DNA of 64,000 nt from Spirochaetia bacterium (lineage in GTDB: Bacteria > Spirochaetota > Spirochaetia > UBA9216), in assembly GCA_963677925.2 (NCBI GenBank), contig CAXXYH010000004.1, forward strand, positions 2,304,001 to 2,368,000, in the 5' to 3' direction. Shown in pieces: positions 1-64,000 of the stretch. The position numbers and the translations under genes were made by a program. The notes under the pieces are model-generated. The model saw only the letters and a program-made list of their open reading frames with translations. It was not told the DNA's origin and ran no database searches. Within the stretch, counting starts at the first letter, position 1. Every line of letters starts with the position of its first letter.

Positions 1-165
1 TCTGTGTCGGCCTCTGTTATCAAGCAGAAGCCGTTTATGGTAGCAGATCCAGGATGTAAGGCTTCCATTTGCCTTAAACATATAGCAGGAAGACTTGAAA
101 AAGTTGAATACAAGGAAGGCGGAGGAGTTTCAAGATTTCTTAAGAAACTTTTCGGCAGTTTCTAG
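1..165 (+). CDS. flhG: C-terminal fragment of a MinD/ParA-family ATPase (FlhG/FleN), 5'-truncated by the window edge
   Basis: Frame +1 reads SVSASVIKQKPFMVADPGCKASICLKHIAGRL...GGVSRFLKKLFGSF*, ending in an amphipathic membrane-targeting-like helix; lies upstream of fliA. Confidence 0.7.
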   Translation, partial: SVSASVIKQKPFMVADPGCKASICLKHIAGRLEKVEYKEGGGVSRFLKKLFGSF

Positions 166-189
166 ACGATCCGCTAAAGTCGGTTTGCC

Positions 190-218
190 TTGACTGCTGA
201 AGTTTTTTGAAATAAGCT
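190..218 (+). promoter_or_regulatory. sigma70-type promoter
   Basis: TTGACT-17nt-TAAGCT, 5 nt before ATG 224. Confidence 0.5.
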
Positions 219-223
219 GAAAG

Positions 224-931
224 ATGATGTTTGGAGAAAATGCTTCGGTAAAAAGAAATTTAATTATCACTTTTTCCATTTTCGGTTTTGTTCTTTCTAT
301 TATAACAGGACTGATTGGAAGGGTCTTTTTTGGACCTATGATTGGACGAGCCTTTCTTTTTGCTTTAGTATTCGGCGGAATCGGCTTTCTTGTAATTAAA
401 ATAGCCGATATCTTTCTTCCCGAACTTTTTCGGCTCGATGATGAAACCGATGATGAAGAACAGGATGAAGATACGGAAGAAACTGATGAAGAATCAGATT
501 CAGAAAGCGCTGTAGATATAACTGTCGAGGATAATGATAATCCGGATTATATATACAGTCCGGATTCAGGTGAAGCTGAGGCTTCGCTTGAGCCTGAAGA
601 ACAAACCGGTGAAGATGCAGGAGATGATGTAGCTGAACTGGAGGACGCCGAAGACGGAGATGCGGTTGCTTCAAAAGAAGCTGCGCCCTCAAAAGACGCA
701 GTTCCGGCTGCTGAGGTCTCCGGTTCAGGAAAGGGTAAATCGAGTTTACCCGATATAGAAACTTTTTCAGATGCTTTTGAGCAGGTGACTGAGACTGAAA
801 CCGGTGACAACGGATTAAGCAGTATTGACGGCACCGGCTCAGGACAGGCTGAAATACTTGGAAGCCTTCATGACACCGATGAAATGGTTAAGGCTGTCAA
901 GTCAGTATTAAAAAAGGACCAGGAAGGATAG
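224..931 (+). CDS. Hypothetical membrane protein: two N-terminal TM helices and a long acidic low-complexity tail
   Basis: 235 aa ORF, hydrophobic N-terminus, D/E-rich remainder, 3 nt from fliA. Confidence 0.75.
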   Translation: MMFGENASVKRNLIITFSIFGFVLSIITGLIGRVFFGPMIGRAFLFALVFGGIGFLVIKIADIFLPELFRLDDETDDEEQDEDTEETDEESDSESAVDITVEDNDNPDYIYSPDSGEAEASLEPEEQTGEDAGDDVAELEDAEDGDAVASKEAAPSKDAVPAAEVSGSGKGKSSLPDIETFSDAFEQVTETETGDNGLSSIDGTGSGQAEILGSLHDTDEMVKAVKSVLKKDQEG

Positions 932-934
932 TAA

Positions 935-1723
935 ATGGATGCAAAACTTCTAAAGAACAAGAGCGAGGAAGAACTCTGGACTCTTTACAAGAAAAAAAGA
1001 GATCCTATTATCAGGGAACTCTTTGTAAAGCAGTATGCCCCCCTTGTGAAGTATGTAGCCGGAAAGGTTGCGGTAGGTATGCCGCATAATATTGAATTTG
1101 ATGATCTGGTTCAGTATGGTGTATTCGGCCTTTTTGATGCGATAGACAAATTCGACCCTGCAAAACATGTAAAATTTAAAACATATGCCGTTACCAGGAT
1201 CAGGGGAGCAATATTTGATGAACTCCGATCCATTGACTGGGTTCCCAGATCAGTCAGGCAGAAATCAAGAGAAGTTGAGGATGCCGTACATCGCCTTGAA
1301 TCATCACTTGGCAGGGCGGTTTCAGACAGTGAAATTGCAAATGAAATGGGTATGGATCTGCAGGAATATCAGAAGACAATACTTAAAATCAGCGGCACCT
1401 CCATTATGTCTTTAAATGATGTCTGGTACACTGGTGAAGATAACGACAAGGTTTCTATTGTCGACAGCATTGAATCTCCACAGGGCCTTAATCCCGATAT
1501 AATTGTAGAAAAAGATGAAATAAAACGTGTAATAATTGAAGCAATTAACGAACTGCCTGAAAAAGAGAAAAAAGTTCTTGTTCTTTACTATTATGAAGAC
1601 TTAACTTTAAAAGAGATAGGCAAAGTTCTGGAGGTAACTGAATCCAGAGTTTCGCAGCTTCACACTAAGGCGATTATGCGGCTTAGAGCCAAGCTTACTA
1701 ACCTTAAAAAAGGAATTATGTAG
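935..1723 (+). CDS. fliA: Flagellar RNA polymerase sigma factor sigma28 (FliA/WhiG)
   Basis: [30 protein letters not shown] and [21 protein letters not shown] motifs. Confidence 0.97.
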
Positions 1724-1726
1724 ATT

Positions 1727-3673
1727 ATGGTTCAATTGTCGGAATTAAGAGAATTTATGCGTAAGCAGGCTGAATCGGACCGGGCAAGAAAAACCGTCCA
1801 GGTCAGCGGTCCGACAATTGAAGAGGCGCTTGAGCAGGCCTGTATTGAACTGGCTCTTCCCTTAAAAAAGATAGAATATGAAGTTCTTGAGAGTCCCTCA
1901 GGCGGTATCCTGGGGTACGGAAAAAAGAACTGCCTATTAATAGCCTATGAAATAGCGGCACAGAAGTCTGATGATTTTGATGAAGACGGTTTTGATCTCG
2001 ATTTTGATTCAGGTTTTTCGAGTTCCGAAGTTCCGAAAGACAGAGACGGCGAAATTATTGTAAAACTCAGACAGGAGGGAGTATTTATAAAGGTTTCCCC
2101 GCCTGTCGGAAAAGGAAGTCCTGCAACAGAACGTGATGCCGCGATGAAGATAAAAAGCAGGGGTATTACCGATTATGATCAGCATATGATGGTAAGCGCT
2201 GTTAAGCAGGCGGATGGTGAGCAGGTTCGAATAGGCGATTATGCTTATAACCCGATGAATGATTCAATAATTTCCGTGAATATTATCGATCTCGAGATGA
2301 AGGCTAATATTGTTATTAAAGAGCCCGGTCCTGGCGGTGCGGATGTTAACACAGAAAGCATCATAGGCCTTTTAAAAGCCAATGGAATAATCCATGGAAT
2401 TGATGAAGAAGAGATTGGGCGTATTGAAGATCATCCTGTATTTGATACGCCTCTGCTGGTTGCAGAAGGTTCGAAGCCTGTTAACGGTAATGATGCTCGG
2501 ATAATTTATAACTTTGACAGTCAGAATCTTCAGGTTTCACTGAAAGAGCGGCAGGGGAAGGTTGATTTCAAGGAAATGAACAGAATCCAGAATGTTGTTG
2601 AAGGACAGATTCTGGCAAGAAAGGTTCCTGCGGAAGAAGGCAAACCAGGAAGAACCGTAACCGGGAAATTGCTTCCAGCTAAATCCGGAAATGATATAAG
2701 TTTTAACATAGGTAAAAATGTAAAACTTTCAGATGATAAGCAGACAGCGATAGCAGAAATAAACGGACAGGTTATTATTATGGGTGATAAGCTCACAGTT
2801 GAACCTGTCTACCTTGTTCAGGGCGATGTTAATCTTAAATCAGGCGGAAATATAATCTTTCTGGGATCCGTTATAGTTAAAGGCAGCGTAGAAGACGGTT
2901 TTAAGGTTAAGGCTTCTGGAAATATTGAAGTTATGGGTAATGTAGGAAAGTCTGAGATTGATGCAGAAGGTGAAGTTATTGTTCATCAGGGTATCAACGG
3001 AAAGACCGAAGGTCAGGTCCGGGCCGGAAAAACTGTATGGTCGAAGTTTATTGAGAACGCAAATGTTGAATCCGGAGACCTCGTAGTAGCGACTGATGGA
3101 ATTATAAATTCGAATGTTGTTTCAAACCGTATGATTGTATGTATGGGTAAGCGTGCCACTATAGTTGGAGGAAGACTCCGTGCTACAGAGGAGATACATG
3201 CTAAAACGCTCGGTTCCGCATCAGGATCAGAAACTATTCTTGAAGTAGGCTGGGATCCGAAAAGCAAGGAAAAACTGGTTAATTTAGAAAAGAATATGGA
3301 GGATCTGAATACTCAGATTGATGATATTGATAGAAACATCCTGACGCTTGAAAACTTCAAAAAGAAAAAGAAAAAACTTCCTGAAGATAAGGAAGAATAT
3401 CTGGCAGAGCTGAAACAGCAGAAGCAGGATGTTTATGAAGAAACTCTCGAAGTAAAAGAAGAAATAGACGGTATCAAGGAATATCTTGCTTCTCTTAAAT
3501 ATGTTGGAAAAATATCAGCTGCTTCAAAGGTATTCCCCGGTGTAAGGGTAGTTATCAAGGATGCTCATATGAAGGTTCGAAATGATTATAACAGTGTAAC
3601 TTTCATTAATGAAGAAGGTGATGTTCATACCGTAAAATATGAGGCTCCGGAAGAAGATTTTTCAAGGAAGTAG
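1727..3673 (+). CDS. fapA: FapA family (DUF342) flagellar assembly protein with N-terminal Jag-like domain
   Basis: VDFKEMNRIQNVVEGQILARK and GNIIFLGSVIVKGSVEDGFKVKA beta-helix; N-terminal GPTIEEALEQA...GGILGYGKK. Confidence 0.85.
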   Translation: MVQLSELREFMRKQAESDRARKTVQVSGPTIEEALEQACIELALPLKKIEYEVLESPSGGILGYGKKNCLLIAYEIAAQKSDDFDEDGFDLDFDSGFSSSEVPKDRDGEIIVKLRQEGVFIKVSPPVGKGSPATERDAAMKIKSRGITDYDQHMMVSAVKQADGEQVRIGDYAYNPMNDSIISVNIIDLEMKANIVIKEPGPGGADVNTESIIGLLKANGIIHGIDEEEIGRIEDHPVFDTPLLVAEGSKPVNGNDARIIYNFDSQNLQVSLKERQGKVDFKEMNRIQNVVEGQILARKVPAEEGKPGRTVTGKLLPAKSGNDISFNIGKNVKLSDDKQTAIAEINGQVIIMGDKLTVEPVYLVQGDVNLKSGGNIIFLGSVIVKGSVEDGFKVKASGNIEVMGNVGKSEIDAEGEVIVHQGINGKTEGQVRAGKTVWSKFIENANVESGDLVVATDGIINSNVVSNRMIVCMGKRATIVGGRLRATEEIHAKTLGSASGSETILEVGWDPKSKEKLVNLEKNMEDLNTQIDDIDRNILTLENFKKKKKKLPEDKEEYLAELKQQKQDVYEETLEVKEEIDGIKEYLASLKYVGKISAASKVFPGVRVVIKDAHMKVRNDYNSVTFINEEGDVHTVKYEAPEEDFSRK

Positions 3674-3675
3674 CT

Positions 3676-4005
3676 ATGTCAGTATCGCCTCTGGACATGC
3701 AGATTCTATACAGTAATCTGAAAAACGTCGGACAGCAGCAGGCTGCAGAGCGTGCATCAGAGTTGGCTCAGCAGCATAAGCAGGCAGATGAATCTGCAAA
3801 AAAGGCTGATGAAAAAGATCACCGGGTGGGTGAAGCCAAAGATGTTGAAACCGGTATCGATAAGGTTAATGATAAAGATAAAAAGCAGGATGAACAGAAG
3901 GGCGCAAAGGATAAAAGTCAGAAGGACGAAGCCCGGGATGATAAGCCTGAAGCTGAGTTTTTTGATGACCCGGATATCGGACATAATATTGATATTTCAG
4001 GATAA
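3676..4005 (+). CDS. Conserved hypothetical protein of flagellar operons
   Basis: 109 aa, SPLDMQ N-terminus and DPDIGHNIDI C-terminus, tightly packed in the operon. Confidence 0.7.
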   Translation: MSVSPLDMQILYSNLKNVGQQQAAERASELAQQHKQADESAKKADEKDHRVGEAKDVETGIDKVNDKDKKQDEQKGAKDKSQKDEARDDKPEAEFFDDPDIGHNIDISG

Positions 4006-4010
4006 TCTCA

Positions 4011-4538
4011 GTGATTTTTAATATAGTAATAATTCTAATAAATATAATAATTTTCTCGGTTATGTATATTATACTGATCAGAAGAATTGACAGACGGACT
4101 GATCCTGAAAGTATATCTGAAAGTATCATAAGGGATCTGGATCTTGTTCTGGCCGAGATAAATCAGGCAACCGATAGAAATATAATGCTGATAGAAGATA
4201 AACTTAAAGAGCTTAATTCTACTGTTGAGAAAGCGGAAGCCAGAATAAAACTTCTAAAGAAGAATGAGATGCCGAAGACTGAGGTTCGTGTGGAAGAACC
4301 GAAAAAAGATGAGCTTACATACTCCACCATTAATAAAATTACCAACTACAGCGGAATTGTTTCTACTGTAAAAAGTCAGGTTAAGACAGAAGATGGCGTA
4401 GATTCAAAAAAAAGAATTATAGAGCTCTATAAAAGCGGGCTGGATTCCGGTCTTATAGCTGCAAGTCTGGGAGTTAACCGCGGTGAAGTTGAACTGATAA
4501 TTTCCCTATACAGACAATCAAATAACATTCAGGATTAA
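4011..4538 (+). CDS. Hypothetical membrane-anchored coiled-coil protein with C-terminal HTH-like motif
   Basis: N-terminal TM helix, coiled coil, IAASLGVNRGEVELII. Confidence 0.7.
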   Translation: MIFNIVIILINIIIFSVMYIILIRRIDRRTDPESISESIIRDLDLVLAEINQATDRNIMLIEDKLKELNSTVEKAEARIKLLKKNEMPKTEVRVEEPKKDELTYSTINKITNYSGIVSTVKSQVKTEDGVDSKKRIIELYKSGLDSGLIAASLGVNRGEVELIISLYRQSNNIQD

Positions 4539-4539
4539 T

Positions 4540-6360
4540 ATGAAAGATAACCGACTACTAAAGACATTTATCAGCGATACAAGCGTGCATATAAATAAGA
4601 TTAATGATCTTCTTATTGCGATGGAGAATAATAGTTCTGCTCCAGAAGCTGTAAATGAACTTTTCAGGTATGTTCACTCAATCAAATCAGAGGCTGCTTA
4701 TCTCGGTATAGATGATATTTCAGAGACTGCACATGATCTTGAGAATATCCTTGAAACAGTAAGAAGTTCATCATCTGGCAGAATAGAGGAAAAGGATCTC
4801 ATTCTGTTCTGCTACAAGGCCGTAGATAGAATCTCAGAGCAGTTGAAACAGGTTAAAGTTTCAGCTTCCGGCAACTTAAACGATGTTAACAGTAATGAAG
4901 AAAAAAAATATACAGATTTTGAAAAACTTCTGCTCAGGGAAGCTGAAGATCGTGATGAGAAATTGTATGAAGTATGTTTCAGTATTGCTGAAGAAGAGTC
5001 AATGAAATATGCAAGGGCATATCTGGCTCTTAGCAATCTTGAAATGAAATATAATGTCATTAAAACCATTCCTGAACTCGATGAAAATGAAGAGCACTTT
5101 CCTGAAAAAATTACAGTAGTACTTTCATCCGGCTCTGATGAGCAGGAAATTATCAGGGATTTAAATATTGATCAAATCAGTGATTTAAGTATTAAGAGAC
5201 TGAGTTTTTCCGATGAGTACGATGCCAGATTAATAACCGAAGCAGCTTCCGATTTAAGTAAAAACAAGGATAATATTTATAATGTTGATGCTTCAGAGAT
5301 AGATGAAATCAACGATTATCTGGTCGAGATTCGACGCAGAATATCGGGGCTTTCCGGATCATTCGGAGACTCTGCTGAACTGAACAGTATGGAAAATGAA
5401 TTAAAGGGATTAGAATCAATTTCCAGCGGAATAGCCTCGCTTATGGACCGCCTTAAAATGGTTCAGTTTGCTGATCATTTTGCCTCTTACCGGAGAATGG
5501 TTCGCGACCTGGCCGATAAATCCGGCAAAAAGATAGAGCTTTTCATAGAAGGAGATCTAAAAATTTCAAGGGATTTTGCTGAATACCTTAAAGAGCCGAT
5601 AATTCAGATTCTTAAAAATGCGATAGTACACGGAATTGAAGCTCCGGAAATACGTAGCAGTAACGGGAAATCTCCAACAGGTAAAATTACTCTCGCTGTG
5701 AGAAAAACTTCTGAGGCTACAGTGATAACAGTCAGTGATGACGGTGCCGGAATTGATGATAATATATACAGCAGTAATGGAATAGGCCGAAGTGAGCATA
5801 CTGAGGTTCTGAAAATTATTTCTCAACCTGGATTCAGTTCACTTTCCGAGAGTAATAAACTCGGCGGTAGAGGGGTAGGTCTTGACCTTGTTGTACATGA
5901 GATTGAAAAAAAGAAGGGCCGGCTGGAACTTGTTAACAATCCCGGCCAGGGATGTATTTTCAGGATGGTTTTCAGTGACTCAAAAAATGAGACTAAATTT
6001 CTGGTTTTGAAGTATCGTGAGAATAACTACGCTGTTGAGATGAAGTCCGGGATTGAAGCTGAAACATATAATCAGGCTGCAGTCTCCAAAAATGGAATAA
6101 TTTTTGAGATAGACGGTATTGGACTGTACTGTCCTGATGGACGTGTTTCAGATCCTGACAATCAGACTTCGGACTGTAATACAATGATTTATATAAAGAA
6201 TCCAAGCGGTGAGGGCTATGTTGTTTTTGAAGAAGCCCTTTTTGAAGTAAAATACGACAAAAACAGGCTTTTAAAGACGGAACCCGCTGGAAATAACTCC
6301 AGCAGGGTTAATGTTGACAGTCAGCCTGCCGATTTTCTTCTTCTTGAAATGAAATTTTAG
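4540..6360 (+). CDS. cheA: CheA-like chemotaxis histidine kinase (divergent)
   Basis: Hpt LFRYVHSIKS, N-box KNAIVHGIE, G1 DDGAGID, F PGFS, G2 GRGVGLDLV. Confidence 0.8.
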   Translation: MKDNRLLKTFISDTSVHINKINDLLIAMENNSSAPEAVNELFRYVHSIKSEAAYLGIDDISETAHDLENILETVRSSSSGRIEEKDLILFCYKAVDRISEQLKQVKVSASGNLNDVNSNEEKKYTDFEKLLLREAEDRDEKLYEVCFSIAEEESMKYARAYLALSNLEMKYNVIKTIPELDENEEHFPEKITVVLSSGSDEQEIIRDLNIDQISDLSIKRLSFSDEYDARLITEAASDLSKNKDNIYNVDASEIDEINDYLVEIRRRISGLSGSFGDSAELNSMENELKGLESISSGIASLMDRLKMVQFADHFASYRRMVRDLADKSGKKIELFIEGDLKISRDFAEYLKEPIIQILKNAIVHGIEAPEIRSSNGKSPTGKITLAVRKTSEATVITVSDDGAGIDDNIYSSNGIGRSEHTEVLKIISQPGFSSLSESNKLGGRGVGLDLVVHEIEKKKGRLELVNNPGQGCIFRMVFSDSKNETKFLVLKYRENNYAVEMKSGIEAETYNQAAVSKNGIIFEIDGIGLYCPDGRVSDPDNQTSDCNTMIYIKNPSGEGYVVFEEALFEVKYDKNRLLKTEPAGNNSSRVNVDSQPADFLLLEMKF

Positions 6361-6372
6361 TTCAAATAATTC

Positions 6373-6399
6373 TAAAGTTCAAAGCAGGTTTACCGATAT
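6373..6399 (+). promoter_or_regulatory. sigma28 (FliA) promoter
   Basis: TAAA-15nt-ACCGATAT with extended TAAAGTT -35. Confidence 0.7.
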
Positions 6400-6404
6400 T
6401 AATC

Positions 6405-6472
6405 TTAGGGTTGAACACCTTATTTGATAATTAACGGTATGCACATAACGTCCAGGCATACCGTTTTTTTTT
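6405..6472 (+). ncRNA. Candidate sigma28-dependent small RNA (~65 nt)
   Basis: Lies between the sigma28 promoter and an intrinsic terminator; no ORF; small 5' hairpin TAGGGT/ACCTTA. Confidence 0.5.
6433..6472 (+). terminator. Intrinsic terminator
   Basis: AACGGTATGC-13nt-GCATACCGTT running into a T9 tract. Confidence 0.85.
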
Positions 6473-6490
6473 GCTTCAGTCTCCCTCAAA

Positions 6491-7501
6491 CTAGACAGGT
6501 AGAAGACAATTATCTGGTTTCTTAAAGAAATCTTTATTTTCTTCAAGAATTTCATTAATAGTTTCCTTAAGTCCGACCACAGCGGAGGCTCCAAGCGGAA
6601 GTAAAGCCCCGCCTCTGCATAGGTTCAGGATCTGGCCTTCTACGATGCTTTTCATTTCATCTTTTGGAATTGCTCCAAGTTTGAGTGAAGCCATATCCAT
6701 ACCGCCGGTTAATACCAGACGATCTCCGTATTTCTTTATAATACCTTCAATATCATTGATAGTTTGTGCAGATGTCCAGTGTTCTATACCGGCCTCGATC
6801 ATTGATGGAATTAGATTTTCAATTTTACCGCAACTGTGAAACCTTAGAAAAATATTTTTCTCCTTGCCAAACTCGGTCAGCCTTTTAATGTGGGGTGCAA
6901 GTAGACTGTTCCAGACTTCGGTGCTGAAAAACTGATTTTCCTGATGTCCCCAGTCATCGTGCAGCTCTATCTGATCAACAGGGTAGTATTCAAGGATTTT
7001 TTCCATAACTCTAATCTTGTGATCAACTACAGCGCTGAAAAAGTCTGAGGAGGCTTCAGGTTCAATCAGCAGCGCCATACAGGCTTCAGACATCCCCATA
7101 AGTGCATGCATTCTTTCAAATGGACCGTTTAAAAGAGTAATATTTGCAAGTTTTTCAGGTACAAAGACATCCTTGTCTCTTTCTGCTGCGGCAGCCCAGT
7201 CTATAGCTTCTAAGTCAGGGAATTTTACCTGTTCTTTCCATTTCTTTATATCAGTCAAAATCGGCGGATACTCATGGCTTACTGTGGCTGCGCGTACGTG
7301 AGGCTGAAAAACCCAGTGAACACCGAACCAGTCAAAACCGGTTCCTCCCAGGGCCTGCTCGATCGAACCATCGCCTGGAGCCCTCTCAGCTATTTCGGGC
7401 GGAATATAGTTGACTTCATCCTGCCTTGCATTAGGAATCCACTCGGGAACCTGATGAGTCAACACTCTAATATAGTTCTCCTTAGGGGTTAAAGTTGACA
7501 T
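6491..7501 (-). CDS. Uroporphyrinogen decarboxylase / MtaA-CmuA methyltransferase family protein
   Basis: DWFGVHW, GPFERMHALMG, HDDWG and FHSCGKIE motifs. Confidence 0.8.
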   Translation of the reverse strand: MSTLTPKENYIRVLTHQVPEWIPNARQDEVNYIPPEIAERAPGDGSIEQALGGTGFDWFGVHWVFQPHVRAATVSHEYPPILTDIKKWKEQVKFPDLEAIDWAAAAERDKDVFVPEKLANITLLNGPFERMHALMGMSEACMALLIEPEASSDFFSAVVDHKIRVMEKILEYYPVDQIELHDDWGHQENQFFSTEVWNSLLAPHIKRLTEFGKEKNIFLRFHSCGKIENLIPSMIEAGIEHWTSAQTINDIEGIIKKYGDRLVLTGGMDMASLKLGAIPKDEMKSIVEGQILNLCRGGALLPLGASAVVGLKETINEILEENKDFFKKPDNCLLPV

Positions 7502-7578
7502 AAGACTCTCCTTTCTTTATTCAAAAATGAATTTTTTCAGATGTTTTTAGTATGCTAAACCTTACCCCCATGGTAAGG

Positions 7579-9414
7579 TCAAACTATTTTTTCAGAAAGT
7601 CTCAACAGTGCCTGTCCGGCAAGAATTCGATGATAGGCGGCTGCCTCATTGATGCCGAAATATAGTTTTTTAGAATTGGAAAGATAATCGCTGCCGGTTG
7701 TTTCGAGAATATCATTAAGAACCGGCTGCAGGATAAACCCTGCAAGTTCCTTGGCGGGAATTGAAGATATGCTGCGGTCAATTGATTCAAGTTTTTTTAA
7801 ATACTCCGAAAGTTCAGGTGTATCTTTGCTTATCAGTTTCATTAGCTGAATGGCTTCACCAGATAGGGTTTCAAGATTTTTACATTCATGAATGAGATTT
7901 TCAAGCATTGAAATAATACCTTTCAGCTCATTCCGGCCTGATTTAAATCTATCACTTTTAACTTTGATCTTAATATTTTCAATGGTTTTTCTCTGTTCCG
8001 GTGTCTGAAGAAGAGTATCTGATGATAGAAATTGCATTCCGTCTATCTTTATACCATATGACGAAAGATTATAAGTTGCAGTCGAACTATCATTTTTTAA
8101 CTGGTTTTCAAACCACCACTTGTATATTATAAGCCGCTTGTCTGTTAAGGTTTCAGTACCCGAATTATTGTCTGTTTTGAAGGATGAAGTGCTGTTAAGA
8201 TAGGCTGCAGTAAGCGAAGATGCCGGTGTAAGTCTTGTAGAGGACATTGCAATCAGTCTTGAAGAAAGGCTGTTTTTATAATGAGTTTTATTTCCTGGAT
8301 ATCCAAGATCAAGTCCAGCCGCATAGATTTCACGGCAGCCGAGTCTTCTGGCCAAATCCCAGGCACTCGTTGCTACAGATCCTCCGGCACCCAGAACTCC
8401 ATTAATTCTGACATGTTCTTCAAACAGACTTCCAAGCGGAAAAACAGATTTGCAGAAGTATACAGGAAGAGAGCAGTTTCTGAAAATTCCAGGATGGGTT
8501 GAGCTTTCAGATACAAGAATACTGCTGCCGTCAAACAATCTGTCTGACAGCAGGTTGTCAAGATGCCTGGAGTTCAGATACTGCGGATCAACAACTACTA
8601 TGAAATCAGGTGCAATTCGGGCATCTTTGAAAGCTCTTACGGCAGTATCTACACTGATTATTACAGCTCTTTTTTTCATTTCGGGCATCAGGGGCATTAA
8701 CGAATCAAGCGAAGGTCCTGCTGCAGCTACAATTCCCGGAATGCCGGGGAAACGGCCGAACCACTCACTGATATCGCCTGCATGAATCAGGGTTGGAATG
8801 TTGCGGAAAAGATTTCTGACCCAGGATTTACCGAAGCGGTTTATAGTATTCCGGTTTGTTTCCTTCTTAGCCACATATTCATTTATATTTTCTTCCAGAC
8901 TGCTGAAATATTCTTCATTTATTCCTGTCAGCTGACGCAATTTGAAGGTGTATACCGGAAAAACATCAATCTGTTTCAATATTCCCTGTATTGACGAGGG
9001 TACGGTATCAAGAAGAAAACCGGTTCGCGGTGATGATATAACCTCGGTGAAATCTCTTGCTTCTAGTGCTTTTAAGAATATTCCGGGCTCAGGTTCTGCA
9101 ATTAATATTTGAAGTTCCGGATAGTTTTCAAGAAGTGCTTCTATATGATAGCCCAGTCCGAAGCCGAAGACTACACAGATACCTGAGCCGCTTATTCCGC
9201 AGTTTCCTGCAAGCCTCGATGCTTCGGCAGACGGAGCTCTTGAGGAGTGCAGCCATACTTTATTCAGTTTTCCGGACACGGTTCCGTTTACACTTACAAC
9301 TATTTCAAGATCTTCAGATGGTTTGTAGCGGGACAATATTTCAGTTTCGAATCCCTGATATTTCTCTTTCAGTGCATCAAGGTTTTTCCCGGCAAATACC
9401 GACATATTATTCAA
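7579..9414 (-). CDS. Motility associated factor (Maf / DUF115) flagellin glycosyltransferase family protein
   Basis: FGFGLGYH, AAGPSLD, PDFIVVVDP, GGSVATSAWDLA, GLDLGY. Confidence 0.85.
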   Translation of the reverse strand: MNNMSVFAGKNLDALKEKYQGFETEILSRYKPSEDLEIVVSVNGTVSGKLNKVWLHSSRAPSAEASRLAGNCGISGSGICVVFGFGLGYHIEALLENYPELQILIAEPEPGIFLKALEARDFTEVISSPRTGFLLDTVPSSIQGILKQIDVFPVYTFKLRQLTGINEEYFSSLEENINEYVAKKETNRNTINRFGKSWVRNLFRNIPTLIHAGDISEWFGRFPGIPGIVAAAGPSLDSLMPLMPEMKKRAVIISVDTAVRAFKDARIAPDFIVVVDPQYLNSRHLDNLLSDRLFDGSSILVSESSTHPGIFRNCSLPVYFCKSVFPLGSLFEEHVRINGVLGAGGSVATSAWDLARRLGCREIYAAGLDLGYPGNKTHYKNSLSSRLIAMSSTRLTPASSLTAAYLNSTSSFKTDNNSGTETLTDKRLIIYKWWFENQLKNDSSTATYNLSSYGIKIDGMQFLSSDTLLQTPEQRKTIENIKIKVKSDRFKSGRNELKGIISMLENLIHECKNLETLSGEAIQLMKLISKDTPELSEYLKKLESIDRSISSIPAKELAGFILQPVLNDILETTGSDYLSNSKKLYFGINEAAAYHRILAGQALLRLSEKIV

Positions 9415-11266
9415 GCTCCAGCAGTATTTCCATTCCCGGTGTGAGTTCAGTTCCCGGTTCCGGAGTCTGTTTCACAACCCAGCCTTCGCCCGAGAGCTTA
9501 AGGCTGAATCTCTTGTCGTTAAGAAGAGGAAGCAGCTGTCTCTTAGTCATTCCGGTGAAATCGGGAATCTTTTCTTCGACTGTAACTGTTTTGTCTTTTG
9601 GTACAGATATATGCCCTGTATGCTCCAGTACTATATCAGTTGTTTTGGGAATTCCGAGATAGGGTACTGTTTCATCAATAATTTTCTTTGCTACCGGGGC
9701 AGCAATAGTTCCGCCGTAGTAGGATACGCCCTTCGGATTCTGAATAACAACATAAATAATCAATCTGGGATCATCCGTTGGAAAAATAGCCAGACAGGAT
9801 GCTATATAATTTTCATCAGAGTACGAACCTGTTTTAGGGTCTATGACCTGGCTTGTTCCGGTCTTGGCAGAAATTCTCAGGCCTTCTGTACGGAGTCTGT
9901 GTGCTGTCCCGCCGTCCTCGGTTGCTGTTTCCATCATCAGCAGCATTCCGCGGGCTGTTTCAGGACTGAATACTCTTCGAACCGGCTCACGTTCCACCTC
10001 TTCAATAACCTTGCCGTCAGGTGAGAGTATTCGATCAACAATATGAGGGCGCAGGAGAACACCGTCATTTGCAAATACTGTTGCTGCTGAGGCTACCTGT
10101 ACTGCCGAAACGAGAATCTCCTGTCCGAACGAAATTGTAGGTTTTGATCTTGCGGACCACTTATCTGGACTTCTTATAAGTCCTGAAGATTCTCCAGGCA
10201 TCGGCAGCTGTGTCTGCCCGCCGAATCCGAGGGCCGTCAGCATCTGGTAGAAATCGCTGTTGCTGACGGTATCTGACGCATAGGCTGCACCTGCGTTGCA
10301 GGAATATTTAATTATTCCGGCAGGCGTAAGCGAGCCGTGGGTTCCAAGGCAGCGAATGGGTTCAGGTATGGCTTCGTTTTCATAGGTGCCGTCACAGTAG
10401 AAGTGTGAGGAAGGGCTAATGCCTCTGAGCTCCATAAATGATGAAATGCTGAAAATTTTCATAATTGAACCCGGCTCATAAGCGGAAGAGACAGTCCTGT
10501 TCCGTCTTTCGGCCTCAGTAAAATCTCCGAATGTATTGGGATCAAAGTCAGGCATTGTTGCCGAAGCCAGAATATCTCCGTTTCTTGCATCCATTACGAC
10601 GATCATTACTGCATCGGCTTTATGGACTTCCATTGTTTCAGCCGCATATTTCTCAGCAAAGTATTCAATATTTGTATCAATTGTAAGGAAAAGCTGATTT
10701 CCATATACATCATTTTCGTCTCTGAGCTCAGGCTTGGGTGACAGGATGTCGTTCATCGTATACTCAATGCCGTCCAGACCTATATTATCTGTACCCGCAT
10801 ATCCGATTATATGGGAAGCCAGCCGTTTTTCAGGATAGTTCCTTCCGTATTCCTTCCTGAGGTAAACACCTTCGAGTTTGCCTGTCTCTTTGAGCTTGCG
10901 AATCTCTTCACTTTCTGTCGGGGTGATTTTTCGTTTTATCCACATGCTGTTGTGCCTGGTGGTAAAACTGATCAGGAGATTATTATAATCAAGTTCGAGT
11001 ATCGTCGAAAGATACTGAGCTGTTTCTTCCGGATTGCTTACATACGGAATCCAGGTTTCAACAGAATCAAGCTGATTCTGAATAGCCAGAATTCTTCCGT
11101 TTCGATCAAGAATGGGGCCTCTTTCGACTACGGGTTTAGATGTAATTTGTGCGGTATCCTGATGATTCAGAACCATCAGTGAAAAGTATTTCCAGACTAT
11201 TATCAGTAATAATATTGCTGTTACTATGCTGAAAAAAAGAAATCTCCGGCCTATTTTCTTATCCAT
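9407..11266 (-). CDS. Class B penicillin-binding transpeptidase (FtsI/SpoVD-like) with PASTA domain
   Basis: RGPILDRNG, YEPGSIMK (SxxK), SCN, KTGT, C-terminal PASTA; start taken at MDKKIG (11266). Confidence 0.9.
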   Translation of the reverse strand: MDKKIGRRFLFFSIVTAILLLIIVWKYFSLMVLNHQDTAQITSKPVVERGPILDRNGRILAIQNQLDSVETWIPYVSNPEETAQYLSTILELDYNNLLISFTTRHNSMWIKRKITPTESEEIRKLKETGKLEGVYLRKEYGRNYPEKRLASHIIGYAGTDNIGLDGIEYTMNDILSPKPELRDENDVYGNQLFLTIDTNIEYFAEKYAAETMEVHKADAVMIVVMDARNGDILASATMPDFDPNTFGDFTEAERRNRTVSSAYEPGSIMKIFSISSFMELRGISPSSHFYCDGTYENEAIPEPIRCLGTHGSLTPAGIIKYSCNAGAAYASDTVSNSDFYQMLTALGFGGQTQLPMPGESSGLIRSPDKWSARSKPTISFGQEILVSAVQVASAATVFANDGVLLRPHIVDRILSPDGKVIEEVEREPVRRVFSPETARGMLLMMETATEDGGTAHRLRTEGLRISAKTGTSQVIDPKTGSYSDENYIASCLAIFPTDDPRLIIYVVIQNPKGVSYYGGTIAAPVAKKIIDETVPYLGIPKTTDIVLEHTGHISVPKDKTVTVEEKIPDFTGMTKRQLLPLLNDKRFSLKLSGEGWVVKQTPEPGTELTPGMEILLELE

Positions 11267-11615
11267 CGGCAAGTATCCTTGAATGGCAGACCCTTCCAAT
11301 TATCAGATTCTGCGGAATTCTTCCATAGTGCCTTGAATCTGTAGATTCGGGAAGATTGATCCCGGTAACGAAGACTTCTCCACCTTTTACCGCCTGACAT
11401 TTTTTTACTGACATTTCGCCGGAAACCGGATCTGAAAATACGATAATATCGCCTTCCTTCGGGCTGCCGATAAGATAGGCGGCACGGTTGATTATAATAT
11501 AACTCTTATCATGCAGAACCGGTTCCATAGAGCTTCCTGAAACCTTTGCAGGTGAGAAAAAGAAAGATGATGCAAAAAGAAGGATACTGCAAAAAAATAA
11601 AAAAAACTTCCACAT
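11259..11615 (-). CDS. Small S26 family signal peptidase I-like protein
   Basis: GSSMEP catalytic Ser, VKK Lys, STDSRHYG, IIGRV. Confidence 0.8.
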   Translation of the reverse strand: MWKFFLFFCSILLFASSFFFSPAKVSGSSMEPVLHDKSYIIINRAAYLIGSPKEGDIIVFSDPVSGEMSVKKCQAVKGGEVFVTGINLPESTDSRHYGRIPQNLIIGRVCHSRILADG

Positions 11616-11633
11616 AATTAAGCGATCTTATAG

Positions 11634-11661
11634 TAATATGTCGTCAGGAAATTGTCGATAT
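11634..11661 (+). promoter_or_regulatory. Possible sigma28 promoter
   Basis: TAAT-16nt-GTCGATAT upstream of the LysM/M23 gene. Confidence 0.35.
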
Positions 11662-12928
11662 GAATATTGTAACTATTATGATTGAATTTATTGACAAACA
11701 GAAGATTTACAAAAGACATTCATTCAACGGTTCCCCGGGCCTTCACATGGCTGCGGGAGGCATTTTCCCCGATAAAAGTATTGATCGTTTCAGAAAGAAA
11801 CAGAGCTTTGCCCGGGGGCTTCCTGCGAGAAAGAAGAGGGTTTCACACCATACACCCGAAGAATCAAAAATCAATGAAAAATCCGCTCCTGCTGTTTCCA
11901 GACAGTCGGTTGTAAAACGCAGAAAGCTTAATTTCTCAGGTTTCGGCCGTTTTTTTTCCTCTCTTAAACAAAAGATGTCATTTCTGAGTTTTAAGGTATT
12001 TCTTATTACAGGTCTTGCTCTTTGCGTTATAGGACTTGCTGCCTTCATCACTTACAGCTGGATTCAAAACTCGCAGATGTACGACAGTCTTGCTCTTCCG
12101 CAGGATGTAAATGTCGATGATGTACTTTATGAAAACCTTACAGTAGGATATGACGGTCAGGGCTCGGGTGAAATTGCAGGAATTGAACCCGTACTTATGC
12201 TTACAGGTGAACCTGCATCATATGTAGTACAGCCCGGAGATACCCTTTCAGAGATTGCACGGGACAATAACATAAAAATAGGAACTCTTATAAGCTATAA
12301 TCAGATCTCAGATGTAAGAAGGCTGCTGGTCGGTATGGAGCTGAAGATTCCGGAAGCGGACGGTATTCCATATGAGGTGAAAGCAGGAGACTCGCTTTCC
12401 TCAATTGCATCCAAGTATGAGCTGTCAGTAAACAGTCTTCTCGACGCAAATGACCTTCAGTCTGAGGTTATCGCTCCGGGTGATATGCTTTTTATTCCCG
12501 GTGCCGTAATGAACGAGTTTGATTACAAGAAGGCTATGGGCACCCTGTTCATATATCCCACCTCGGGCAGACTTTCTTCAGGTTTCGGATACAGACCGGA
12601 CCCATTCACCGGGCAACGGCGTTTCCACAACGGAATTGACCTTGCAAATGGAATAGGAACAAGAGTCAGTGCGACGATGTCCGGCCGTGTAGCTGCAATA
12701 GGAGAGCAGGTAAGCGGTTATGGTAAATATGTCATTATCAAGCATGCAAACGGCTATCAGAGTCTATACGGACACATGAACAAGATTACTGTTCGTAAAG
12801 GCCAGTATATCAGTCAGGGCGAGAAAATAGGTGAAATGGGCAATACCGGACGAAGTACCGGACCGCATCTTCACTTCTCAATATATAAAAACAATATCCC
12901 GGTTAATCCGCTTACATATTTATGGTAA
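11660..12928 (+). CDS. Membrane-anchored LysM x2 / M23 peptidoglycan endopeptidase
   Basis: YVVQPGDTLSEIA, YEVKAGDSLSSIA, HNGID, HLHF; true start may be ATG 11678. Confidence 0.92.
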   Translation: MNIVTIMIEFIDKQKIYKRHSFNGSPGLHMAAGGIFPDKSIDRFRKKQSFARGLPARKKRVSHHTPEESKINEKSAPAVSRQSVVKRRKLNFSGFGRFFSSLKQKMSFLSFKVFLITGLALCVIGLAAFITYSWIQNSQMYDSLALPQDVNVDDVLYENLTVGYDGQGSGEIAGIEPVLMLTGEPASYVVQPGDTLSEIARDNNIKIGTLISYNQISDVRRLLVGMELKIPEADGIPYEVKAGDSLSSIASKYELSVNSLLDANDLQSEVIAPGDMLFIPGAVMNEFDYKKAMGTLFIYPTSGRLSSGFGYRPDPFTGQRRFHNGIDLANGIGTRVSATMSGRVAAIGEQVSGYGKYVIIKHANGYQSLYGHMNKITVRKGQYISQGEKIGEMGNTGRSTGPHLHFSIYKNNIPVNPLTYLW

Positions 12929-12988
12929 AAGAAATTTGCCATAAATATGTCCGTTTTCTATGGTCGGAGAAACAGGGAAATGTGTTGT

Positions 12989-14269
12989 CTATGGGCTGAC
13001 TTTTAAAAAGTCAGCCTTTTTTTTTAGTATTAAGACAGGTACAAGACAAAGAAGATATATAAGCGATGAAGCTCTGTAGATTGCAGGCGTCGGAATAAAA
13101 CCGTTGGCATTATTAAGGACTGTAGGTATACCGAAATGATTTATTAAAAATGAACCTATAGCCGGTCCGATTATCATCGGCAGCATAACCAGGAATATAA
13201 GCCTTACTCCCTGAAACTGTCCCCGGCTTTCCTGCGGCATCAGGTTTCGTGCCCAGGCTCCGAGCACAATAAGCATTAGAAAACCGAAATTTTTCAGAAC
13301 ACCGAAAAGCACCAGCAGCGGAAGACTGTTCACTGATCCGAAAAAGAACTGACCGGCAGCCGAAATTATAAAACCGGCTACAAGGACTGGAAGCCCGTAG
13401 CCCTTATCTGAAAGCCTTCCAATAGGAATTGCAAATATTATCAGAACGGGCGCTACAAGGGCCGTAAGAAGCCCTGTAAGGCTTTTAGAGATGCCTATGT
13501 AGTTGTTGAGGTATATTATTTCATATGGACCGACTACCTGCTGTGCAATTGAGGATATGGCTATAGTTACAAAAACAATATACAGCGCCCTGTTCCTGCT
13601 TATTACTGAAGGTCTGAAAACCTTGATAAGCTCAATGAAAAAACCGCTGCGGTTTTCCATATCTGAAGGCTTGAGCACGGGACTCTCTTTCAGTATTGAC
13701 GAGCCTGTGATGCCGAGAACCAGGACAAGAGCTCCCAGTACAAGAAAAAACGGAAAGTATCCCAGTTTATCTATCAGAAGGCCGGATACTCCTGTTCCCA
13801 GAACAACCGCGAATACCGGCAGCATCATCAGGATTCCCTCTGTAAGTCCTCTGTTTTTTGTACTTGTGATATCGGTAACCCATGCATTAAAAGCTGCATC
13901 GTTAGCGGTTGAGCCGAAGAAAGTCATGACTGCATCAAGCAGGACAACCAGAAAAACTGCTCTCTGTATGGTGCCGGCCCATCCGGACATGGGAAATACA
14001 GCAGTTGAAAGCGCCCACAGAACATATCCGAAAAGTATAAATGGTTTACGCCGTCCGATTCTGTCGCTGATTGTTCCAATAATTAAAGTTGTAAGAGTGG
14101 CAACTATTGAGCTGACGGCGACCATGACGGCAATGGGTTCAGGATTCGGAGTGATCGTATCGAAAACAAATGTGTTGAACCAGGAATTTTCCACATTCCA
14201 GGCTATCTGGCCTCCCAGGCCGAGCATAATAATTACAGCTAAATTTTTCCCTGACAGTCCGTTATTCAT
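12989..14269 (-). CDS. MFS transporter (sugar/glycoside-like)
   Basis: About 12 hydrophobic segments, motif A GTISDRIGRRKPF. Confidence 0.9.
   Translation of the reverse strand: MNNGLSGKNLAVIIMLGLGGQIAWNVENSWFNTFVFDTITPNPEPIAVMVAVSSIVATLTTLIIGTISDRIGRRKPFILFGYVLWALSTAVFPMSGWAGTIQRAVFLVVLLDAVMTFFGSTANDAAFNAWVTDITSTKNRGLTEGILMMLPVFAVVLGTGVSGLLIDKLGYFPFFLVLGALVLVLGITGSSILKESPVLKPSDMENRSGFFIELIKVFRPSVISRNRALYIVFVTIAISSIAQQVVGPYEIIYLNNYIGISKSLTGLLTALVAPVLIIFAIPIGRLSDKGYGLPVLVAGFIISAAGQFFFGSVNSLPLLVLFGVLKNFGFLMLIVLGAWARNLMPQESRGQFQGVRLIFLVMLPMIIGPAIGSFLINHFGIPTVLNNANGFIPTPAIYRASSLIYLLCLVPVLILKKKADFLKVSP
12994..13026 (+). terminator. Intrinsic terminator overlapping the 3' end of the convergent MFS gene
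   Basis: GGCTGACTTTT/AAAAGTCAGCC followed by a long T run. Confidence 0.65.
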
Positions 14270-16025
14270 TATTTTCGCACCTTTTTAATTCCATATAAAT
14301 TTCAAGATTCAGTTTCTGAACTTTATTTCTGTCGATTTTCAGCACCTTACGGTCGTAGGTGTACAGTCCGTTAATTTCAATTTCAACATCAGAAAGCTGT
14401 GTATAGACAGCAGCAGACAATCCCCTGCTTATAAGAGGGATAAGCTGCTCCCTGATAAGCGCAGTGTATCTTTCTGTAAGTTCTTCGGAGGATTCCATTG
14501 TTTTGTAGCCGAATTCTTTATCTTTATTCCAGAGCCGTCCTTCAACAGCAAGATTGTAGCCGCCGTATTCGGAAATAAAATAAGCTCTTCTATCCTGTTT
14601 TCTGGGATTCTTAAGCTTGATGAAGTATGTATGCCTGCTGTTAAAACCGCCTCCTCCCTGATCAAACCAGCCGGAGGTTCGGTCAACAAGTCTTGTAGAG
14701 TCAGCTGCTTCAGTCAGCCTGCCAATTTCCTGCGAATCAAACTGTCCCCAGCCTTCGTTAAACGGAACCCACATGACAATTGATGGATGATTGTACAGGT
14801 GAGTGATTAATCCCCCCAGTTCCTTTTTAAAGAAATGACGATTTTCACTATTCTTTCTTCCCAGACGGCGGCGGCTGTATCTTCCTGTATCATTTATCCT
14901 GAATCCGAAAAGCAGTGCCATCAGAGTAAGCGGACTGTTTGCTATATGTCTGCCGCCTGAAATCATATCCTGAATTACTAAAATACCAAGCCGATCAGCA
15001 TGATAATACCATCTTCGCGGTTCAATTTTTATATGCTTGCGTACGGAGTTGAACCCCAGCTCCTTGACAGCTTCAATATCAAAGATCATTGCATCATCAT
15101 CCGGCGGCGTCATCCCCGATTCAGGCCAGTAGCCCTGATCCAGAGGGGCATGCAGAAACAAGGGCTTGCCGTTTAGAAAAATCCTTTTAAACCCTGAGCG
15201 TCCTTCCTTTAGTTCTATCTTCCTGAATGCGAAATAACCGGTTACTGTATCTGCGCTGCTGTCCTTCAGACTTAACCTGAAACTGTAGAGAACAGGGGTT
15301 GATGGTGACCATAGTTCAGGAGCACTTACAGCAAGACTGCCGTTGCCGTCTGGAGTACAAACTGTCTCCTGTATTTTCCTGCCGTCAAGCATTATCTCAA
15401 ATAAAGCTTCACTCTCTTTCGCAAGATCAGCAGACAGTACTATTTCAGATCTGTCCGGATCTGCAGTTATTTTATAGCCAATAATATGATTGGTTTGGGG
15501 AACAGCTTCAATCCAGACGGTCTGCCAGATTCCGCTTGTTGCAGTATAAAATATAGTAGCCGGTTTCAGGCTCTGTTTTCCTCTTTGATTGAAGCTTTCA
15601 TCTGTCGGATCTTTTACTGATAAAATAATTTCATTTTCACCAGGTAGCAGATAATCAGTAATATCAAAGGAAAAGGGCAGGTATCCGCCTTTATGTGAAC
15701 CGATAGTCTTCCTGTTAACGTAACATAAGCATTCCCAGTCAACTGCCTCAAAATTCAGAAGGATCCGCTGCTTAGACCATTCTTCCGGAACTGTAAAGAT
15801 TCTGCTGTACCACAAAACCTCATCCGGCAGAAGTCTTCCGCCTACTCCGGACTTTTCAGTTTCTATAGAGTAGGGAACAAGAATCCTCCCCTCAAAGGTA
15901 TCCGGAATTATTTGTTCATTATTATTTATTGTGTAATTCCAGTACCCGTTCAGGCATTGCCATCGTTCCCTGACCATCTGAGGTCTAGGATATTCAGAAT
16001 GCGGTATCACTAAGTCTGATGACAA
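14262..16025 (-). CDS. Glycoside hydrolase family 2 (beta-galactosidase/glucuronidase-like)
   Basis: EYPRPQMVR, SGIWQTVW, LDQGYWP, WVPFNEGWGQ, SEYGG. Confidence 0.9.
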   Translation of the reverse strand: MSSDLVIPHSEYPRPQMVRERWQCLNGYWNYTINNNEQIIPDTFEGRILVPYSIETEKSGVGGRLLPDEVLWYSRIFTVPEEWSKQRILLNFEAVDWECLCYVNRKTIGSHKGGYLPFSFDITDYLLPGENEIILSVKDPTDESFNQRGKQSLKPATIFYTATSGIWQTVWIEAVPQTNHIIGYKITADPDRSEIVLSADLAKESEALFEIMLDGRKIQETVCTPDGNGSLAVSAPELWSPSTPVLYSFRLSLKDSSADTVTGYFAFRKIELKEGRSGFKRIFLNGKPLFLHAPLDQGYWPESGMTPPDDDAMIFDIEAVKELGFNSVRKHIKIEPRRWYYHADRLGILVIQDMISGGRHIANSPLTLMALLFGFRINDTGRYSRRRLGRKNSENRHFFKKELGGLITHLYNHPSIVMWVPFNEGWGQFDSQEIGRLTEAADSTRLVDRTSGWFDQGGGGFNSRHTYFIKLKNPRKQDRRAYFISEYGGYNLAVEGRLWNKDKEFGYKTMESSEELTERYTALIREQLIPLISRGLSAAVYTQLSDVEIEINGLYTYDRKVLKIDRNKVQKLNLEIYMELKRCENNE

Positions 16026-16049
16026 GTATGCCTCCCGGGTACTTTTTTA

Positions 16050-18779
16050 CTACTGGTTAATCCCGCAGCAGTGTTTATATTTCTTTCCGCTGCCGCAGGG
16101 ACATGGATCGTTTCGACCCACTTTAGGAGTGCTTCTTTTTACCTGAGTTCCTCGAGGTGTTGCCTCCGCAGCTTCACCGCCTTGGGGTGAGCCTCCGCCT
16201 GCAAAAGCTCCAAGTTCAGCATGCTTTGTCTGGATATTCAGATCAGGCTTTCTTCTTTCATCACGATCATACCGCTTGATTCTTACCTTTATTGCCTTTC
16301 TGGCAATATTCAATTTTATATCCATGATCAGTTTGTCAAAGATATCAAAACCTTCAAGCTTGTATTCCAGAAGCGGATTTTTCTGTGCATAGGATCGAAG
16401 ATAAACTGCCTCACGAAGTGCTTCAAGATTTTCAAGGTGTTCCTGCCATTTGCTGTCTATACTTTTCAGGTATTCAAAACGGATAAACTGGTTGAAATTC
16501 TCTTTGCCGAGTTTTTCTTCTTTTTCCCTGATATCCTCGGTAATATAGTTCATGATTCTGCTTTGAAGCTCGGCCTCGGTGAGTGCCGCAAAATTTTCAT
16601 CACCGGGTTCATACATAAAGTTCAGCATTAAATCTTCATAAAACTGAGTAACAGCGCCCGGATTGTCTTTACCGCCGTTTCCACGGAAGGCATCAACTAA
16701 ATCCTCGGTTATTTCTTCAGCTGTGTCCAGAATCCTCCTGCTGAGATCTGCATTCTGGGTTATATCATCGCGCTGAGAGTATATGAACTTTCTCTGCTCA
16801 TTAAGAACATCGTCAAAGTCAAGAAGGTGCTTTCTGATCTCGAAGTTGCGGTCCTCAACCCTTGTCTGTGCTCGTTCAATAGCTCTGTTTATTAGAGGAT
16901 GGTAAAGCGGTTCACCGTCCTGCATGCCTGAACGGGCCATTATTGAACGCAGGCTGTCCCGGGCAAAGAGTCTCATCAGATCATCATCCAGACTAAGGAA
17001 GAATCTCGATTCACCTGGGTCTCCCTGACGTCCGGAACGTCCTCTGAGCTGGTTGTCTATACGCCTTGATTCATGACGTTCCGTACCAAGAATGTAAAGG
17101 CCGCCAAGATCTTTTACCTTTTGGTAGTCCTTCTTCCATTTTTCGTATTCTGTTTCATATGCTTTCTGGAAAACTTCTTCAGATGCATCAGTTCCTGCCT
17201 TTTTTCTGGCTCTGAATTCGGGGTTTCCGCCCAGTTTGATATCTGTACCACGGCCGGCCATGTTAGTCGCAATAGTTACGCTTCCTTCTGCACCGGCTTC
17301 GGCAATAATCATTGCCTCACGGGAATGGTTTTTAGCATTGAGTACTTCATGCCTCACACCGCGCTTCATAAGGAGTTTTGAAATCTTCTCTGATTTTTCG
17401 ATAGAAACAGTTCCTACAAGGATCGGCTGACCCTTTTCATTAACCCTGGCAATTTCATCACAGATTGCGTTGTTCTTTATTTCTTCGTTGAAATAGATAA
17501 CATCGTCATCATCATTTCTTGCAACAGGCCTGTTGGTAGGGATAACAACTACATCGAGTCCGTAGATACTGTTGAATTCCTTTGCTTCGGTATCTGCAGT
17601 ACCTGTCATTCCGGAAATCTTGTCATACATCCTGAAGAAGTTCTGAAAGGTTATTGTTGCAAGGGTACGGTTTCTTTTAGCAACCTTGATGTGCTCTTTG
17701 GCCTCAATTGCCTGATGAAGACCGTCGGAGTATCTTCGCCCATGAAGGATACGGCCGGTAAACTCATCGACAATCTGAACCTGACCGGCTTCAACGACAT
17801 AATCTACATCCTTTTTATAAAGGGTATGTGCTCTAACAGCCTGTGTTATATAGTGTATAAGTTCAAAATTTTCATCATTGTACAGAGAATCCTTGATAAC
17901 ACCGGCTTTCAGGAAAATCTTTTCAACATTGTTCAGCCCCTCTTCTGTGAAGGTGACTTTCTTCGATTTTTCCTCAAGCTTGTAATCTCCTACCGGCTCT
18001 TCAGGATATTCACCTGTTTCCGGATCTATATCGCATTCTTTAAGCTGATTAACGAAGGCGTTTACCTGGTTGAATTTCCCGGTATCATCATCAGCGGCAC
18101 CGGAAATAATAAGAGGAGTTCTAGCCTCATCAATAAGGATTGAGTCTATTTCGTCAATAATGCAGTAGTTATGCACCTTCTGAACACGTCCGTCAGAAGT
18201 CCACTTCATGTTATCACGAAGATAATCAAAGCCCAGTTCATTATTTGTTCCGTAAGTGATATCACACTCGTATGCCTTCTTTCTGGCTTCGGGGTCCATA
18301 TCGGAAAGGACAGCCCCCACTTTAACACCCAGAAGTTCATATATCGGTGTCATCCACAATGCATCTCGTCCAGCCAGGTAATCATTGACGGTAACGATAT
18401 GCACTCCTCTTCCTGTAAGGCTGTTGAGGTAGGCTGCTGCGACACTGGAGAGCGTTTTACCTTCACCGGTTTTCATCTCCATTATCTTTCCCTGATGAAG
18501 AACAATTCCGCCAAGCAGCTGTACATCATAGGGCCGTTCACCAAGGGCTCTTCTCGAGGCTTCTCTGGCAAGTGCATAGGCTTCAGGCAATATGGAATCA
18601 AGGCTTTCGCCGTTTTTTATTCTTGATTTAAAGGTTTCGGTCTGGGCGGGAAAGTCTTCGGACGGAATGCTTACAGCCCAGCTCTCTTTTTCATTAATTT
18701 TGTGCAGTATGGGCAGCAGTTCCTTCAGGTCGCGTTCATGCTTCGAGCCCACAATGGTAGTAAATATTTTTTTGAGCAT
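16050..18779 (-). CDS. secA: Preprotein translocase ATPase SecA
   Basis: [38 protein letters not shown]-terminal [13 protein letters not shown]; start at MLKKIF after AGGAG. Confidence 0.98.
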
Positions 18780-18886
18780 CAGATATCTCCTAAACAATTG
18801 AATATAATATAATACTATTTTTTTTTATTGTATACATTAACGTGTTTTTTGGAGGTCTCTGACTAAAATCTCACAGAATTGACCCT

Positions 18887-18915
18887 TTGACTAAGAGGTT
18901 AACAGATAGTAGTAT
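18887..18915 (+). promoter_or_regulatory. sigma70-type promoter, probably leaderless transcript
   Basis: TTGACT-17nt-TAGTAT, 6 nt before ATG 18922. Confidence 0.6.
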
Positions 18916-18921
18916 CTTCCT

Positions 18922-20163
18922 ATGAAAATCAGACAGTTCTTACTATGCCTTGGGCTCTCACTGATGCTCGCAGGACTTGTATCATGCCGTGATGATGAAC
19001 TTGGTATTCTTGAACGGGAAAACCTTTTCAGTATGGATATCGGAAAGATGGAAGATCAGCTTTTCATTCAGCAGGAGGATGGAGTCAACGCCAGGGGCAG
19101 AATAAACCTCAGGATGAATGACGGCTTTTTCCAGATTTCAAACGGCGATTCTTTTAAGGTTATGGAATTTAATTCTTTCGGAGATCTGATTTCATTATTT
19201 TACAATCCATCTGAAAATCCGGAGCCTGTTATCATTTCCTCAGAAAAGCGGGCGGGAACCGATGTAACAAGAGGCGCTACAACCTATTCCTTTAATAACC
19301 CGGGTGATGTAATAAAGACATCTGGAGGTGATCTCCTTGTAGATGATCTTATTTCTGAAATGAGATGGGAAGATGACGAAAATATTGATGCCAGACTGGA
19401 TAGAATCGTATTGCGGTTTGACCGTAACGGTGACTTTGTGTCCTATCTTGGACAGGAGGGGCTTGGAGGCACTCCCTTTCCTTATATTCAGGCATTATAC
19501 ACCTCAGGGAATGATGAGGTCGTTGTTGTTACAAGGAACCCCGGCGGGTGGCGTATTTACTGGTTTACAAGAATGGGAGATCCGCTTTATATGGTTGATT
19601 TCAGAAATGAACTTCTTCCTTCTCCGGATGGTGAGCGGATAGTTTCCATCGAAAATATATTTCCTGATCCGGACAGCCGGATATGCTATCTGAAACTGGA
19701 TTATTACCTTAGGGATAAGGAAAATAACGATAATATTAAATTTGATAAATCTGTGATCTACTGGTACGATCTTGGTGAGCAGAAGTATACAGGAAGTGTT
19801 GATCTTCCGCGAAATATCGTTAAATCCGAGGAGCCTGTAATTTTTGAGGCAAGGGAACATGAGTATCTCTACGAATTCCTCGGAGTTGCCCACGGACCGT
19901 ATTTCTATCTGATGAGTCCTGATGAAGGAACCTTCTACCGCCTTGTTGTTCTGTCCCCGTCCGGACAGGTTGAAGGACGTGCGCTTATAAACTTCTCTGA
20001 TGAGGAAATTTTTTACCGCAGCTACAGTCTTAACCGTGACGGAATCCTCAGCGCAATTGTTGTCGGTGAGTACGGAGCTGATGTTGTCTGGTGGCGGAGC
20101 GACCGTTTTATAGAGGAAAAAGGTAATGAAAATCGTCAGTTCTTCAAGAATGCAGGAAATTGA
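18922..20163 (+). CDS. Spirochete-type lipoprotein (LIC_12708-like, beta-propeller-like)
   Basis: Signal peptide with lipobox LVSC; YLGQEGLGGTPFPYI and VVWWRSD motifs; divergent from secA. Confidence 0.7.
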   Translation: MKIRQFLLCLGLSLMLAGLVSCRDDELGILERENLFSMDIGKMEDQLFIQQEDGVNARGRINLRMNDGFFQISNGDSFKVMEFNSFGDLISLFYNPSENPEPVIISSEKRAGTDVTRGATTYSFNNPGDVIKTSGGDLLVDDLISEMRWEDDENIDARLDRIVLRFDRNGDFVSYLGQEGLGGTPFPYIQALYTSGNDEVVVVTRNPGGWRIYWFTRMGDPLYMVDFRNELLPSPDGERIVSIENIFPDPDSRICYLKLDYYLRDKENNDNIKFDKSVIYWYDLGEQKYTGSVDLPRNIVKSEEPVIFEAREHEYLYEFLGVAHGPYFYLMSPDEGTFYRLVVLSPSGQVEGRALINFSDEEIFYRSYSLNRDGILSAIVVGEYGADVVWWRSDRFIEEKGNENRQFFKNAGN

Positions 20164-21601
20164 CAGGGAGAGTATAAATGAATACGGTTTCGGTGATCTC
20201 ATTCTTATGGAGAATGCCGGAATAAAAATCCTTGAAGAATCCCTGAAGCTTCCTCAATTCACTCAAAATATTCCTGTAATCAGTATAGCCGGCAGCGGTA
20301 ATAACGGCGGGGATGCACTGGTAATTGCAAGGCATATCTTTTCTGAAAGACCAAACCCTGTAACTGTAATTTTAAAATCCGCCTCCGGAAGTCCTGCATT
20401 TGAGAAGCAGTATCAGATATGCATAAAACTCGGAATTGAAATTGTTGAATATCCTTCAGAGCAGGCAGATGCTCTGCTGTCGGAAAACTGTATAATCTTT
20501 GACGGACTGACCGGTACGGGGCTTAAGAGCGCTCTCCGCGAACCTGCGGCAGGTCTCTGCGGCAGGATCAATTCGTCACCGGGGACCGTTATTGCAATTG
20601 ATATTCCCTCCGGTATAGGTGAGGGATACTGCAGCTCATGGCCGGCAGTTAAAGCAGATCTTACAGTAACAGTCGGGCTGCCGAAACGTGCTCTCTATCT
20701 TCCTGTCTGCAGGACTTTCTGCGGAGAAATAAGAAGCGTCCAGATTGGTTTTCCTGAACAGGTAATTAATTCTGATATTCCCGATGAGGATGGTCTTCAT
20801 ATAAGCCTTTCTGATGAAAAAGATATTGAACGCCTGATGCCGGTGCTTAAGGCAGACTCATACAAGAACAGCAGGGGCCATCTTGCTGTTTTGGGCGGTT
20901 CTGAGGGAACTCTTGGTGCCGCCTCTCTATGTGCAGAAGCTGCCGCCAGAACCTCAGCAGGACTTGTGAGTCTTTTCATCGATGAACAGTATTACTCTGT
21001 GCTGGCTGCAAAGCATAACTCAGTCATGGTAAAAGTTCTCGATTCTGAAACTGCAGCGGATAGGGTGGCCTCATCGGCGGCCTCAGCTGTTGGTCCGGGC
21101 TGGGGGACGGGCGATGAACGCAAAAAACTGCTATTAGAGCTGCTTGGCATCGGCAGAGGCGTTCTGGATGCCGATGCTATTACAATACTGGCGAAGCTGA
21201 AAAAATCAGGTGAAAAGCTGCCTGACCTTGGAAATCGCTGGGTGCTGACTCCGCATCAGGGCGAATTCAAACGCTTGTTTCCGGAACTCAATCCGGAGTA
21301 TACATACGCCTCGGTTTCCGCTGCCGCCGCCGAACTGAACGCTGTTGTTCTGCTCAAGGGCCATGTGAGCATGATTGCATCGCCTGATGGAAGGATAACC
21401 GTGATAGACGGACTATTCCCGCAGCTAGGCACTGCCGGCAGCGGTGATCTTCTCTGCGGTATTATAGGAGGTTACTGCGCCTCGGGTATGAACTGCTATG
21501 ATGCAGCGGTACTCGGGGTTCTCGTACACCTGAGGGCAGGAAAACGCTGTGCCGCTGAGCACGAATGGTTCCCGGCTGATATGATTTTACAGTATATATA
21601 A
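20126..21601 (+). CDS. nnr: Bifunctional NAD(P)H-hydrate epimerase/dehydratase
   Basis: LMENAG, GSGNNGGD, DIPSG, VLDADA, VLTPHQGE, AGSGDLL. Confidence 0.93.
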   Translation: MKIVSSSRMQEIDRESINEYGFGDLILMENAGIKILEESLKLPQFTQNIPVISIAGSGNNGGDALVIARHIFSERPNPVTVILKSASGSPAFEKQYQICIKLGIEIVEYPSEQADALLSENCIIFDGLTGTGLKSALREPAAGLCGRINSSPGTVIAIDIPSGIGEGYCSSWPAVKADLTVTVGLPKRALYLPVCRTFCGEIRSVQIGFPEQVINSDIPDEDGLHISLSDEKDIERLMPVLKADSYKNSRGHLAVLGGSEGTLGAASLCAEAAARTSAGLVSLFIDEQYYSVLAAKHNSVMVKVLDSETAADRVASSAASAVGPGWGTGDERKKLLLELLGIGRGVLDADAITILAKLKKSGEKLPDLGNRWVLTPHQGEFKRLFPELNPEYTYASVSAAAAELNAVVLLKGHVSMIASPDGRITVIDGLFPQLGTAGSGDLLCGIIGGYCASGMNCYDAAVLGVLVHLRAGKRCAAEHEWFPADMILQYI

Positions 21602-21614
21602 GAGGAGTTTTATT

Positions 21615-22154
21615 ATGCCGTCAGAAAAAGGCCGAATGCCTGAAAGCCATACACCCGGTGAATTTCATTACCACTACGATCGTGAAAAAAGAGAACAGAT
21701 GCTTTCAGAGGAGACAAAGAAAGTTCTTAAGAAAGGCAAATTTCTTACTCTGAACAGGCGTAATCTTATTATCCTTGCGGATATTGGAATTATTATCCTT
21801 TTTACCATGATTTTTGTTCCTTTCAGCATGAACGGTAAAAAGAATGCAAGCTTTGACGGCGGGTACAGGGCTGTTTTTAAAGCAAGTGAATTCGACAGCC
21901 GTGCTCTTTTGAGTGTCAAAATCAGTTCAGAATCGGATATTGAAAGTCAGGACTCCATGGTCCGGGTTCTTTTTTCTATGGAAGGGCAGGATATGACTGT
22001 TGAGCAGCTTGATTTACTGCCTGTTTCTGCTGATGAACCGAGATATCTCAGGGCCGAATTCCCAATTGAGGGAGCCGACCGTATTAAGGTATTCGCAGAA
22101 GTTGAAATTGATGGAAAGTCCAGAAAACTCTCTTCTGCTGTAAGGGTTCAGTAG
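21615..22154 (+). CDS. Hypothetical single-TM protein
   Basis: 179 aa, GAGGAG SD, one TM helix. Confidence 0.65.
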   Translation: MPSEKGRMPESHTPGEFHYHYDREKREQMLSEETKKVLKKGKFLTLNRRNLIILADIGIIILFTMIFVPFSMNGKKNASFDGGYRAVFKASEFDSRALLSVKISSESDIESQDSMVRVLFSMEGQDMTVEQLDLLPVSADEPRYLRAEFPIEGADRIKVFAEVEIDGKSRKLSSAVRVQ

Positions 22155-22290
22155 CCAGCGAACGGGATAATCAACCCAAAATCCGGATATAATCGATACC
22201 CTTAATTTATTCCTGATTAATTGAGTTGACCAGAGACAGTGTTTAAGATAATCTTTTATATATACCATCTTTAAACGGAGAAAGAGGACT

Positions 22291-22692
22291 ATGGTTCAAA
22301 TTTATTTTCTGTCGATCTTACTGAATCTTCTTGGCGGTTTCGGACTTGCTTCCGAAACAATGGTTGAACGTATCAGCGGTCTGAGAATTTTTTCAGATTT
22401 CTTTGAAGGCAGAACTACCTTGAAGATAACCGTTGGTATACTTTCATTTATTGTCGGCATACTGAAACTTCTGTCTTCGATGGATGTTCCGGTAGCCGGA
22501 GACCTGCTTCCAGCTCTGGGCAATATAGCTGTGGGGTTCGCCCTTGTTCTCGATTACTATAAAGATCGCTCTGAATCCACCAGCAGTGAGAAGTTAAACG
22601 ATTTTTTTGCCAGAAACAGCTCTTTTATAGGAATAGCTGCCGTACTCTTCGGTGTTCTGCATTTCTTTATACCAAGGGTGCTTCTTCTGTAA
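22291..22692 (+). CDS. Hypothetical 4-TM membrane protein
   Basis: 133 aa hydrophobic ORF, SD GAGGA, upstream TTGACC-17-TAATCT. Confidence 0.7.
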   Translation: MVQIYFLSILLNLLGGFGLASETMVERISGLRIFSDFFEGRTTLKITVGILSFIVGILKLLSSMDVPVAGDLLPALGNIAVGFALVLDYYKDRSESTSSEKLNDFFARNSSFIGIAAVLFGVLHFFIPRVLLL

Positions 22693-22705
22693 TTTGGACT
22701 CTTAC

Positions 22706-23086
22706 ATGAAATACTCTGTAGCCGGCGTAGCTGAACGCAATGGAAAATTTTTTATCGCACTTAGAAATCCAGGGACAAGTATAGGCGAGAGCTGGGAATT
22801 CCCGGGAGGCAAAATGGAGGAGGGGGAAAGTCATGAACAGGCCCTTATCCGTGAATACCGGGAGGAATTGGGAACCGATATTACTGTCGGAAGTTTCCTC
22901 TGCGAGGGCGATTTCTCAAACGGGGTATCTGAATACCATCTGGTCGCTTATAAAATAAAATTAAACGATGACAATATTGCACTGACCGAGCATCAGAAGG
23001 TTATGTGGGCGTCACTTGAACAGATGGAATCTCTCGATTTCCCTTTTTCCGATAAAATAATCATCGATTATCTTCTTTCAAGATAA
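22706..23086 (+). CDS. NUDIX hydrolase (MutT-like)
   Basis: Nudix box WEFPGGKMEEGESHEQALIREYREELG; start at MKYSVA. Confidence 0.9.
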   Translation: MKYSVAGVAERNGKFFIALRNPGTSIGESWEFPGGKMEEGESHEQALIREYREELGTDITVGSFLCEGDFSNGVSEYHLVAYKIKLNDDNIALTEHQKVMWASLEQMESLDFPFSDKIIIDYLLSR

Positions 23087-23988
23087 CTTATACGGTAATC
23101 ATTCCTTAATATAAACCCATTCTTCTCATAGAGTCTCACTGCCGGAGTGTTAGAGGGTTTTACAAATAATGTAAGATTCTTTTTCTTCATCGCTGAGAAT
23201 TCTGCTATCTTTCGCAGGACAGCAGACGAAACCCCCAGGGAGCGGTATTCAGGCATTGTAAAAACCCCTCCAAGCTGGTTCCAGTTTAATCCTGAAGCAT
23301 TTACACAGCATGTAGCAACAGGCCTGTTCTGATAAATACCGTAAAGTACTGTTTTTGTCTTTATTGTATCAAGAAATCTTATTCGGCATGCAGTTTCGTT
23401 AAAGGTAGACGGATCTAAAAGTACCTCTTCAATCTCATAATCTTTGCGCAGCGGCATCAGTAAATCAATATCAGAAGAAACAGCTGTTTTAATTATTATA
23501 TCCTGAAGCGGCAGTTCCCTGTTTCTTAGCTGAGGCAGAGCAGCAATCAGCGCGGAATCTGCAGTAAGCAGCTTATAATCAACAGAATGTGAATTTCTTC
23601 CTGTAAAAAGTTGAGTAAGCAGTCTGACCGATGAGAGTTCACCCATCAGTGTAAGATACTTCTTTCTGATGTTTTTACTTCCCTGAAGTACATTGGTCAG
23701 CTGACCGGATTCAGGGATAGTTCCTTCCGGAAAGAGAGGCACTATTATACTGTCATTTCCGGCAAATACTGCAGCCAGTGCTTGTGAATTACTGTAATAA
23801 ATAAATATCTCGGCATTCTTAAGTTCTCCTGCTGACGGTTTTCCTGCCAGGCTAATCCTTGATGTCATCGGTACACAGAAATGTTCATAGGGTGCAATAA
23901 AATGCAGAAAGGAGTTATAGCCGGCTTTTGAGAGTTTTTTCCAGCCGCTGATATTTTCATTCTTTTTGAAAGTGAATATTTCCTGCAA
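23068..23988 (-). CDS. GNAT family acetyltransferase
   Basis: GGVFTMPEYRSLGVS, NTPAVRLYEKNGF. Confidence 0.85.
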   Translation of the reverse strand: MQEIFTFKKNENISGWKKLSKAGYNSFLHFIAPYEHFCVPMTSRISLAGKPSAGELKNAEIFIYYSNSQALAAVFAGNDSIIVPLFPEGTIPESGQLTNVLQGSKNIRKKYLTLMGELSSVRLLTQLFTGRNSHSVDYKLLTADSALIAALPQLRNRELPLQDIIIKTAVSSDIDLLMPLRKDYEIEEVLLDPSTFNETACRIRFLDTIKTKTVLYGIYQNRPVATCCVNASGLNWNQLGGVFTMPEYRSLGVSSAVLRKIAEFSAMKKKNLTLFVKPSNTPAVRLYEKNGFILRNDYRISYLERR

Positions 23989-25674
23989 TCAATTTTCTCC
24001 GTATGCATTCAGATTGAGCGGCAGATTTCCCTCAGGCTGAATTGTCCCTGTAAGCGCCGCAAAGCCGGCATCAATAGATTCACGGCTTATTCCATAAACT
24101 GCGATAGCCTTATCCACCCAGGGCAGTTCCCGGAGATACACAGGTGTAAGAACTGAAAAAACTGCAATCTCAGCCTTGCTGCTTTCAAGTTCCTTAAGTA
24201 CCTGAAAACTGTTGGGGTTGGCAAGACAGAAAATTACCGTATCATAATTGTCTGCTTTTTTCTTGATAGAGTTTCTTATTGAGGCTTCGGAAGTATAAAA
24301 AGGTGAATAATCGAAGCGGAAGGTATCAGCATCTGGATAAGCTTTTTTTCCCGAGGTAAAAAACCTGTCCAGCTGCCCGGCAAGTAGAATCTTTCTATTC
24401 TCTCCGTCTACAGTACTGTTCTTGTATATTTCTGTTACTGCACGGTATGCCTGGTCAGTAAAAAAATCCTTACCCTCATGATTAGGTATGTTATCAAGGA
24501 CATGATCGGGATCCGGAAATAGCGGTATAGAGCCCTCATCCTTAAGGTAGGCTAATTTTGTCGTGAGAATACGCTCTGCCGATGCCCTGACGGTATTGCG
24601 GAAATCCTCACTTCTCTTCATTTCTTTAATAAGGTAATCCCATACCTTCTGATGTATCTCGGGGGTACGTGATACAAGAATGATATCATTACCGGCCTCA
24701 ATTGCTGTTTTACAGATTTCAGGAGTATTCATTGAAAGCAGCTGCACCCCGTTCATCATAAGGTCATCTGTTACAACCAGGCCTTCAAAATTAAGTCTTT
24801 CCCGCAGAATATCATTAAGAAACAGGGGGGAAAGGCTTGCAGGTATTTCAGAACCGGTAATTTCGGGAAAAGCCAGATGCCCGGACATTATTGCAGGGAT
24901 ATTTTCTCTGACGAGGTAGCGGTAGGGAAGAAGATCCCTTTCCCACATGGTTTCAAAATTGATATTTATTATAGGAAGCGCTCCGTGCGAATCCTTGTCG
25001 GCATCACCATGACCGGGATAGTGTTTGGCTGTGCATATGACGCCTGCTGAATCCATTCCTTTAAAATAGGCAGTAGAAAGTACTGCGGTCAGAAGTGCAT
25101 CCTGGCTGAATGCTCTTGGTCCTATGACATGGGCTTCCGCATTGGAATAAACATCAACGGTAGGGGCAAAATTCATATTTATACCAAGCTCACGAAGCTC
25201 CATACCTATGTAATAACCTGTTTTAAAAGCATCATCCGGAATTCTGCTGGCGCCCAGAGCCATATTTCCTGGAGTTTCTGAGGTTTCAGCCCTCACGTGC
25301 CGAACCCATCCTCCTTCCTGATCCGTGACAATAAAAAGCGGAATTTGAAGTTCTGTTTTACGGGCTGTCTGCTGCATCTCCCTTATACTTCCGGCAAGAG
25401 TTTCAAGATCTGCAACATTCCATCCGAAAATCTTTACTCCGCCTATCTCACGGTTTTCAATCCAGTCAAGGATGTCGGAAGAGGGAGTGCCTCCCATATA
25501 CCCCAGAAGCATCATTTGTCCAAGCAGCTGTTCGTCAGTCATTGATTCAATAAGACGGCTTTGAAGTTCATCCTTATCTGTGTTGGTCCAGAAATCTATT
25601 GCTGAAACAGGAGTGTAAGCTGAAAACAGGGTTAGAAGTAAAAGTAGATAAAAAGTACATTTTTGCTGTAACAT
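23989..25674 (-). CDS. nagZ: GH3 beta-N-acetylhexosaminidase (exported)
   Basis: DQEGGWV, KHYPGHGDADKDSH, VTDDLMMNG; N-terminal signal peptide. Confidence 0.85.
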   Translation of the reverse strand: MLQQKCTFYLLLLLTLFSAYTPVSAIDFWTNTDKDELQSRLIESMTDEQLLGQMMLLGYMGGTPSSDILDWIENREIGGVKIFGWNVADLETLAGSIREMQQTARKTELQIPLFIVTDQEGGWVRHVRAETSETPGNMALGASRIPDDAFKTGYYIGMELRELGINMNFAPTVDVYSNAEAHVIGPRAFSQDALLTAVLSTAYFKGMDSAGVICTAKHYPGHGDADKDSHGALPIININFETMWERDLLPYRYLVRENIPAIMSGHLAFPEITGSEIPASLSPLFLNDILRERLNFEGLVVTDDLMMNGVQLLSMNTPEICKTAIEAGNDIILVSRTPEIHQKVWDYLIKEMKRSEDFRNTVRASAERILTTKLAYLKDEGSIPLFPDPDHVLDNIPNHEGKDFFTDQAYRAVTEIYKNSTVDGENRKILLAGQLDRFFTSGKKAYPDADTFRFDYSPFYTSEASIRNSIKKKADNYDTVIFCLANPNSFQVLKELESSKAEIAVFSVLTPVYLRELPWVDKAIAVYGISRESIDAGFAALTGTIQPEGNLPLNLNAYGEN

Positions 25675-25801
25675 AGGCTTCGATATTTATACACCAGAAG
25701 ACGTTGATCAGCAAGAGTTTTGACTGGTTACGGATTACTGAGTATATTGTCAGATAAATATCAGGCAAACTGAAAAATATTAAAGGAATATAATAAAGAA
25801 A

Positions 25802-26257
25802 ATGCTGTTTGTATTTGATCTTGATTTTACTTTATGGGATTGCGGAGGCACATGGTGTGACTGTACTGATCCTCCCTTTCGTGTTAAAAATGACTCTGTT
25901 CTGGACAGCTGTGAAAGACATATTTCCTTATACCCTGATGTCCGGTCTATTCTGGAAACTCTTACTGATGCAGGACATCATCTTGCTGCGGCTTCCCGAA
26001 CTCATGAACCTGCCTGGGCAGGGCAGCTTCTGAGGCTTCTGGAAGTTGAATCGTTTTTTAAATACCTGGAAATATTCCCCGGACCGAAGCTTCCGCATTT
26101 CAGGAACCTGAAGAAGAGAAGCGGGTTTGCCTATGAGCAGATGGTGTTCTTTGATGACGAGCAGCGAAATATTGATGATGTTAGTATGCTTGGAGTGCAG
26201 GCTGTCTATGTCGAAAGGGGCGTTCACTGGACTGATGTCGACCCCTTTCTAAAATAA
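25802..26257 (+). CDS. Magnesium-dependent phosphatase-1 (HAD IIIC)
   Basis: FDLDFTLW, AASRT, MVFFDDEQRNI. Confidence 0.88.
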   Translation: MLFVFDLDFTLWDCGGTWCDCTDPPFRVKNDSVLDSCERHISLYPDVRSILETLTDAGHHLAAASRTHEPAWAGQLLRLLEVESFFKYLEIFPGPKLPHFRNLKKRSGFAYEQMVFFDDEQRNIDDVSMLGVQAVYVERGVHWTDVDPFLK

Positions 26258-26263
26258 TGTATT

Positions 26264-27487
26264 TTATAGTGAATCCTCGGTTATAACATCAAAGGTTATT
26301 CCGAGCTTTGCCGCCTCATCGATAAAAAACTTTCTTGCATCTGCATCAAGCGCCTCAGGTGCTATCAGGCCCTTCGTTTCTATCACATCGTTCACAAGCA
26401 TCTTGGTAAAGATAAAGGCGCTCTGACCCGTAAGGTAAGATTCGTGACTGATTCCTGCTTTTTCAAATGATTCAATCAGACCCGGCGTATTCACATAGAC
26501 CGTCTTTCTAAGCGGATTACCTGATTTCGTTCCTTCGACAATTATCTGAAAAGCACCTTCTTCGGTAATCAGTCCTTCATTAATAATATCTGCTATCTCA
26601 TCCTTGTATTTTGGAGCCTGAGGTGTCTGGCTGATAATCAGATCAAAGGGGATGTATTCTGTAATTCCGGAGGTGCGTTTCTCTTTTGAAAGGAAGCCCA
26701 TATTATACAACGTTTCAGATACTTCAACATGCGGGCCTCCGTATCTGAACAGAATATTCTTTGCTCCTTTCAGATATTTTTCAGCATTCAGACCCATAGT
26801 TATCGGTTCTTCATGGTTATGATCAACCATCCGAATTTCCTTCCCGACTCCCGGAAACTTCATCATAACCGGATTCCCGAATTGACTGGTGAAGACATGC
26901 CTGCCATTTTCAAATCGGATAGGGACTTCCGCCATGTCGCTGAAGGCTACCTCCGGTGACCACCAGAATGGAATAAACCTTTTTGACCAGACCCCTTCAT
27001 AAACATTTATTTCTATGCTGTTTACGCTGTCGAAATACTCAGCAGTCTCGCGGCATATAACATTTGCAAGTCCGGGTGCAGAGCCTGTGTTCGTGAGTGC
27101 GAGGCAGCCGGCTTCTGCAAACTTTGCATTCATTTCGGTGAACATATAACGGGTGGACTCAACAGCATCAAGTCCGGTTATTTCGGTCATGCAGAGATCC
27201 TGATAATCTATTCCGCATTTTAGAGCTGCTTCCATTACAGTCAGGTTAAAATCAATAGGCAGCCCGTTGAGTACTATATCTGCTCCGGCAAACAGTTTTT
27301 CCAGTTCCGCGGCTGATTTAGCGTTAATCTGAACCGCAGAAGCTTTCTCCAGTCCCTCAGCTGCGGCTTCAGAGGCCTTCAGGCTGTAGTCAGCACATGT
27401 AATTGATTCAACATTTTCTTCATTATTCAGAAGTCTGGCTGCTGCTGTTCCCTGAGCGCCTGAGCCCAGGACTATTACCTTTTTCAT
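26264..27487 (-). CDS. Saccharopine dehydrogenase-like NAD(P)-dependent oxidoreductase
   Basis: GSGAQG Rossmann motif, GSAPGLANV, HEEP. Confidence 0.8.
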   Translation of the reverse strand: MKKVIVLGSGAQGTAAARLLNNEENVESITCADYSLKASEAAAEGLEKASAVQINAKSAAELEKLFAGADIVLNGLPIDFNLTVMEAALKCGIDYQDLCMTEITGLDAVESTRYMFTEMNAKFAEAGCLALTNTGSAPGLANVICRETAEYFDSVNSIEINVYEGVWSKRFIPFWWSPEVAFSDMAEVPIRFENGRHVFTSQFGNPVMMKFPGVGKEIRMVDHNHEEPITMGLNAEKYLKGAKNILFRYGGPHVEVSETLYNMGFLSKEKRTSGITEYIPFDLIISQTPQAPKYKDEIADIINEGLITEEGAFQIIVEGTKSGNPLRKTVYVNTPGLIESFEKAGISHESYLTGQSAFIFTKMLVNDVIETKGLIAPEALDADARKFFIDEAAKLGITFDVITEDSL

Positions 27488-27657
27488 ATAATTCCCTCTG
27501 CATATCTTGTTTCATCTGATTATATCTGCCTGAAGCTTGCAGATAATCTTCATCTGAAGTATAATAACAACGAATATAGATTATAGTCAATGTTTATTAT
27601 ATGTAAAACATAAATATAATGATGTTAAAAATACGAATATAGTAGAAGGGGTGCAGG

Positions 27658-28128
27658 GTGGGGCCTGAGATCGATGAAATAGATTCAAAAATAATATGCT
27701 TTCTGCAGAAAGACGGTCGGATGGCTTATACCAGGATTGCAGAAGAGATAGGTATTGCCGAAGCGACTGTGAGAACACGTGCCCAGCGGATGATGAAGGA
27801 CGGCGTTATTGAGATAGTCGCAGTATGTGATCCCGTGAAGGTTGGTTTTGCTATGGCCGGCAATATGAAGCTGTATATTGAATCGCGCAAACTCGATGAA
27901 ATAGTTGAAAGTCTCAGAAAGATGCGGAATATTACCTATGTCGCTGTAATGATAGGTGATTCAAATATAGACTGTGATTTTATTGCCGAATCACTTGAAG
28001 ACCTTCATCAGCTCGTTTATGAGAAAATTGCAAAAATTGATGGTGTTCAAAAAATCGATACAGCTATTGTAAGCGGATATAAGAAAGAGATTTATGATTA
28101 CGGAACCTGCTTTCATCGTCCTTCTTAG
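27658..28128 (+). CDS. Lrp/AsnC family transcriptional regulator
   Basis: IDSKIICFLQKDGRMAYTRIAEEIGIAEATVRTR HTH. Confidence 0.92.
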   Translation: MGPEIDEIDSKIICFLQKDGRMAYTRIAEEIGIAEATVRTRAQRMMKDGVIEIVAVCDPVKVGFAMAGNMKLYIESRKLDEIVESLRKMRNITYVAVMIGDSNIDCDFIAESLEDLHQLVYEKIAKIDGVQKIDTAIVSGYKKEIYDYGTCFHRPS

Positions 28129-28136
28129 ATAGCTAT

Positions 28137-28178
28137 AAAAAAATCCCCGAAGCGGTCAGAGCCGCACGGGGATTTTTT
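28137..28178. terminator. Bidirectional intrinsic terminator between lrp and ilvC
   Basis: A-run TCCCCG...CGGGGA T-run. Confidence 0.85.
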
Positions 28179-28222
28179 ATTCTTCACGCATGTTAAGAAC
28201 ACGCGTAGAGATTCTTTTAAAA

Positions 28223-29686
28223 TTAAAGTGCCTTCATTGCAGTCATGTAACCGCGGAGAGTTCTTCCGATTACTTCTACCGGATGATTTCTGATTGCATC
28301 GTTAACCCTGATCAGCTCAACATTGTCTACTTCATTTTCGCCTGCGGCGTAGGTCTTTCCGATAACATCGGTTGAAACCTTCTTCATGAAGTCTCCAAGC
28401 AGCGGAACACAGTCGTTTGCAAAGAGGTAGCATCCGTATTCTGCTGTGTCTGAAATAACCTTGTTCATTTCATAGAGTTTCTTTCTGCTTATAAGGTTGG
28501 CAATAAGAGGTGTTTCATGAAGTGATTCATAATAAGCAGATTCAGCTTTGATACCTGAGTTCGTCATTGTTTCAAAAGCAAGCTCAACACCTGCCTTGAT
28601 CATTGCAACCATCAGTACACCATTGTCAAAGTATTCCTGTTCACTGATATCCATTGTACCTGCAGGAGTCTGCTCGAATGCGCTTGCACCTGTTTCTTCT
28701 CTCCAGGTAAGAAGGTTCTTGTCGTCATTAGCCCAGTCAGCCATCATTGTTGAAGAGAATTCACCGCTGATGATGTCATCCATATGCTTTGTATACAGTT
28801 CAGACATGATCTCCTTGAGCTCAAGAGAGAGCTGGTGAGCCTTGATTTTTGCAGGATTTGAAAGACGGTCCATCATATTGGTGATTCCGCCCTGCTTCAT
28901 TGCTTCTGTAACTGTTTCCCAGCCGTACTGGATAAGTTTTGAAGCATATGCTTTGTCAATTCCGTCGGCGACCATCTTGTCAAAGCAGAGAAGGCTTCCG
29001 GTCTGAAGCATGCCGCAGAGAATGGTCTGCTCTCCCATAAGGTCTGATTTTACTTCTGCAACGAAAGATGAACCAAGTACACCTGCTCTGTCGCCGCCGG
29101 TACCGCAGCAGTATGCCTTGGCAATCTCAATACCGTCTCCGTTGGGGTCGTTTTCAGGATGAACGGCAATCAGGGTAGGTACACCGAATCCTCTCTTGTA
29201 TTCCTCACGAACTTCGGATCCCGGTGATTTTGGTGCGATCATGATTACAGTGATGTCCTCTCTGATCTGCATTCCCTCTTCAACGATGTTGAAACCGTGT
29301 GAGTAGGAGAGGGTTGCTCCCTTTTTCATAAGAGGCATTATCTTTCCAACAACATTTGAGTGCTGTTTATCCGGAGTAAGGTTTGCAACCAGGTCAGCCT
29401 GGGGAATCATTTCTTCATGTGTTCCAACTGCAAAGCCGTTTTCACTTGCATTGAGGTATGACTGTCTTTTCTGTTCAATTGCCTCTTTTCTGAGGGCGTA
29501 TGAAACATCAAGACCGCTGTCTCTAAGATTAAGTCCCTGATTAAGACCCTGGGCCCCGCATCCTACGATTACAATCTTTTTACCTTTCAGTTTTTCTACG
29601 CCTGAGAAGACTGATTTATCAAGAAAATCACAGGTTCCCAGCTGTCGAATCTGCTCTCGCAGTGGAATCGAGTTAAAATAATTCAT
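28223..29686 (-). CDS. ilvC: Ketol-acid reductoisomerase, long (class II) form
   Basis: [32 protein letters not shown], duplicated C-terminal domain, 487 aa. Confidence 0.97.
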
Positions 29687-29715
29687 ATATTTATCCTTAT
29701 AATATTGTTAGATGA

Positions 29716-29744
29716 AGAATAACTCTTGTATCTGTCATTGTCAA
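29716..29744 (-). promoter_or_regulatory. sigma70 promoter of ilvC
   Basis: TTGACA-17nt-TATTCT. Confidence 0.7.
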
Positions 29745-29746
29745 CC

Positions 29747-29792
29747 TTGCAAATATTGCAAATATATACATTTATAATTGCGTAAAACGCAA
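29747..29792. promoter_or_regulatory. Tandem LysR (IlvY-like) operators
   Basis: TTGCAA-ATA-TTGCAA (29747-29761) and TTGCGT-AAA-ACGCAA (29778-29792), 31 bp apart, next to the ilvC -35. Confidence 0.65.
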
Positions 29793-29836
29793 ATACAGGT
29801 GTAGAAAAAAAATCACAATAGATTTAGAATCAAGCC

Positions 29837-31318
29837 ATGAAAACTTCTTCAAAACAGGCACTTATCTCCTTTAAAGACGTAAGCATCGTCAGTAAATCCG
29901 GACTTAAACTTGAAAACATGAATTTTGAAATTCCCGCATCAGGGATAATTTGCATTTACGGGCCTAACGGTTCCGGAAAGGGGCTTATAAGCGGTCTGAT
30001 AGACGGCAGTCTTAAACCCGTCAACGGAGAGCTGATTAGAAGTGCAGAAATTACCCGCTCCGGCGTTGTGACAGTGTCTCAGGCCGAACAGAAAAAGATC
30101 ATGGATTATGAGCGATACTTTGATGACAGTGAGTTTATGCAGGGGGCAACGGATCCCGGTAGAAGTGTAAGAAAGATCATACTGGAAAATATTACAGAAG
30201 AGGGCAGAAGAGCCTTTGAAGAACTGTCTGACAAGCTCGGAATGGATAAAATCCTGGGACGGGGATTGCGGTTTCTTTCAACCGGTGAATTCAGAAAGAC
30301 AATGATTCTCAGGGGGGCATGTTCATCACCGGAAATACTGATCCTGGATGATCCGTACACAGGTCTCGATATCACTTCACGTGAGGAGCTGCACAGTCTT
30401 ATTCCCCATCTGCTTGACTATGTCAGGACTGTAATTATTTTTACAGGCCGTTCACATGATATCCCTGAATGTGCCGACAGAATCCTGAAGATTAATAACA
30501 GCACGGTGTCTGTTGTTGATGATAGAAGCGGGCTGACCGTAAAATATTCAGAAAGCAGGAAAGACGGTATTGAAGCGCTTATTGATAATTCAGTGGAAAA
30601 GACTAAGAACGAAGCTGCTGTTGAATTGATATCGATGACAAATGTAAATTTAAGTTATTATGAGGTGCCTATCCTTAAGGATATTAACTGGAGAGTTAAA
30701 ACAGGTGAGCACTGGAAACTCAGCGGTCCAAACGGTTCCGGAAAAACCACTCTGTTAAGCCTTATTAATGGAGACAACCCCAAGGCTTACGGACAGGATA
30801 TTTATCTCTTTGGAAGGAAAAAGGGGTCCGGTGAGAGTATATGGGATCTCAAAAAGGAAATAGGTGTCGTCTCCGGCGCTCTTCAGCATAGCTACCGAAT
30901 CAGACAGACAGTTATTGAAGTTATAATGTCAGGTTTTTTTGATACCATCGGATTGTATGATAAACCCGACCTTCATCAGCGTGAGACTGCAGAGAAATGG
31001 TGCAGGGGGCTTGGGATTATTGAATACAGAGACAGGGAATTTCCCGGTCTTTCCGCCGGGATAGCCAGAGTAGCACTTATTGCAAGGGCTATGGTCAAAA
31101 AACCGGAACTGCTGATTCTCGATGAACCCTGCCAGGGGCTGGATGATGAAAACTCGAGGTTTATCCTGGATGCTGCAGAGGCAATAATCAGCAGCCGGCA
31201 TTCAACCCTTCTTTATGTCAGCCATGATACAGACTTTCAGCTGAAGGGAATTACGCATAATCTTCAGCTTGTTCCGCATCCGGAAGGCGGTTCGACCTGT
31301 GAAATCAGTCTGAACTGA
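29837..31318 (+). CDS. modF: Duplicated ABC ATPase, ModF-like
   Basis: Two GPNGSGK Walker A motifs, LSTGEFRK, LFGRKKGSGESIWDLKKEIG. Confidence 0.85.
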   Translation: MKTSSKQALISFKDVSIVSKSGLKLENMNFEIPASGIICIYGPNGSGKGLISGLIDGSLKPVNGELIRSAEITRSGVVTVSQAEQKKIMDYERYFDDSEFMQGATDPGRSVRKIILENITEEGRRAFEELSDKLGMDKILGRGLRFLSTGEFRKTMILRGACSSPEILILDDPYTGLDITSREELHSLIPHLLDYVRTVIIFTGRSHDIPECADRILKINNSTVSVVDDRSGLTVKYSESRKDGIEALIDNSVEKTKNEAAVELISMTNVNLSYYEVPILKDINWRVKTGEHWKLSGPNGSGKTTLLSLINGDNPKAYGQDIYLFGRKKGSGESIWDLKKEIGVVSGALQHSYRIRQTVIEVIMSGFFDTIGLYDKPDLHQRETAEKWCRGLGIIEYRDREFPGLSAGIARVALIARAMVKKPELLILDEPCQGLDDENSRFILDAAEAIISSRHSTLLYVSHDTDFQLKGITHNLQLVPHPEGGSTCEISLN

Positions 31319-31362
31319 TTTTGAGTCAAAAATCATAAATTTATAAAAAACTTAAATATCTC

Positions 31363-31389
31363 TAAACTGCCTTTTTTAAATTCCGATGA
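31363..31389 (+). promoter_or_regulatory. sigma28 promoter of the flgN-flgK-flgL-fliW-csrA operon
   Basis: TAAA-15nt-TCCGATGA. Confidence 0.65.
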
Positions 31390-31409
31390 TTAAAAAGAGG
31401 TATTATCTG

Positions 31410-31910
31410 ATGACTATAAACATACTGAGCGAAAAACTTGCCGATCTCATGGAGAAGGAAACGGAACTTATTGAAACAATAAGCTCTGAGGAACAGCTTC
31501 TCCAGAAAACCCTCACTGAAAAGAACTGGTCTGAAATGGAAAAAGTTATCTGCAGACTTACACCTCTGTCAGCTAAGGTTGAGAAAACTGAATCTGATCG
31601 TGAAAAAGTTTTCAGTACACTCATGGATGCCTGCGGTAAAAAGGAGTCTGAAGGCTTTTATGCTGTCGCTATGTATATGGAAGGCGATGCAAAAGAACGC
31701 TGTATGGCATCATACAGAAAACTGAAGGTATCTCTTTTGAAAGTTCAGAGCATAACCGGAAGTATAGATCAATATGTTAAGAACGTTGGAAATACAACCC
31801 AGAAAATTTTAAGTGAAATCTTTCCGTACAGGAAAGGAAGTATATATTCCAGTCGCGGAGGTACCAGGCCGGTGCACAGCGACCCGATGGTGTTTAACAG
31901 GCACTTCTAA
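31410..31910 (+). CDS. flgN: Flagellar export chaperone FlgN family
   Basis: Helical protein directly upstream of flgK; start at MTINIL after AGAGG. Confidence 0.7.
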   Translation: MTINILSEKLADLMEKETELIETISSEEQLLQKTLTEKNWSEMEKVICRLTPLSAKVEKTESDREKVFSTLMDACGKKESEGFYAVAMYMEGDAKERCMASYRKLKVSLLKVQSITGSIDQYVKNVGNTTQKILSEIFPYRKGSIYSSRGGTRPVHSDPMVFNRHF

Positions 31911-31921
31911 AGGAGAAGAGC

Positions 31922-33799
31922 ATGCAGTCAACCTTTTCAGGAATTGAGTTAGGAAAACGCGGTCTTGTATCTCATACAACAGGACTTCAGACTATAGGAC
32001 ATAACGTAACCAATGCCTCAGTCGAAGGCTATTCACGGCAGAGAGTAGAGATGGGTGCTGTTGATCCCCTTTATGTTCCAGGACTCAACAGAGAAAATAC
32101 CCCCGGACAGATAGGACAGGGTGTTGAAGTTACAAGAATTGAAAGAATACGGGATATGCTTCTTGAAAACAGAATAGTCGGGCAGGGAAGTGATGTCGGC
32201 TGGTGGGAAACCCGTGATAAATATATCCTGATGGTTGAACAGGTATACAATGAGCCGACAGAGTCTTCTCTTAGAACCAGAATGGATAAGTTCTGGGAAT
32301 CATGGCAGGAACTCTCCCTGCACCCTGATGAACTTGCCTCACGTCAGGCAGTGCTTGAACGTGGTGAAGCTCTGAATAATGGTATTAATACACGCTATGA
32401 GTCACTTGCCGAGATACGTACAATGCTCAATGAAGATGTGCAGGTAACTGTAGATCGGGTTAATGCGATACTTGATAAAATCTCTGCTGTTAATGAACAG
32501 ATTGTGAAAGTGGAAGCAATGGGAGATAACCCCAATGATTTATACGACCAGCGTGATCGCCTTGTTCGTGATATGTCATCAATAATCGATATTTCTACAG
32601 ATGGGCGTGATCCTGATGAGTTTACTATTCACACCGGCGGACTGCATCTTATGCAGGGCAAGCTCAAACATACACTTGATGCAGTTGCCAATCCTCAGAA
32701 TGACGGATACCTTGATGTTGTATGGGCCGATAACGGAGAGAGAGCTTACTTTTCTTCCGGAAGCCTTCCTGCTCTCATTGAGCTTCGTGACGGAGATGTA
32801 CGTTCTGAAATACAGAATCTTGATATGATGGCAGTTAACTTCGTTGATCTTGTAAATGAGATTCACAGCAACGCCTGGGGGCAGAATGGAAAAACAGGTA
32901 CCGATTTTTTCAAGGAATATCCTTTTATAAATAATGTCGCCGGAAATTATGACAGGAACGGCGACGGCGCCTATGATTCAAGCTGGATCTTCAGAATGAA
33001 CGGCGCAAACAGCCTTGAAGCTCAGGAGCAGATAGGCATAAGAGGTACAATTACACTGAGTGCCTCGGAAGGAAATAAAACTGTCGATTACTTTCCTACA
33101 GACAGTGTGCAGGATGTTATAGATCGTATTAATTATTCAGGAAGTGAGGTAACAGCCGGATTAAATATGTTCAACCAGCTTACTCTCAAGGGAACTCCGG
33201 CTGATGCAATAGAGAATCCCGACTTTGTTATCCGGTATGTTGAAGATTCCGGTAACTTCCTGACAGGATACGCCGGAATACTAGCAGGTTCAGGTCCGGA
33301 AGGTGCGTACAGCTGGGAAACAGCAGATGCAGTGAATCAGCTTAGAACTGGTGAAGCAGGATACGCCGTAGCTCCGCTCTCTCACCCCTCAGGCTACATG
33401 GAACTCACCAATGCGGTTAAAAATGATCCTGGTTCAATTGCCGCCGGATTCGGAGAGAATGGAAGAGCAGCAATGCCCGGCGACGGTACTGCAGCTCTGG
33501 CGATAGCATCGCTGCGCAACAGTTCGGTGATGATTGGTGATGTTCCCGGATTTGATGAATACTTCTCCGCCACTGTAGCTGATATCGGGCTCAGAGGTGA
33601 AACCGCCGAGCGTTCACTTGAAACAGAAGAGATAATTATGAAAGAGCTTTCAGATATGCAGGAATCAATATCAGGTGTAAATATGGATGAGGAGCTTGCC
33701 GAGATGATTAAATTTCAGCATGGTTATTCCGCTGCTGCGAAGGTAGTTAACACCTTTGATGAAATGCTCGACACAATAATCAACAGGATGGGGGTATAA
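31922..33799 (+). CDS. flgK: Flagellar hook-associated protein 1
   Basis: GHNVTNASVEGYSRQRV, SGVNMDEELAEMIKFQHGYSAAAK. Confidence 0.97.
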   Translation: MQSTFSGIELGKRGLVSHTTGLQTIGHNVTNASVEGYSRQRVEMGAVDPLYVPGLNRENTPGQIGQGVEVTRIERIRDMLLENRIVGQGSDVGWWETRDKYILMVEQVYNEPTESSLRTRMDKFWESWQELSLHPDELASRQAVLERGEALNNGINTRYESLAEIRTMLNEDVQVTVDRVNAILDKISAVNEQIVKVEAMGDNPNDLYDQRDRLVRDMSSIIDISTDGRDPDEFTIHTGGLHLMQGKLKHTLDAVANPQNDGYLDVVWADNGERAYFSSGSLPALIELRDGDVRSEIQNLDMMAVNFVDLVNEIHSNAWGQNGKTGTDFFKEYPFINNVAGNYDRNGDGAYDSSWIFRMNGANSLEAQEQIGIRGTITLSASEGNKTVDYFPTDSVQDVIDRINYSGSEVTAGLNMFNQLTLKGTPADAIENPDFVIRYVEDSGNFLTGYAGILAGSGPEGAYSWETADAVNQLRTGEAGYAVAPLSHPSGYMELTNAVKNDPGSIAAGFGENGRAAMPGDGTAALAIASLRNSSVMIGDVPGFDEYFSATVADIGLRGETAERSLETEEIIMKELSDMQESISGVNMDEELAEMIKFQHGYSAAAKVVNTFDEMLDTIINRMGV

Positions 33800-33804
33800 A
33801 CTGA

Positions 33805-35052
33805 ATGAAAAGAATCAGTACCTACATGCCGAATGACGATATGCAGTACCGTATGCGGCTACAGGAATGGAAGATGGGAGATCTTCAGTCTAAGATCGCA
33901 GAGCAGACACGGGTGAAGGAACTACGTGATGATCCTATTGCTGCAGCTCATTCCACACGGTATCAGTCCAAAATATCACGGTTAACAAGATTTACAGAAA
34001 ATATTGAAACAGTGCAGAGTGATCACCGGATTGCGGAAGGCTACATCACCAGTGCAAATAATATCCTGCTTAGAATTCGCGAACTGGCTGTACAGGGCGC
34101 AAACGATACATATTCAAAAGAAGATAAGTCCTATATGGCTGAGGAAGTTGACCAGCTGCTTAATGAACTTGTTGAAATATCAAATGCTACAAACGGGAAC
34201 GGTCAGACTATTTTTGCAGGTGATAAAAATAAGGGGCTTGCATTTAGGGCGGATTCCGGCAATGTTCCAGGTGCTTCAGGTACAAGAATTACCTCCGTTG
34301 AATATACTGGAACTGTTAACAAGCAGGCTGCTGAAATTTCAGATCATAATCTTATTAATGTAGATTTTCCCGGCAACAGGGTATTCTGGGCCGAACAGCA
34401 GCAGATATTTTCTTCTGTGAATGCTTCCGAATACAGGGCTCTTGAAGACTCATCAATTCTTATTGATGGAGAAAAAATCGATATAAAATCAGGTGATAAT
34501 ATTCATGCTGTTATTTCCAGAATAAACAAGGCCGATATTGCAGTAAAAGCTTCTTTAGACCCTGTTACAAGTTCAGTTATCCTAAAGTCTACTATGCCTC
34601 ATCAGATATGGCTTGAAGACGGTGGTGATGGAACTGCTCTAAAAGATCTTGGAGTAATTTCCGCCTCAGCGGGCGGCCCTCCAGCCAACATCCATCGCGA
34701 TGCCCGTGTTTCCGGCGGTTCATTATTTGATATGGTCATAAGTCTGCGCGACAATCTGTATGCAGGAAATACTATTGATATCGGCGGAAAAGCTCTAAAA
34801 GGCCTTGATCTTGCTCATAACAACATGTTATCCGAACTTGCACGCCTTGGTGCTGAGGATGAACGAATGCAGGTAGTGAATGAACGTCTTTCTTATGAAA
34901 TACCGAATATTCAGCAGATGGATTCCAATGCTGTAGATCTTGATTTTGCCGAGGCAATAACTGAACTTAAAATGATGGAAAGGACTCAGCAGGCTACACT
35001 GCAGACTGCTGCTAAAATATTAAAACCAACACTGCTGGATTATTTGAGGTAA
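33805..35052 (+). CDS. flgL: Flagellar hook-associated protein 3
   Basis: DDPIAAA, RIRELAVQGANDT, DLDFAEAITEL, PTLLDYLR. Confidence 0.96.
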   Translation: MKRISTYMPNDDMQYRMRLQEWKMGDLQSKIAEQTRVKELRDDPIAAAHSTRYQSKISRLTRFTENIETVQSDHRIAEGYITSANNILLRIRELAVQGANDTYSKEDKSYMAEEVDQLLNELVEISNATNGNGQTIFAGDKNKGLAFRADSGNVPGASGTRITSVEYTGTVNKQAAEISDHNLINVDFPGNRVFWAEQQQIFSSVNASEYRALEDSSILIDGEKIDIKSGDNIHAVISRINKADIAVKASLDPVTSSVILKSTMPHQIWLEDGGDGTALKDLGVISASAGGPPANIHRDARVSGGSLFDMVISLRDNLYAGNTIDIGGKALKGLDLAHNNMLSELARLGAEDERMQVVNERLSYEIPNIQQMDSNAVDLDFAEAITELKMMERTQQATLQTAAKILKPTLLDYLR

Positions 35053-35513
35053 TGATGTTAACAGTAAATACAAAGGCTTATGGAACGATTGAAGTTGATG
35101 AGCGCCAGAAGATAACTTTTTCAAACGGACTTTTCGGTTTTGAGAACCTTCATGAATTTGTCCTTCTTGATGCTCAGCAGCAGCCTTTTTACTGGCTGCA
35201 GTCACTTGAAGTTAAGGAAACAGCCTTTGTAATGATAAATCCGGGAGTTTTCAGAACAGATTACCATCCGGAAATAATTTCAGCCGATATGGTTGATCTT
35301 CAGCTTGAGAATCTTAAAGATCCTTCCGCGCTAATTTTTGCAATTGTAACCATCCCTGAAAACCAGCAGAAGATGTCTGCCAATCTGCAGGGCCCTGTTA
35401 TCATTAACAAGGAAAAGAAAATAGGTAAGCAGAGCATAACCATTGACTCCTGTTGGAAAACGAAGCATTACATTCTTGAAGAACTGGCAGGTTCAAGAGG
35501 TAAGGCATGCTGA
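35052..35513 (+). CDS. fliW: Flagellar assembly factor / CsrA antagonist FliW
   Basis: [24 protein letters not shown]. Confidence 0.95.
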
Positions 35514-35740
35514 TACTTACCAGAAAAATAAATGAAAGCATTACTATAGGTGACAATATAGAAATTTCAGTAGTAGAGATTAAAGGAGATCAGGTTAAAA
35601 TCGGAATTAATGCACCGAAAGAAATAAAAGTTTTCAGAAAAGAAGTTTATGTGGCTATACAGAAAGAGAATGAGGAAGCTGCGGCAAGCAGTGCTCTGGT
35701 ACTTCCCGAAATTACAGATCTGATTCGTGATAAGGAATAA
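35507..35740 (+). CDS. csrA: Carbon storage regulator (translational repressor)
   Basis: [18 protein letters not shown]...[17 protein letters not shown]. Confidence 0.97.
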
Positions 35741-35745
35741 GTAAA

Positions 35746-36789
35746 TTATAGATCTTCAAAAACTTCAAGTGTTTCAAGATCTTCATCTTTTACCTGAGGA
35801 AGATCATCGGCAAGAGCCTGATATATATCGTTAATAGCATCTGAAATATCAAGAAAGACATCAATCAGCCCGGGGTCAAAATGAGTTCCTGCTTCAGACT
35901 TTAAAATATCAACGGTTTTGTCGTGAGGAATAGCATCCTTATAGCTTCTTTTCATTCTTATTGCATCATAGCAGTCGGCAATAGCTGTAATTCTTGCTGA
36001 TAAAGGAATCAGGTTTTCTGCAAGTCCGAACATATATCCTGAACCGTCCCACCATTCATGATGGGAACGCGCAATTTCTCTTGCCATTTCATCAGGATAA
36101 TTGGCCATAATCATTGCACCGTTTATGGTGTGTTCCTTCATAATTATCCATTCATCATCAGTAAGAGATCCTTTTTTGCCTAATATATGATCAGGAGTGC
36201 CTATTTTTCCTACATCATGCATCGGTGCAAGGAAATGAATGTTTTCAATATAATCCTGATTAATCATATCATATCCGGCTTTTCGATGAAGTTCTTCTGC
36301 AATTCTTTTAGAATAGGCGCCGACTCTTTTGATGTGATTCCCGGTGTCATTATCCTTAAGCTTTGAAGCTTCAAGAAGTCCAAGGTAAGTTTTCCGAAGA
36401 AGAGATTTATTCTCATCTGTAATGTCGTCAAGAATCCCAAGCAGATTAGATAGTTCAGCATTTCCATGGTCAGTAGAGAAGGGCATTAAAAGCATATTTG
36501 CTGTAATTTTGGTGGTATTACGTGTAAGCATGCTTACTTTGATTTTAGCAGAATACCCGTTTGATTTATTGAGGAGGATACGTGAAACCGTATCAAATGC
36601 TGATTCAATTTCAAGCGGGTAAAAATCTTCAGGCAGATAGTGTTCCCTGAAAATTCTGTTAGACCATAAAATTTCGAGTCCTGGAGACAGAAATATTACC
36701 GGGAATGAAACATTTTCGTAAATATTAGTATAATTATGAAGATTTTCAGTTAATTCAATGTAAATTTCAGAACCTGCATAATCACCCAT
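35746..36789 (-). CDS. HD-GYP domain phosphodiesterase with PAS-like N-terminus
   Basis: TGNHIKRV, HDVGK, HHEWWDGSGYM, IADCYDA. Confidence 0.9.
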   Translation of the reverse strand: MGDYAGSEIYIELTENLHNYTNIYENVSFPVIFLSPGLEILWSNRIFREHYLPEDFYPLEIESAFDTVSRILLNKSNGYSAKIKVSMLTRNTTKITANMLLMPFSTDHGNAELSNLLGILDDITDENKSLLRKTYLGLLEASKLKDNDTGNHIKRVGAYSKRIAEELHRKAGYDMINQDYIENIHFLAPMHDVGKIGTPDHILGKKGSLTDDEWIIMKEHTINGAMIMANYPDEMAREIARSHHEWWDGSGYMFGLAENLIPLSARITAIADCYDAIRMKRSYKDAIPHDKTVDILKSEAGTHFDPGLIDVFLDISDAINDIYQALADDLPQVKDEDLETLEVFEDL

Positions 36790-36803
36790 CTGTTTTCTCC
36801 GAA

Positions 36804-37481
36804 TCAGGATTTGCTTAATATTTCAGCATCACTTAATCTGATATACATTGGTCCAACATTTTCAGCTTCTGCGCCGTATTCATTAAATTTTCTGATTCCG
36901 CATTCAATCATAGCTGAGGAAATTCCGGGTTCATAATCCAAATCAAACATTAATCCATCATCCGGAGTTTTATATTTTTCTGAAATACGTCCATGAAAAA
37001 TCCCGGCTCCGGGACCGCAGAAAAGTATATTCTCATTTATACTGCATATCTTAAGTATGCTCTCAGCATCCTTATCGTAGTATTCCGATGTTTTTACAGA
37101 ATTACGAAATAATGCAGTGTAAAAATTCGATTTTCTGGCATCAATCAGAGGAACCGTTATGCCATTAAAATATCTGTGCCTGTAAGCAATTGCATCAAGT
37201 AATGATACTGCTACAAAAGGAACTTTTCCGCCGGCCGCAAGACCCTTCGCTGTTGACATCCCTATTCTAAGTCCGGTAAATGAGCCGGGACCAAGAGAAC
37301 AAACCATAAGATCAAGATCTGAAAATTTAAGTTCAGCATCTGTCAGTAAGGTCTGAATATCAGTTGTGAGGTTTTCTGAATGTTTAAGACTGTTACTGCG
37401 GTTTATTTCTGAAAAAGTTTTATCTGTTTTGAGGCCTACAGATAAATTTTCTGTTGATGTATCAAATGCAAGTATATTCAT
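36804..37481 (-). CDS. tsaB: tRNA t6A biosynthesis protein TsaB
   Basis: [26 protein letters not shown]. Confidence 0.95.
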
Positions 37482-37903
37482 AATTCAAAACCTGTTAACT
37501 CCACAATACGTTCGCCGCCGGATTTAATTTCAATCACAATTCTGATGATATCTTCCGGAAGTAGATCTCCGGCTTTTTCACTCCATTCAATTATAGATAA
37601 TCCGTTTCCATAAAGCAATTCATCGGCTCCGAGCAGATAAAATTCTTCAAGATTATCCAGACGATAGAGATCCATATGATATAACGGAATTCTGCCGTCA
37701 TGATATTCGTTAATAATCGTGAAACTCGGGCTGGTAACTGTCTTTTTTATACCGAGACCTTCAGCTATACCCTTTGTGAGTGTAGTTTTTCCGGCGGCTA
37801 ATCCGCCGTCAAGTGCTATGATCATGCCTGGCGCTGTAACTGAGGATATTTTTTTTCCGAGGGATATCATATCATCCGCGGATGGTATCAGGAATTTATT
37901 CAG
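37478..37903 (-). CDS. tsaE: tRNA t6A biosynthesis ATPase TsaE
   Basis: GGLAAGKTT, VTSPSFTI, HMDLYRL, IIEW; start uncertain (CTG 37903 or ATG 37870). Confidence 0.93.
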   Translation of the reverse strand: MNKFLIPSADDMISLGKKISSVTAPGMIIALDGGLAAGKTTLTKGIAEGLGIKKTVTSPSFTIINEYHDGRIPLYHMDLYRLDNLEEFYLLGADELLYGNGLSIIEWSEKAGDLLPEDIIRIVIEIKSGGERIVELTGFEL

Positions 37904-38159
37904 AGAAAAATCCTTCTTTATGCTTGGAGAGAATATACTGTTCAAGCTCTTTTTTAAAACCCGATAAAGCAGCTTCCTCTGCATCTGTAAAATGTATGTA
38001 TACAGACAGCATTCCCAGTGCATTTTTCTCAAGAATAATCTCAATCTTACATTCGCTGGTATCTTTTATGTCTGAATATACAAGAACCCCATGGTATTCA
38101 TTGATATAATGAATTGGTGAATCTTTGCGTACTATATTTTTTAATTCAATGAAATTCAT
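37896..38159 (-). CDS. Small conserved hypothetical protein
   Basis: 87 aa, GGAGG SD, in the operon upstream of tsaE. Confidence 0.7.
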   Translation of the reverse strand: MNFIELKNIVRKDSPIHYINEYHGVLVYSDIKDTSECKIEIILEKNALGMLSVYIHFTDAEEAALSGFKKELEQYILSKHKEGFFSE

Positions 38160-38195
38160 CCCTTCCTCCGCAGAATTCTATATATATTATAAAGA

Positions 38196-39323
38196 TCAAT
38201 AATCATAAATGAAAGAGTTTATACTGTTTAGGTTTTTTTGTGTAACCTTTGTAAACATAATATGCATAGTCCCACCAAGTGGAGACCCTTTTCTAAAGTT
38301 TATAACCTTTCCAAAGCACCAGATTGAAGAGCTGTCGCCTGTTTCAAACTGCAGTTTTATCAAACCGCCTTTTAATACCGGTTTTGTTGATTTAACAGCG
38401 CATCCGCCTGCAGAAACATCAATAAGAGTGCCGAGAGAGCCTCTGTCGGTTTCAACTATAGCTCTTTTTTTTGCCTTTTTTCCCACCCCAACGGGTATGA
38501 CTTTTACCGGGTAGAAATACGCAGGTCTGCTGAGTTCCTTTCGTCTGAACCTTCTCTGCTGGGCCTGTTTCACCTTCCCTGAGTGCTGTAGCAGTACACT
38601 GGGCATCCCCTTAATATTGCTGTATCCGGTGACTTTGGAATCGAAAGAGAATCCCTGGCCGTTCTTCTTCCAGAAAAACACTTTTACAGGAGTCCATTTC
38701 TTCCATTTTATCTCTGAACCAAAGGAATCAACGGGCAGGGTTGCACTTAGGTAATTCTTAAGATTGGCGTTAATTTTAGACTGATACCTTCCTCCGTTTT
38801 CAGGTGTTACTGCAATATGCTGACCGGTAGGTATGGCGCCTGTTGCGGAAAAGCTTTTACCTTTTCCGACATTCCTTTCGATAGCCTGTTTTATTCTGTA
38901 TACAGTAGTTTTTTGGGCTTCTTTTACCTGTTCTGAGGCTACCTGATGTTCAATTTCCTGAATTGCCTTTCTTAGAAGTGAATCCAGATGACTGGAGTGT
39001 GTAAATACCAGATTGGGATTTGATGGTTTATAGTTTTCAACTAAATTAACAAGAGTATTAGCCTGAACTTTCGATAAACCGAGACGCATCGCTCTTTTAT
39101 GAAATGTCCGCTTATTGAATTTCCGAGGAGCAGGTTTTCTGCCGCTTCCACTGCCATATGAGCTGCCGCTCCGGCTTGATGATGATGGTTTAATGCGGCT
39201 TGCCAGAACCATCGCTACAATGATAGCAACAAGTACAATGAGTATAGTCCAGCTTTCACCAGGATCTCCCTTCTGAATGGATGGCAGAATTTTCTGTAAT
39301 AAAGGTAAATTTACCATCATCAT
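38196..39323 (-). CDS. Membrane-anchored PilZ-domain (flagellar-brake-like) c-di-GMP effector
   Basis: QRRFRR (RxxxR) and DVSAGG motifs; N-terminal TM helix. Confidence 0.85.
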   Translation of the reverse strand: MMMVNLPLLQKILPSIQKGDPGESWTILIVLVAIIVAMVLASRIKPSSSSRSGSSYGSGSGRKPAPRKFNKRTFHKRAMRLGLSKVQANTLVNLVENYKPSNPNLVFTHSSHLDSLLRKAIQEIEHQVASEQVKEAQKTTVYRIKQAIERNVGKGKSFSATGAIPTGQHIAVTPENGGRYQSKINANLKNYLSATLPVDSFGSEIKWKKWTPVKVFFWKKNGQGFSFDSKVTGYSNIKGMPSVLLQHSGKVKQAQQRRFRRKELSRPAYFYPVKVIPVGVGKKAKKRAIVETDRGSLGTLIDVSAGGCAVKSTKPVLKGGLIKLQFETGDSSSIWCFGKVINFRKGSPLGGTMHIMFTKVTQKNLNSINSFIYDY

Positions 39324-40232
39324 TTACTCCTTTTTAATATTCTGTTCCAGAACGTCAAGAAGACTCGAAACTCTGGGGGAAATTTCATACTCGAGGAGGT
39401 CTCCGACAAGGACACTGTCTCCAACCGAGAATGCTTCTGTGAATTCATTAAGAATTTCATTTAATGAAGTAAAATATTCACGAATTGTCATTTCATCAAT
39501 AACCGCATTGCTGAAATCAAGAACACCTGTGTTTTCAAGTATTGTATAGATTCTCAATAGTTTCTGGGTGAGCTCTGTAAATCTTATAATGCTGTTAAGC
39601 GCCTCTCTGTCTTTCCCTGTCTGCAGAAGAATAGATATATTATTTATATCCTCCAGTGATAAGCGCAGCACTTTAATTACTGCAGAAAGTTCATTTAAAG
39701 AGTCAGTCAGTTCTCTGATTCTATCATTTAAAATGATTAATACAGTTTTAATTCTTCCGAGTATGAAATCTGAGATCTCAGATTTATCAGGACTATCGGG
39801 GCTGAATAATTTCATTGCGGTGAACAGATCTGGATGCTTATCGTCTATCAGCTCATCCTGGATTCCTCCAAGAATTTCAATATACAGTTTCTCCGGCATT
39901 TCTGATTCCGTCTGGAGATCCTGGAGAAGGGGATAGTTCCCTGCGATCATAGCCTTCTCAAAAAGACTGAAATACTGATGCAGCAGCTGAATGTTTATCA
40001 GCAGAAGTTCAATCTGGCTTTTAACTTCAATATTTATATTTTCAACCTGATCAACCGGCTTGTTTTTGCATGAATCATCATTAAAATCATATGAATAACC
40101 GTCATAACTTACAGAAGTAATGTGATAGCTCTCAGCTGATGCCCAATCTGATAGCGCATTGACTACTTCGGAAAGTACCTTTTCAGATTCAAGCTGGAAA
40201 TCAATTTTATCTTTGTTAATGTATATATTCAT
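39324..40232 (-). CDS. Conserved hypothetical helical protein downstream of fliD
   Basis: 302 aa, C-terminal DSVLVGDLLEYEI. Confidence 0.7.
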   Translation of the reverse strand: MNIYINKDKIDFQLESEKVLSEVVNALSDWASAESYHITSVSYDGYSYDFNDDSCKNKPVDQVENINIEVKSQIELLLINIQLLHQYFSLFEKAMIAGNYPLLQDLQTESEMPEKLYIEILGGIQDELIDDKHPDLFTAMKLFSPDSPDKSEISDFILGRIKTVLIILNDRIRELTDSLNELSAVIKVLRLSLEDINNISILLQTGKDREALNSIIRFTELTQKLLRIYTILENTGVLDFSNAVIDEMTIREYFTSLNEILNEFTEAFSVGDSVLVGDLLEYEISPRVSSLLDVLEQNIKKE

Positions 40233-40254
40233 GCTCTAAGCCGTCCTCCGCCTG

Positions 40255-42252
40255 TCAGTTGTTATTATTGTTCAGATTATTCAGTGCATTAGAACTCTGC
40301 TGCATTGAATTGATATTGCCTTCCATGATTGCATACTTATTCTTAAGCTCAGCTTCCTTATCTTCCAGTTTCAGTTCATACGAAGCAATATCCCGTTCTG
40401 TTCTTGTTATTCTTGAATCAAGACTTGATATCCTGTAAGCAACAATGCCGCCGGTTCCCGTATATGGTTTCGTATATTCCTGGGTTTTGTATGCAGCTCC
40501 GTTATCTACAACAAGGTCTCCATCACTGTCTATTCCAAAAAGTTCTTTAACAGCGACAAGATTTTCCGTTAACGCACTGTCAAGCTCATTTTCATTAATC
40601 TCTATGTACCCGCGGAGTTTTGAATTATTAATTCCGCCTCCGAAACCTGTAGAGTTGGTTGAAATGCCTATTTGCGAAAGCAGTTTAAGATTGTCTCCGG
40701 CAGACGTGTTATAAGGTTCCATCATGATATACTGAAGGCGTGATTTCATCTGATTAAGGGTTGAATCTCCCTGAAATAGACCAAGCCTCTCTCTTGCTGT
40801 CTTTCTTTCCTCATCAGTAAAATAATCAATTTCTGAGATCAGTCCGCCGTCATTGGAAACAAGAATCCCCAGTTCCGCCTGTAATCTGTTATAATTCCCG
40901 ACAAATTCAATAATTGTGTCTTTTATCAGCTCTCTGTCAGGTTTTATATCCAGTTTTACGGCTTTTTCACTCTCGCCATTAATATTCAGGGTAACTCCGG
41001 GAATAAGGTCATCTATTGTATTGGATGTGCGTCTTACTTCAATACCGTCAATTTTTATTTTTGCATCCGATGCTGTGGAAACCGGACGGGAAGGTTCCCA
41101 TTCTCCACGTGCATCCGGATCATAAATTTTAATATCAGAAATGGATATTTCTCTGAATGTGTTATTGTTGACAAATTTGATTGCCTCGGCAGAACCTGCT
41201 GCATCCCTAAGGTTTATTGTAATCGTCTGTTCCTCAGATGTTTTTCTGAATCCAGGCAGTATTGTTTCTTTCCCGTTTGACATGAGGCTGAATACTTCAA
41301 AATCATCAATTACTTCAGGCGGTTCCGGTTCCTGATACTGAGGCATTTCAACTGTCGAATTACTGTTGCTGATTGTGATACCCTTAAATGAAATACTGCC
41401 GGGAGTAAGCTCTTCAGGGCCCGGTGGCGGGGTAGGGGGCGTCCACTCACCCTGTTCCATCTCATTTACAGTGAAAGTAATTTCAAGAACCATTTTACCA
41501 TTATCTTTTACAGCAGGATTTACAGGTATGATGCCCTGAGCTCCCGGTTGCAGAACGAGATTATTTTTATCATCAAGTTTAACTAAAGTACCTGCTTCTT
41601 CCGGAGTAAGAGCAATATTACGCATAGAACTGTCTGATCTTTTTAAAATACCCGCAGATACTGCAAAATCAAGAGCTGTCCCTTCGTTGAATATAAGCCT
41701 GTTCTCAAGCCCTTCTTTTGTTGACTCTATTAAAATAACGCTTGTATCAGGTGTATCTTTAATAACCTGTGCGTGAAGTAAATCTTTACCCCTGCTGTTT
41801 ATTCTGTCAGCCAGTCTTGATAGAGACCCGCCCCGGAAATTAAATGAAATCTCCTCTTCGCCTATTGTAAAGGAATAAGTCCCATCAGGGGCGTCAAAAT
41901 CTTTATCCATTGAGTCAGATAAAAACCTGTCTGCAGCAGCCATATTTATAATTTTAATGGTTTTCTGTTCTTCTATTGCATCTCTGCCTACAGTTGCTGT
42001 AAGCACATCCTCATCGGAAGATTCTGCTATGCGTTCACTAAACGGGTTTTCAAAACCGTAGAGTTTCTTTGCCGCGTCTTCAACTTTTGAAATATTTCGA
42101 GAGATATCCTGCCATACTGTCTTTTCATTTTCATACTTATCAAGCTCATCCTGCTTTCTTTCAAGGGGAATTCTTTCGAGCTCCATGAGTTTGGAGACAA
42201 TATTGTCGGTATTATAACTGCTTGTAACACCCGGTATAGTTACATCGGACAT
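40255..42252 (-). CDS. fliD: Flagellar filament cap protein
   Basis: IPGVTSSYNTDNIVSKLMELER, SNTIDDLIPGVTLNI, LSQIGIST. Confidence 0.96.
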   Translation of the reverse strand: MSDVTIPGVTSSYNTDNIVSKLMELERIPLERKQDELDKYENEKTVWQDISRNISKVEDAAKKLYGFENPFSERIAESSDEDVLTATVGRDAIEEQKTIKIINMAAADRFLSDSMDKDFDAPDGTYSFTIGEEEISFNFRGGSLSRLADRINSRGKDLLHAQVIKDTPDTSVILIESTKEGLENRLIFNEGTALDFAVSAGILKRSDSSMRNIALTPEEAGTLVKLDDKNNLVLQPGAQGIIPVNPAVKDNGKMVLEITFTVNEMEQGEWTPPTPPPGPEELTPGSISFKGITISNSNSTVEMPQYQEPEPPEVIDDFEVFSLMSNGKETILPGFRKTSEEQTITINLRDAAGSAEAIKFVNNNTFREISISDIKIYDPDARGEWEPSRPVSTASDAKIKIDGIEVRRTSNTIDDLIPGVTLNINGESEKAVKLDIKPDRELIKDTIIEFVGNYNRLQAELGILVSNDGGLISEIDYFTDEERKTARERLGLFQGDSTLNQMKSRLQYIMMEPYNTSAGDNLKLLSQIGISTNSTGFGGGINNSKLRGYIEINENELDSALTENLVAVKELFGIDSDGDLVVDNGAAYKTQEYTKPYTGTGGIVAYRISSLDSRITRTERDIASYELKLEDKEAELKNKYAIMEGNINSMQQSSNALNNLNNNNN

Positions 42253-42285
42253 CTGTTATCAATTCTACCCGTCCCGGGGCCGAAC

Positions 42286-42702
42286 TTAGATAGTCTGGTC
42301 GATTATCAGCCCCATAGCTTCTTTCATTTTGGCATACAGCCTTTTAAGCTCTTCAGGAGGGATCTCCTTGATTACTTTATCGGTTTCTGCGTCAACGACC
42401 TTTACGATAACCTGGTCTAATTCCTTGTCTATACTGAATTTGAGTCGTCTGTTAAATACTTCGGTGATATCTATGATGTCGCGCAGATATTTCTCTGCAT
42501 CTATCTTTTCGCGTTGTTTTTCTGCATTCTGTACTTCCGCTTCAAGCTGTTTTACAGCTGTCTGTCGTGCTTCTTCCTGCTGCTTTACGGCCTGTTCCGT
42601 CCGTATTTTCACTTTGCTGCTTTCAATTTTCTGAGAGGAAGTGTCTACTCTGCGGTTCATAGTAAAAGCACCTGAATTCAGGGCCTGTATGTCCATTTCC
42701 AT
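42286..42702 (-). CDS. flaG: FlaG family protein
   Basis: LKFSIDKELDQVIVKVVDAETDKVIKEIPPEE. Confidence 0.93.
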   Translation of the reverse strand: MEMDIQALNSGAFTMNRRVDTSSQKIESSKVKIRTEQAVKQQEEARQTAVKQLEAEVQNAEKQREKIDAEKYLRDIIDITEVFNRRLKFSIDKELDQVIVKVVDAETDKVIKEIPPEELKRLYAKMKEAMGLIIDQTI

Positions 42703-42795
42703 AACACCACTCCTTGGTTGATAATCGAAATGCAGGCATTTCGATTATTTGAATTACCGGTCGGTAATTCACAGCCACCTATCAAAGCTGTTGGA

Positions 42796-42825
42796 AAGAA
42801 TGGAAGGGGGCGCGAGCCCCTCCCC
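42796..42825 (-). terminator. Probable (leaky) terminator after the flagellin gene
   Basis: GC-rich hairpin GGGGAGGGGC-TCGC-GCCCCCTTCC followed by ATTCTTT. Confidence 0.55.
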
Positions 42826-42881
42826 GTAAAATCAGTAAAAAGATAACGTCCAGAAATCTTTTTACAAGAGACAGAATCAAT

Positions 42882-43733
42882 CTATAGTAACTGAAGCACT
42901 GACTGGGGTGAAGTGTTTGCCTGAGCAAGCACTGCCGTGCTGGACTGTGTAAGGATCTGGTTTTTAACATAATCAACCATCTCACTGGCCATATCCACAT
43001 CACGTATTGATGATTCCGCTGCCTGAAGGTTTTCTGCTGCAATTGCAACACCCTTCGATGCAGTTTCGAACCTGTTCTGGTATGCACCAAGATCGGCTCT
43101 CTGTTTTGAAACCTGTTTGAGTGCGCTGTCGACAAGTCCGATTGCCATGTTGGCATCTTCCGGAGTCTGGATTGTGATAGTTCCCTCTCCACCCTGGATA
43201 TTTTCAATACCAAGAGCAGCAGCTGTCATAGTTCCAATATAGATTTTTTCATTCTGGTCCATATTGGCCCCAACCTGGAACTGCATAATCTGACCTGTAG
43301 CAGAATCAGTTGCAAATGCGCCTGTAAGCATGTTCATGCCGTTGAACTGCGCGTGTGAAGCAATTCTGTTAATCTCATCAACCAGCTGAGAAACCTCTAC
43401 CTGAATCTGCATTCTGTCTTCTTCAGTATAGATTCCGTTAGCTGACTGAACAGAAAGTTCTCTCAGTCTGTGAAGAATGTCCTGTGTATTAGCAAGATAT
43501 CCTTCTGTTGCCTGAATGAATGAAACACCGTTTTCAATGTTTCTGTTCGCCTGAGTTAACCCGCGAATCTGACTTCTGAGCTTTTCTGAAACAGCAAGCC
43601 CTGAAGCGTCATCGCCTCCTTTGTTGATTCGCATACCGGAACTGAGTTTTTCAAGATTTCCAGTCATCTCAACAGCCTTATTATTAAGCTGTCTGCTGGC
43701 ATAACTTGCACTCAAGTTGTGATTAATTATCAT
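42882..43733 (-). CDS. flaB: Flagellar filament core protein FlaB (paralog 2)
   Basis: [35 protein letters not shown]. Confidence 0.97.
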
Positions 43734-43755
43734 ATAACCCTCCTTGATAGGTTAA

Positions 43756-43774
43756 GAAGGCATCCCTTGCCTTC
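43756..43774 (-). promoter_or_regulatory. CsrA-binding hairpin in the flaB leader
   Basis: GAAGGC-AAGGGAT-GCCTTC, GGA in loop, 22 nt before ATG. Confidence 0.7.
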
Positions 43775-43936
43775 ATTTTTTGCATGGCAGTGCAGTAAAC
43801 AAGAAGTTACTCGCGCTTCTCCCGTTCAGTATACCTGCACAACAAGGAGAAATTCCGACCGTTTGTATGACCGGAAAATCTCCTTCATCCACCATGCTAG
43901 AGGGTTTTTTTCAAAGAACGTAAACTCTACGTAAAA

Positions 43937-43965
43937 ATTATAGCCCTTTATCCAAGCAATTGCAA
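43937..43965 (-). promoter_or_regulatory. sigma70 promoter for the downstream flaB, overlapping the end of the upstream flaB
   Basis: TTGCAA-17nt-TATAAT. Confidence 0.6.
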
Positions 43966-44808
43966 TACAGATTGTGTTTTCATGTTAGCCTGAGCGAGCA
44001 TAGCAGTTCCAGCCTGAACAAGAATCTGATTCTTGGTGTAGCTGACCATCTGTTCAGCCATATCAGCATCTCGAATTCTTGATTCTGCAGCCTGGAGGTT
44101 CTCAGCTCCGATGTCGAGGCCTGATACAGCGTATTCAAGTCTGTTCTGGTAAGCACCAAGGTCTGCTCTCTGCTTGTTAACAGTTTTAAGAGCCTTGTCG
44201 ATTACACCAATTGACATGTTAGCGCTTTCAGGAGTCTCAAGAGACATGATTTTGCCGCTTCCGATTTCTTTAACACCAAGTGATGTTGAAGTCATTGTAC
44301 CAATGAATACTCTTTCTCTCTGATCAATGTTTGCGCCGATATGGAACCACATTGAAGCAGTAACAGTGTTTTCACCGGTTTCCTGTGCAAAACGTCCAGT
44401 CAGCATATTCATACCGTTGAACTGTGCATGTGAAGCGATTCTGTCAATTTCATCAACAAGCTGTGAAACTTCTACCTGAATCTGCATTCTGTCTTCTTCA
44501 GTATAAATACCGTTTGCAGACTGTACTGAAAGTTCTCTGACTCTCTGAAGTACATTCTGAGTTGACTGCAGATATCCTTCAGTAGCCTGAATAAAAGATA
44601 TGCCGTTTGCAGCATTGTCAGAAGCCTGATTAAGCCCTCTAATCTGTGAGCGCATCTTTTCTGATACCGCAAGACCTGAAGCATCATCGCCGGCTCTGTT
44701 GATTCTAAGACCGGAAGAAAGTTTCTCCATGTCCTTTGTTGTAGCAAGGTTTGACTGTCCAAGAGACCTGTTTGCAAACATTGCGCTGAGGTTGTGATTA
44801 ATAACCAT
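43948..44808 (-). CDS. flaB: Flagellar filament core protein FlaB (paralog 1)
   Basis: [33 protein letters not shown]; start after GGAGG at 44808. Confidence 0.97.
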
Positions 44809-44831
44809 AAAATCCTCCATGAAATTATATA

Positions 44832-44845
44832 GGGCATCCTTGCCC
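44832..44845 (-). promoter_or_regulatory. CsrA-binding hairpin in the flaB leader
   Basis: GGGC-AAGGAT-GCCC matches the canonical CANGGANG hexaloop, 23 nt before ATG. Confidence 0.75.
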
Positions 44846-44974
44846 AACTCTGCATACTGCAGAGCTATTAACCAAAAATAACTAAATCAGATTAAAAAAA
44901 GCCCGATAATCTGACTATGGGGGAGAATAGACAGGTTTACATGTCTGAAAAGTCTATTACTACCCTTACTTCTT

Positions 44975-45002
44975 TTTTCGACCATACCTATCTTAAACTT
45001 GA
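44975..45002 (-). promoter_or_regulatory. sigma28 promoter of flaB paralog 1
   Basis: TCAA(GTTT)-16nt-GTCGAAAA with AT-rich upstream DNA. Confidence 0.55.
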
Positions 45003-45094
45003 AACTAAATATTAAAAAAATAATAAAAAAAATCGAAAAAAAAGGGAGAAAAGAGAAGGGGATTCAGTTGTAAAGTAGAATTGTTTAGTGAGTT

Positions 45095-46189
45095 TTATAA
45101 ACGTTTAAGGTAATCGGCTGCAATCCGGTCTTCGGGTGCAAGTTCAAGTACTTTTCTGAAGTATTTCTCTGCATTAAGATTATCTTCGCTTTTATAGGAA
45201 ACAATACCAAGATTTGAAAGAATTTTAATATTTTCCGGTTCCATTTTAAGTGCAGTAAGAAGGTGATTCCTGCTGGAATCGAGTTCTCCGGTTTCCATTA
45301 GACAGATAGCCAGTTCGTTGTAGGTATCTACCTGATTAGATCCGTAAGATATAGCCTTATTGAAAGCTTCGATTCCTTCTTTATATAAAGACTGTCTTCT
45401 GTATGCCCATCCAAGTAGAAACCACGCATTCCATACCTCAGGTTCGTGTTCAAGAAAATCTTTTATTAAAACAATTCCTTTATCTTCGTTTCCCATTCTG
45501 ATAGCATCGTAGGCTTCATAAAATAATGAATCAGAATTTTTTTTCTTTGATAGTTCTGAAACGATAGGTTTTATTTTTTCAATTTTCTCTTTATCAGAAG
45601 ATTTATCAATAAAAATATTCAGGTGTTCTAAAGCTTTTTCCAGGTTGTTTTTTTTCAGAAAAAACAACCCTGAGTTAAAATGGGCTTCGGTTGAATCAGG
45701 ATACAATGCCAGCAGTTTCTTGTATGCTTCAAATGCTTTTTCGTTGCAGATATCTGAAAGTTCCGCCTTTTCAAGCGCCAGGTACGAATCGGCCATTTCT
45801 TCATACAAAAGAGCAGTATTGAGAATTGTTGTAAAATCTCCAGGCAGGAGTCCTGAAAGTGAATTAAAGATTTCTTCGGCTATTGCATAATCTTTCTCTG
45901 TAGCCTTGGCTATCGCTGCCGAAGTCAGTTCATGTTTTATATCAGGTCTGACAGCCAGTATCAGCTTCCTGTAATACTCGCAGTCCTGATGTTCAGGGTT
46001 GTAGGCAAGTATTTTTAAAGCCGCAGCTATTATCATTTCCCAGCTTAGATTATTAATGTCAGAATAACCATTGTCGGGGTTTATTTCCACTGGGAGCAGA
46101 ACTGAAGGATCAATTTCTTTGATGTCGCCCCTGGTAATATCTTCGGGTAAAGAAATATATACTATATTCTTTAAAATATCTTCATTCAT
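45095..46189 (-). CDS. Tetratricopeptide repeat protein
   Basis: Multiple TPR patterns (AHFNSG, AWFLLGWAY, ILSNLG). Confidence 0.85.
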   Translation of the reverse strand: MNEDILKNIVYISLPEDITRGDIKEIDPSVLLPVEINPDNGYSDINNLSWEMIIAAALKILAYNPEHQDCEYYRKLILAVRPDIKHELTSAAIAKATEKDYAIAEEIFNSLSGLLPGDFTTILNTALLYEEMADSYLALEKAELSDICNEKAFEAYKKLLALYPDSTEAHFNSGLFFLKKNNLEKALEHLNIFIDKSSDKEKIEKIKPIVSELSKKKNSDSLFYEAYDAIRMGNEDKGIVLIKDFLEHEPEVWNAWFLLGWAYRRQSLYKEGIEAFNKAISYGSNQVDTYNELAICLMETGELDSSRNHLLTALKMEPENIKILSNLGIVSYKSEDNLNAEKYFRKVLELAPEDRIAADYLKRL

Positions 46190-46192
46190 AAG

Positions 46193-47020
46193 TTAACCCG
46201 ATACCGGAGGTGTTGCTCCGGGTTTAATTCCGGACAGATAGTCATTGATTAGAACTTTGTACTCTATAGGTATAAGTTTTTCTTCAAACTGAATTGCAAT
46301 GGAGGCTATATCCTTCCTGTCAGCTATCGGTTCGAATCGAACTACTTTACCTGGTATTTTCAGTATCAGATCATTCTCTTCGATATCGAGACGGATTAAT
46401 GCAACCTTATTAACAAGAAATTTTGCAATACCTGCAATAATAAGCTTAGTTCCCGAGAAGGATATGTCTCTAATGATAGCTTTTCTTGGAATATTGTCGA
46501 TTAGGACTATAACGCTTTTGGATTTTAATCCGATTTTACGGATTATATTGTCGTTTATCTGAATTCTTTCTTCTTTTCTTTTCTGAGAATTAAGATTTGT
46601 TTCAAGAAGTCTACCCAGCTTGGCAATGAGATCGTCAGGCGGCTGTTGGGTGTAGGCGAGGTTTATTAATGAAAGATCACTTTTTGCATCACCATACTTA
46701 CTGAATCCCGCAACTCTTGCTGATACAAAGAAAACGAGAGGGGCAGCTTTGTCAGGTACCTTAAAACTGAATTGAAGGGAAACAAAGTTATTTGCAGCTT
46801 TAATTTTTGCGTGAAAATCTTCTTTTATACTGGCAACAACTTTAGCGCCTTTCATGGAGCTTGAATATACAAAGCAAGGCCAATATTCGCCTTTACATTT
46901 TAGAAGATTATTACGCGGCATAAGGCCTGTTGCTCTTATGACGTCTTTATTGAATGCAACTTCAACATCACCAAACTGTTTAAAATAATTGGTAATCTGC
47001 TGTCCTGTAATTAGTGCCAT
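46193..47020 (-). CDS. PilZ-domain c-di-GMP receptor (PlzA-like)
   Basis: RKEER (RxxxR) and DISFSG. Confidence 0.85.
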   Translation of the reverse strand: MALITGQQITNYFKQFGDVEVAFNKDVIRATGLMPRNNLLKCKGEYWPCFVYSSSMKGAKVVASIKEDFHAKIKAANNFVSLQFSFKVPDKAAPLVFFVSARVAGFSKYGDAKSDLSLINLAYTQQPPDDLIAKLGRLLETNLNSQKRKEERIQINDNIIRKIGLKSKSVIVLIDNIPRKAIIRDISFSGTKLIIAGIAKFLVNKVALIRLDIEENDLILKIPGKVVRFEPIADRKDIASIAIQFEEKLIPIEYKVLINDYLSGIKPGATPPVSG

Positions 47021-47023
47021 AAA

Positions 47024-47196
47024 AAACCCCGCGATGCCGCTTGAGGAAAAATCTCTTGAACTCCAGGGTTCAAGTGGGTTTCCTTTTCAATGCATCCTGT
47101 TCGCCGATTGGAAAACAATTCAACACAGAAATATGGAATCCCGTTTCTGAGGTTTGTCCCAAGAGATTTACGCCCCGCCCGTACATCGCAGGGTAA
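47024..47196 (-). ncRNA. ssrS: 6S RNA
   Basis: Closing stem ACCCTGCGATGT/GCATCGCGGGGT, inner AAATCTCTTG/CAAGAGATTT, CCCACTTGAACCC-GTTCAAG element, ~170 nt, directly downstream of zapA. Confidence 0.88.
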
Positions 47197-47199
47197 ATC

Positions 47200-47496
47200 T
47201 TAGTTTAGACTTCTGTCGATCCTCTCCATTATCTGAAGCGTCAATCTCTCAACTTCGTCAAATTCCTTATTCTGGTCACCTCTGCACTTTTGTTTTTCTT
47301 TCAAAAGTTCATCAACTATAATGATACTAGAAATAATTGAATTTTTCAAAGGGTCTTTTATGCCCATTTCAGATTCAACTGCTTCAGTTTTTTTTCTGAG
47401 GTAATCCAGAATCTCTTCCATTTTACCGGTTTCTTCGTCTGTCTGAATGGCAAATGAAGTTCCCAGTAAATTAATACGGAAGAGACTCTTATCCAT
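47200..47496 (-). CDS. zapA: Cell division protein ZapA
   Basis: INLLGTSFAI...IIIVDELLK pattern; zapB-zapA-ssrS context. Confidence 0.8.
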   Translation of the reverse strand: MDKSLFRINLLGTSFAIQTDEETGKMEEILDYLRKKTEAVESEMGIKDPLKNSIISSIIIVDELLKEKQKCRGDQNKEFDEVERLTLQIMERIDRSLN

Positions 47497-47501
47497 AAGT
47501 T

Positions 47502-47942
47502 TTAGAAAATCTCCAGCTCTGGGGCTATAACATCTTCAGATGATAAACTTCCCGGGTTATCGGGAAGTTTAGGTTCGGCTTCAGGAACCACGGCAGGAAC
47601 AGCCTGTACTTCGGAATCAGTTTCCGTGTTTGCTGTTTTCATTTCATCTGAACTGTTCAAGCCTTCAGAAGAAACAGAGGAAGGAACCTGTGCGTTCTGT
47701 TCCGGGGTTGTTAACCTGTCTTCAAGAACGTCAAGCTGAGAAAGTACATCTTTAATACCTTCTTCTATCTCCCTCTGATCATTTTTAAACGATGAGATCA
47801 TCGATTCAAGTTTCTGTATATGTGCCTGATTTTCCTTGAGTCTGGTCCGCAGCAAGCCGTTCTCTTTTTTAAGAGATTCAATAACTTCGAGAGCCTTCCG
47901 AACTTTTCCGTCAAGGCTCCGAACCTGCTCAATTGTCAGCAT
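47502..47942 (-). CDS. zapB: ZapB-like coiled-coil protein
   Basis: LDGKVRKALEVIESLKKEN coiled coil upstream of zapA. Confidence 0.65.
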   Translation of the reverse strand: MLTIEQVRSLDGKVRKALEVIESLKKENGLLRTRLKENQAHIQKLESMISSFKNDQREIEEGIKDVLSQLDVLEDRLTTPEQNAQVPSSVSSEGLNSSDEMKTANTETDSEVQAVPAVVPEAEPKLPDNPGSLSSEDVIAPELEIF

Positions 47943-47946
47943 TTAC

Positions 47947-48306
47947 TTATACTCCGGCAGCTTCTTTTGATTTTGAAACAAGAGCTGTGAATGCTGCAGG
48001 ATCTTCAATTGCCATATTGGAAAGGGCTTTTCTGTTAAGTTCAATCCCGGCTTTTGAAAGGCCATGCATGAAGGTTGAGTAGTTAATATCATTAGATTTA
48101 CATGCGGCTGAGATTCTGGTAATCCACAGTCGTCTGAAATCTCTCTTTTTCTTTTTTCTGTCTCTGTATGAGTAAAGCCCGGCTTTTGCTACTGCGTCTT
48201 TTGCGGCTCTGAAGTTTGTACTTCTTCGTCCCCAGTATCCTTTAGCCTGCTTAAGTATTTTCTTTCTTCGTTCGCTTCGTCTTGTACCGTCGACTGCTCT
48301 AGGCAT
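47947..48306 (-). CDS. rplT: 50S ribosomal protein L20
   Basis: KQAKGYWGRRS, RDFRRLWITRISAA. Confidence 0.98.
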   Translation of the reverse strand: MPRAVDGTRRSERRKKILKQAKGYWGRRSTNFRAAKDAVAKAGLYSYRDRKKKKRDFRRLWITRISAACKSNDINYSTFMHGLSKAGIELNRKALSNMAIEDPAAFTALVSKSKEAAGV

Positions 48307-48329
48307 ATCTGTCTAACTCCTTTGATATC

Positions 48330-48527
48330 TTATCCGTAAGGTAATAGCTTTTTAGCTTTAGCTGTCTCCGCGGGACTTAACATACCGTTCTTGCGGAGTT
48401 TTCTTTTTCTTTTTGTGCTTTTCTTTGTGAGAATGTGCCTCAAGCCCTGTTTCTTATATTTCACCTTACCGGATGCGGTAAGAGAATATCTCTTTGCGGC
48501 AGATTTTCTTGTTTTCATTTTAGGCAT
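48330..48527 (-). CDS. rpmI: 50S ribosomal protein L35
   Basis: [14 protein letters not shown]...[14 protein letters not shown]. Confidence 0.98.
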
Positions 48528-48544
48528 AATAACCCTCTTTAAAA

Positions 48545-49066
48545 TTAGTTCTTAGAATTTTTCGGACTTAGTATCATAGACATAAACCTGCCTTCCATTT
48601 GAGGGGGTCTGTCAAGATTGAAGGAACCTTCTATAGCTGCCATGACTTTTTCAAGAACAACTTTACCAAGTTCCGTATGTGCAAGTTCCCGTCCACGGAA
48701 CCTAACAGTCACTTTTACTTTATTGCCTTCTTCAAGGAACTCTTTTACATGCTTGGCTTTAAACTCAAGATCATGCTTCTCAATCTTCGGCTGCATTCGA
48801 ATTTCTTTCATCTTGACAAGTTTCTGTTTCTTCTTTGATTCTCTGAGCTTCTTTTCCTGCTCGAATCTGTACTTGCCGTAATCAAGAATTTTGCAAACAG
48901 GAGGACTTGCCTGCGGAGCAACCTCTACAAGGTCGAGACCTGCCTCTTTTGCCATGTTGAGAGCATCGGCGATAGCAATCACGCCATGCTGTTCACCGCT
49001 GTCATCAATAAGACGTACTTCTTTGACACGGATTTTTTCATTTAATCTAAGTTCTTTTGCAGCCAA
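48545..49066 (-). CDS. infC: Translation initiation factor IF-3
   Basis: LDLVEVAP...[19 protein letters not shown]; probable TTG start 5 nt after AAGGAG. Confidence 0.96.
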
Positions 49067-49104
49067 CATTACTCCTTTTCCAAAAGGGCTAAAAAGATTT
49101 ATGT

Positions 49105-49133
49105 AATATATCATCACATAAAAAAAGAGTCAA
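49105..49133 (-). promoter_or_regulatory. sigma70 promoter of the infC operon
   Basis: TTGACT-17nt-TATATT. Confidence 0.65.
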
Positions 49134-49166
49134 ATGGGTGTAACGTACTATAATTAAATAAATTAT

Positions 49167-49562
49167 TTGAATCAATACCCAATTTTTTTGACATTGAAAA
49201 TTCTATTCATTAATATTGAAATGAGGAGAGAAAAGCTGGAAGCTAAACTGATATTCAGACAATTACTAAGTGTAAACAGTATGATGCGCAGCAGGCTTAT
49301 GGGCTATATAATGAAGACAAATCTATATAGCCTGAAAAATCTTATGTCTTACTGTATAGAAGTCAAATACAAACAGGCCGATGAGCTGAAGGAAATCTAC
49401 GATAAATTACCTGAAAACAGTGTTTACAGCAATTCTACCTCAATGCTTATTGAAAAACTTACATCGATGGAATTCCCAAATAATATTACAGATGAAGAAT
49501 CACTTAAAAAATTTACAGATATAATAGAATTTGAAGTGATTTGTATTCAGCCAGTTAAGTGA
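49167..49562 (+). CDS. Hypothetical protein (start uncertain, possibly 49311)
   Basis: AT-rich ORF with no recognisable motif; TTGACA-17-TAATAT lies inside its predicted 5' end. Confidence 0.45.
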   Translation: MNQYPIFLTLKILFINIEMRREKLEAKLIFRQLLSVNSMMRSRLMGYIMKTNLYSLKNLMSYCIEVKYKQADELKEIYDKLPENSVYSNSTSMLIEKLTSMEFPNNITDEESLKKFTDIIEFEVICIQPVK

Positions 49563-49717
49563 ACAGACTGAGGATCAGGAGGTTAGTCATCAGTTAAACA
49601 GTTTCTCAAACTCGGCATTGAAATTAAAAAAATGGCTCCTGACCCAGTATGAATTAATGCAGCTTGTCTGAGAGTTTGCTTGATGTAATTCAAAGCCTGT
49701 GCTAATCTCAAATTAAT

Positions 49718-50365
49718 ATGACACTATTTCTGTTAACAGCCGTACCGGTCTATTTTATAATCATCGACAGCATGTCTCTTTCCGCACAAATTCCAGTTGC
49801 GGCTAAAATGCGAGACATCCTATATGGTGTATTTGTTTTTGCAGGTTCCGCGGTAATCTACAATATAATCAGAATGAGTTTTATTACTCAGAGTTTCAGT
49901 TACAGCGGTATATTCACTTATTTTCTTATACACGACCATCTGCTTCAGTTTGCTCTCGGGCTGGCTGGAAGTCTTCTTGTTTACGGAACTTCAACGACAG
50001 GTTCAGAATCAGAGCTCTTGAGCAGAAATTTGACGTTTTTTGCAGGCTTCTATCTTCTTTGGCCTGTAAATGATGTCATAATCAGCTACGGTTGGTATAA
50101 CACATACCTGCTTCTTCTGCTTCCGGTACAGAGACTTATTGTGATTTCAGCAGCTGCCTTCCTGATGACTTACTCCGTAAACTTTGAAGGCTGGAAGAAA
50201 GGATTAATTATTGCATCCACTCTGCTTCTACCGTTGTTAAATACATGTGCGGCTATGTTGTGGAGACTCTCTATGGATGTATTTTCTATAATTCTTACCA
50301 TTGTGCTTCTTATCAGCTCAACAGCTCTGTTTGTCATGAAATATAAAAAAAGGATTACTGCGTAA
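49718..50365 (+). CDS. Hypothetical polytopic membrane protein
   Basis: 215 aa, about 7 hydrophobic segments. Confidence 0.7.
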   Translation: MTLFLLTAVPVYFIIIDSMSLSAQIPVAAKMRDILYGVFVFAGSAVIYNIIRMSFITQSFSYSGIFTYFLIHDHLLQFALGLAGSLLVYGTSTTGSESELLSRNLTFFAGFYLLWPVNDVIISYGWYNTYLLLLLPVQRLIVISAAAFLMTYSVNFEGWKKGLIIASTLLLPLLNTCAAMLWRLSMDVFSIILTIVLLISSTALFVMKYKKRITA

Positions 50366-50401
50366 TAGCAGTAATCCCTGTAATTCCCGGTTAGCTGTAT
50401 T

Positions 50402-51740
50402 CTATCCGAAAAAACCTGCGTGAAGTTTACTTATGGCATCAGCTGTATGCTTTTCCGGAACTACTAGTGTCAGATTGATTCTTGATGCACCAAGAGAAAT
50501 CATTCTGATTGGAATTCCCTCAAGTGTTTGAAAAATTCTGGCTACAACGGCTGAATCCTTCCATAAATCTTCACCGACAAGACAAACAATACTCTTATCA
50601 GTCTCAACATTAACCCTGCCGAAAAGATTTAATTCTGCGGTTATTGCTTCCAGTTTGCTCTGATTCTCAATGGTCATTGAAACAGAGACTTCTGATGTTG
50701 TAACTATGTCGACTGAAGTCTTGTATTTTTCAAAAACCGCAAAAATTTTGGCAAGAAAAACCATAAGCGTTTACCATCCTGCCGGTTTTAATCTCGATAA
50801 GGGTTATGTTCTTTTTACCGGATATAGCTTTTAGACCGGTTTTTCCTGATGAAGGAGCAATAGTTGTGTAAATTCCGTCGGGATCATTTGTACTTTTTAC
50901 AAGAACCGGAATTTCACGGTCGACGGCAGGAACAATTGTTGATGGATGCACTACCTTTGCACCGAAGAATGCGAGCTCGGCTGCTTCATCATAACTGACC
51001 TGAGGAATTGTCTGTGCCTCGGGAACTATACGCGGATCGGTAGTCATTATACCGTTTACATCTGTCCATATCTGAACTTCTTCTGCATCAAGTGCCGCAC
51101 CGTATATTGTCGCCGAATAATCCGAACCGCCGCGCCCGAGAGTTGTTGTTGCTCCGTCAAGATTTGTAGCAATAAACCCCTGTGCGACATAAAGCTTTCC
51201 TGCCACCGCAGAAACCGCCCCGCGGATCAGTTCGCCGGTTTTATCCATATATGGCAGAGCAGAATTAAAGTTATCGTCTGTTTTTACAAGCTTTCGTGAA
51301 TCAAGAAGGGTTGTCTCAATTCCACGTTCCCTTGCCCTGGCTGCAATCAGGGTAGTAGCAAGCAGTTCGCCAAAGGATAGAATTGCATCTGTGCTTCTTG
51401 GACTGCATTCTCTTAAAAGAGCAAGGCCCTTCACAAGTGAAGATAGTTCAGTAAAAAGTTCTTCAACTCTCTCGGCTGCAAACCGCAGATTATCTCCGCT
51501 TAAAAAACTGTTAATTGCGAAGAAATGGCTGTTTTTAATTTCCTCGAGAATTGAGAATGCCAGTTCCTGATCTCCGGATACCGCAGCCTGTGAAATTGCT
51601 ACCAGTTTGTCGGTTGTTTTTCCCATTGCTGATGAAATCAGAAGCGGTGCCTTATCAAGCTGTTTTTCAGCAATATTAAGGGCTTTGTCGATCATTTCGG
51701 TGTTCTGAACTGAAGTTCCCCCGAATTTCATTACGATCAT
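50402..51740 (-). pseudogene. lysC: Lysine-sensitive aspartokinase III split by a +1 frameshift (pseudogene or assembly error)
   Basis: MKFGGTSV, TTLGRGGSDYSA, IWTDVNG in the upstream ORF; ACT motifs VDIVTTSEVSVS and IRMISLGAS in the overlapping downstream ORF; deleting one T at 50756-50760 fuses them to 445 aa. Confidence 0.85.
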
Positions 51741-51809
51741 ATCGTTCTCCTTGTGTAATGAATATGACCCGAATCATTTAATAAAAGGAAGGTAGACTGG
51801 TTGGTCTGT

Positions 51810-51975
51810 CCAATAGCTCTCCACTTTTAAAGTGACAGTTCCCAAGGTATTAACCTCAGACCCCAGGGGTGAACAACAGGATGTCCATGCCCTTCGGCGG
51901 CGGCCCCTTTCAAATCTGCAGTATGAAATCCTGTTTTCTATGCAGCTTACTGATGACCAACCGCGCCTCTATTGA
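51810..51975 (-). promoter_or_regulatory. Lysine riboswitch (L-box)
   Basis: AGAGGCGCG...AGTA...AAAGG...CGCCGAA...ACTGTC...GGAGAGCT with P1 CAATAG/CTATTG, upstream of lysC. Confidence 0.93.
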
Positions 51976-52087
51976 CCCGGAAAAAATTATAATCCCTTCT
52001 ATCACATCGCCGAATTTAAGTCAATAATCGGCCATGAAGCACTTTGTTATTTGACAACAGGCCTAACAACTGATTAGTATGCTGGTA

Positions 52088-54529
52088 ATGAAAGCATCTG
52101 AGCGTTTATCTGAAGAAGTAATTGAAATTTTAAAAGAGGCTGTCTCTGAAGCCGCAGGAAATGAAGTTATGGCCTGGGGGCGGGTGCTTCATGGAATTAT
52201 CACTGATGTGACAATCGCAGCAAGAGGTGATGAAGGTTCTGTCCCTGCCGTTTTTGCGCATATGCAGAAAGGTGATGTTGTTATTCATAACCACCCGGGA
52301 GGGCTTTTAAAACCTTCATCAGCTGATATGCAGGTGGCTGGACAGCTGGGTGAATCAGGAATAGGCTTTTATATAGTAGATAATGAAGTAAACCGTGTAT
52401 ATGCAGTTGTTGAACCTATAGAATCAACCGAGATCCGGGCGATAAAAACTGATGAGCTTGCAGCTCTCCTGGAGCCTGAAGGCCGAATGTCTCTGGAACT
52501 TGATTCCGGCGGATATTATGAATACCGGCCTCCCCAGGTAGCAATGCTGAAAAGGGTTGCTGAAAGTTTTAATGAAAGCAGGGTCTGCATTGCCGAAGCC
52601 GGAACAGGAGTCGGAAAATCAATGGCTTATCTTCTGCCGGCAATAAACTGGGCTGATATGAATAATGAACGGGTTGTTGTTTCTACTGCAACTATAAACC
52701 TTCAGCATCAGCTGCTTGATAAAGACATCCCTATGGCAAAGAAAGTTCTTGGTTCAAAGTGCAGGGCTGTTCTTGTAAAGGGACGGGGAAATTACATCTG
52801 TCTTAGAAGGCTTGCAGCGGCTCTCGATGAACAGACACTATTTGATGATGGTAATGAAGAACTTCAGTCTATAAAAGACTGGTCTGAGCATACAGCTACC
52901 GGCGTGCGTGAAGATATTCCCTTTTATCCATCAGCCTCAGTATGGAATAATGTAAATTCAGAGGGTGATTCCTGTCAGGGAATACGCTGCCGGAACCGTG
53001 AAAAATGCTTTGTTCTCAAGATGAAGAAGGAAGCCGCTTCAGCAAAACTTCTGGTTGTAAACCATCATCTGCTGTTTTCAGATCTCGCAATGCGTGTAGG
53101 CGGTGCCGGTTTTGAAAACTCGGTTGTTCTGCCCCCATTTTCCAGAATCGTCTTTGATGAAGCGCATAATATGGAGAGCAGCGCTACAAGCTTCTTTTCA
53201 TCAGAGCTGAATATATTTTCTATTATGAAACAGACCGGACTGCTTTACAGCAAGAAGAGGGGCCGAAGCTTCGGAGCTGTAATAAATCTCCAGATAGAGG
53301 CCGGAGCAACTGAGGATGACGAGAAAATACCGGGGATGGTTGAAGATGTCAGGGAGAGTATGCGTAAGCTTGATGAAGCGGCGCTTGAAATCCTCGGCGG
53401 TGAATCAAGTATACGGCTTCGCCGTGGTGCAGAAGAACCGTTCACCGGTATTATTATTCCGTTAATGACGGAGCTTCAGCAGCGAATTCTCGACTGTGTT
53501 CAGGCCGTTGAAGGAATAATAAGGCGAATGGATGAAAAAGATCAGGAACTCCCGGTTGTTTTTGATGTCCGGATTCTGCAGCGGCGTCTGGAAGCTCTTG
53601 CTTCGGTTTGCCAGTCATTTACTATGTGGGATGAGAAACCGGGTGATGTCTTCTGGGTCGAAAAAAAGAAGGGCAGCAGCGGAGAACCCTTCGTCCGCTT
53701 TGTGGTTACTCCTCTTGATATTTCGCATATGATGCGTGAGGCTGTTTTCGGACCTTATGAAACAGTTGTATGTACATCTGCAACTATTTCAGTTAACCGG
53801 GATTTCAGGTTCTGGGCCTCCAGGGTAGGTCTTAGCGGCTTTGAAGATAGGGAGGTCTCTGCTTCTGTTTTTAATTCGCCATTTCCATACAGAGAAAATG
53901 TCCTTCTATGTCTGCCGCAGGATGCACCGGATCCGGCTGATCCTTCCTACGGCTTTTTTGTATCGGATTTTATAATTAAGCTGCTTGAAGTATCCGAGGG
54001 CAGGGCGCTTCTGCTTTTTACTTCATACAGGGCATTGTCGGATACTTACGAGGCTGTCAAACCCTCACTCGACCAGCTTGGCATAACATCCCTGAAGCAG
54101 GGGGATGATGACAGGAGCCGTCTGCTTGAAAAGTTTAAGACAGATACAGCCAGCGTTCTTTTTGCAACCAGTTCGTTCTGGGAGGGGATAGATACTCCTG
54201 GTGATTCGCTGAAAGTTGTAATTATCTGCAAACTTCCGTTTATGGTTCCGACTGATCCGGTTATTTCAGCCCGAATGGAAGCAATAGAGGCAAGAGGCGG
54301 AAACCAGTTTATGGAGTTCATGCTTCCTGAGGCCGTAATTAAATTCAAGCAGGGGTTCGGCAGGCTGATGAGACGTTCAACGGATTCAGGAGTAGTAGCT
54401 GTTCTTGACTCACGTCTACTGACCAAGGCTTACGGCAGAATCTTCATTAACTCGCTTCCGGAAACCGGGAAATCAGTGAAACAGTCGGAACATGTTCTCG
54501 CTGATGCTGAAAATTTTCTTTATAAATAA
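52088..54529 (+). CDS. DinG/YoaA family Fe-S helicase with N-terminal JAB (RadC-like) domain
   Basis: HNHPGG-x4-S-x2-D, AGTGVGKS, DEAH, FWEGID, QGFGRLMR; start 52079 or 52088. Confidence 0.9.
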   Translation: MKASERLSEEVIEILKEAVSEAAGNEVMAWGRVLHGIITDVTIAARGDEGSVPAVFAHMQKGDVVIHNHPGGLLKPSSADMQVAGQLGESGIGFYIVDNEVNRVYAVVEPIESTEIRAIKTDELAALLEPEGRMSLELDSGGYYEYRPPQVAMLKRVAESFNESRVCIAEAGTGVGKSMAYLLPAINWADMNNERVVVSTATINLQHQLLDKDIPMAKKVLGSKCRAVLVKGRGNYICLRRLAAALDEQTLFDDGNEELQSIKDWSEHTATGVREDIPFYPSASVWNNVNSEGDSCQGIRCRNREKCFVLKMKKEAASAKLLVVNHHLLFSDLAMRVGGAGFENSVVLPPFSRIVFDEAHNMESSATSFFSSELNIFSIMKQTGLLYSKKRGRSFGAVINLQIEAGATEDDEKIPGMVEDVRESMRKLDEAALEILGGESSIRLRRGAEEPFTGIIIPLMTELQQRILDCVQAVEGIIRRMDEKDQELPVVFDVRILQRRLEALASVCQSFTMWDEKPGDVFWVEKKKGSSGEPFVRFVVTPLDISHMMREAVFGPYETVVCTSATISVNRDFRFWASRVGLSGFEDREVSASVFNSPFPYRENVLLCLPQDAPDPADPSYGFFVSDFIIKLLEVSEGRALLLFTSYRALSDTYEAVKPSLDQLGITSLKQGDDDRSRLLEKFKTDTASVLFATSSFWEGIDTPGDSLKVVIICKLPFMVPTDPVISARMEAIEARGGNQFMEFMLPEAVIKFKQGFGRLMRRSTDSGVVAVLDSRLLTKAYGRIFINSLPETGKSVKQSEHVLADAENFLYK

Positions 54530-54580
54530 GTTTAATAATTCTAAAAGGGCTGTCAGCTTGGCTTATACACAGTAATTAAT

Positions 54581-54610
54581 AAAAAAAAGGATACCGCATC
54601 GCGGTATCCC
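54581..54610 (-). terminator. Intrinsic terminator of groES
   Basis: GGATACCGC-GAT-GCGGTATCC followed by T8 on the minus strand. Confidence 0.85.
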
Positions 54611-54633
54611 CTGATCTGTATCAGATAAGTAAA

Positions 54634-54900
54634 TTATTCTACTACAGCAAGAACATCAGACATTCTTACAAGAAGGTACTCAACGCCGTCGGCTTCGAGT
54701 TTTGTTCCTGCGTATTTGTCATACATAACTTTATCACCGACTTTTACAGTGATAACATCCTTATCGTCTCCGATTTCTGCAATTACACCGGTATTGGTTT
54801 TTTCCTGTGCTGTCTGAGGAATGTAAAGACTTCCTACTTTCTGAGTATCTTCTGTTTCAAGTTTAACAAGGACTCTGTCGCCCAGAGGTTTAATTTTCAT
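54634..54900 (-). CDS. groES: Co-chaperonin GroES
   Basis: MKIKPLGDRVLV, VKVGDKVMYDKYAGT. Confidence 0.96.
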   Translation of the reverse strand: MKIKPLGDRVLVKLETEDTQKVGSLYIPQTAQEKTNTGVIAEIGDDKDVITVKVGDKVMYDKYAGTKLEADGVEYLLVRMSDVLAVVE

Positions 54901-54961
54901 ATTTCTTTCCTCCTAAAAATGTTCTGAGATTATGATTAAGAAATTCTATTTTTCTGAAAAA

Positions 54962-54990
54962 AATATACGAATGAATCTATTAATGGTCAA
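54962..54990 (-). promoter_or_regulatory. sigma70 promoter of groES
   Basis: TTGACC-17nt-TATATT. Confidence 0.55.
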
Positions 54991-55087
54991 GATAATTTGG
55001 AATATTTAGAAAATATTTTTTATTTGCCATCTTCTGTCAAAAATATTATTTTCTATACAGTAAAGAAGATATGGAAGGGCAAAAATC

Positions 55088-55747
55088 ATGAAGCACTGGA
55101 AAAGAGAGCTGGAGCATGGCCGACAGCTCAATGAAGATGAAAACTATTCAGAAGCTCAGCAGGTTCTTGAGTCTGCTCTTCACGGCTGCCCTGATGAAGA
55201 GATTAAAGCTTCTGCTGAAATCATCTTTGAAATAGGAAGATCCTTCTTCGGACGCGGAATGCGCGGTATAGCAATAAAGAATATGCTGGCTGCTGCAAGA
55301 ATCAGCAGTATTGAATCGCACACCGACAACATGATCAAATGCCTTGTTAATGAATACGGCATGCCCGCTCAGAAATCGAAGGCGGCTGATGATGAGGCTG
55401 CATTTACCGCAGTCCAGCTTTTACGATATCTGAGCACAAAGAAATCAGCTAAATTCGGAACTCTGGCGGAAAAGGATATGGTTCTTGATCTTGTTTCGGA
55501 GGCCTGGTCTGATTTTAAAGATAATTATGAATTATCAGGTTTATCCGCCAGGCAGAAAGTTCACAGTTTCAAATGCTACGTCATAATCTTCCCCTCTTTC
55601 AGTGTTCCCGATTCAGATTTCTATGCTGATGAAAACATTATTTTCCATGATTTCGGGAACGATTCATGCAGCTGCGGAAGCGGATTACCCTATATGTGGT
55701 GCTGCGGGCGCATAAAATCGCTCGATGAGATAGAAAACGGGAAATAA
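55088..55747 (+). CDS. Hypothetical protein with TPR-like N-terminus and SEC-C metal-binding motif
   Basis: C-terminal CSCGSGLPYMWCCG. Confidence 0.75.
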   Translation: MKHWKRELEHGRQLNEDENYSEAQQVLESALHGCPDEEIKASAEIIFEIGRSFFGRGMRGIAIKNMLAAARISSIESHTDNMIKCLVNEYGMPAQKSKAADDEAAFTAVQLLRYLSTKKSAKFGTLAEKDMVLDLVSEAWSDFKDNYELSGLSARQKVHSFKCYVIIFPSFSVPDSDFYADENIIFHDFGNDSCSCGSGLPYMWCCGRIKSLDEIENGK

Positions 55748-55777
55748 TGACCCAAAATGAGTGCCTTTTTTTATCAC

Positions 55778-55794
55778 TGTGTCAAATTGATACA
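55778..55794. promoter_or_regulatory. Putative enhancer (bEBP upstream activating sequence)
   Basis: Near-palindrome TGTGTCAA-A-TTGATACA about 100 bp upstream of the -24 element. Confidence 0.5.
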
Positions 55795-55888
55795 ATTGGT
55801 ATTAAGGCTGTTTATTACTTATCTTAATGTTTTTTTGTAAATGCTTATATTGTAAAGAAATATTACATTTTGTCTGATCTTGTTTTTT

Positions 55889-55904
55889 TGGCATGCTACC
55901 TGCT
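55889..55904 (+). promoter_or_regulatory. sigma54 (-24/-12) promoter
   Basis: TGGCATGCTACCTGCT, exact GG-N10-GC. Confidence 0.7.
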
Positions 55905-55926
55905 TTATAGTATACGGAGGAACAGA

Positions 55927-56790
55927 ATGAACAAGATTAAGAGTTACGAAGATGAAAACATATTATCTATTTACCTGAAAGAAATAAATAAGATTCCTCT
56001 GTTAACCAGAGAAGAAGAAGATGATTATGCAAGAAGAGCTGCTAAAGGTGAGAAAGCAGCTATCGATGCCCTTGTTAAAGGAAATCTGCGTTTTGTTGTA
56101 AACGTTGCAAAGAAATATCAGAATCAGGGAATGCCATTATCCGATTTGATCAACGAAGGTAATATCGGTTTAATGAATGCTATTGAGAGATATGATGTGG
56201 ATAAGGGATACCATTTTATTTCATATGCAGTATGGTGGATAAGACAGGCTATACTTAAAGCAATCTGTGAGAAGTCCAGAATGATAAGACTTCCTCTTAA
56301 CAGGGCTAATGAACTTGTTCAGATAGAAAAAGCAAGAAAGGTCCTTCTTTCAGACAAAGGAGAAAATCCTGATGTTAATGATATCGCCTGGGCAGTCAAT
56401 ATGGACAGCGAGCATGTTTCCAGTTTAATGAATATTTCACGTGAACATATATCGCTTGAGACTCCTGTTTATGAAGAACGTGATTCTTCACAGCTTGGCG
56501 ATTTTATCGAGGATGAAGATTATACCAGCCCGGAGGAGGCTGCTATATCCAATCAGCTGAGAGAAGATATAAATACAATACTCAGCACCCTTAGTGATAA
56601 GGAAGCTGATATTATTGAACTTCGGTTCGGTCTGAACGGTAAGGCTCCGCTTTCACTTAAGGAAATAGGCGACAGATATAACCTTACTAAGGAAAGAATC
56701 AGACAGATTGAGAAGAAAGCGCTTGCAAGAATGAGACATCCGTCCAGAAGCAAGTATCTTGAAGCTTATGCTGATGTGCAGACAGCTTAA
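55927..56790 (+). CDS. Short sigma70-family factor lacking region 1.1 (RpoS-like alternative sigma)
   Basis: YLKEINKIPLLTREEE, NLRFVVNVAKKY, SYAVWWIRQAI, TKERIRQIE; start MNKIKS after GGAGG. Confidence 0.9.
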   Translation: MNKIKSYEDENILSIYLKEINKIPLLTREEEDDYARRAAKGEKAAIDALVKGNLRFVVNVAKKYQNQGMPLSDLINEGNIGLMNAIERYDVDKGYHFISYAVWWIRQAILKAICEKSRMIRLPLNRANELVQIEKARKVLLSDKGENPDVNDIAWAVNMDSEHVSSLMNISREHISLETPVYEERDSSQLGDFIEDEDYTSPEEAAISNQLREDINTILSTLSDKEADIIELRFGLNGKAPLSLKEIGDRYNLTKERIRQIEKKALARMRHPSRSKYLEAYADVQTA

Positions 56791-56862
56791 TGATGCTGCA
56801 GGATTGTTCAGTAATGCCGGTCATTACGTTAAAAAATGCATATATGTTCTTGTGAGTAGGCA

Positions 56863-56904
56863 AATGCCCTGATGTTATATTGACATTAGGGCATTATTAT
56901 TTTA
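56863..56904 (+). terminator. Long hairpin, probable terminator after the sigma gene
   Basis: AATGCCCTGATGTTA-TAT-TGACATTAGGGCATT followed by a T-rich tract. Confidence 0.65.
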
Positions 56905-56979
56905 CTTTGTTTATTATTTATCTATCCACAATATAATTACATATGCTCTTACTTATAACTTTGGAGGGTTACAATTTTT

Positions 56980-59646
56980 ATGGCAAAAACAAAATTTATT
57001 TATTTTTTCGGAAACGGAAAAGCCGAAGGTGATGCCAGCATGAAAGAACTGCTGGGCGGAAAGGGTGCAAACCTTGCAGAAATGACCAGTCTTGGTATTC
57101 CGGTACCGCCCGGATTCACAATATCTACAGAAGTATGTGATGAGTTCTACAAAAATAACAGAAAATATCCAGCAGGACTAAATGAGGAACTTGATACTAC
57201 ACTCGATAAGCTTGAAAAGCTGATGGGTAAAAAACTCGGAGATCCCTCAGATCCTCTTCTTGTTTCAGTCCGTTCAGGTGCAGCAGTTTCAATGCCCGGC
57301 ATGATGGACACTATTCTTAACCTTGGTATGAATGACAAGGCTGTTGTCGGTCTTTCAGAAAAAACAGGAAACGAAAGATTTGCATGGGATGCGTACAGAC
57401 GATTTATCCAGATGTACAGTAATGTTGCTCTCGGCATGGATATAAATGTTTTTGAAGATATTCTTGAGTCAATGAAGCACAAAAAGGGTGTTGAGCAGGA
57501 TACTGAACTTGATGCTGAAGATCTTAAGAAACTTGTTTCCCTCTACAAAGATGCCTTTAAAAAGGTTCAGAAAAAACCCTTCCCGCAGGATCCTATGGTT
57601 CAGCTTCAGGGAGCTATTGATGCAGTTTTCGGCTCATGGAATAATCCAAAGGCTATCAAATATAGAGATATTAACTCAATTAAAAACCTCAAGGGTACAG
57701 CTGTAAACGTACAGTCTATGGTATTCGGTAACTTCGGTGACGATTCAGGTACAGGCGTATGTTTCTCTAGAGACCCCTCAACAGGTCAGAATGTTTTCTA
57801 CGGGGAATATTTGATGAATGCACAGGGTGAAGACGTTGTAGCAGGTATCAGAACTCCCGAAAAGCTTTCCAAGCTTGCAAAACAGGACAAGGGAATCTAT
57901 CAGCAGCTTGTTGATATTAAAGATAAACTTGAAAAACACTACCGTGATATGCAGGATATGGAATTTACAATCCAGCAGGGCAAACTTTTCATTCTTCAGA
58001 CAAGAAACGGAAAGAGAACCGGTGCATCCGCTGTAAAGGTAGCTGTTGACCTGGTTAATGAAAAACTTATTACAAAAGAAGAGGCAATGTTCAGGGTTGA
58101 TGCAGATCAGCTGGATCAGCTTTTCCACCCGATGATTGATCCGAAAGTTAAAAAAACACTTTCAGCACTTGCAAAGGGTCTTAATGCATCACCGGGAGCA
58201 GCTTCAGGAAAGATTGTTTTTTCTGCAGATGAAGCAGAAGCCTGGGTTGCCAAGGGCGAGAGCAAGGTTCTTCTGGTAAGAAAAGAAACTTCTCCTGATG
58301 ATATCGGAGGAATGAACGTTGCCCAGGGTATTCTTACTTCGACCGGCGGTATGACAAGCCATGCAGCAGTTGTTGCACGCGGTATGGGCCGTCCCTGTGT
58401 TGCAGGATGTAAGGACGTTGTTATCAGCGGAAAGACTATGAAAGTCGGCGGAAAGACCTTCAAGGAAGGTTCCTGGGTTACTATCGACGGTTCAACCGGT
58501 GAAGTTTTTGAAGGCCAGGTAGAAACCAAGGCTCCAAAGATGTCAAAGGAACTGAATGATTTCCTCGGTTGGGCAGATGCAATCAGACTTAATGCAAAGA
58601 GAGACGGTCTTGCACAGAAGGGCTTCCTTGTAAGAACCAATGCTGATCAGCCTGCTGATGCTAAGCTTGCAAGAAACTTCGGTGCTGAAGGTATCGGTCT
58701 CTGCCGAACAGAGCACATGTTCTTTGACGAAGGCAAGCTTGAATACTTCCAGGAAATGATTGTTGCTGATACAACAGACGAAAGAAAGAAGGCTCTTAAG
58801 AAAATCCTTGCTCTTCAGACAAAGGACTTCAGAGGAATTTTCAAGGCTATGGCAGGACTTCCTGTTACAGTAAGACTTCTTGATCCTCCTCTACATGAGT
58901 TTGTTCCGCAGACAAAGGCTGATATCAAAGCCCTTGCAGAACAGATGGGTAAAACTCCTAAAGAACTTACCGACAAGATTGCTTCACTTCATGAATCAAA
59001 CCCGATGCTTGGACACAGAGGCTGCCGTCTTGGTGTTACATATCCTGAAATCTATGATATGCAGGTTGAGGCCATTATTACTGCAGCAGTAGATGTTGCT
59101 TCAAAGGGTGATAAGGTAATTCCTGAAATCATGATTCCGCTTGTTGGAACATGGCAGGAGCTCAGTACTCTCAGGGCTAATGCAGAAGAAGTAATAAAGG
59201 CTGTATTTGCCAAGAAGAAAAAGAAAGTTGACTACAAGATTGGTACAATGATTGAGATTCCAAGAGCTGCTCTTACAGCTGATGAAGTTGCACAGTATGC
59301 AGACTTCTTCTCATTCGGTACAAACGACCTTACTCAGATGACTTTCGGTCTTTCAAGAGATGATGCAGGTGCATTCCTTCCTTCATACATTCAGCAGAAC
59401 ATTCTTGAAAAAGATCCTACAGCTTCACTTGACCAGACTGGTGTTGGTAAACTTGTTTCAATGGCATCAGAACTCGGCCGAAGCGTTAAAGCGGATCTTA
59501 AGCTTGGTATCTGTGGTGAGCACGGCGGAGATCCTGCTTCAATTGATTTCTGTTACAGAACAAACCTGAACTATGTTTCATGTTCTCCATACAGAGTTCC
59601 AATTGCAAGACATGCAGCAGCTCAGGCTGTTCTTCGAAACAAATAA
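56980..59646 (+). CDS. ppdK: Pyruvate phosphate dikinase
   Basis: LLGGKGANLAEM, GGMTSHAAVVARG, GIGLCRTEHMF, GICGEHGGDP. Confidence 0.98.
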   Translation: MAKTKFIYFFGNGKAEGDASMKELLGGKGANLAEMTSLGIPVPPGFTISTEVCDEFYKNNRKYPAGLNEELDTTLDKLEKLMGKKLGDPSDPLLVSVRSGAAVSMPGMMDTILNLGMNDKAVVGLSEKTGNERFAWDAYRRFIQMYSNVALGMDINVFEDILESMKHKKGVEQDTELDAEDLKKLVSLYKDAFKKVQKKPFPQDPMVQLQGAIDAVFGSWNNPKAIKYRDINSIKNLKGTAVNVQSMVFGNFGDDSGTGVCFSRDPSTGQNVFYGEYLMNAQGEDVVAGIRTPEKLSKLAKQDKGIYQQLVDIKDKLEKHYRDMQDMEFTIQQGKLFILQTRNGKRTGASAVKVAVDLVNEKLITKEEAMFRVDADQLDQLFHPMIDPKVKKTLSALAKGLNASPGAASGKIVFSADEAEAWVAKGESKVLLVRKETSPDDIGGMNVAQGILTSTGGMTSHAAVVARGMGRPCVAGCKDVVISGKTMKVGGKTFKEGSWVTIDGSTGEVFEGQVETKAPKMSKELNDFLGWADAIRLNAKRDGLAQKGFLVRTNADQPADAKLARNFGAEGIGLCRTEHMFFDEGKLEYFQEMIVADTTDERKKALKKILALQTKDFRGIFKAMAGLPVTVRLLDPPLHEFVPQTKADIKALAEQMGKTPKELTDKIASLHESNPMLGHRGCRLGVTYPEIYDMQVEAIITAAVDVASKGDKVIPEIMIPLVGTWQELSTLRANAEEVIKAVFAKKKKKVDYKIGTMIEIPRAALTADEVAQYADFFSFGTNDLTQMTFGLSRDDAGAFLPSYIQQNILEKDPTASLDQTGVGKLVSMASELGRSVKADLKLGICGEHGGDPASIDFCYRTNLNYVSCSPYRVPIARHAAAQAVLRNK

Positions 59647-59663
59647 TCTTAGAAAATATAATC

Positions 59664-59694
59664 AGGGCTGACCGTGACCGGTCAGCCTTTTTTT
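59664..59694 (+). terminator. Intrinsic terminator of ppdK
   Basis: GGCTGACCG-TGAC-CGGTCAGCC followed by T7. Confidence 0.88.
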
Positions 59695-59749
59695 ATATAC
59701 ATTCAGCTGAACGGGTTAATCTGTATAGCAAATATGCTATAATTAAAAG

Positions 59750-60790
59750 ATGAATGGAATTGAATTATTTATAAAGAAAATGCCGAAAGTTGAACTGCAT
59801 GTTCACCTTGAAGGCTCTGTAAAACCGGAAACACTTCTCAAACTTGCAGAAAAGAATAAAGTGGATCTTCCGTATGATACACTTGAAGGATTAAAAGACT
59901 GGTACAGGTTTGAAAACTTCGATGGGTTTATTGAGGTTTACCTTAAAATATGTGAATGTATAAAAACTGCTGAAGATATTACTCTTATAGCATCTGAATT
60001 CCTTAAAGGTCAGGCTGAACAAAACATCATATATTCAGAAATTACATGGACACCCTTTACCCATCTAAAGCAGCATGGTATTTCCATTGATGAACAGGCT
60101 GAAGCCCTTGCCGAGGCCTCTGTAAAGGCTGAGGAGGAATCCGGTATACACAGCCGCTACATATTTGATATTTCAAGGCAGGAATCACCTGAAGACGGTC
60201 TGGTAACTGCAAAATGGCTTGCAGAAAACGCTAACAACGGTTTGACAGTCGCATTGGGACTTGGCGGACCGGAAGCGGAGTACCCCGCTGAAATCCATTA
60301 TGAATCGTTTAAAACTGTTAAAGATGCCGGTATTTATGCTGTTCCGCACGCAGGTGAGACAGCCGGGCCTGAAAGCATACGTTCGGCATTTGAACAGCCT
60401 GGAACGGCTCGAATCGGGCATGGCGTAAGGCTGGTAGAGGATTTGGAACTGCTTGAAGAAGTAAAACGTAACGGTATTGTTCTTGAAGTCTGTCCGACAA
60501 GTAATATCTGTCTTAAAGTATTTTCTGATTACAGTAAACACAGTCTCCCGGAGCTTATAGATAAAGGTATAATGGTTACCATCAATTCTGATGATCCACC
60601 TATGTTCAATACGACACTTACAAAAGAGTATCAGTTAATTCATGAACATTACGGATACGGTGTGAAGGATTTTTACCGGTTTAACCGGACAGCTCTTGCT
60701 GTAGCCCTCTGTGACAACAGGACAAAGCTGATAATCAGTACTGATTATGAGAACAAATGGAAAGAAAGCCTGAAGATACTGGAAGAATAA
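59750..60790 (+). CDS. add: Adenosine/adenine deaminase
   Basis: PKVELHVHLEGS, HAGET, RIGHG, EVCPTSN, NSDDP. Confidence 0.93.
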   Translation: MNGIELFIKKMPKVELHVHLEGSVKPETLLKLAEKNKVDLPYDTLEGLKDWYRFENFDGFIEVYLKICECIKTAEDITLIASEFLKGQAEQNIIYSEITWTPFTHLKQHGISIDEQAEALAEASVKAEEESGIHSRYIFDISRQESPEDGLVTAKWLAENANNGLTVALGLGGPEAEYPAEIHYESFKTVKDAGIYAVPHAGETAGPESIRSAFEQPGTARIGHGVRLVEDLELLEEVKRNGIVLEVCPTSNICLKVFSDYSKHSLPELIDKGIMVTINSDDPPMFNTTLTKEYQLIHEHYGYGVKDFYRFNRTALAVALCDNRTKLIISTDYENKWKESLKILEE

Positions 60791-61479
60791 TAAGAGAGCT
60801 GTACGAGACCCTGTTGTCAGTGTACGGTCCGCAGGGCTGGTGGCCGCTACGTTCGGGAAAGCATAATATAGTTTTCACTGAAGGAGGCTATCATCCAGGA
60901 GTTTCGGTCAAACTCAGTTTAAATGAGCAGTTTGAAATCTCTGCAGGTGCAGTGCTGACGCAGAATACAGCCTGGAATAATGCCGCTTCTGCAATCGATG
61001 CCCTGCTGACAGCAGGGATGTTATCAGCAGAAGCTGTTGCTGCTGCTGAACACGAAAAATTAGCCGGCCTTATCAGAAGCAGCGGATATTTTAATCAAAA
61101 AGCTGAGCGGCTGAAAATTCTGGCTGATTATTATATCCGCAAACGCGGAGAAATTCCGGAAAGAGCTGAGTTGCTGAGGCTGAAGGGTATAGGCCCTGAA
61201 ACCGCCGATTCTATTCTTCTGTATGCCTGGGATATCCCTGTTTTTGTCATAGATGCGTATACGAGGCGACTTCTTTCAAAAATCACTGCTGATGAGAGCT
61301 TCCAGAGAATGAAATATGAAGACGTGAGATATGTTTTTGAACATTCTCTGGCTGAATCAGTCGGTATATATCAGGAATATCATGCTCTTGTGGTTATTCA
61401 CTGTAAGACCTTCTGCAGGAAAGTTCCGTTCTGTAAGGGCTGCCCGCTTGTTTCTATTTGCAAGTATAGGGAAAAATGA
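60757..61479 (+). CDS. Endonuclease III-like HhH-GPD DNA glycosylase with 4Fe-4S motif
   Basis: GAVLTQNTAW, LKGIGPETADSILLYA, VIDAYTRR, C-x6-C-x2-C-x5-C. Confidence 0.9.
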   Translation: MERKPEDTGRIIRELYETLLSVYGPQGWWPLRSGKHNIVFTEGGYHPGVSVKLSLNEQFEISAGAVLTQNTAWNNAASAIDALLTAGMLSAEAVAAAEHEKLAGLIRSSGYFNQKAERLKILADYYIRKRGEIPERAELLRLKGIGPETADSILLYAWDIPVFVIDAYTRRLLSKITADESFQRMKYEDVRYVFEHSLAESVGIYQEYHALVVIHCKTFCRKVPFCKGCPLVSICKYREK

Positions 61480-61526
61480 TTGAAAAGTATTGAATTCTCG
61501 ATTAATCTTGATATGGGGAGAAAAGC

Positions 61527-62051
61527 GTGAAAGAGATACAGGAAAAGCGTGCCTATATTGATGAATTTCAGAAGCTTAGCATATTTCAGTTTATGTCTGC
61601 AGCCGAGATACTCAGCATAATTGAAGGCAGTGAATTAATCCTCTTTAATGACAGCGAAAAAATAGTCACACAGGGTGAAATAAATCAGAATATCCTTGCA
61701 GTAGTAAAGGGTACAGTCCAGGTAAGTGTACGCGAAGAAAGCGGTAAGGATGTTTACATCAGCTCAATTGAGGCCGGCGAGATATTCGGTGAGGCAGGCA
61801 TGTTTCTTCGTGTCAAACGAACTGCCAATATAGTGAGCCTTGATGAGTCTGTTATTCTGAGGATACCAAGAAGTATTCTGATGGAGTTTATCAAACATAA
61901 TTCATCTACCGGGAATAAACTGCTTCTTGTTGTCATTCACAGCCTGCTGAAGAAGCTTAGAAGCGCTAATCAGGACCTGGCCTTCGAAAAGATGTGTGAG
62001 GTTCAGTTCAGCGAGGTTGATTCAATTATTGCCGAATTAAGCGATAAATAA
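61527..62051 (+). CDS. Stand-alone cyclic nucleotide-binding domain protein
   Basis: GEIFGEAG...RTANI; no C-terminal HTH. Confidence 0.85.
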   Translation: MKEIQEKRAYIDEFQKLSIFQFMSAAEILSIIEGSELILFNDSEKIVTQGEINQNILAVVKGTVQVSVREESGKDVYISSIEAGEIFGEAGMFLRVKRTANIVSLDESVILRIPRSILMEFIKHNSSTGNKLLLVVIHSLLKKLRSANQDLAFEKMCEVQFSEVDSIIAELSDK

Positions 62052-62062
62052 GCGGACCGGCA

Positions 62063-63787
62063 GTGAGGTCAATCAAGTCCCTTATAATTTACATCATATT
62101 CTTTCTAATTGTTGTGACAATGCCGGTTTTCTCTGCAGATACTGAACTTTCAGAATTATGGAAGTACTCGGCCGGCGGAAAACTCCTCAGCAGTCCGATT
62201 ATAACCGAGTTCGGAACAGTCTATGTATATGCAGAAGACAGGCATCTGCATGCAATTAATGCCGCTGGTGAGTTTCTATGGAAATGCAGGATTACCGGTA
62301 CTCCGGCCGATTCACTGGCGGCAGGACCTGACAATACCATTTACGTCTGCAATAAGGAAGGGATTCTGAATGCTGTTAATCCCGGAGGTCAGGTTATCTG
62401 GAAGGTCAGGACCGGCGGAGAGCCCGCAGGCGACCCCTCAATCGCCACAGACGGAACAATATGTGTTACTTCCAAATCAGGCACGGTAAGTCTGTACAGT
62501 CATACCGGGCGATTACGATGGCGCTTTGAATCCGGTTCGAGTATTCAAGCTGCGGCTATTATTGATACATACCAGGGTATATTCATCTCTTCTGATACCG
62601 AGGGCATTATTGCCTTGAGTCCGTGGGGCAGAGAGCTTTGGAGATGGAAGCCTGATAATTTTCAAAGCGGCACAGTCTTTCATCTCGCGGTCCATGATCA
62701 CAGGCTGTATTTTGCATCGACTGCCGGAATCATAGGAGCTTTTGACAGTTTCGGCACTCTTTTATGGAGTGCAGAGACTGGTTTCTCATATAATTCATTG
62801 ATTCTAACAGATACTGGTATGCTGTGCAGCGGTAACGGCGGAAGGCTTGTCTCAATTAATTATTCAGGAGCTGAGATTTTTAATAAAGTGGTTAATGCAG
62901 ATCTGAATGCTCATCCTGCCGCCGGCCTCAACGGTGTATATTTTCTCAACGGAGAGCATAAACTGGTGCTCGTGAGTTATGAAGGTCGAATTATAGCATC
63001 CGCAGATGCTGAGGGCGAGGTTTTAAGCCAGTTCAGCCTTGGAGCCGGTAGAATTGTTACCGGAACTGACAGATGGATTGTTTACTGTTTCAGAGCTTCA
63101 CTGCCGTTGAGCGGTTACTGGGCGCAGAAGGGGAAGAATGCACTGCATGCCGGCAGTACTGTAAGTGAAAGTTATACAATTAATGAAAATATGTACCGGA
63201 CAGTGATAGATTATGTATATCTGAGCAGTCTTCTTGAGTCTGATTCGGTTGATCAGAAAAAGAAGGCTTTATCTGAGATCTATGAACGGATTCTTGATGA
63301 CCGGGAAGACCGCGGAGAAAACTATCTGCTTCCGCTGCTTTACAAGGCTATGACTGAAGGCCGGACAAGGGTGAATACTGCCGGCGGATATGCTTCATCG
63401 AACAATTATCCCTCGGTGCGTGCTGAGGCTGCAAGGCTGGCAGGCTATGCCGGAAATCTGGAAACCATTGAACTTCTTGTATCGCTGCTGGACGGTGAAA
63501 AAGACGGTGAAGTAAGAGTTCAGATGATAAGAGCACTCGGCCGTCTGAATTCTGATTATAAGGGGCTGGTCCTTCCTGCTCTCTACAGGCAGATCCGGGG
63601 TGATTTTACCGGTATTCCTGATGAAAAAATTGCAACCACTACCGTTGATGCGGTAATATCGATTATAATGTATTCGGGTGTGAAGGCTTCAGGATTCGGT
63701 CTGAAGCTTCTGCTTGAAATCAGCCGCGGGCCCTATTCTTCCGGAACCAGGGCCAGGGCTTCTGATGCTTTAAGGAGGATAATGTGA
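62063..63787 (+). CDS. Exported PQQ-like beta-propeller plus HEAT-repeat protein
   Basis: Signal peptide, repeated A.n..G...W blades, VRAEAARLAG / VRVQMIRALG HEAT motifs. Confidence 0.8.
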   Translation: MRSIKSLIIYIIFFLIVVTMPVFSADTELSELWKYSAGGKLLSSPIITEFGTVYVYAEDRHLHAINAAGEFLWKCRITGTPADSLAAGPDNTIYVCNKEGILNAVNPGGQVIWKVRTGGEPAGDPSIATDGTICVTSKSGTVSLYSHTGRLRWRFESGSSIQAAAIIDTYQGIFISSDTEGIIALSPWGRELWRWKPDNFQSGTVFHLAVHDHRLYFASTAGIIGAFDSFGTLLWSAETGFSYNSLILTDTGMLCSGNGGRLVSINYSGAEIFNKVVNADLNAHPAAGLNGVYFLNGEHKLVLVSYEGRIIASADAEGEVLSQFSLGAGRIVTGTDRWIVYCFRASLPLSGYWAQKGKNALHAGSTVSESYTINENMYRTVIDYVYLSSLLESDSVDQKKKALSEIYERILDDREDRGENYLLPLLYKAMTEGRTRVNTAGGYASSNNYPSVRAEAARLAGYAGNLETIELLVSLLDGEKDGEVRVQMIRALGRLNSDYKGLVLPALYRQIRGDFTGIPDEKIATTTVDAVISIIMYSGVKASGFGLKLLLEISRGPYSSGTRARASDALRRIM

Positions 63788-64000
63788 AAAAAATCAATCT
63801 GGTGTTTATAATTACTGCTGTATTTATACTTGCTGCAGCCGGGCAGGCTTCGGCGCAGGATAATATTTACCTTGAAGAGCTTCAGAAGGCCGGTGAGGGT
63901 GCTGATATTGTTTTTGATAATTATATTGGACCCCATAAAATAATTGATTCTATCGCCGAAATAAGGGGAATAGGCAGCTATCTTGCTTCAGGTATTAATG
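63784..64000 (+). CDS. N-terminus of a P83/100-family spirochete antigen (3'-truncated, absent from the ORF track)
   Basis: GTG start; MKKINLVFIITAVFILAAAGQASAQD...IVFDNYIGPHKIIDSIAEIRGIGSYLASG resembles the P83/100 N-terminal F.NY.GP...I.GIG..LA pattern. Confidence 0.65.
   Translation, partial: MKKINLVFIITAVFILAAAGQASAQDNIYLEELQKAGEGADIVFDNYIGPHKIIDSIAEIRGIGSYLASGIN

Follow-up and report, generated by a model that had tools for sequence, protein, structure and literature searches.

A candidate FliA-dependent small RNA with a near-invariant terminator loop in one class of spirochetes

Small RNAs that depend on sigma-28 and adjust flagellar synthesis have been reported from Escherichia coli (PMC10578931) and from Campylobacter (PMC11187230). 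The E. coli flagellar sRNAs are UTR-derived and were studied with Hfq (PMC10578931), whereas the spirochete RNA considered here is free-standing in most genomes and Hfq is undetected. Two of the E. coli RNAs, MotR and FliX, pair within coding sequences (PMC10578931), as the flagellin lead discussed below would. Neither in sequence nor in Rfam membership are the E. coli RNAs related to the spirochete one. In Campylobacter jejuni, CJnc170 (FlmR) is FliA-dependent and of the late flagellar class, its overexpression alters filament length and motility, and CJnc230 (FlmE) is RpoN-dependent (PMC11187230). CJnc170 comes from another phylum, and no Rfam family matched the spirochete RNA, which is kept across many families and has a near-invariant loop.

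The RepG RNA of Helicobacter pylori reportedly pairs through the loop of its terminator hairpin with a chemotaxis-receptor mRNA, in a bacterium without Hfq. The likeness to the present RNA would lie in the use of a terminator-hairpin loop; the sequences are unrelated, and we know of no report that RepG is FliA-dependent. CopA/CopT and RNAI/RNAII are plasmid-borne cis-antisense pairs that meet by kissing loops, and their sequences are not kept across taxa. The resemblance is that of a stable hairpin with a short loop that starts the pairing, and a convergent transcript at the spirochete locus would carry an exact complement; unlike those pairs, the spirochete loop is nearly invariant across many families. 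The Termite-flg RNA motif is a cis-regulatory element upstream of genes, known beside flagellar genes in metagenomes of the termite gut, a spirochete-rich habitat. Rfam scans gave no match to Termite-flg in the window, which is the whole 64,000-nucleotide stretch of spirochete DNA that was analysed (E up to 10), or in 20 homolog loci (E up to 1).

Does a FliA-dependent small RNA exist in spirochetes? The literature search found no sigma-28 small RNAs in this group, in line with a first-pass annotation that knew of none in free-living spirochetes. Positions 6372-6472 of the window, on the plus strand, hold a candidate small-RNA module in which a sigma-28-type promoter precedes a 5' hairpin; an AU-rich linker joins this hairpin to a 10-bp terminator, and T9 follows. 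To judge from its sequence and that of its relatives, this is probably a free-standing small-RNA gene transcribed by FliA, and its product a late-flagellar riboregulator that works through its loop and without Hfq. The features of the locus, and those elsewhere in the window to which the text refers, are as follows.

935-1723, plus strand: fliA (sigma-28); NF004935 426.9 bits (cut-off 343), TIGR02479 295.2 bits; sigma-70 r2, r3 and r4
4540-6360, plus strand: CheA-like kinase gene; Hpt, P2 and HATPase_c, below the CheA equivalog cut-offs (NCBIfam)
6358-6360, plus strand: stop codon of this upstream gene, by sequence reading
6372-6380, plus strand: -35 element CTAAAGTTC, by sequence reading, 12 nt after the CheA-like stop codon
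6392-6399, plus strand: -10 element ACCGATAT, by sequence reading, after an 11-nt spacer from the -35 block
6405-6407, plus strand: predicted transcription start, placed 6-8 nt 3' of the -10 box
6406-6411 with 6417-6422, plus strand: 5' hairpin (hairpin 1), UAGGGU/ACCUUA with a 5-nt loop, by fold prediction
6423-6432, plus strand: AU-rich single-stranded linker UUUGAUAAUU, by sequence and fold
6433-6465, plus strand: hairpin 2, predicted intrinsic terminator stem-loop with a 10-bp stem and a 13-nt loop; arm AACGGUAUGC (6433-6442) pairs with arm GCAUACCGUU (6456-6465)
6448-6455, plus strand: loop octamer ACGUCCAG, candidate contact surface, near-invariant in homologs
6464-6472, plus strand: terminator T9 tract, by sequence reading
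6491-7501, minus strand: URO-D / MtaA-like methyltransferase gene, convergent, its stop 18 nt beyond the T-run
7579-9414, minus strand: maf (MptE-like motility accessory factor); PF01973, Maf_flag10_N
44389-44418, minus strand: candidate site in the coding region of a flaB flagellin gene, a 9+9-nt perfect complement to the loop and the 3' arm of hairpin 2

The first-pass annotation had placed a sigma-28 promoter 12 nt after the stop codon, and behind it a small 5' hairpin, an AU-rich stretch and a 10-bp terminator with T9. All of these are found where it had put them, and the next gene is convergent, as it had said. A sigma-28 promoter is recognised by a -35 of TAAA(GTTT) and a -10 of GCCGATAA about 15 nt apart, and CTAAAGTTC-N11-ACCGATAT agrees with this description; it is also an exact match to the core TAAA-N16-CCGATA. 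Could such a match arise by chance? The bare 10-position core is common, with 11 one-mismatch matches in the window against 4.9 expected and 80 exact matches genome-wide (three spacings). A weight matrix was taken from the promoters of 109 homologs, with the window's own family left out, and applied to both strands of the 5.04-Mb genome. The window promoter ranks first among the 42 sites at 17 bits or more. The same matrix gives high scores to sites 49 nt ahead of fliS, 20 nt ahead of an MCP gene and 166 nt ahead of a flaB gene, and the motif is therefore one carried by the late flagellar genes of this organism. In Treponema denticola a sigma-28 promoter with the -10 sequence CCGATAA was mapped experimentally for flaB2 (PMC9481697).

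The promoter is also kept in relatives. By a simple box score, 109 of the 123 distinct homologs have sigma-28 boxes that score at least 17 at a fixed upstream distance, a level attained by 1.2% of 2460 dinucleotide shuffles and by none of the 123 reverse complements. The homolog logos read c-T-[A/C]-A-A-G-t-T-t for the -35 and G-C-C-G-A-[T/A]-a-a for the -10. The spacer is 11 nt long in 67/117 homologs and 12 nt in 49/117, with an unconstrained sequence, and purines are enriched at the predicted-start positions of the alignment (83/117 and 91/117). We conclude that the match of the predicted promoter is more than chance.

The sigma factor gene itself lies 4.6 kb upstream of the RNA module on the same strand. 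Among 151 genomes of the class, FliA is found above its family cut-off in 121. All 71 RNA-positive genomes encode FliA, and the RNA is present in none of the 30 FliA-less genomes, which come from only 6 families; 50 of the 121 FliA-positive genomes have no detectable copy of the RNA. The co-occurrence agrees with FliA dependence and is no proof of it, because relatives share ancestry and are not independent.

The 68-nt RNA stretch folds at -17.8 kcal/mol (z = -3.46), a value equalled by none of 200 shuffles. Hairpin 2 has the makeup of an intrinsic terminator, a stable stem-loop followed directly by a U-run: its 10-bp stem is worth -13.1 kcal/mol and leads into T9, and a T-run also stands 3' of the terminator hairpin in the homologs that were displayed. 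A consensus terminator scanner missed this hairpin because its loop limit is 8 nt. In the MAFFT alignment of hairpin 2, 97.6% of 960 cells are paired, with compensatory double changes in two pairs and several G-U changes. Hairpin 1 reaches -4 kcal/mol or better in 111/116 homologs (mean z -2.29, each folded singly), and here the fold is kept and the sequence is not, the homologs being unrelated apart from a G-rich 5' arm. A model-fitted alignment gives double changes in 6/6 modelled pairs of hairpin 1; MAFFT with RNAalifold recovered hairpin 2 only. In many rows the covariance model sets hairpin 1 out of register, so the evidence for this hairpin comes mainly from single-sequence folding. Base pairs maintained by compensatory change mark the predicted transcript as a structured non-coding RNA.

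Which part of the RNA is conserved as sequence? The octamer ACGUCCAG is invariant in 97 aligned homologs, partly selected by the same motif; at least 118 loci had been picked by a pattern containing the loop motif and the 3' arm, a bias that inflates apparent invariance. As a control, 20 weaker covariance-model hits that the exact pattern had missed were fetched. In these the octamer is kept in 16/20, the other four being single-base variants, and by eye a sigma-28-type box is kept in 20/20. The stems of the weaker hits vary more, with GGCGUG/CACGCC, GGUUUGC/GCAAAUC, added CC/GG or CUU/AAG pairs and G-U pairs, and the base after CCAG is variable. With the stem free to change and the octamer kept, the stem therefore serves structure, and sequence conservation belongs to the 3' half of the loop. 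The separation of the arms ranges from 13 to 47 nt across homologs, and where extra hairpins are inserted in the loop the octamer still abuts the 3' arm. The first-pass annotation had named the AU-rich linker as the seed, and would have counted a lack of conservation of promoter boxes and seed in relatives as a refutation. The promoter half of that expectation holds, as described above, but UUUGAUAAUU is not conserved outside the window's own family. What different families share is the 3' half of the terminator loop, and the linker is given up as the seed.

A blastn search with positions 6000-6560 matched a 40-75-nt core in 26/40 other genomes of the class, from many families. The full 561-base match is limited to a congener; in the other 25 positive genomes it covers 40-75 nt around the terminator hairpin at 80-96% identity. 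The flanks that were displayed have a common layout, in which a sigma-28-type box is followed by a variable hairpin and a short linker, and these by ACGGUAUGC-N-ACGUCCAG-GCAUACCGU with a U-run. At least 118 species-representative records contain an exact 21-nt core, each of them once. Among the matches listed, 115 carry spirochete titles, two are titled only 'bacterium' and one is labelled Syntrophaceae, and this last is the one record without a recognisable promoter. A covariance model built from nine sequences finds one locus each in 71 of the 151 sampled genomes of the class; the carriers make up 57/120 high-quality genomes and 50/88 genera. In a phylum-wide sample the RNA was found in 2/151 genomes, the window's genome counted, and in none of the 10 members of family f32 included there; the RNA family is therefore confined to part of one class. 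The family of the predicted RNA, uncatalogued until now, has one copy per genome and is widespread in one spirochete class.

The genes beside the RNA say something about its independence. The upstream operon consists of fliA, a FapA-like gene, two small genes and the CheA-like kinase gene. That last gene had been read as cheA; the Hpt, P2 and HATPase_c domains are there, but no CheW-like domain was detected in the kinase and the scores stay below the CheA equivalog cut-offs, hence the term CheA-like. Across 70 loci the same-strand gene upstream of the RNA is an MptE-like maf in 52 and a cheA-like gene in three, the three being of the window's family; the remaining neighbours are unrelated genes or match no family. 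On the downstream side the convergent gene is CheA/cheA-like in 14/40 loci and maf in 3/40, again all from the window's family, and in many loci the downstream genes are unrelated. The RNA unit thus occupies the gap between convergent maf and fliA-cheA-like operons, in either orientation, and is flipped in the window's family; promoter and terminator stay with it whatever gene precedes. Because the unit was flipped with both carried along, the RNA is best regarded as a free-standing gene. It had been proposed that the RNA shares the terminator of the cheA operon. This is so only in the window's family; in most genomes the RNA stands behind maf and faces the cheA-like gene. A cis-regulatory leader is ruled out, because there is nothing downstream to regulate. 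Co-occurrence with maf does not discriminate, as MptE-like genes are found in 112/151 genomes, many of them without the RNA.

To what class could the RNA belong? A scan of the window against Rfam 15, with E up to 10, gave no family overlapping the hairpins. A weak microRNA-model match (E 5.5, far below gathering) touches the first bases of the module only, and a scan of 20 diverse homolog loci with E up to 1 gave nothing at the element. A small protein-coding gene was considered and rejected. The ATG in GGUAUGC stands 13-18 nt from the loop motif in 106/116 homologs, and the distance uses the three residues modulo 3 almost evenly (33, 33 and 40 times), so that no conserved frame lies behind the promoter, in agreement with the first reading. 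A CsrB/RsmZ-type sponge for CsrA was likewise rejected: the window RNA has no GGA, as had been noted before, and the homologs offer nothing beyond the G-rich arm of hairpin 1. A CsrA gene is present at 35507-35662 of the window, beside fliW. The module looks the part of an Hfq-dependent sRNA, but the genome is without Hfq (PF17209 not found at 99.6% completeness) and this class was rejected as well. The 16-mer, in three spellings, was not found in the main texts of the openly available papers that were searched. The RNA family is new and unusually well conserved; the kind to which it belongs, that of FliA-dependent sRNAs, is already known from E. coli and Campylobacter. By the literature searched, the RNA is the first candidate of that kind in spirochetes. 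The small-RNA reading of the first-pass annotation is thus supported by promoter conservation, by the independence of the unit, by its occurrence only in FliA-encoding genomes and by the lack of an Rfam match.

What might the loop pair with? The loop complement CTGGACG[TC] is rare, with 62 sites in the genome, none of them near a flagellar gene start; six of the sites are near crude gene starts, none flagellar. A duplex-energy ranking of 9783 crude translation starts, judged by their first residues only and with no family scan, brought nothing recognisably flagellar into the top 25. In the 3-kb flanks of homologs the loop complement occurs at 9 sites against 8.4 expected, and the pattern CTGGACGT-N0-30-GGAG-N3-11-ATG, searched over 151 genomes, showed by eye no excess over a reversed control. 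An MCP gene in another part of the genome contains 17 nt that are perfectly complementary to the linker and the adjoining 3' arm of hairpin 1. This target was rejected: with two mismatches in the congener's ortholog, the site is kept no better than its surroundings (86% identity), and orthologs were not found in four family members.

Of interest as a lead is the flaB site. The flaB gene (43948-44808, minus strand) reads AACGGUAUG, 10 nt, CUGGACGUU at the codons for N-G-M...L-T-G-R-F, and the predicted duplex, perfect over 9+9 bp, has an energy of -25.2 kcal/mol, a value that about 0.027% of random 51-nt windows equal. The match is perfect in the window's genome and in the congener. The protein motif is kept elsewhere, and in every genome examined those positions of the FlaB motif that the protein constrains fit the RNA, but the wobble bases of the site differ in five other genomes (14 paralogs). 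Of two stem variants, GCAUGCC fits its own flaB codon and GCACACC does not. The covarying stems of the weaker model hits also argue against the first half of the pairing. By a hand count of 150 of 172 matches over the 151 genomes, the GGACGU core is present in flaB in 12/57 RNA-positive versus 7/23 RNA-negative genomes. As a family-wide feature the pairing was rejected, since the wobble positions are not kept, and it is retained as a lineage-specific lead. Because these positions do not co-vary with the RNA, the interaction, if real, tolerates mismatches or is lineage-specific. We think it improbable that the octamer, with the 3' arm, base-pairs within the coding sequence of a single flagellin paralog at these FlaB codons.

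Could the RNA be real and FliA-dependent, with the octamer serving as a handle for a protein? It might then act as a sponge or decoy, or join a protein such as a flagellar regulator in a ribonucleoprotein. Such a role would suit an 8-nt loop motif that is kept above a freely covarying stem and always abuts the 3' arm, and the target searches did not find a conserved complementary RNA site. These searches were crude, so little can be made of the missing RNA partner. No candidate protein came to light, each RNA has a single motif and no GGA repeats, so that it is not a CsrB-type sponge, and the CsrA-type sites in flaB leaders (AAGGAUG in hairpin loops) look different. A protein handle is on balance unlikely. 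A purely local role seems rather improbable to us. Hairpin 2 would then be a bidirectional terminator, and the RNA a cis-antisense transcript that trims or destabilises the 3' end of the convergent operon by forming a duplex with it, the target being the fliA-cheA-like operon in most genomes and the maf side in the window's family. The unit does always lie between convergent genes; by our own count a convergent frame ends within 90 nt of the loop motif in about 28 of about 90 long-flank loci, several convergent stop codons fall within the complement of the T-run, and the 14/40 loci with a convergent cheA-like gene also fit. In at least 25 genomes, by a comparison of places, the RNA is 3-11 kb from fliA on the same contig and mostly convergent with it. 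A pure cis-antisense function, however, leaves the near-invariance of the octamer across families unexplained, the unit survived its inversion in the window's family, and many loci have unrelated genes downstream.

It is very improbable that there is no separate RNA, the stretch being the 3' UTR and terminator of the cheA-like operon with a promoter arisen by chance. In the window the element follows directly on the cheA-like stop codon with no terminator between, and the bare sigma-28 core is frequent by chance, but the boxes are kept in homologs at a rate that the shuffles do not approach, and they are still there when the upstream gene is unrelated and whichever way the unit is oriented. 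A plain 3' UTR of cheA can be set aside because the unit flipped with its own promoter and terminator. We give scarcely any credence to an inverted repeat that works as DNA, for example as a single-copy protein-binding or recombination site. One copy per genome and a conserved palindromic pair of arms would fit such a site, but the distance between the arms varies from 13 to 47 nt, some loci having entire hairpins within it, and several of the pairs are G-U, which pair in RNA and not in DNA. The element is moreover asymmetric, with the loop motif on one side only, a T-run and an oriented, conserved promoter.

We return to the riboregulator transcribed by FliA. RNA polymerase carrying FliA (sigma-28) would transcribe an RNA of about 60-65 nt that ends at its own intrinsic terminator. 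The RNA would be made late in flagellar assembly, once FliA is active, and the exposed loop octamer would be its riboregulatory surface. The most likely mode of action would be base pairing with one or several RNAs that starts at the loop ('kissing') and needs no Hfq; it is favoured because a seed held in a stable hairpin loop fits an organism that has no Hfq. The best candidate for a partner in the window's genome may be the coding region of the flagellin mRNA.

Spirochetes have periplasmic flagella with several flagellins, and their regulation is still being worked out (PMC9481697). The locus offers a concrete and testable candidate, a single-copy RNA of about 60 nt with a conserved FliA promoter and an eight-base loop. 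The covariance model and at least 130 sequences are a resource for a family that Rfam scans do not recognise, and the loop octamer and the FliA promoter jointly mark the locus clearly in new genomes. A loop that barely changes across dozens of families implies a conserved partner. If the flaB pairing is true, FliA would drive both flagellin and an RNA that tunes the choice of FlaB paralog, and hence the make-up of the periplasmic filament.

Directly 3' of the U-run of the small RNA, 24 of the 123 homologs carry ATGCC (e.g. at loci L006 and L008), and many others have a similar GCC or GTC; the window reads GCTTC here (6473-6477, directly 3' of the T-run). How might the ATGCC be read? It could pair with the GGCAU of the terminator 3' arm in read-through transcripts. 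Alternatively, it may represent the final codons of the convergent gene, the stop of which often lies within the complement of the T-run at the homolog loci. One small-genome homolog record has a tRNA gene directly adjoining the small RNA locus (L118:207-280, + strand). Among the neighbouring genes is a member of the fliA operon:

Window 1727-3673, + strand: FapA-like protein with Jag_N, FapA_N and FapA domains

Its Jag_N domain is N-terminal, ahead of FapA_N and FapA; this domain is also known from Jag/EloR, an RNA-binding regulator.

Elsewhere in the genome to which the window belongs, G000, an MCP gene contains 17 nt that are perfectly complementary to the hairpin-1 3' arm and linker of the small RNA (G000:C4:1912799-1912815, + strand, outside the window; BLAST E 0.012); they lie where the gene encodes its signalling domain. 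The MCP ortholog of a congener has two mismatches within this site. The loop octamer, the near-invariant 3' half of the hairpin-2 loop, looks under-represented in G000: with both strands counted, there are just 62 occurrences of CTGGACG[TC] and its complement, compared with the ~170 expected from a rough estimate based on composition. In G244, a genome carrying the small RNA, a loop complement, CTGGACGT, lies 25 nt 5' of an SD-ATG (G244:C30:19584-19623, + strand), on the same strand as the G244 copy of the small RNA and only ~330 nt downstream of it; G222, of the same genus, has no such match.

The runner-up sigma-28-type site in G000 lies outside the window (G000:C4:1258658, - strand; CTAAAGTATGG...GCCGAAAT, 21.1 bits). 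No open frame was found within 199 nt of it, and the first frame beyond has no Pfam match; the site may belong to another orphan FliA transcript, or to a long leader. A further site is near flaB:

Window 44974-45003, - strand: sigma-28-type box TTCAAG...GTCGAAAA, 17.1 bits with the matrix derived from homolog promoters

As this box is 166 nt 5' of the flaB start (44808), it suggests a long leader for this gene, resembling the 124-nt leader mapped for Treponema denticola flaB2 (PMC9481697). An additional exact TAAA-N16-CCGATA match (window 44883-44908, + strand; <17 bits with the same matrix) is directed away from flaB into an ORF-free stretch, and folding gave no clear terminator.

All three flaB leaders have a short hairpin (GGGCAAGGAUGCCC and similar) directly 5' of the Shine-Dalgarno sequence:

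Window about 44815-44850, - strand: flaB leader hairpin, AAGGAUG in loop
Window about 43740-43775, - strand: flaB leader hairpin, AAGGAUG in loop
G000:C4 about 2599085-2599110, - strand, outside the window: flaB leader hairpin, AAGGAUG in loop
Window 35052-35513: fliW
Window 35507-35662: csrA

fliW and csrA share the window with the first two of these hairpins; the hairpins of all three leaders have the appearance of CsrA binding sites.
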